Assembly (NCBI GenBank): GCA_964016885.1
Contig: OZ024740.1
Coordinates: forward strand, 23,374,001-23,438,000
Origin: Eledone cirrhosa
Taxonomy: Eukaryota
Direction of reading: 5' to 3'
DNA: 64,000 nucleotides
Shown piece by piece: positions 1-64,000 of the stretch; positions within the stretch are counted from its first letter, which is position 1, and each line of letters opens with the position of its first letter. The position numbers and the translations under genes are program-made. The notes under the pieces were generated by a model. The model was given only the letters and a program-made list of their open reading frames with translations, made no database searches and was not told the DNA's origin.

Positions 1-941
1 ACACATACATACACACACACATATACACAGGCACGCACATACACACACAGACACACACAGGCACACAGACAGAAACACACACACAGGCACACATACACAG
101 ACACACACAGACACACAGACAGACACCCCTCCCCCGATACGCACACAGACAGGCACACCAATACGCAGGAACACACACATACATATATACACATACTTTA
201 ACATACACACGAACACAGGCACACATACACATATATAAAGATACTTACACATACACACCCACACAGAGACACACATACACACACATACACGCACCAAAAC
301 ACAGGCATACACACACATGGAAACACTCACACACACAAACCCTCATACTCATAAATTGACACATCTACTCACACTCACACTCATACATATAAAGTCACAT
401 GTCCAGTTACAAATAACAACACACACACATAAACATAAACATATATATATATATACGCAGATATATATAAATGTATGAATACAAACATACATGTGTGTAT
501 ACCCACATGTATATATACCAACATATATATATATATATACCCACATATATATATATACCCATACATATATATATACCCACACATATATATATTCCGACAT
601 ATATAAATACCCACATGTATATATACCCACATATATATATATATATATATATACCCACATATATATATATACCCACATATATAAATACCTACATGTATAT
701 ATACCCACATATATATATATATATACCCACACATATATATATACCCACATATATAAATACCTACATGTATATATACCCACATATATATATACACCCTCAC
801 ATATACCTAGCAACACAGACACCCTTTACTACAGACATAAAACACGTATCTCTTGAAATATCTCTACACCCCTATATATACCCATATATATATATACCCA
901 CAAATATATATACACATATATATACACCCACACATATATAC

Positions 942-993
<52 letters not shown>

Positions 994-1144
994 CCTCACA
1001 TATACCTAGCAACACAGACACCCTACACTACAGACATAAAACACGTATCTCTAGAAATATCTCTACACCCCTATATATGCCCATATATATATATATACCC
1101 ACACATATATATACCCATATATATACACCCACACATATATATAC

Positions 1145-1182
<38 letters not shown>

Positions 1183-1260
1183 CCTCACATATACCTAGCA
1201 ACACAGACACCCTTCACTACAGACATAAAACACGTATCTCTAGAAATATCTCTACACCCC
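1..1260. repeat. (CA)n/(TA)n-derived low-complexity array with three copies of an ~80-bp core
   Basis: CACCCTCACATATACCTAGCAACACAGACACCC...AAATATCTCTACACCCC recurs at ~792, ~991 and ~1180 between (TA)nCCCAC units. Confidence 0.85.
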
Positions 1261-1419
1261 TACCAAGCTTTACCTTCGTCTCTGTCCTTTTTCGATATAA
1301 TCTAATTTATCTCTGTTTTATCTTCGTTATTTTCATGATGGCCACCTATTGAGATTTTATCGCAGACCCCACCTGCTTTTGCATTTGCTTTCTTATATAT
1401 ACGTTACTTACAAACATAA

Positions 1420-1525
<106 letters not shown>

Positions 1526-1623
1526 ACACGCACACACACACATATATATATATACGTATATGTGATATATATATTTATATATATATATGTATATATATAT
1601 ATGTATATATATATATATCATAA

Positions 1624-2520
1624 TCTATAAAGCTCAGTGTGTGGTCATGTTCCTTCGTTATAGAAATCTACGATATAGAATTTCTTCAATTGAAATTTAC
1701 AATTCAGAATTCGAAATAGATTCGATTGCGTCTTGACGCAGATAATTTTTTCACTTTCACCCACAATTACGCAAAAAATAGATAAAACTCAATATTTTAC
1801 GATTTTACTCTCTCATTTAATCTGCTGAACTCTTTCTACTACCATTCAAAATCTATACAACTTCATACTTTCTGCTACTTTCTCTTTCCAAGCTTAAGGG
1901 TGATACTGTCCGTTCACACCACTCCCTACTGTCTTAAATTTAGAAAACACATATCCTCTATGAGGTTACTAAACCTGCTAGAAACAGCAGCTAACTCTCC
2001 CCCCCCCCCCTAACACACCCCTCCCTACTGTCTTAAATGTAGAAAACATATCTTCTATGAGGTCACTAAACCTGCTTGAAACAGCAGCTAACTCTCCCCC
2101 ATATCACACCACTCCCTACTGTCTTAAATTTAGAAAACACATATCCTCTATGAGGTCACTAAACCTGCTAGAAACAACAGCTAACTCTCCCTCATATCAC
2201 AACCCTCCCTACTGTCTTAAATTTAGAAAACACACAGACAACCATGCAGAACAACTCCATCGCAGCTCTGTTATTCGGCTGGTATCGTCTACTCGCGTGT
2301 TGCGCAAGTACTGTGAAACAATAAATTTCAACACATTTTTGCACAGAGATAATATCCATAGGCGAAACTACAATTGTCACTACTGGCGCAGCTCATGCTT
2401 CCAGGTCTGCAATTCATTCACCCAGTGCCTGGCAGACAAAAAAGTGCTGCCATAAAATGGGTGGTGCAACCTAACTTTGGTAACTTAATGACCCCGAGCA
2501 ATGCCGGGCTTTAATGCTAG
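1624..2520 (+). mobile_element. putative non-autonomous Helitron
   Basis: 5' A|TCTATAAAG; 3' hairpin CCCGAGCAATGCCGGG followed by CTAG|T at 2517-2521. Confidence 0.5.
1915..2235. repeat. ~95-bp tandem repeat, about 3.4 copies
   Basis: CTCCCTACTGTCTTAAATTTAGAAAACACATATCCTCTATGAGG...GAAACAGCAGCTAACTCTCCC repeated. Confidence 0.9.
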
Positions 2521-2749
2521 TATATATATATATATATATATACGTATATGTCAGCAAATAAATGTTCTAAACTAAAATTTGATCGTTTTAACACTTTGTG
2601 TCTCGGCCCTGTAAAACACTTAAACATTTGCATTGAGCCTTTTGTCATACATGTAGCCGGCAGGTACTTAGTACTAGCCTCCATATTTATATTTGTATTA
2701 AACATATATAAATATAAATATTCTTATTACTATATATATATGTATATGT

Positions 2750-3375
2750 GATATATTTTCTTTAGGTCGTTTTGGAAGCCTCAACTATGCAGATGGGTAA
2801 TTCTCCGGGTAACAAGATACGATGGTGAAGAGATGTAAGTTAATGTAGAATGAAATGTATAGTGTGTAGAAGAACGTAGGAAGAGCGTAAAAAATAAAAA
2901 TAATAACACGAGATAGAGTTATCTTGGGAGAGACTTAATTGCCCCTATATTTCGGATTCACAGAGGTCGGCCGCCGAACTCTGCTTGATTGAACTCATTT
3001 TGCGCGCGTGCGCGCTCTGCTGAATACCTCTGATATTCAAAACAACGAACAGCAAAGGACTCGTATCGCTCCTATCCGACAGATAACCTTTCCCCCCTCG
3101 GAAAACCCCCCAGTTGATGGATGTGAATCCGAAATATAGGGACAATTCAATCTCTCGCAAGCTAACTCTATCTAGTGTTATTATTTTTTTTTACGCTCTT
3201 TCCTACGTTCTTCTACACACTATACATCTCATTCTACATTTAGCTACATCTCTCTCTTCACCACCGGATCTTGTTACCCGAAGAATTACCCATCTGCATT
3301 GTTGAGACTTCCTAAACACCTAAAGAAAATATATCTTATTATTCCACAATGCTTCAAGCAAACTTCAATACTCTC
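2750..3375 (+). mobile_element. foldback insertion (arms ~2750-2961 and ~3123-3335, plus tail) with a degenerate hammerhead
   Basis: GATATATTTTCTTTAGGT...ACCTAAAGAAAATATATC inverted arms; CCC-CAGTTGAT-GGAT gtga ATCC-GAAA-TATA-GGG at 3107-3141; TA-rich flanks. Confidence 0.65.
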
Positions 3376-3380
3376 ATATG

Positions 3381-3434
<54 letters not shown>

Positions 3435-3436
<2 letters not shown>

Positions 3437-3632
3437 AACGAGTAGGACACCGGCGGCTGAGCTCAAGCCGTTTCGGCGGCTAATTCTGGATTAGTAGTCC
3501 AGAATTACCCGTCGAAACGGCTTGAGCTCAGCCGTCGGGGTCCTACTCGTTCCTATTATCCACTCTACTACCCTAAGTATTGAGTACTTTGGTGCGTTAT
3601 GGTCCACCTGGTTCCTTACCACATTTCCTTCG

Positions 3633-3634
<2 letters not shown>
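3435..3634 (+). mobile_element. family A hairpin+tail insertion in (TA)n
   Basis: GGAACGAGTAGG...CCTACTCGTTCC palindrome plus ~80-nt tail ending CATTTCCTTCGTT; near-identical copies at 20466, 29565 and 40275. Confidence 0.85.
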
Positions 3635-3678
<44 letters not shown>

Positions 3679-3744
3679 AGAAGAACGTAGGAAGGAGCGT
3701 AAAAAATAAATAACACTAGTTATAATAATAATATATATAATAAT

Positions 3745-3922
3745 TGTTTCTACTTTTTGGCACAAGGCCAGCAATTTCCCAGTACATTACTGGTACTTTA
3801 TTTTATCGACCCCTTAAGGATGAAAGGCAAAGTTAACCTCTGCGGGATTTCAACTCAGATCGTTAAGGGACGAAACTATGCTGGAAAGCATGGTGTCTAA
3901 CTCTCTACCGATACTGCCAAAT
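3745..3922 (-). mobile_element. tRNA-derived SINE
   Basis: Reverse complement of the SINE at 40050: TGGCAGTATCGG A-box-like motif, B-box-like motif, GCCTTTCATCC...GGGGTCGATAAAATAAAGTACCAG body. Confidence 0.85.
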
Positions 3923-3947
3923 ATTAATATATAATAATGTATATATA

Positions 3948-4066
3948 GTAATAATAATAAATTTGAAGACTAAAATCCAAAGAGGGCTCGAAAAGGATAA
4001 ATATATATCAAATATATAAGAAACGATTCTTTGCTTAAACTTTAAACTGTTATTTTAATAAATAAA
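3948..4066 (-). mobile_element. family M short (TA)n insertion (tail plus arm end)
   Basis: TGAAGACTAAAATCCAAAGAGGGCTCGA shared with the copies at 35290 and, reverse-complemented, 23812. Confidence 0.7.
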
Positions 4067-4091
4067 TATATATATATATATATATATATAT

Positions 4092-4893
4092 GGAAAGTTA
4101 TATTTAAATTGTTGGGTTACAACTAGTAAATATTTATAACTGATATAAAAGCACTCGACAAATATTTGGAGTATATTTACAATATTAAATAAATGGAAAC
4201 TATATTTATAAAACCATATTTATTTCATTATATATATTTCAGGGATATCATATTAACAATATGCTATGCCTTCCTCAGACAAAATACAATATAAACAGTT
4301 TTATAGATAAATAGATTCGACATACCGTAACAACATCTACTTGCATTTGAGAAGGTCGATTTGGTAGTGACAAAATTGTACACAGAGAGAAAGAAAGAGA
4401 GACATTAATACTAGAGCTAAATAAATAAATAAATAAATAAATGTATCATTGATACGTTATTCAACAGTCGTCCCACTACCTAGCTTTCTATATATGTATC
4501 TATCTCTATTTCCTCTCTCTCTCTATATATATATATATGTCTCTTTCTGTTTCTTTACATGAAGTTCTTCTCTTTATCTATCTTTCCATCTCTCTATTTT
4601 GTTCCATGCATTTCTTCTTTTTCTTTTTCTTCGTTTTTCTGTCTTTCTTTCCTTTTTTCTCTCTTTTTCTCTCTTTCTCTCTCTCTTTCTTTCTCTCTGT
4701 GTACAATTTTGTCACTACCAAATCAACCTTCTCAAATGCAAGTAGATGTTGTTACGGTATGTCGAACCTATTTATCTATAAAACTGTTTATATTGTATTT
4801 TGTCTGAGGAAGGCATAGCATATTGTTAATATGATATCCCTGAAATATATATAATGAAATAAATATGGTTTTATAAATATAGTTTCCATTTAT
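4092..4893 (-). mobile_element. family B foldback insertion with two hammerhead copies; tail on the left
   Basis: Inverted arms ~4178-4402 and ~4680-4893; tail 4092-4177 contains AGCACTCGA; (TA)n on both sides. Confidence 0.85.
4796..4861 (+). ncRNA. type I hammerhead ribozyme (mirror copy 4220-4285 on the minus strand)
   Basis: Stem I TATTTTGT/ATGAAATA; core CTGAGGA; stem II AGGCATAGCATAT..ATATGATATCCCT; GAAA-T ATAT A-TA with palindromic short stem III. Confidence 0.8.
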
Positions 4894-4922
4894 TTAATAT
4901 TGTATATATATATATATATATA

Positions 4923-4950
4923 TTTCGTTTCTGACCCTCCCAAAGTATAA

Positions 4951-4954
<4 letters not shown>
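4923..4954. mobile_element. ~32-bp termini-only remnant of family C (Naiad-like PLE)
   Basis: TTTCGTTTCTG is the reverse complement of the tail end at ~36843-36853; it is fused to TGACCCTCCCAAAGTATAAGAATA, the arm end seen at ~36772-36795. Confidence 0.7.
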
Positions 4955-5030
<76 letters not shown>

Positions 5031-5154
5031 TCATATGAGGATGGCAGCTGATAATAAGGAGTTTTCAAAGTAGAGTGTAAATATTCATGAAATTATGGTT
5101 AAATTGTGAGTCTTGTAATCTGGAGTATCTACGTAATAAAATAAATACACACGT

Positions 5155-5213
<59 letters not shown>

Positions 5214-5233
5214 GTGGTGTGTGTGTGTGTGTG

Positions 5234-5290
<57 letters not shown>

Positions 5291-5563
5291 GTGGTGTGTG
5301 TGTTGTGGTGTGAATGGTGTGTGGTGGGTGTTGTGGTGTGTGTGGTGTCTGGTGGGTGTGGTGTGTGTGTGTTGTTTTCTGTTGCGTGTTGTGCTGTGAG
5401 TGCTGTGGTTTGTGTGGTGTGTGGTGTGTGTGTGTTGTGGTGTGTGTACTTTCAAATATACGGAGTATCATTAGAAATAATATATTAAAGGAGGTGTGAT
5501 TATCACAAATGTGTGTATGATATATAAGATGTATAACATATTATATGTATATGATGTATGACG

Positions 5564-5592
<29 letters not shown>

Positions 5593-5597
<5 letters not shown>

Positions 5598-5772
5598 GTA
5601 TCGGTAGAGAGTCGGACGCCATGCTTTGAAGCATAGAGTTGCGTCCCTTTATGATCTGAGTTCAAATCTCGCCGAGGTTAACTTTGCCTTTCATCCTTAC
5701 GGGTTCGATAAAATAAAGTACCAGTAATGTACTGGGTAATTGCTGGCCTTGTGCCAAAAGTAGAAACAATTA
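5593..5772 (+). mobile_element. tRNA-derived SINE
   Basis: TGGCAGTATCGGTAG, GAGTTCAAATC B-box, conserved body, ends CCAAAAGTAGAAACAATT. Confidence 0.9.
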
Positions 5773-5802
5773 TATATATATATATATATATGATGTATAA
5801 CG

Positions 5803-5859
<57 letters not shown>

Positions 5860-5865
<6 letters not shown>

Positions 5866-6190
5866 TTTTCACCGTATTTTTTTTACTAAAGAAGTATTAG
5901 CCTGATAGTGGGGTTTAGAACCCTCAGAGAAATTGAAATATCAATACCCTAGAGGTATGTCATATATCAAATCATATATTTTATCTGACGAGGACGTACT
6001 GGAAAAAAAAACAACACAGTACCTTCGAAAAACATATAATAAAGCATAGATTTTGATTATATGAATATCTTTCATTTGTTAATATTTTGAATAATATTAA
6101 AACTCCAGGAATATTTCGTTGTTGAGTGCTTTTAATCTATTCTAAAACTGTATTCATTGAGTAATTAATGAAACATATTAATCTTTGGTT
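5860..6190 (+). mobile_element. family D hammerhead+tail insertion
   Basis: Homologous to 40515-40830; tail with TTGAGTGCT at 6122 followed by (TA)n. Confidence 0.7.
5978..6044 (+). ncRNA. type I hammerhead ribozyme, stem III degenerate
   Basis: TTTTAT-CTGACGA-GGACGTACTG..CAGTACCTTC-GAAA-AACATA-TA-ATAAAG. Confidence 0.7.
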
Positions 6191-6211
6191 ATATATATAT
6201 ATATATATATA

Positions 6212-6775
6212 CTAGCCGAATTACCCGCGCCTTACTGCGTTTCACACATTTTCTTTGTAAGAAAATGATGATTGATTTTAGATCAGTCATATAATTTATG
6301 GAGTAAAACTCTGCATTCCTGTATTACTTAATGTAAAATGTAATGCATGAGAAATTGGTAAACATTATTTTTTACAATATATCAAATCAAAATTACATTA
6401 TTTAATCTTATTCTTATTTTGTGTCTTGTAAATATTTTTTTTCAAAATATCAATTCCAAACTTGATCATTTCATTTTTATGTAAAGCATTATTTTCACTA
6501 TAGGGGGTTTAACCTCCATTAGGGTTTCTTAATATTACTGAAATTTGCTGAAATTTTGTGAGTAAGCATCATATTTTGTCATTTACCTATGGTTTAAATT
6601 TCATATGAATCGAAGGGAAAAGATTTCCAGCGGGGGTTTGTGCCCCCGGAGAACACTTTGATTAAAATGAAACATACTTATCCAAGTAACCTGTAGTTTC
6701 AGATTACATTTAGTCATAGGAGGAGTTCGTGAACAAACAAACAAACAGGCAGGAACTGCAATTTATATATATAGA
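6212..6775 (-). mobile_element. non-autonomous Helitron
   Basis: Minus strand begins A|TCTATATATATAAA and ends GCGCGGGTAATTCGG-CTAG|T. Confidence 0.65.
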
Positions 6776-6782
6776 TCTATAT

Positions 6783-6980
6783 ATAAATAATAACAACAGT
6801 GACAAACAGGTACTCAAGTCTCGTTGGATTCTGGGCCCCAACTCATTCAGCCTGATAACAGGCTGAATGAATTGGGGCCCAGAACCCAACGAAACTTGAG
6901 TACCTCTTTATGTCACTGTTGTAATTATTTATACTAAACTCGTCCTGTTGACTGAGTGTTCTTACCTTTGGGTATTTCCA

Positions 6981-6983
<3 letters not shown>
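6783..6983 (+). mobile_element. family F hairpin+tail insertion
   Basis: Palindrome ~6781-6933 centred at ~6856; tail with CTGAGTGTT followed by (TA)n. Confidence 0.8.
6858..6905 (+). ncRNA. hammerhead-like ribozyme with 8-nt core CTGAATGA
   Basis: AGG-CTGAATGA-(G/A)TTGGG..CCCAAC-GAAA-CTTGAG-TA-CCT. Confidence 0.6.
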
Positions 6984-7020
<37 letters not shown>

Positions 7021-7024
<4 letters not shown>

Positions 7025-7735
7025 ACGTAAAATAAGAACATTTATTAAAAAAATTTTTTTTTTTAAATTAACTTACTTAAATTTTCACTCCAACTAATTA
7101 GTTACGTAATGAACTGTTGAGAATTTCATTGCGTCATCAGGGAGGTCATTCTCAGCTGAGTCTCCAGGCGATGCGCGGACACTGGGGACTCATATAAAAA
7201 TAATAATAATTCGGCAACTGGAACAGCTATCGAGGACTGGATTCCAGCCACTGAAAATTCTCACTGCCACTGATCATATGGCCGATTCTAAAGAAACAAT
7301 CACGCGACACATTCTTTAGAATCGGCCATATGATCAGTGGCAGTGAGAATTTTCAGTGGCTGGAATCCAGTCCTCGATAGCTGTTCCAGTTGCCGAATTA
7401 TTATTATTTTTATATGAGTCCCCAGTGTCCGCGCATCGCCTGGAGACTCGGCTGAGAATGACCTCCCCGATGACGCAATGAAATTCTCAACAGTTCATTA
7501 CGTAACTGTCTTTATCCCATTGCAGAAACTAATTAGTTGGAGTGAAAATTTAAGTAAGTAAGTTAATTTAAAAAAAAAAATTTTTTTAAGAAATGTTCTT
7601 ATTTTACGTCTTATATATTATTGTTCTGCATTCTCCTGCATTGAACCACCTAGGTACTATGACATAACCTGTGTATTTGCTGGCATTAGCGTACATCTGT
7701 GCGCTTATGTTAGTAGATATATTAAATTATCTCTA
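7021..7735 (+). mobile_element. family G ~600-bp palindrome plus tail
   Basis: Arms ~7021-7295 and ~7312-7615 are near-perfect reverse complements; (TA)n flanks; right end approximate. Confidence 0.85.
7463..7542 (+). ncRNA. type I hammerhead; core CCGATGA here, CTGATGA in the left arm
   Basis: CTCC-C(C/T)GATGA-CGCAATG...CATTGCA-GAAA-CTAATTAG-TT-GGAG. Confidence 0.65.
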
Positions 7736-7790
<55 letters not shown>

Positions 7791-7794
<4 letters not shown>

Positions 7795-8456
7795 CAAATT
7801 TAGACGGGAACAAAACAGAGAAGCAGACAAATAAAGGTTTATTAGGTTCACGCTCTTGAGAGTGTGTGTGTGGGGGGGGGGGGGGCGTTTCGGGCATAAG
7901 CCCTTTTTCAGGAGTAAATAGGTTAGGAAGAGAGTTCCAAGGATGTGTGGAAATACATTTAGAAAAAAGGGGGAAGGAGAACAAATAAAAATAAAAATAA
8001 ACGTAAAAATAAACATAAGAATAAACAATAAGATGAACAAGTGGTGGAAGGGTGTGAGGTGTGTAAGGGTGGTGGCGGGTGGAGTTGGGAGAGCGAGGCG
8101 GGGGGTCGAAGCGGAAAAGGCTGAAGGTGGTGTTTGTGTATGTGTGTAGGTGTACGTGAGTGTGTGTGCGTGTGTATGTGAGAGTTGGAGGAAGAACGAG
8201 GTTCCATGTTCAGGAAAAGGTGTGTACGTGGGGTGGGGTGTAAGTCGGTGTGTGTGTGCGTGTGGAAGGAGGGGGTCAGGGAGTGGGGGAGGGTGTGTGG
8301 AATCCGGAGTTTGTGTGTGTATATGTGGGGGTACGCACGCGTGTGTTTGTGTTTATACGTGGTGTGGATGTAAGTAGCGTGGTGCGAAAGAAATGTGAGT
8401 GTATGTTCGTGGGTAAGTTCCTGAGGTAGTTCCGTCAAGTGTGAGAAGAGATGGTG

Positions 8457-8458
<2 letters not shown>
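7791..8458 (-). mobile_element. 3'-end (pLTR) fragment of the Neptune-like PLE
   Basis: Aligns by eye with 26039-26700, including GTTTCGGGCATAAGCCCT and CATGTTCAGGAA. Confidence 0.8.
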
Positions 8459-8503
<45 letters not shown>

Positions 8504-8716
8504 ATATTTGGGGAGGGTCATATTTGCGTAATATTGCCAGAATTAATAACAGAACACACTCACTGTTTGGTTGGTTTTCGCTTCTCGCTGTCTTTTATAT
8601 ATATATATCTGCGATCTAACTTACTCGGTCCTCAATGTTGCCATTGACTGACTGGCGGTCAAAAATAATACAGATACAATATAGACAAACACATATATAT
8701 ATAGTTTACATAATTT

Positions 8717-8757
8717 ACATAAATCTTTCGTTGCACATCTGCAACATCGTCAGTGGT
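8717..8757 (-). ncRNA. pLTR hammerhead candidate
   Basis: Minus strand: ACCA-CTGACGA-T-GTTGCA gatg TGCAAC-GAAA-GATT-TA-TGT; stem I is weak. Confidence 0.6.
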
Positions 8758-9025
8758 GTTATATTCATTGTTCCTCCTGTTGTGTTGTATGTCTACGCCA
8801 TTTTTTTTGTTCAATCTGTCTATATATTTATTTATTTATTTGCTTGTTTGTTTATCTTATTTTATTTTGTCTTCTTTGCGCATGCGTTTGCGTGTGTGTA
8901 TAGTGTTATGTGTGATGTGTGACTAGTGTGTATAGTGTTGTGTCTGCTGGGTGACTAGTGTGTGTTTATGTGCTTGTGTATGTATTTATTTATCTTATTT
9001 TATTTTATTTTATTTACTTATTTAT

Positions 9026-11925
9026 TTATACTTCTCTTAGGTCAGTGTTGTTTGTTTGGGTGTTGTTGTTGTTCCACTCATTCTTTCTGTTTAGCTTTGG
9101 TCTTCTAATTTCTATTTCACTGGCCTCTCTGATTTGCCTATCTGCTGGGTCATTCCTATGTTTAGATATTATTCTAATTTCTATGTTGTCTATGTTACCG
9201 TCATGTTGTTGTCTAGCATGTTCGTATAGTACTGACCCGTTTTTTCGTCCTTTTAGTTCCCCCCAGTGTTGGTCTATCCTTTCACCTATGCTGTCTCACC
9301 TATGTATGTTGTTGTCGTGTTTCTGCAAGTACCCTCTGTACATCTTATGCTATAGACTACGTTTCTAGTTTTACAGTTTATCCGGGGGTTCACCTTACAT
9401 ATGATACATTTCCTATTGGTACAGTGGGTTTTCTTAAAAGGGTAGGTTTTGCTGATCAGGGATTTTATGGTGGTTCCTGGCTTTTCTACCACCTTTATTT
9501 TTAAGTGGGTCTTTCTCAGGGCCTTTCTACACTGGTTAGCTAATTTCCCTCCAGGGGTGGCGTCCACAAACATGACACTCTGATATCTCTGGTTGTCGTA
9601 CCATGATGTGGCCTTCCCTATCTTATGTCTAGCCCTATCTAAGCTATTCCATGATTTGCTCCTGTATAGTGGGCAAATTCATTTCATGTCCAGTTCTATG
9701 AGGGTCTTATACTTTTCCATGGCTCCTTCGTATACTCTGACTCTGTCTCTTTGGTTGTAGCCAGAGAACTGCATGCGGTTGATGAAGCGTTGGATGTGTC
9801 CTTCCATTTCTGTTGGGTCGCACATGCTGGACACATTCTTCATCACTCGTACCAAATCTGCGATCAGAATATTAAACTTAGCACTACTGGACATTGCTGA
9901 GTTTTTGAGTATCAGGTATTTGGAGGCCATGGGTTTAGCATAGTGTGAGTGGAGAATTTGGGCTCTCTCGTCTATAGTGTTAATCCAGAGTTCTGTGTCT
10001 AATACAGGTAGTCTATTGTTAGGGTGTTTGGAAGGGAAGTCTATAGTTACAGTTATACTCTGGTGTATGGAATTAGCTATCTGCTGGATGCTTTCCATCG
10101 TGCTACGTTCTAAATCAAACTTGTTAGTGCTCTCTAGTGGGGGTGTTCTTATAACTATATTGATATCGTCTACATAACGAGAGTACATGATGAGGTCTAT
10201 GGAGCTTTCATTAAGGAGATCTTTAAGTCTCCTTTCCCACCATACCATGAAAAGGTTGGCAACATCACCAGCTATGCTGACGCCGATGGCTGCTCCCTCA
10301 TTTTGGGTGTAGATTTTCTCATTGAACTTAAATATGTGGCCCTTTAGGGTAGTTTTGATACTAGCCCCTATTGCATGTGCGACCATTTTTCTTACCTGAT
10401 CAGTGTTTTGGGGGGTCCGTATAGCTTTGGTCCACCCAATCCACCTTCCTATGGGAGTCTTTTTAGCCATTGAGGTTATGGTGGGGGGTCTACCTCTTAT
10501 AGGTCTACTAGGGCAGAAACATCTATGGTCATGGCTGTCTAGGTAGTCAGTGTCGTAGGTAAGTCTAAGTAGGAGGCCCAGTTCGTCTGTGTCGACGTCG
10601 CAGAACTCCACCTCACTCTCAATGATCATCTCCACACATCTTTTCACAGCAAAATCAATGTTAATGGATGGGTACAGTGACACCACATCCATGCTGCCTA
10701 TTATGCAGTTGGATAGGCTCCTGTTTTTGTTGCACTCACTGATTCTGCTGAGGAGGTCCTCTGTACTTTCACATACATCTGGGGACATCTTGATTATGGG
10801 GCGTATAACCATTGAGAGGAAGTAGGAGATCCTGTAGTTGCTAGCTATATTAGCTCCGCATACGGGTCTTGTTGGTGGTCCTGTTGTCGGGTCGTCGACT
10901 GTCTTGTGGTCTTTGCGGAGCCCATACAAGGGTGGTATGCCATTGTTAGACGCCTGGAAGTTGTTGGCAGTGCGTCTGCTTGGCTTTAGGATGTCAGTCC
11001 ACATCATCATGTGAGCGTTGAGGATTTTTTCTCTCCCATCGTGTGTTAGTTGTGCAACTTCGCTCGTGTTGGTGATGTGGGGTTGCATTGCCTCGATGTA
11101 GTTCGGCATGCTATCTATTGACATCCTACCAGACTTATCTGTGGGTAGACACACTACTTCACCATCCCTTGTGCGCTGCTTGAGGCTAACCAAGCCTTCT
11201 ACAGGTTTTATCCCAAGTTGTTGGGCCGCTGGTCTGCTCTGTCTCATAGTGTACCTGTCTACTACTTGTCTAATCTTATTTCTAGCTATGGTGAACTGTG
11301 CCTCCGTCTCGTCATCTATTTGCTGTGGTATGCAAACTCTTTTATTAAAGGGTAACCTCGTAGGATAGATATTACCCATCTTATATGTTTTGTCAGCTGG
11401 GTTGAAAAATAGTTTCTCTAAGGGGTTGTCGTTATTTCTATCGTCATAGTTGTGTGTGTTGCTATTATTGTTATCATGGTGGTTGTTGTTGTTTCTATCA
11501 TTAGCATTAATATTATTATTGTTATGATTGCTAGATGTATTGTTGTTTACTTCACCGTTATTTTTGTTGTTGTTGTTCGTATTGTTACCGTTATTACTAC
11601 TGTGGTCACTGTTGCTGTGTCTGTGGTTAACGTTTCTATTATTATTATTATTGTGGTTGTTGTTGTTCTGTCTATCGCTAGTATTATTACCATTATCACT
11701 ATTTCTCACTTTCCTGCCATTGTTATGGTTATGGCTGTTATTTCTATACCCAGAGTTATTTTTTATATTACTACTACCGTTATTATTGTTGTTGTTGTTT
11801 ACCTTTGCATTCCAACGTATTTTTGTGAAACACTTTTCCAGCTCCGTTTTGCATTCCATAGGGTTAATCTTTTTGTAGATGGCAAATTTTGGTGGTAACT
11901 TTAGGATTTGTTGTTCTTGTTCAAT
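9026..11925 (-). pseudogene. PLE RT-GIY-YIG polyprotein with one in-frame TGA (9679-9681) and one frameshift (~9290)
   Basis: TDKSG, PPLYGLRKDHK, RPVC, SMDVVSLYPSI, QNEGAAIG, RYVDDI, LPVLD; after the TGA: ICPLYR..MFVDATPGGKL..CTNRKCIIC..NVVYSIRC..YIGETA; shifted frame: IGERIDQH..RQIREA..LNRKNEW. Confidence 0.92.
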
Positions 11926-11981
11926 ATCTGTTTCGACACACGATTTCATATAAAAAACCTCGCAAAACTAATTCATCGCCG

Positions 11982-27589: not shown

Positions 27590-28580
27590 GGAGTAAGGGG
27601 GGAGTTCAGGCCGGGGGGAGTGTGGGTCTGTAAAATGAAGATAGTTCTTTGTTCGATTCTAAGGAGATTGGCGGGTGTTCCGTGGCATTGGAGTAGGCCA
27701 CAGACTGTGAGATGGCGTGCGGAATGTCCAGGGGCACCAAAGTGGCGGGTGATTGGGGAACTACCACCGAGACGAATATCCCGGAGGTGCTCAGTGAATC
27801 GGACCGCCAGGCGACGTCCCGTCTGTCCGACATAAGTCGTAGACTATGTTGGAGGAGGTGCAGCGGAAGGCATGCCGGACAGAGAGAGAGTGTGGCCGTT
27901 GGGACCCTGGAAGGTGGTGGTGTTGGTGATGTGGGGACAGGTGTTGCAGCGGGGCCTAGAACAGGGAAAGTAACCGGGGGGGAGGAAGAACGTGGGTTGA
28001 GGGTAGGGAGCTGTGAACGAGGAGGGTGCGGAGATTGCGTGCGCGTTTGAAGGAGGGGAGTGGTGGGGTTGGGAAGATGTGGGAGGTGGAGGGGTCGGAC
28101 TGGAGGCGTCGGAAGAGGCGGCGAATGGTGCGGTGGAGGGGTAAGGTGGAGGGGTGGTAGGTGATGGGGAAGGGGAGACGGTGGGTGGGTGTGCGGTGGC
28201 GTGGGGTGAGGGTGGTGGAACGGTGGACGGCACGGGCGCGGGTGAGAGCGGTGTGGACGAGAGAGGGGGGTAACCTCTGCGGATGAAATGGCTGACTAGG
28301 GAAAGGGCCTGGGACTCGAAGTCAGCATCTCGGCTACAGAGGCGGCGGATCCTGAGGAGTTGGGAGTAGGGAATGGAGTGTTTAGTGTGGGTGGGGTGAG
28401 AAGAGGTGAAGTCGTGGTAAGAGTGGGAGTCGGTGGGTTTGAAGAAGGCGGAGGTGACGAGGGAGTGGTGGGAGGGGTCGAAGGCGACGGAGATGTCTAA
28501 GAAGTGGACGTGGGTGGTGGAGATAGAGGTGAAGTGGAGGGAGGGGTGGAAGGAGCAGAAGAAGGAGAGGAAGGAGTCGA
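27590..28580 (-). pseudogene. PLE RT C-terminus plus GIY-YIG endonuclease, frameshifted
   Basis: HFLDI, FKPTDSHSY..SSHP..SIPYSQLLRIRRLCS..RGYP; FPCSRPRCNTCP; CTSSNIVY / YVGQTGRRLAVRFTEHLRDI..HF..E..PPGLN. Confidence 0.9.
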
Positions 28581-28582
28581 TA

Positions 28583-28651
<69 letters not shown>

Positions 28652-29074
28652 ATATATATATGTGTGTGTCTGTGTGTGTCTGTGTGTGTATATGCATAAG
28701 AAAAACACACAAACTCAGCCACACAGAAAGATAAGCCACATCCACACATATAGTACATTCTATTTGTAGGATATTTAAGAAACTAGTACTTTCATAGTCT
28801 TTGTTTATCAGAAGTTTTCATGTACGCCTAACAACACTAATTTTCCGACATGTGTACAGTGAAGATTAATGAGTAGAGTCCCTACATACAACTTATGAAA
28901 AGGGAAAATACATGCTTTTCTCAAAAACCATATGTAGCTGCTATGTGTTCAATATTCCATGAATGCCGTGTATATAAATTACCTCTATGTTTACATACTA
29001 AGGGATGTTTCTTCAGTAGTTACACACAAACACGCTATCTCTCTATACACACACACACGCACACACACACTCAC

Positions 29075-29140
<66 letters not shown>

Positions 29141-29202
29141 GCGCGTGCACACACACACACATATATATATACACACTCGCGTGCACACACACACACACAC
29201 AC

Positions 29203-29237
<35 letters not shown>

Positions 29238-29564
29238 CAAATATAAATTAGCGAGAATCGTATTTCGGCTTAGGAATTAACGAAAAACAACTTGCGAGGA
29301 GTGTGGCAAGCGGTCGATGATTCAGATGAACCAGAGCTACAACATACGTTAAAGGCCAAATACACTGAGACGATGGTTAAACAAACATCCGCGTAGCCAA
29401 AGGAACGACCAAGTAATTCGGGTCAAACAATAAAAATATATGTGATATAAAATTTACCCGTACCCTTGGAAGGTTGGTAAAATCTAGTATTTGGGCTTCT
29501 GCGACTCCTAAATCAAGTACTGTCCGCTTACATAAATAAATATATATATATATATATATATATA

Positions 29565-29694
29565 GGAACGAGTAGGACCCCGACGGCTGAGCTCAAGCCG
29601 TTTCTACTCGTTCCTATTACCCACTCTACTACCCTAAGTATTGAGTACTTTGGTGCGTTATGGTCCACCTGGTTCCTTACCACATTTCCTCCGT

Positions 29695-29695
<1 letters not shown>
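29565..29695 (+). mobile_element. family A insertion, internally shortened
   Basis: Same two termini as other copies; arms joined at TTTC|TACTCG. Confidence 0.85.
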
Positions 29696-29726
<31 letters not shown>

Positions 29727-30498
29727 TGTATATATGCATGTATTATGTAATGTATGTATTATGTATTCTGATTGTGTGTTTGTTTACATATCCACATATG
29801 TGTATATATGTTTGTGTATATGTCTGTATATATGTCTGTGTGTATGTCTGTGTGTGTATGTCTGTGTATATATATATATATGTGTATGTATATCTGTGTG
29901 TATATGTCTGTGTATATATGTATGTATATATGTCTGTGTGTATGTATATCTGTGTGTATATGTCTGTGTGTATATTTGTGTGTATATATGTCTGTCTATA
30001 TATATCTGTGTGTATATGTCTATGTATATCTGTGTATATATATATGTGGGTATATCACTTTGTATATGTCTGTGTGTATGTCTATATATATCTGTGTGTA
30101 TATGTCTATGTATATCTGTGTATATATATATATGTGGGTATATGACTCTGTATATGTCTCTGTAGATGTCTGCACCTGTATGTCGGCCAAAAGATGTGGT
30201 GATCCAGTCAGGCAACATTGGTCAACAAATGACGTAGTATTGTTTTATTATCTGGTCTTATTTCCAAGTCTTTGTCTCGCTGCTTTTATATCGGTAATTG
30301 CTGTAAACATTCCATCCCCCTCAGCTACAAACACATACACTTATATAAATGTGTCTATACACACATACATATATACATACATATATGCGAACCTAGATAT
30401 ACAAACATAAATATATAATATATAAAAATGAAATATACATATATATACATGTATATATAAGAGTGTGTGTAATATATAATATATAATATATATAATAT

Positions 30499-30604
<106 letters not shown>

Positions 30605-30668
30605 GTATATATAAATATATATATATATAAATATATATATAAATATAAATATATAAATATATATATAA

Positions 30669-30892
<224 letters not shown>

Positions 30893-31175
30893 GGCTCCAT
30901 GCATATGCATGCCCGTCTATATCTACAAGTTTTTCACAATAACCTTTGGAGAGTTACAGCTAGCTGTCAGCTATAAAAGATGTTTTATTAAAGTATTTAT
31001 GGCATTGCAACTAACACGACTTTGAGATATATATTTGTATGTTAGGTGCATAAAGTAAAGCGATTAAATATGCGAATGTATAGAAAGTTTTAAATGACAG
31101 AATTTCTGGCGCTTTTGGATGTGTACTGCCTTGGTTAAAGTTTAGAATAGCCTTGCTTATTTAATCACCAACACG

Positions 31176-31515
<340 letters not shown>

Positions 31516-31591
31516 TATGTATATGTATATATATATGGGGCGTGTAGCTGTTTTAATAAGCAAGGCTATATATATATATATATATATATAA

Positions 31592-32800
31592 ATGGAAAAA
31601 ATGAAACGAAATTTCATTTCTCATTCACTCTTAGTGCGGCTGTTACTTAAATATAAGTATGTATACGTACATACATATATGTATACAGACGTACAGTAGT
31701 ATGTATATATATATATACATGCACACATATATATATATATATATGTACGTATGGATTTACCGAACATTTATTATTATGCTCGGTTTGTTTGTAAACAAAC
31801 ATCCCGAATTAAGCCGTACAGTGTTTAGCAACCCAGTGTTCAACACTGACAAAGGAACAATGTATTAGCTTCAAGCTTATTAGTTATCGTCAGCAACGTA
31901 TACCTTCCTGTCAGATGATTGAACGTCTGAAAGTGTACACTTTCCTTATGCAAATTAACGGCTGAGCAGCCTAATTTGCATATCGAGTGAGTTCAGTCGG
32001 CCGGGCGCACCGAAAACGATAAACGGAAAAAAAGAAACGAAATTTCATTTCTCACCCACTCTTAGTACGGCTGTTACTTAAATATAAGTATGTATACGTA
32101 CATACATATATGTATACAGACGTACAGTAGTTTCAAGCTAATAAGCTTGAAACTAGTACATCGTTCCTTTGTCAGTGTTGAACAAAAGGGCAACGATGGT
32201 TGCTAAACATTGTACGGCTTAATTCGGGATGTTTGTTTACTAAAAAAACGAGCATTATAATAAATGTTCGGTAACTCCATACGTACATATATATATGTGT
32301 GCATGTGTATATATATATATACATACTACTGTACGTCTGTATACATATATGTATGTACGTATACATACTTATATTTAAGTAACAGCCGTACTAAGAGTGA
32401 GTGAGAAATGAAATTTCGTTTCATTTTTTCAATTTATCGTTTTCGGTGCGTCCGGCCGATTAACTCACTCGATATGCAAATTAGGCTGCTCAGCCGTTAA
32501 TATGCATAAGGAAAGTATATACTTTCAGACGTTCAATCATCTGGCAGGAAGGTAATAAGCTTGATAGCAAATAAACTTGAAACTAGTACATCTTTCCTTT
32601 GTCAGTGTTGAACAAAAGGGCAACGATGGTTGCTAAACACTGCACGGCTTAATTCGGGATGTTTGTTTACAAACAAACCGAGCATTATAATAAATGTTCG
32701 GTAAATCCATACGTACATATATATATATGTGTGCATGTATGTATATATATACATACTACTGTACGTCTGTATACATATATGTATGTACCTATACATACTT
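31592..32800. mobile_element. family I: non-coding ~431-bp hammerhead unit, tandem in both arms of an inversion
   Basis: AACGAAATTTCATTTC at ~31605 and ~32036; GAAACTAGTACA at 32150 and 32580; inversion at ~32128-32150. Confidence 0.9.
31857..31899 (-). ncRNA. type I hammerhead (this copy GAAG; consensus GAAA-CTAG-TA)
   Basis: Minus strand: ACGTTG-CTGACGA-TAACTAATAAGCTT-GAAG-CTAA-TA-CATTGT; inverted copies read AGCTT-GAAA-CTAG-TA-CATCGT. Confidence 0.7.
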
Positions 32801-32810
32801 ATATATATAG

Positions 32811-32844
<34 letters not shown>

Positions 32845-34631
32845 CTAGCAGTATTCCGATGATTTGATCAGAGACACACACTGTATTTAAGGTCGAGTGA
32901 CGCAACTTCGAGTGATTAGCGGCCTTTAGACTCACCTGATCAATGAAACAATTGTTAATAATGTAAATAAAACCCTTTTTGTACAGCCGACCATGTTATT
33001 CTTCACTCTTTCACTACTATTACTCCAAGAATAACCAGCATGGGAATTCTCGCAAACTCGCTGCCTAACTAAGGAAACCTCTTGTTGAGTCAAACAACTC
33101 CGTACGTTAAAACTATCCATAGCACAGAGTACTCACAACATCTAACTGGATTAGCTAAAACGATAACTTGTTATGCCGTATATATATATATATATATATA
33201 TCAAATTACAAAACATGAGGAAATAATAGACAAAAATATACCTATATTTTCTTGAAAGTCCAGACTGTTTATTTCGTAGCAAGTGAGAATTTCTCTTGAG
33301 GCGGGGAGAGAGATAAACACATGATATATATATATATATACATTTTTGCTTGTGTTTGTGTATGTGCGCGAATATTAGACATACAAATGGATATAACAGT
33401 GCTATCAAAACAAATGATATAACTATTTGTATGTACAGAGTAGATTGGCCCTGCATCTTACACGGTCAACTAATTGACCGACCCATTTCTCAACACACTT
33501 TTCAAAAACCACGTGTATTGAAAACCCTTAGATACACTTACCTATGTAATCTCAGCTTCTGTGAGGGTTGAGAAACGCCAAGAAGTGATAACGGAAAGTT
33601 TTCAACTTTTCTCCCTAAAATTATGTATTGCGGTGTTTTGTTTTTTATGTTTTTTTTTTGCTGTTGTTGCTGTTCCTGCTCCTAGTGTTGTTTATCTTTC
33701 TTTTATTGTTGTTATTTTTACGGTTGTTTTCAAAGCTATTACTATTTTCTATTTTTATTTCAGTATCTATGGACGACATGTTTAAAATGTATAAATTGTG
33801 GGCCAGCTGTACGTAAAATTAGATTATTAAACGCGTCCTTTTTGCTTTAGGAAATTCGAAATTAATGAGAGAGATATGGCTGCTGAGGAACATATAGCTG
33901 CCAATAGAAACCACCGAGTAAGAGATTAATGGATCAGCCTTTGTAATCTTTCTTTTTGTGGTAATATTTATCTTCCAAACACCAAATGTTATACAATGAT
34001 GGAAATATTTAAAAAATGATAAAAACTAAATTAAGTATTAGAAAAAAATGGGAAGGGTTAAAGAAGGGTAGATCTGGCGGTATAGCAAAGTAAAGGAAAG
34101 GATTATAAATAAAACAAATCCAAAGAAAAGGTGGGAAGAGCAAGTACTATAGGGAATGATTAAGGACTATTAGGCAAAGAAGAAAGAATCGGAGAAGAGA
34201 GGGTTACCGAATCTAAATCTAGGTCGGGTTGGTGTTTCGGCTGCGCTATAATAGACCCGTCATCTTAACTGTGGCATTAAGTACGCATTCGTGCGCTCAA
34301 CAATATTAGCGAATATATGTGAAAGATTAAAAAGAAAGAAAAAAAATAGAAAGATAAGCGAGAGTGAGAAAAGGAAGAAACAGAAAATATTTTTGTGGAT
34401 AGAAATCACGTATGTATTTAAACACACGTGATTTCTCGCCACAAAAGGTTTTTCTCCGTTTCTTCCATTTTTTACTCTCATCTATCTTTTTATTTAATCT
34501 TCTATTTCTCATTCTATATTTTGACAAAGGACCAACATCCAAAACGTTAAGACTCTTTTACTATATTATATCGAGATATGTATTTTCATTGCATTGTATC
34601 GTTTTCCAGGGTTATTTATTCGTATAAGTTT

Positions 34632-34698
<67 letters not shown>

Positions 34699-35289
34699 TG
34701 CTTATGATTCACAGTTGAAAAGCTCAATGGACATTTGTCCAAAGCATCAATAATTGAAATAAAAGGATATATATATATATAGAGAGAGAGCGAGAGGGGG
34801 GGGAGGGAGAGAGAGAGAAAGAGCCATATATTGTTTGAGAAAGACAGTATTTTGTACATATATATAAAGACCATAATATTTAGTAAAAAATACGTACTTT
34901 AAGGTGGAAGAAGTTTTTCTTTCCTTATTGTACCATTTCATTGCTCGTAAACTGTAACAAAAACCGTTCTAAGTAATCGATCATCGATTAATAACTATCG
35001 ATTTTGGTAAAGCTACGGGAGACGCGAAACTAATCATCAAAGGATTTCGTTTATTGGATAAGTTCCAATAGAGTATAGAGTACAAAATACTTTCATATCT
35101 GTCGGGATCCGAGATCCGAGATCCGAGGTCAAAACCGTAGACAGCCTGGTATGAAAATGTTTTAACTGTGGCAACAGATAAAAACAGGACTGGACGTCGG
35201 ATCCGTTAGAATGAGTTGGGAAGTACTAGTCACAGTATAAGCAGCCCAACAAATTAAGAATTTTGAACACTTATATATATATATATATA

Positions 35290-35427
35290 GTAATAATAAT
35301 AATAGTAATAATAATAAATGTGAAGACTAAAATCCAAAGAGGGCTCGATAAGGATAAATATATATCAAATATATAATTACTTTCAGAAGATCCCGTTAAG
35401 GGTGAATGCAGCGACTATTTGGTGTTA

Positions 35428-35434
<7 letters not shown>
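35290..35434 (-). mobile_element. family M insertion
   Basis: Shared tail; CAGAAGA-TCCC gttaa GGGT-GAAT degenerate hammerhead. Confidence 0.7.
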
Positions 35435-35475
<41 letters not shown>

Positions 35476-35476
<1 letters not shown>

Positions 35477-36084
35477 TGGCTGCCAACTCGTTTTCGAGTA
35501 CGGCCAATACTTTATATCCATCTAGGAGAACCCCTACCGATGCGCTGAACGAATATGACTTTTTAGTCCAGCCAGCGACTTGAAAACTCTGGTACAAACA
35601 CTACACCTGTGACAATTATTGACACATAGTGCTGGGCCCATGGTACCATGTAACGACAAGTGCAGAAAGATCTCCAGATACAAAGCAATGCCTGTGCCGT
35701 GAAGCCTTTATAGTGAGCAAAGGCACTGCACAAAGCCAGTCCCACTCCCTTAACCAAGATGATATTTACCAAAAAGAAGAACAAGTCAACATCATTGGAT
35801 ACCATCATGGTTGCAGGTGTTATATCAGAGTTTTCCTTCTCCTAGAATTCTGCCTTGACAAAGGCTAAGGGGTCATCTCTCCCGGTGATTTTGGATGACC
35901 ATTGACGCTTAAGAGCTCCTTTGCCCTTTGACAGGTTTTGTTTTTAGTCCTGCAGGATGTCCAAAGTCACCCTCCTCACCAAGAAACCTTGGTGGGGTTG
36001 CCAGTTTAGTCGCCAACGACCCGACCATGAGACAGGTTGTACTGGGATACATGTTACCAGTAGCACCAACTGGTGATCTGACAC
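35476..36084 (-). mobile_element. RTE-like LINE 5'-UTR-type fragment
   Basis: Minus strand has GGACTAAAAACAAAACC and GGCAGAATTCTAGGAGAAGGAAAACTCTGA, recalled as RTE 5'-UTR motifs; no ORF support. Confidence 0.45.
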
Positions 36085-36093
36085 ATATATATA

Positions 36094-36230
36094 CGTTATT
36101 CCGGGTTGAATCGGAGGTAACCACAGTAAGTAAAGTACTCAATACATAGCAGAGTATAAAAGTTTTAATATTCCTGATGATTTCTAAAGAATGAAACAGT
36201 TCTAGTCCTGTAGAATTTCATCTATATTAA

Positions 36231-36234
<4 letters not shown>
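36094..36234 (-). mobile_element. family E tail plus hammerhead arm insertion
   Basis: Tail with AGTACTCAA; AGTTTTAATA/TATTAAAACT inverted ends; TA-rich flanks. Confidence 0.75.
36170..36216 (+). ncRNA. type I hammerhead ribozyme
   Basis: ATTC-CTGATGA-TTTC taaa GAAT-GAAA-CAG ttctagtc CTG-TA-GAAT. Confidence 0.7.
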
Positions 36235-36263
<29 letters not shown>

Positions 36264-36270
<7 letters not shown>

Positions 36271-36853
36271 ATACTTTGGGAGGGTCATGTTGTTTGTTCT
36301 ATGTGCGTGTGTGATTTCATTTTGTCCTTAATTGTAAGTTGTGATGTTGCTGTTCCATTCATGTTCTATTCATGAATGGAACAGCAACATCACAACTTAC
36401 AATTAAGGACAAAATGAAAACACACACAGAACAAACAACCAACCAGTAACATGTAAATAAACAAATTAATAAACAAATCTAAACACACACAGACACCCGG
36501 ATGTAACACATGCGCAAACTAGGCACACAACACACACAAAAACAAGCTGGCGTAGGACAGAACAAAGGAGCGGCACAAAAACAAAGAAAAGAATCCCCAG
36601 TCACTGAAGAGATCACAGAATGTGTGACGAAAGAACTTTGACAATATATAAACAATCATCTGGTTGTGGAACCAACCAACCAACCGGAAATTTATAAATT
36701 CCTAAATTTATAAATTTATTATAATAAATTGAAGTGAAAGTTACTGGTGCGTATGTTTCTTATTGGCAACATGACCCTCCCAAAGTATAACAATATCGGT
36801 TTCAACACACGTTTTCAGATAAAAAATCTTGCTAAACAAATTCAGAAACGAAA
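36264..36853 (+). mobile_element. family C (Naiad-like 3' end) foldback insertion with tail
   Basis: TATTGTTATACTTTGGGAGGGTCAT/ATGACCCTCCCAAAGTATAACAATA ends; contains the last endonuclease codons (HEWNSNITTYN*), compare NEWNNN at ~9070. Confidence 0.88.
36600..36642 (+). ncRNA. type I hammerhead ribozyme
   Basis: GTCA-CTGAAGA-GATCACA gaatg TGTGAC-GAAA-GAAC-TT-TGAC. Confidence 0.75.
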
Positions 36854-36871
36854 TATATATATATATATATA

Positions 36872-37008
36872 TATAATATAAAATCAAAAGATGGTTAAAA
36901 GAGTTCCATCTTTTGATTTTATATTATTTATACTCCACTTCTATAAACTGTTGAGTGCTACTTATCTGATATTTGCATTGCTTTATTGTGCTACGATAAA
37001 ACTCACCT

Positions 37009-37010
<2 letters not shown>
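36872..37010 (+). mobile_element. family J mini hairpin plus tail
   Basis: ATAATATAAAATCAAAAGATGG/CCATCTTTTGATTTTATATTAT plus a tail matching the reverse complement of 37919-38000. Confidence 0.85.
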
Positions 37011-37050
<40 letters not shown>

Positions 37051-37089
37051 TATAGATATATATATATATATAGCGAGTTATATAGCAGT

Positions 37090-37123
<34 letters not shown>

Positions 37124-37134
37124 GCGAGAGAGAG

Positions 37135-37210
<76 letters not shown>

Positions 37211-37470
37211 AGAGTGTGTGCGTGTGAAAAGGAGAGAGAGAGAAGTATAATCCCAACGCGACGGTAAGCGGTTTTGGCTTGAGTGTTCAAAGATCCTTGC
37301 TGAAAACACACCGAAACTGTTTGGCGTCGTGGTCTGGTTTATAATTTTATCTATATCCACTCTGCATTTCTCCCTGTATTGAGCAATCCCATGATTTGCG
37401 GTCCCTTTCCTCCGTCTCAGCACCGCAATTCCTTTCACTCTCTCTCTGTATATATATATATGTATATATA

Positions 37471-37860
37471 GTAACGTTGCTTGGATGCGTCCATAGGCGG
37501 TATGCCGGTTGAGCACTCTATGCTCCTTCTGAGCAGAGTATGATAATATGGAAAACGAAGAATCGGTGATGCATCGGAACACAAATTTATTACGTTTTAC
37601 AAATGTTTCTCCGGCGAACAGCTCGAGGTGCGATCTGTTTGTGGATCGAACCTGACTTTGGATTCGCAAATTCCTCAGATACGTCTAGTGACTTCGAAGC
37701 AAATCCTCTTTCTAGAGAGGATTTGCTTCGAAAGAGGATTTGCTTCGAAAGAGGATTTGCTTCGATCCACAAACAGATTGCACCTCGAGCTCTTCGCCGG
37801 AGAAACATTTGTAATACGTAATAAATTTGTGTTCCGATGCATTACCGATTCTTCGTTTTC

Positions 37861-37867
<7 letters not shown>
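37471..37867 (-). mobile_element. family K foldback insertion; tail on the left
   Basis: Arms ~37543-37650 and ~37761-37867; tail with AGCACTCTA; centre has GAGGATTTGCTTCGAAA three times plus one inverted copy. Confidence 0.8.
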
Positions 37868-37921
<54 letters not shown>

Positions 37922-38239
37922 AGGTGAGTTTTATTGTAGCACAATAAAGCAATGCAAATATCGGATAAGTAGCACTCTACAGTTTGTAGGACTGGAGTAT
38001 AAATAATATAAGATCAAAAGATGGGTAATAGAGTTCCAAGTATTTTATTATGCCCATTTCAAAAACAAATATCATCATGGGATGATATCTGCGTTCTCAT
38101 CAGATAAAATAGGGAGACATGATATGAAGCTTAAAAAACACTTGTGAGCAGTGAAGTTTTAAATCAACATATGAAAAATAAATTAAGATGGGTGTATGAG
38201 ATTGGGGGGGGGGGAGGTAAGGAAGAGGTAGAAATAACT

Positions 38240-38518
38240 GATACTAATTCTTTTACCTATTTCGGTTCCACTTCCACTTCCTTCAAAGCTAGATTTTATA
38301 ATCACAAATCGTCTTCGAAATACCAACTTGAAAGAACTAACACGGCACTCTCGGAACTCATATGGTCCTTAAAAGACAAACATATTAACTATAACATCTC
38401 TTGGAGGAAGGTTTGTTCCGCCTTTCCTTACCTGAATTCTTCCCTATCCAGAACATGTAATCTCTGCCTAGCCGAGAAATTTACCATTATATCTAATTTC
38501 AATTCTATAATAAATTGA
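38240..38518 (+). pseudogene. GIY-YIG endonuclease fragment with C-terminal CxLC..EK motif
   Basis: YFGSTSTSFKARFYNHKSS..TALSELIWSLK..ISW..CNLCLAEKFTI. Confidence 0.8.
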
Positions 38519-39734
38519 CGCACAGATTTATTTTCGCTCTGCTTGCATACATTCCATAGAACATTCCATAAAGTATTCAGCTAATATCTCAATACCCTAT
38601 TAGTTAAAATCCTCTTCTCTCAAAGGCTTATATATCTTTTACAAATATACCCATCTTTCTACCTTATTTCAGTATTATATATTATATAATACAATTTACT
38701 CATTCTATGTCATTCTTCTTTATCATTTTCCTTTCTTCCTTTTTTCTTTTTTAATTTCTAATCTCTAATCTGTACTTTTTCTTCCCAATTACTTCTCAAT
38801 TCATATTATTACTCACTACAGCATTATCCATTCTTCCATCTTTCCTCATATTATTGGCCATTAAAACTATATTTTTTTAATACATTATAATATTACCATT
38901 AGAAGATTTCCGTAAAACATATAAACTTTTTTGACGTTAGATATTCTTTTCTTCTTTCTTCTCTCCTTCCCTGCTCGTTTTAAACCCACTACTTACTTTT
39001 ACTTTTACATATTACAATACATAAAAACAAACTTAAACCCCAACTTATTTCTTTTTAATATTTTATAATATTACCATTAGAAAATATTTCGTAAACATAT
39101 ATACTTTTTGACGTTAGATATTTTCTTCCTTAAACATTCTTTTTCTTCTCTCCTTCCATACTCATTTTAAACATACTATTTACGTATACATATTACAATA
39201 CATAATAACAAGCTTAAATCCTAACTAATTCCTCTAAATTCATAACTCATTTATTCTTCTCCTTCTTTTCACATTATATCCTTAATATCCTTAATATTTT
39301 TATCTTAATAATACATATTAATAAATTCTTTTCTTCGCACATATTATTAACCCCTTCAATATACAAACCTTAATTTAATACTATTCTTAATTCCTTTTTC
39401 TTCATGCATACACCTCATTAACTTTTAACTTCAAAATCTTTTAAATTATCTATTATCTTCCAACGGTGTTTTAATTTCTTTCTGTGAGACAATATTTTCT
39501 CAGTTGTAAAGGCTATCTCTCTCTCTCTCTATCACCCATTTCTCCTCCTCTCTCATCTTTCGTTCCTATACTCCTCCGCCACCATCCTTTACTCTTATTT
39601 CTTCCTCTTCCTTACCCCCAACCCCACCCCGCACTTTTTCCCAATCTCATACATCCATCTTAATTTATTTTTCATATGTTGATTTAAAAATACACTGCTC
39701 ACACGTGTTTTTTAAGCTTCATATCATGTCTCCC

Positions 39735-39805
39735 TATTTTATCTGATGAGAACGCAGATATCATCCCATGATGATATTTGTTTTTGAAATGCGCATAATA
39801 AAATA
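39735..39805 (+). ncRNA. intact type I hammerhead ribozyme (mirror copy 38041-38111 on the minus strand)
   Basis: TATTTTAT-CTGATGA-GAACGCAGATATCATC ccat GATGATATTTGTTTTT-GAAA-TGCGCA-TA-ATAAAATA. Confidence 0.9.
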
Positions 39806-39833
39806 CTTGGAACTCTTTTAACCAACTTTTGAT

Positions 39834-40237
<404 letters not shown>

Positions 40238-40274
40238 TATATATATATATATATATAAAATATATATATATATA

Positions 40275-40462
40275 GGAACGAGTAGGACCCCGACGGCTGA
40301 GCTCAAGCCGTTTCGACGTCTAATGAGTCCAGAATTAGCCGTCGAAACGGCTTGAGCTCAGCCGTCGGGGTCCTACTCGTTCCTATTACCCACACTACAA
40401 CCCTAAGTATTGAGTACTTTGGTGCGTTATGGTCCACCTGGTTCCTTACCACATTTCCTCCG

Positions 40463-40464
<2 letters not shown>
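40275..40464 (+). mobile_element. family A insertion retaining most of a hammerhead
   Basis: CTAATGA-G..C-GAAA-CGGCT tgagctc AGCCG-TC-GGGGTCCT at 40320-40374, with a GUC cleavage triplet. Confidence 0.85.
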
Positions 40465-40512
<48 letters not shown>

Positions 40513-40514
40513 AT

Positions 40515-40830
40515 TTAAGTTAAACAAGGTTCAATGAATAAATCAAAGAATGAGTTTTACAATAGATATGAAACACTCAACAGCAATGGTTTTCCAAAGT
40601 TATTAATATTAATTCAAAAATATTAACAAAATTGATATTAATAGATGGTTAAGATTCAGTCATCTACCATGACTGAATCTTAACCATCTACTATGTCTGG
40701 GTATGTCATGCATCATCTTATTTTATCTGATGAGGACGTACTGTTGAAGTTAACTCAGTACCTCTGAAATATGTATAATAAAATATACTTGATCACAAGA
40801 ACATCTATTTATCATATTTTGAATTAATAT
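40515..40830 (-). mobile_element. family D insertion: tail at left, internal 22-bp hairpin, hammerhead arm
   Basis: AACACTCAA tail motif; TAGATGGTTAAGATTCAGTCAT/ATGACTGAATCTTAACCATCTA hairpin; ATATTAATTCAAAA/TTTTGAATTAATAT ends. Confidence 0.8.
40719..40785 (+). ncRNA. type I hammerhead ribozyme
   Basis: TATTTTAT-CTGATGA-GGACGTACTG..CAGTACCTCT-GAAA-T atgt A-TA-ATAAAATA. Confidence 0.85.
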
Positions 40831-40844
40831 ATATATATATATAT

Positions 40845-41007
40845 AACGAAGGAAGTGTGGTAAGGAACCACGTGTACCGTAACGCACTTAGGGTAATAGA
40901 GTGGGTAATAGGAAAATGTTCAAGACCCCGAACGTAGGCTCAAGCTGTTTCGACGGCTATTTCTTAGTCCAGCATGAGCTCTGCCGTCGGGGTCTTGAAT
41001 ATTTTCC
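40845..41007 (-). mobile_element. family A variant
   Basis: AACGAAGGAAGTGTGGTAAGGAACCA is the reverse-complemented tail; GGAAAATGTTCAAGACCCCG/CGGGGTCTTGAATATTTTCC arms. Confidence 0.8.
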
Positions 41008-41144
41008 TATATACATATATATATACATGTGTGTGTGAGAGTGCGTGTGCGAATCTGTATATAGGAGAGAGAATTGTGAAAGGTGAAAACGAGAAGTAGA
41101 ATCTATTCTGAGGAGTTGGAGTAAAGTTTGCTGCTTTGCAATAA

Positions 41145-47375
<6,231 letters not shown>

Positions 47376-47549
47376 TTAAGCATGAAATGAAATAGTGAAA
47401 GAAGTGAAAAGGTGGAGTAGTAGTTTCAGTAGAGGTTATAGAAGAGTGGCAGAATGGTGGGGCGGGTGGTACTGAATGGAGGGAAGAAGGAGGATGGTAG
47501 GAGGACGGCTATTGGCAGAAAGGATTGCAAATAACAGCAATGGTGGTGA

Positions 47550-47646
<97 letters not shown>

Positions 47647-47728
47647 TAGTAGTGGCGGTGATAGTAGTAGTAGTAGTAGTAGTAGTAGTAGCTATAGTAG
47701 TAGTAGTAGTAGTTAGTAGTGGCGGTGA

Positions 47729-47766
<38 letters not shown>

Positions 47767-62136: not shown

Positions 62137-63171
62137 CTATCTACCTTTAATACACTTCATACCCCTTTACTCTAAAATCCGTGTAGATATTACTGTTGTT
62201 TTCTTAACCCAAGGTCATTCGTGATACAGAAGACCTATGACCAAATGCTTTCCAGCCATTACCATCATGTGTTTTTCCAGCACCAGTGAATCTAAAATTA
62301 CATTATACAATGCGCTCTTCCATTTTTACGAAGTGTGATTTGAGGAAGATTTACTTGACGCAGCTGGCAGCTCTAACCACCACCTAGGGGATACTTCATT
62401 TGTTAGTTATATCTAACATGTAATATCTTCATCCTGGACACTATTGATCTCTGGGGTCTTAATACACGCCGCCACTTAACCTTATTCTGCATTTTACCTT
62501 TAATTCTACCTTCACTGTCGTTTGGTGTGTTTGATTGTTTTGTCATATAACTGTGTATCTATATGTCTATATATTTATACATCCTACGTTGGTGTATATG
62601 TTGTGTGAATTCACTGCATATATGACTCTACATACTACATGCAGTGCTTTGTTTCACTGTACATATTTACAGTTCTATTCAGTAAGCATTCAATACCCAC
62701 TTCCGGTCACGAACTACTAGACGTAGTTGTCCATCTCTACAGAACCCCATTTTGGATAGTAGACATTTTCTCTTTGTATTTCTGACCACTTCTTATTTCT
62801 TCGTTTTTTATCATACATTCGACCACACCTTACTGAATTCAATTCTCTACATCTTTCCCTTACATAGCTTCTCCATCTTATTCAATGCCTTCTTTTGTCC
62901 TACTTTTCTATTTGTCTTATTGCATTACCAATTCAATTCAACTGGCCATCATCAGCAGCAGCTTTCCATTCCATTTCATGTCATCCTCCTTATAAAATTT
63001 GTATGTCTCTCGACCAATATTCCATTTCTCTCTTCTTGACCACCCTATCTTACATCAAGAGAGCGCATCTTCCTTACCGTCCTCCGGGGAAACTATTTGT
63101 CCGCCGGGGCTGTGGGGAGGCCACCGATATGATTGACTGACTTGTCATTTTATCAGTCAGATGTTCTAATG

Positions 63172-63217
<46 letters not shown>

Positions 63218-63219
<2 letters not shown>

Positions 63220-64000
63220 AATTGGAGCTCTGAAATAGCAATATATATATGGATGTATATATAATGTATTTTGCAATACACTTTATGCTTACTTAAAAGC
63301 ATTTTGAAGACCGTAAGCTATTGTTTTAAAGTAGTGACAAATTCACTTACTTTGATCTCAGCAAACAGGGGAGATAAGCCGACATGTCTTGTTTCGCTTT
63401 GGTTGAAGCTTATCAAGGCCAACTACCCCTCCTGTCTACCGAGATCACTGATGTTATATTCTTATAGAAATCTAGTAAATAATCAGGAGCTGATTATGCA
63501 GAGCGGTTGTTGGTCAGGCAGAAATTAAAAATTAGAATTGGAGCTCTGAAATAGCAATATATATATGGATGTATATATAATGTATTTTGCAATACACTTT
63601 ATGCTTAATTAAAAGCATTTTGAAGACCGTAAGCTATTGTTTTAAAGTAGTGACAAATTCACTTACTTTGATCTCAGCAAACAGGGGAGATAAGCCGACA
63701 AGTCTTGATTCGCTTTGGTTGAAGCTTATCAAGGCCAACTACCCCTCCTGTCTACCGAGATCACTGATGTTATATTCTTATAGAAATCTAGTAAATAATC
63801 AGGAGCTGATTATGCAGAGCAGTTGTTGGTCAGGCAGAAATTAAAAATTAGAATTGGAGCTTCAAAATGCTTTTAATTAAGCATAAAGTGTATTGCAAAA
63901 TACATTATATATACATCCATATATATATTGCTATTTCAGAGCTCCAATTCTAATTTATAATTTCTGCCTGACCAACAACCACTCTGCATAATCAGCTCCT
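63218..64000. mobile_element. family N: non-coding 316-bp tandem hammerhead-like unit followed by an inverted arm that runs off the window
   Basis: AGAATTGGAGCT at 63218, 63534 and 63850; inversion at ~63860; starts at (TA)n. Confidence 0.88.
63378..63419 (-). ncRNA. hammerhead fold with variant core TTGATAA (second copy 63694-63735)
   Basis: Minus strand: GCC-TTGATAA-GCTT caacca AAGC-GAAA-CAAG a C(A/T)TG-TC-GGC. Confidence 0.6.

Follow-up and report, generated by a model that had tools for sequence, protein, structure and literature searches.

The window analysed here is a 64,000-nt stretch of Eledone cirrhosa contig OZ024740.1, from a genome of 3.0 Gb. Self-comparison of the window delimited a feature at 31588-32807 with head-to-head arms within (TA)n. 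It is a single old copy of family I, a hammerhead repeat of 430 bp that is non-coding and present in high copy number. A first-pass annotation had placed this feature at 31592..32800; the feature stands, and its exact limits are corrected here. Both arms of the inversion hold more than one unit, as that annotation had noted: a left arm of 1.25 units on the minus strand (31588..32131) and a right arm of 1.56 units on the plus strand (32136..32807) meet at a junction of 4 extra bases (32132..32135) between the two 5'-truncated arms. Its 431-bp unit likewise agrees with a window period of 430 bp from cut to cut and 431 bp from tail to tail, and with a family consensus of 430. With unit positions (c) numbered from the hammerhead cut site, the 3' end of the left arm is the tail-bearing end A (c275) and that of the right arm is the tail-less end B (c~219), each lying against (TA)n.

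The insertion carries three hammerhead copies, described earlier as each damaged in a different way. This was true of two of them, while the first copy of the right arm is merely truncated by the junction, and the family consensus is intact as had been claimed. The left-arm type I copy (31855..31908, minus strand) retains CUGACGA (31887-31893) and carries A15.1>G, G16.2>A and a change in stem II. The truncated copy is a 3' half (32136..32167, plus strand) with GAAACTAGT at 32149-32157 and a predicted cut after 32158, its 5' half having been lost to the junction. In the remaining copy (32547..32597, plus strand) CUGACGA is replaced, and GAAACTAGT at 32579-32587 precedes a predicted cut after 32588. 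A U6-like upstream element, TATGCAAATTAG, which includes an octamer and would form the 5' side of a hairpin in the predicted RNA, lies at 32473..32490 on the plus strand and is followed after 42 nt by a TATA-like box (32515..32521, plus strand); its left-arm counterpart is at 31965..31982 on the minus strand (octamer 31974-31981). The tail hairpin, a T run and TTTATCG, the motif inside which end A of other copies falls, occur internally at 32405..32439 on the plus strand; the left arm has an internal TTTATCG and tail hairpin at 32017..32051 and a terminal tail hairpin at 31603..31620, both on the minus strand. The end B motif TACTTATAT (32796..32804, plus strand) forms the 5' side of a small hairpin that is also found in a sister family, H. 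An H insertion with a 467-nt unit occupies 24108..25008 of the window, with a minus arm at 24108-24796 (end B), a plus arm at 24797-25008 (end A) and an intact hammerhead near 24333-24390 on the minus strand. The family I insertion of the window is near consensus, and with no variant common to its copies it is uninformative on the template.

Elsewhere in the genome, a family I 22-mer has 20,751 exact matches and a ribozyme 27-mer of the same family has 1,524 (reversed controls, 0 in both cases), and a family H 27-mer has 5,180. The 430-nt family I consensus was derived from 97 distinct units of 409-454 nt, which have a mean identity to it of 94.5%. The suggestion that I is a relative of H was borne out, as the two consensuses align along their full length with 62.6% identity and a score of 211, above the maxima of shuffled AT-rich controls: z was 17.5 against dinucleotide shuffles (-53+/-15, max 3, n=1000), 13.6 against local-block shuffles (-2+/-16, max 43, n=500) and still 12 when the AT-rich middle was left out. 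Even the raw copies of I and H in the window score 180, compared with a maximum of 24 among 600 real window segments. The proposed common order of motifs was also recovered, running through TTTATCG, ACTCAC..ATGCAAATTAG, GGAAG..TA, GAAACTAGT and the GAAAT..TTTCGTTTC hairpin. Predicted circular folds have the same branched layout in I and H (z -8.4 and -12, respectively, with self-complementary AT-rich stems accounting for part of these values). A further tandem repeat, family J (63217-64000), has a period of about 316-318, two units plus an inverted arm, and an HH9 match of 29.6 bits at 63358-63433 on the minus strand. It was rejected as a clear relative, with local scores of 34 and 44 against shuffle maxima of 57 and 47 and with the octamer missing.

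Tiling found nothing other than unit sequence between the (TA)n flanks of I insertions, and the unit contains no ORF of 120 aa and has a local GC of about 0.3. Canonical I arms exceed one unit in 34 of 99 cases, and a search for arrays of more than two units, suggested by the first-pass annotation, found family I arrays of at least 22 units. Family I has genomic properties by which non-LTR retrozymes are recognised, namely high-copy tandem non-coding units of 150-450 bp with a type I hammerhead in each, GC below 50% and neither LTR structure nor ORF. We class I as a new non-LTR retrozyme family, likely mobilised from RNA circles by Penelope-like retrotransposons (PLEs). We found no published account of families I and H; the supplements of PMC7229834 and of the preprint of Li et al. 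2026 (10.64898/2026.07.22.740005) may list cephalopod retrozymes, and the words hammerhead, ribozyme and retrozyme are absent from the main text of an octopus repeat annotation.

The I consensus is a type I hammerhead with CUGACGA, a helix II closed by a U-U pair, GAAAC UA and a GUA cut triplet, and each core position of the consensus is kept in at least 81 of about 87 insertions. The axolotl HHR_Amex2 likewise has a U-U mismatch where helix II begins. Since helix III is the palindrome ACUAGU, cleavage would probably take place as a dimer. Helices I and II differ in sequence between I and H with pairing kept. Within I, one helix I pair is U-G in 56 of 133 copies, G-U in 44, A-U in 24 and unpaired in 9, the three paired classes corresponding to three subfamilies and hence to few independent events. 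No inherited core change was present among 125 distinct H variants. Together, these patterns predict a self-cutting hammerhead under selection in both families. Its type I core was found on the sense strand only when both strands were scanned. Against Rfam HH9, H scores 37.7 bits (gathering score 52); for I, no Rfam hammerhead match was present at E<=0.001 in the loci L003 and L007 or among the matches listed for the window. Rfam microRNA matches were dismissed as AT-repeat artefacts.

We next consider the ends of the insertions, using 71 I loci taken in chromosomal order with 8 overlapping duplicates dropped. Out of 115 arms, 54 end at A (c275), 45 at B (c~219) and 16 elsewhere, mostly against (TA)n; A and B are about 56 nt apart, and 5' ends are scattered. 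There were 32 head-to-head pairs; both ends could be classed in 22, and every one of these combines one A with one B (p 2e-7). In family H, where 60 of the loci had been chosen by their A end, 48 pairs were A+B, none had the same end twice and 5 were unclassed. A second set of I loci, of which 55 of 90 were kept after duplicates and large arrays were dropped, gave A+B in 15 of 20 classed pairs, with 12 unclassed; the exceptions were two genuine A+A pairs, two B+B pairs with one interrupted end and one locus-edge artefact. End A falls within TTTATCG, which is conserved, and end B coincides with a small hairpin that is conserved as well; the two are separated by the GAAAT..TTTCGTTTC hairpin. The flanks on both sides are (TA)n, where target-site duplications are unreadable. 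In addition to this bias toward microsatellite or AT-rich targets, seen in mostly (TA)n 3' flanks of I, both families show the fixed 3' ends, 5' truncation, inverted 5' copy and one-sided tail of PLEs. Published descriptions place the PLE tail at one end only (PMC8557442, PMC3846280), and a purified PLE used two adjacent internal reverse transcription start sites on both DNA strands in vitro (PMC11167929). Two fixed ends, one of each per two-armed insertion, are on this evidence from genomic copies a Penelope-like tail and inversion signature, and we regard PLE-type mobilisation of family I as highly probable.

L1 twin priming offers a related model, in which two target strands prime on one RNA to give a 5' inversion. 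There the second primer is placed at a variable internal site beside the 5' end of the first arm, whereas insertions of I and H have fixed outer ends on both sides and variable inner ends.

What served as template was addressed by comparing units within and between insertions. Within I insertions, opposite arms diverged by 4.4% when compared in register and by 4.6% when compared out of register, and successive units by 5.1%, against 8.4% between loci, indicating that both arms and all units derive from one monomer sequence. Same-strand pieces at one locus, mostly neighbouring independent insertions, diverge by 9.8%, and pooling all I data gave 4.0%, 3.3% and 4.2% for the three within-insertion comparisons. 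In young H insertions, up to about 7+17 units are identical and carry variants specific to their locus. The cut site is not a preferred stopping point of reverse transcription: in I, 9 5' ends fell there per 1,783 nt versus 84 per 27,601 elsewhere (p 0.10), and in H there were 5 versus 2.9 expected over 137 crossings. This pattern supports reverse transcription of a circular monomer better than of a mixed linear multimer, and from the copies alone a circular one-unit RNA seems the probable template. The related proposal that arms longer than a unit fit copying of a circular or multimeric RNA finds support as to the circle; array length fails as proof of rolling-circle copying, because higher-order patterns (L077, L153, L158 and L109-L111) reveal that arrays also grow after insertion. 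Three of these loci (L109, L110 and L111) are I satellites that extend across 9.9-kb stretches with at least 22 units, adjacent divergence of 7.6-11.8% and many damaged ribozyme cores.

Rare variants offer another record of the template. Those common to successive H units are skewed toward A>G over T>C (26 to 3, p 2e-5), compared with 26:26 among singletons. Some insertions carry clusters; one H locus (L222) has 10 clustered A>G changes, of which seven fall in a segment that occurs in three copies, the end copies included. Such a skew is what repeated copying of one A-to-I edited RNA molecule would give; for its unclustered part, transcription-linked mutation bias in the source loci is an alternative. 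In I the skew is weak, at 9:2, 12:3, 12:5 and 13:7 as the rarity cut-off is loosened (p 0.03 to 0.13). It is absent from the second I set taken alone, and extra I loci did not strengthen it, these having been chosen by similarity to low-variant copies and thus with a bias against edited ones. In five I insertions, more than one copy carries the same core change (G12C, A6G, C3U and, twice, G16.2C; about 3 expected from rare variants), so that ribozyme-damaged templates seem to have been copied in some insertions. Recurrent inherited A>G changes that stay rare were seen in the H U6-like word (h337 and h341-343) at L151, L221 and L222. This rarity is expected if edited copies lose their promoter.

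The longest word common to I and H outside the AT-rich stem is TATGCAAATTAG, which resembles an element upstream of host U6 genes. TATGC[AT]AAT[TG]AG, which covers the word and a one-letter variant of it, occurs at -77 to -79 in three of five distinct host U6 loci, with a TATA box at -31 (background, 1 match in 413 kb), and the I/H word is identical at 12 of 12 positions to that at -78 of one of these (L397). The other two are L396 and the array at L398, where 5 of the 11 copies fetched carry it, and it was absent from the U6 loci L409 and L410 and from 15 of 15 U2 loci, where no U2-type promoter match was found. The upstream element is thus shared with U6-type genes while its spacing is not, the TATA-like box following after 42 nt in both I and H versus 46-48 in host U6 genes. 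With the box at this distance, the transcription start would fall just before the ribozyme. These matches support a putative U6-like promoter element within the I/H unit. A T5-T7 run, present in 315 of 369 I tails, would be expected to terminate the majority of Pol III transcripts short of a full unit; because end A lies beyond this run, the templates did read through it. The word doubles as a hairpin arm in the predicted RNA fold. The host genes themselves form tandem arrays of U6-variant and U2 genes (L398-L408 and L383-L395), and 6 of 11 fetched copies of the U6 array lacked the upstream word as searched.

Family I is, in the reading we consider likely, a non-autonomous passenger of a PLE, copied from a circular one-unit RNA. 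Transcription would start just before the ribozyme from the U6-like element and TATA box inside the unit, which match host motifs and are presumed active, and would read through to the next hammerhead. Cleavage and host ligation, by analogy with other animal retrozymes, would then yield a monomer circle. A PLE endonuclease/reverse transcriptase may nick (TA)n and use each of the DNA ends as a primer, at c275 and c~219, which flank the tail hairpin and to which the fixed ends and their pairing in two-armed insertions point. Each polymerase would circle the same template past the cut site and halt at a variable point, consistent with the copy pattern, and the two cDNAs would be joined head to head through the short homologies or small fills that are seen at junctions. 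Some arrays later expand at the DNA level, as the higher-order patterns show. The motifs shared by I and H had been interpreted as cis-elements of a non-coding replicon. Roles can indeed be assigned to them (strands of the ribozyme, both boundaries of the insertion with the tail hairpin in between, and the U6-like word, with one conserved motif probably acting at the DNA level), and non-autonomous retroelement, of a class already known, describes the whole better than replicon. None of the results pointed to RNA-to-RNA replication.

Other explanations differ from this passenger model in the template, in the second arm or in the need for RNA at all. The most serious keeps PLE-type mobilisation and takes as template a linear, uncleaved multi-unit transcript of a homogeneous array, with uniformity arising by DNA-level expansion and conversion. 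Post-insertion expansion is real, H arrays of about 24 identical units are possible sources, and the inherited core damage of the five I insertions would fit such a template. In vitro work on PAc adds that unprocessed RNA is the main substrate and that ribozyme mutants had no effect on insertion (PMC11167929), the latter result counting against a circle-templated PLE passenger. A linear multimer nevertheless predicts an excess of in-register similarity between arms that we did not find (triples 4 vs 2 in I and 0 vs 0 in H), and partly cleaved multimers should pile up 5' ends at the cut site, where there is no such pile-up. Clustered A>G changes also occur in every unit of short H arms, end copies too, and unit-specific changes are symmetric. 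We hold this template to be unlikely. Less likely again is an inverted arm made by fold-back, with the first cDNA or an antisense template priming itself in place of a second target-primed reaction. This hypothesis has been put forward for Penelope (PMC3846280) and would explain variants common to both arms. It may account for a minority of junctions, since the two arms have 5' ends no more than 12 nt apart in 2 of 22 I pairs and 8 of 48 H pairs, compared with about 5-6% by chance. Simple fold-back cannot produce pairs in which neither arm is contained in the other, as in 9 of 22 I pairs (that of the window included) and 10 of 48 H pairs, and outer ends that are both fixed and both against (TA)n also argue against it.

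Spread at the DNA level, in which a satellite or repeat moves by recombination or as an excised DNA circle and RNA plays no part, would account for arrays of at least 22 units with higher-order structure. It is largely refuted by the asymmetry of fixed 3' and variable 5' ends, and it fits poorly with (TA)n targets, dispersed short copies, the sense-strand A>G skew of inherited H variants and the covarying ribozyme stem, leaving it very improbable. We give still less credence to a viroid-like RNA that replicates from RNA to RNA and is occasionally captured in DNA. The strong circular folds of the unit, due in part to self-complementary AT-rich stems, would suit such an agent, yet the type I ribozyme is on one polarity only, a host U6-like word lies within the unit, and PLE-type ends mark thousands of loci.

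Among described systems, metazoan non-LTR retrozymes (PMC7229834; Li et al. 2026) are close to I and H: their tandem units are non-coding, measure a few hundred bp, are low in GC and each contain one type I hammerhead, copies number in the thousands, and PLEs co-occur with them. Tandem cDNA made by PLEs from circles is the route proposed by Cervera and de la Pena 2020 (PMC7229834). The descriptions of metazoan retrozymes drawn on here do not include arms set head to head, a pair of fixed ends, insertion into (TA)n, footprints of editing or a U6-like word inside the unit. Metazoan retrozyme RNAs have been detected by northern blot, whereas I and H are known here from the genome; Xenopus retrozymes resemble pLTRs, whereas I and H had no pLTR match in the 60 PLE loci compared. 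Endonuclease-containing PLEs (PMC8557442, PMC3846280) share with I and H the 5' truncation, partial tandems, inverted 5' copy, one-end tail, AT-rich or (TA)n targets and a hammerhead upstream of the 3' end, and the two adjacent start sites inferred for I and H have a parallel in the PLE assayed in vitro (PMC11167929). Unlike these PLEs, I and H have no ORF, many of their arms are multimers of the whole unit, and their tails are longer (about 56 nt in I and 70 nt in H versus 30-40). Newt satellite 2, as cited in PMC2220036 and PMC7229834, is like I a tandem hammerhead unit with a very short palindromic helix III; its reported internal promoter is of snRNA type and cited as Pol II, whereas I and H match host U6 and not U2.

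More tentatively, I and H could be self-promoted retrozymes that combine a captured U6-type element, editable monomer circles and paired PLE copying from two sites flanking the tail hairpin, a composite to which we give slightly less than even odds. If true, the genome would record, molecule by molecule, both the proposed passage of retrozyme circles into DNA and how the inverted and tailed structure of PLEs arises. The return of retrozymes to the genome has been proposed and not demonstrated, as the literature cited above presents it (PMC7229834; Li et al. 2026); two diverged families with thousands of insertions offer countable tests of this step and of how PLEs come to make inverted copies with a one-sided tail. 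Comparison of I with H pinpoints what the reverse transcriptase and the polymerase would need, namely two start sites around a hairpin, the ribozyme and the U6-like word, and these elements can be transferred directly into the existing in vitro PLE assay.

Candidate partner enzymes are plentiful, as PLE-like ORFs are abundant in the genome, in many of which a CxxC linker precedes GIY-YIG, an arrangement known from Neptune, and many of the PLE-like loci examined end in (TA)n. Apart from one nested I copy, no I/H homology was found in 60 such loci (30 of one PLE family and 30 GIY-YIG loci, 20 of the latter aligned), a small sample of more than 10,000 GIY-YIG candidates identified with Pfam. The window itself contains a broken PLE-like ORF at 9286-11967 on the minus strand, with a reverse transcriptase match, an N-rich N-terminus and a GIY-YIG-like end; it has (TA)n flanks and a hammerhead-like core near 8730-8760. 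What remains of a member of another PLE-like family, an abundant one for which a first look at the genome gave about 39,900 candidates, is located at 27448-28782 on the minus strand. A 5'-truncated PLE-like element at 37920-39840, flanked by (TA)n, combines a GIY-YIG-like frame (38135-38518) with a hammerhead-like motif near 39740-39800 and a 5' piece in inverted orientation.

Several other repeats in the window are associated with hammerhead-like motifs or (TA)n. One of them, present at 25246-25816 and 36267-36855 and associated with (TA)n, has inverted ends and a core, CTGAAGA..GAAA, that resembles a hammerhead, and a short hammerhead-bearing repeat at 36100-36230 recurs in many fetched loci. 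An abundant short repeat set in (TA)n, often as inverted pairs, occurs at 3529-3643, 20467-20657, 29565-29700, 31411-31515, 40275-40465 and 40836-41010. Near-perfect long hairpins lie at 6793-6922 and 36307-36427, and degraded LINE-like reading frames at 12513-17677 and 23047-23490. Finally, a 5-kb (AAC/ACC)n tract (42343-47308) is followed by 3.4 kb of a 17-bp satellite with the opposite strand skew (48026-51464).
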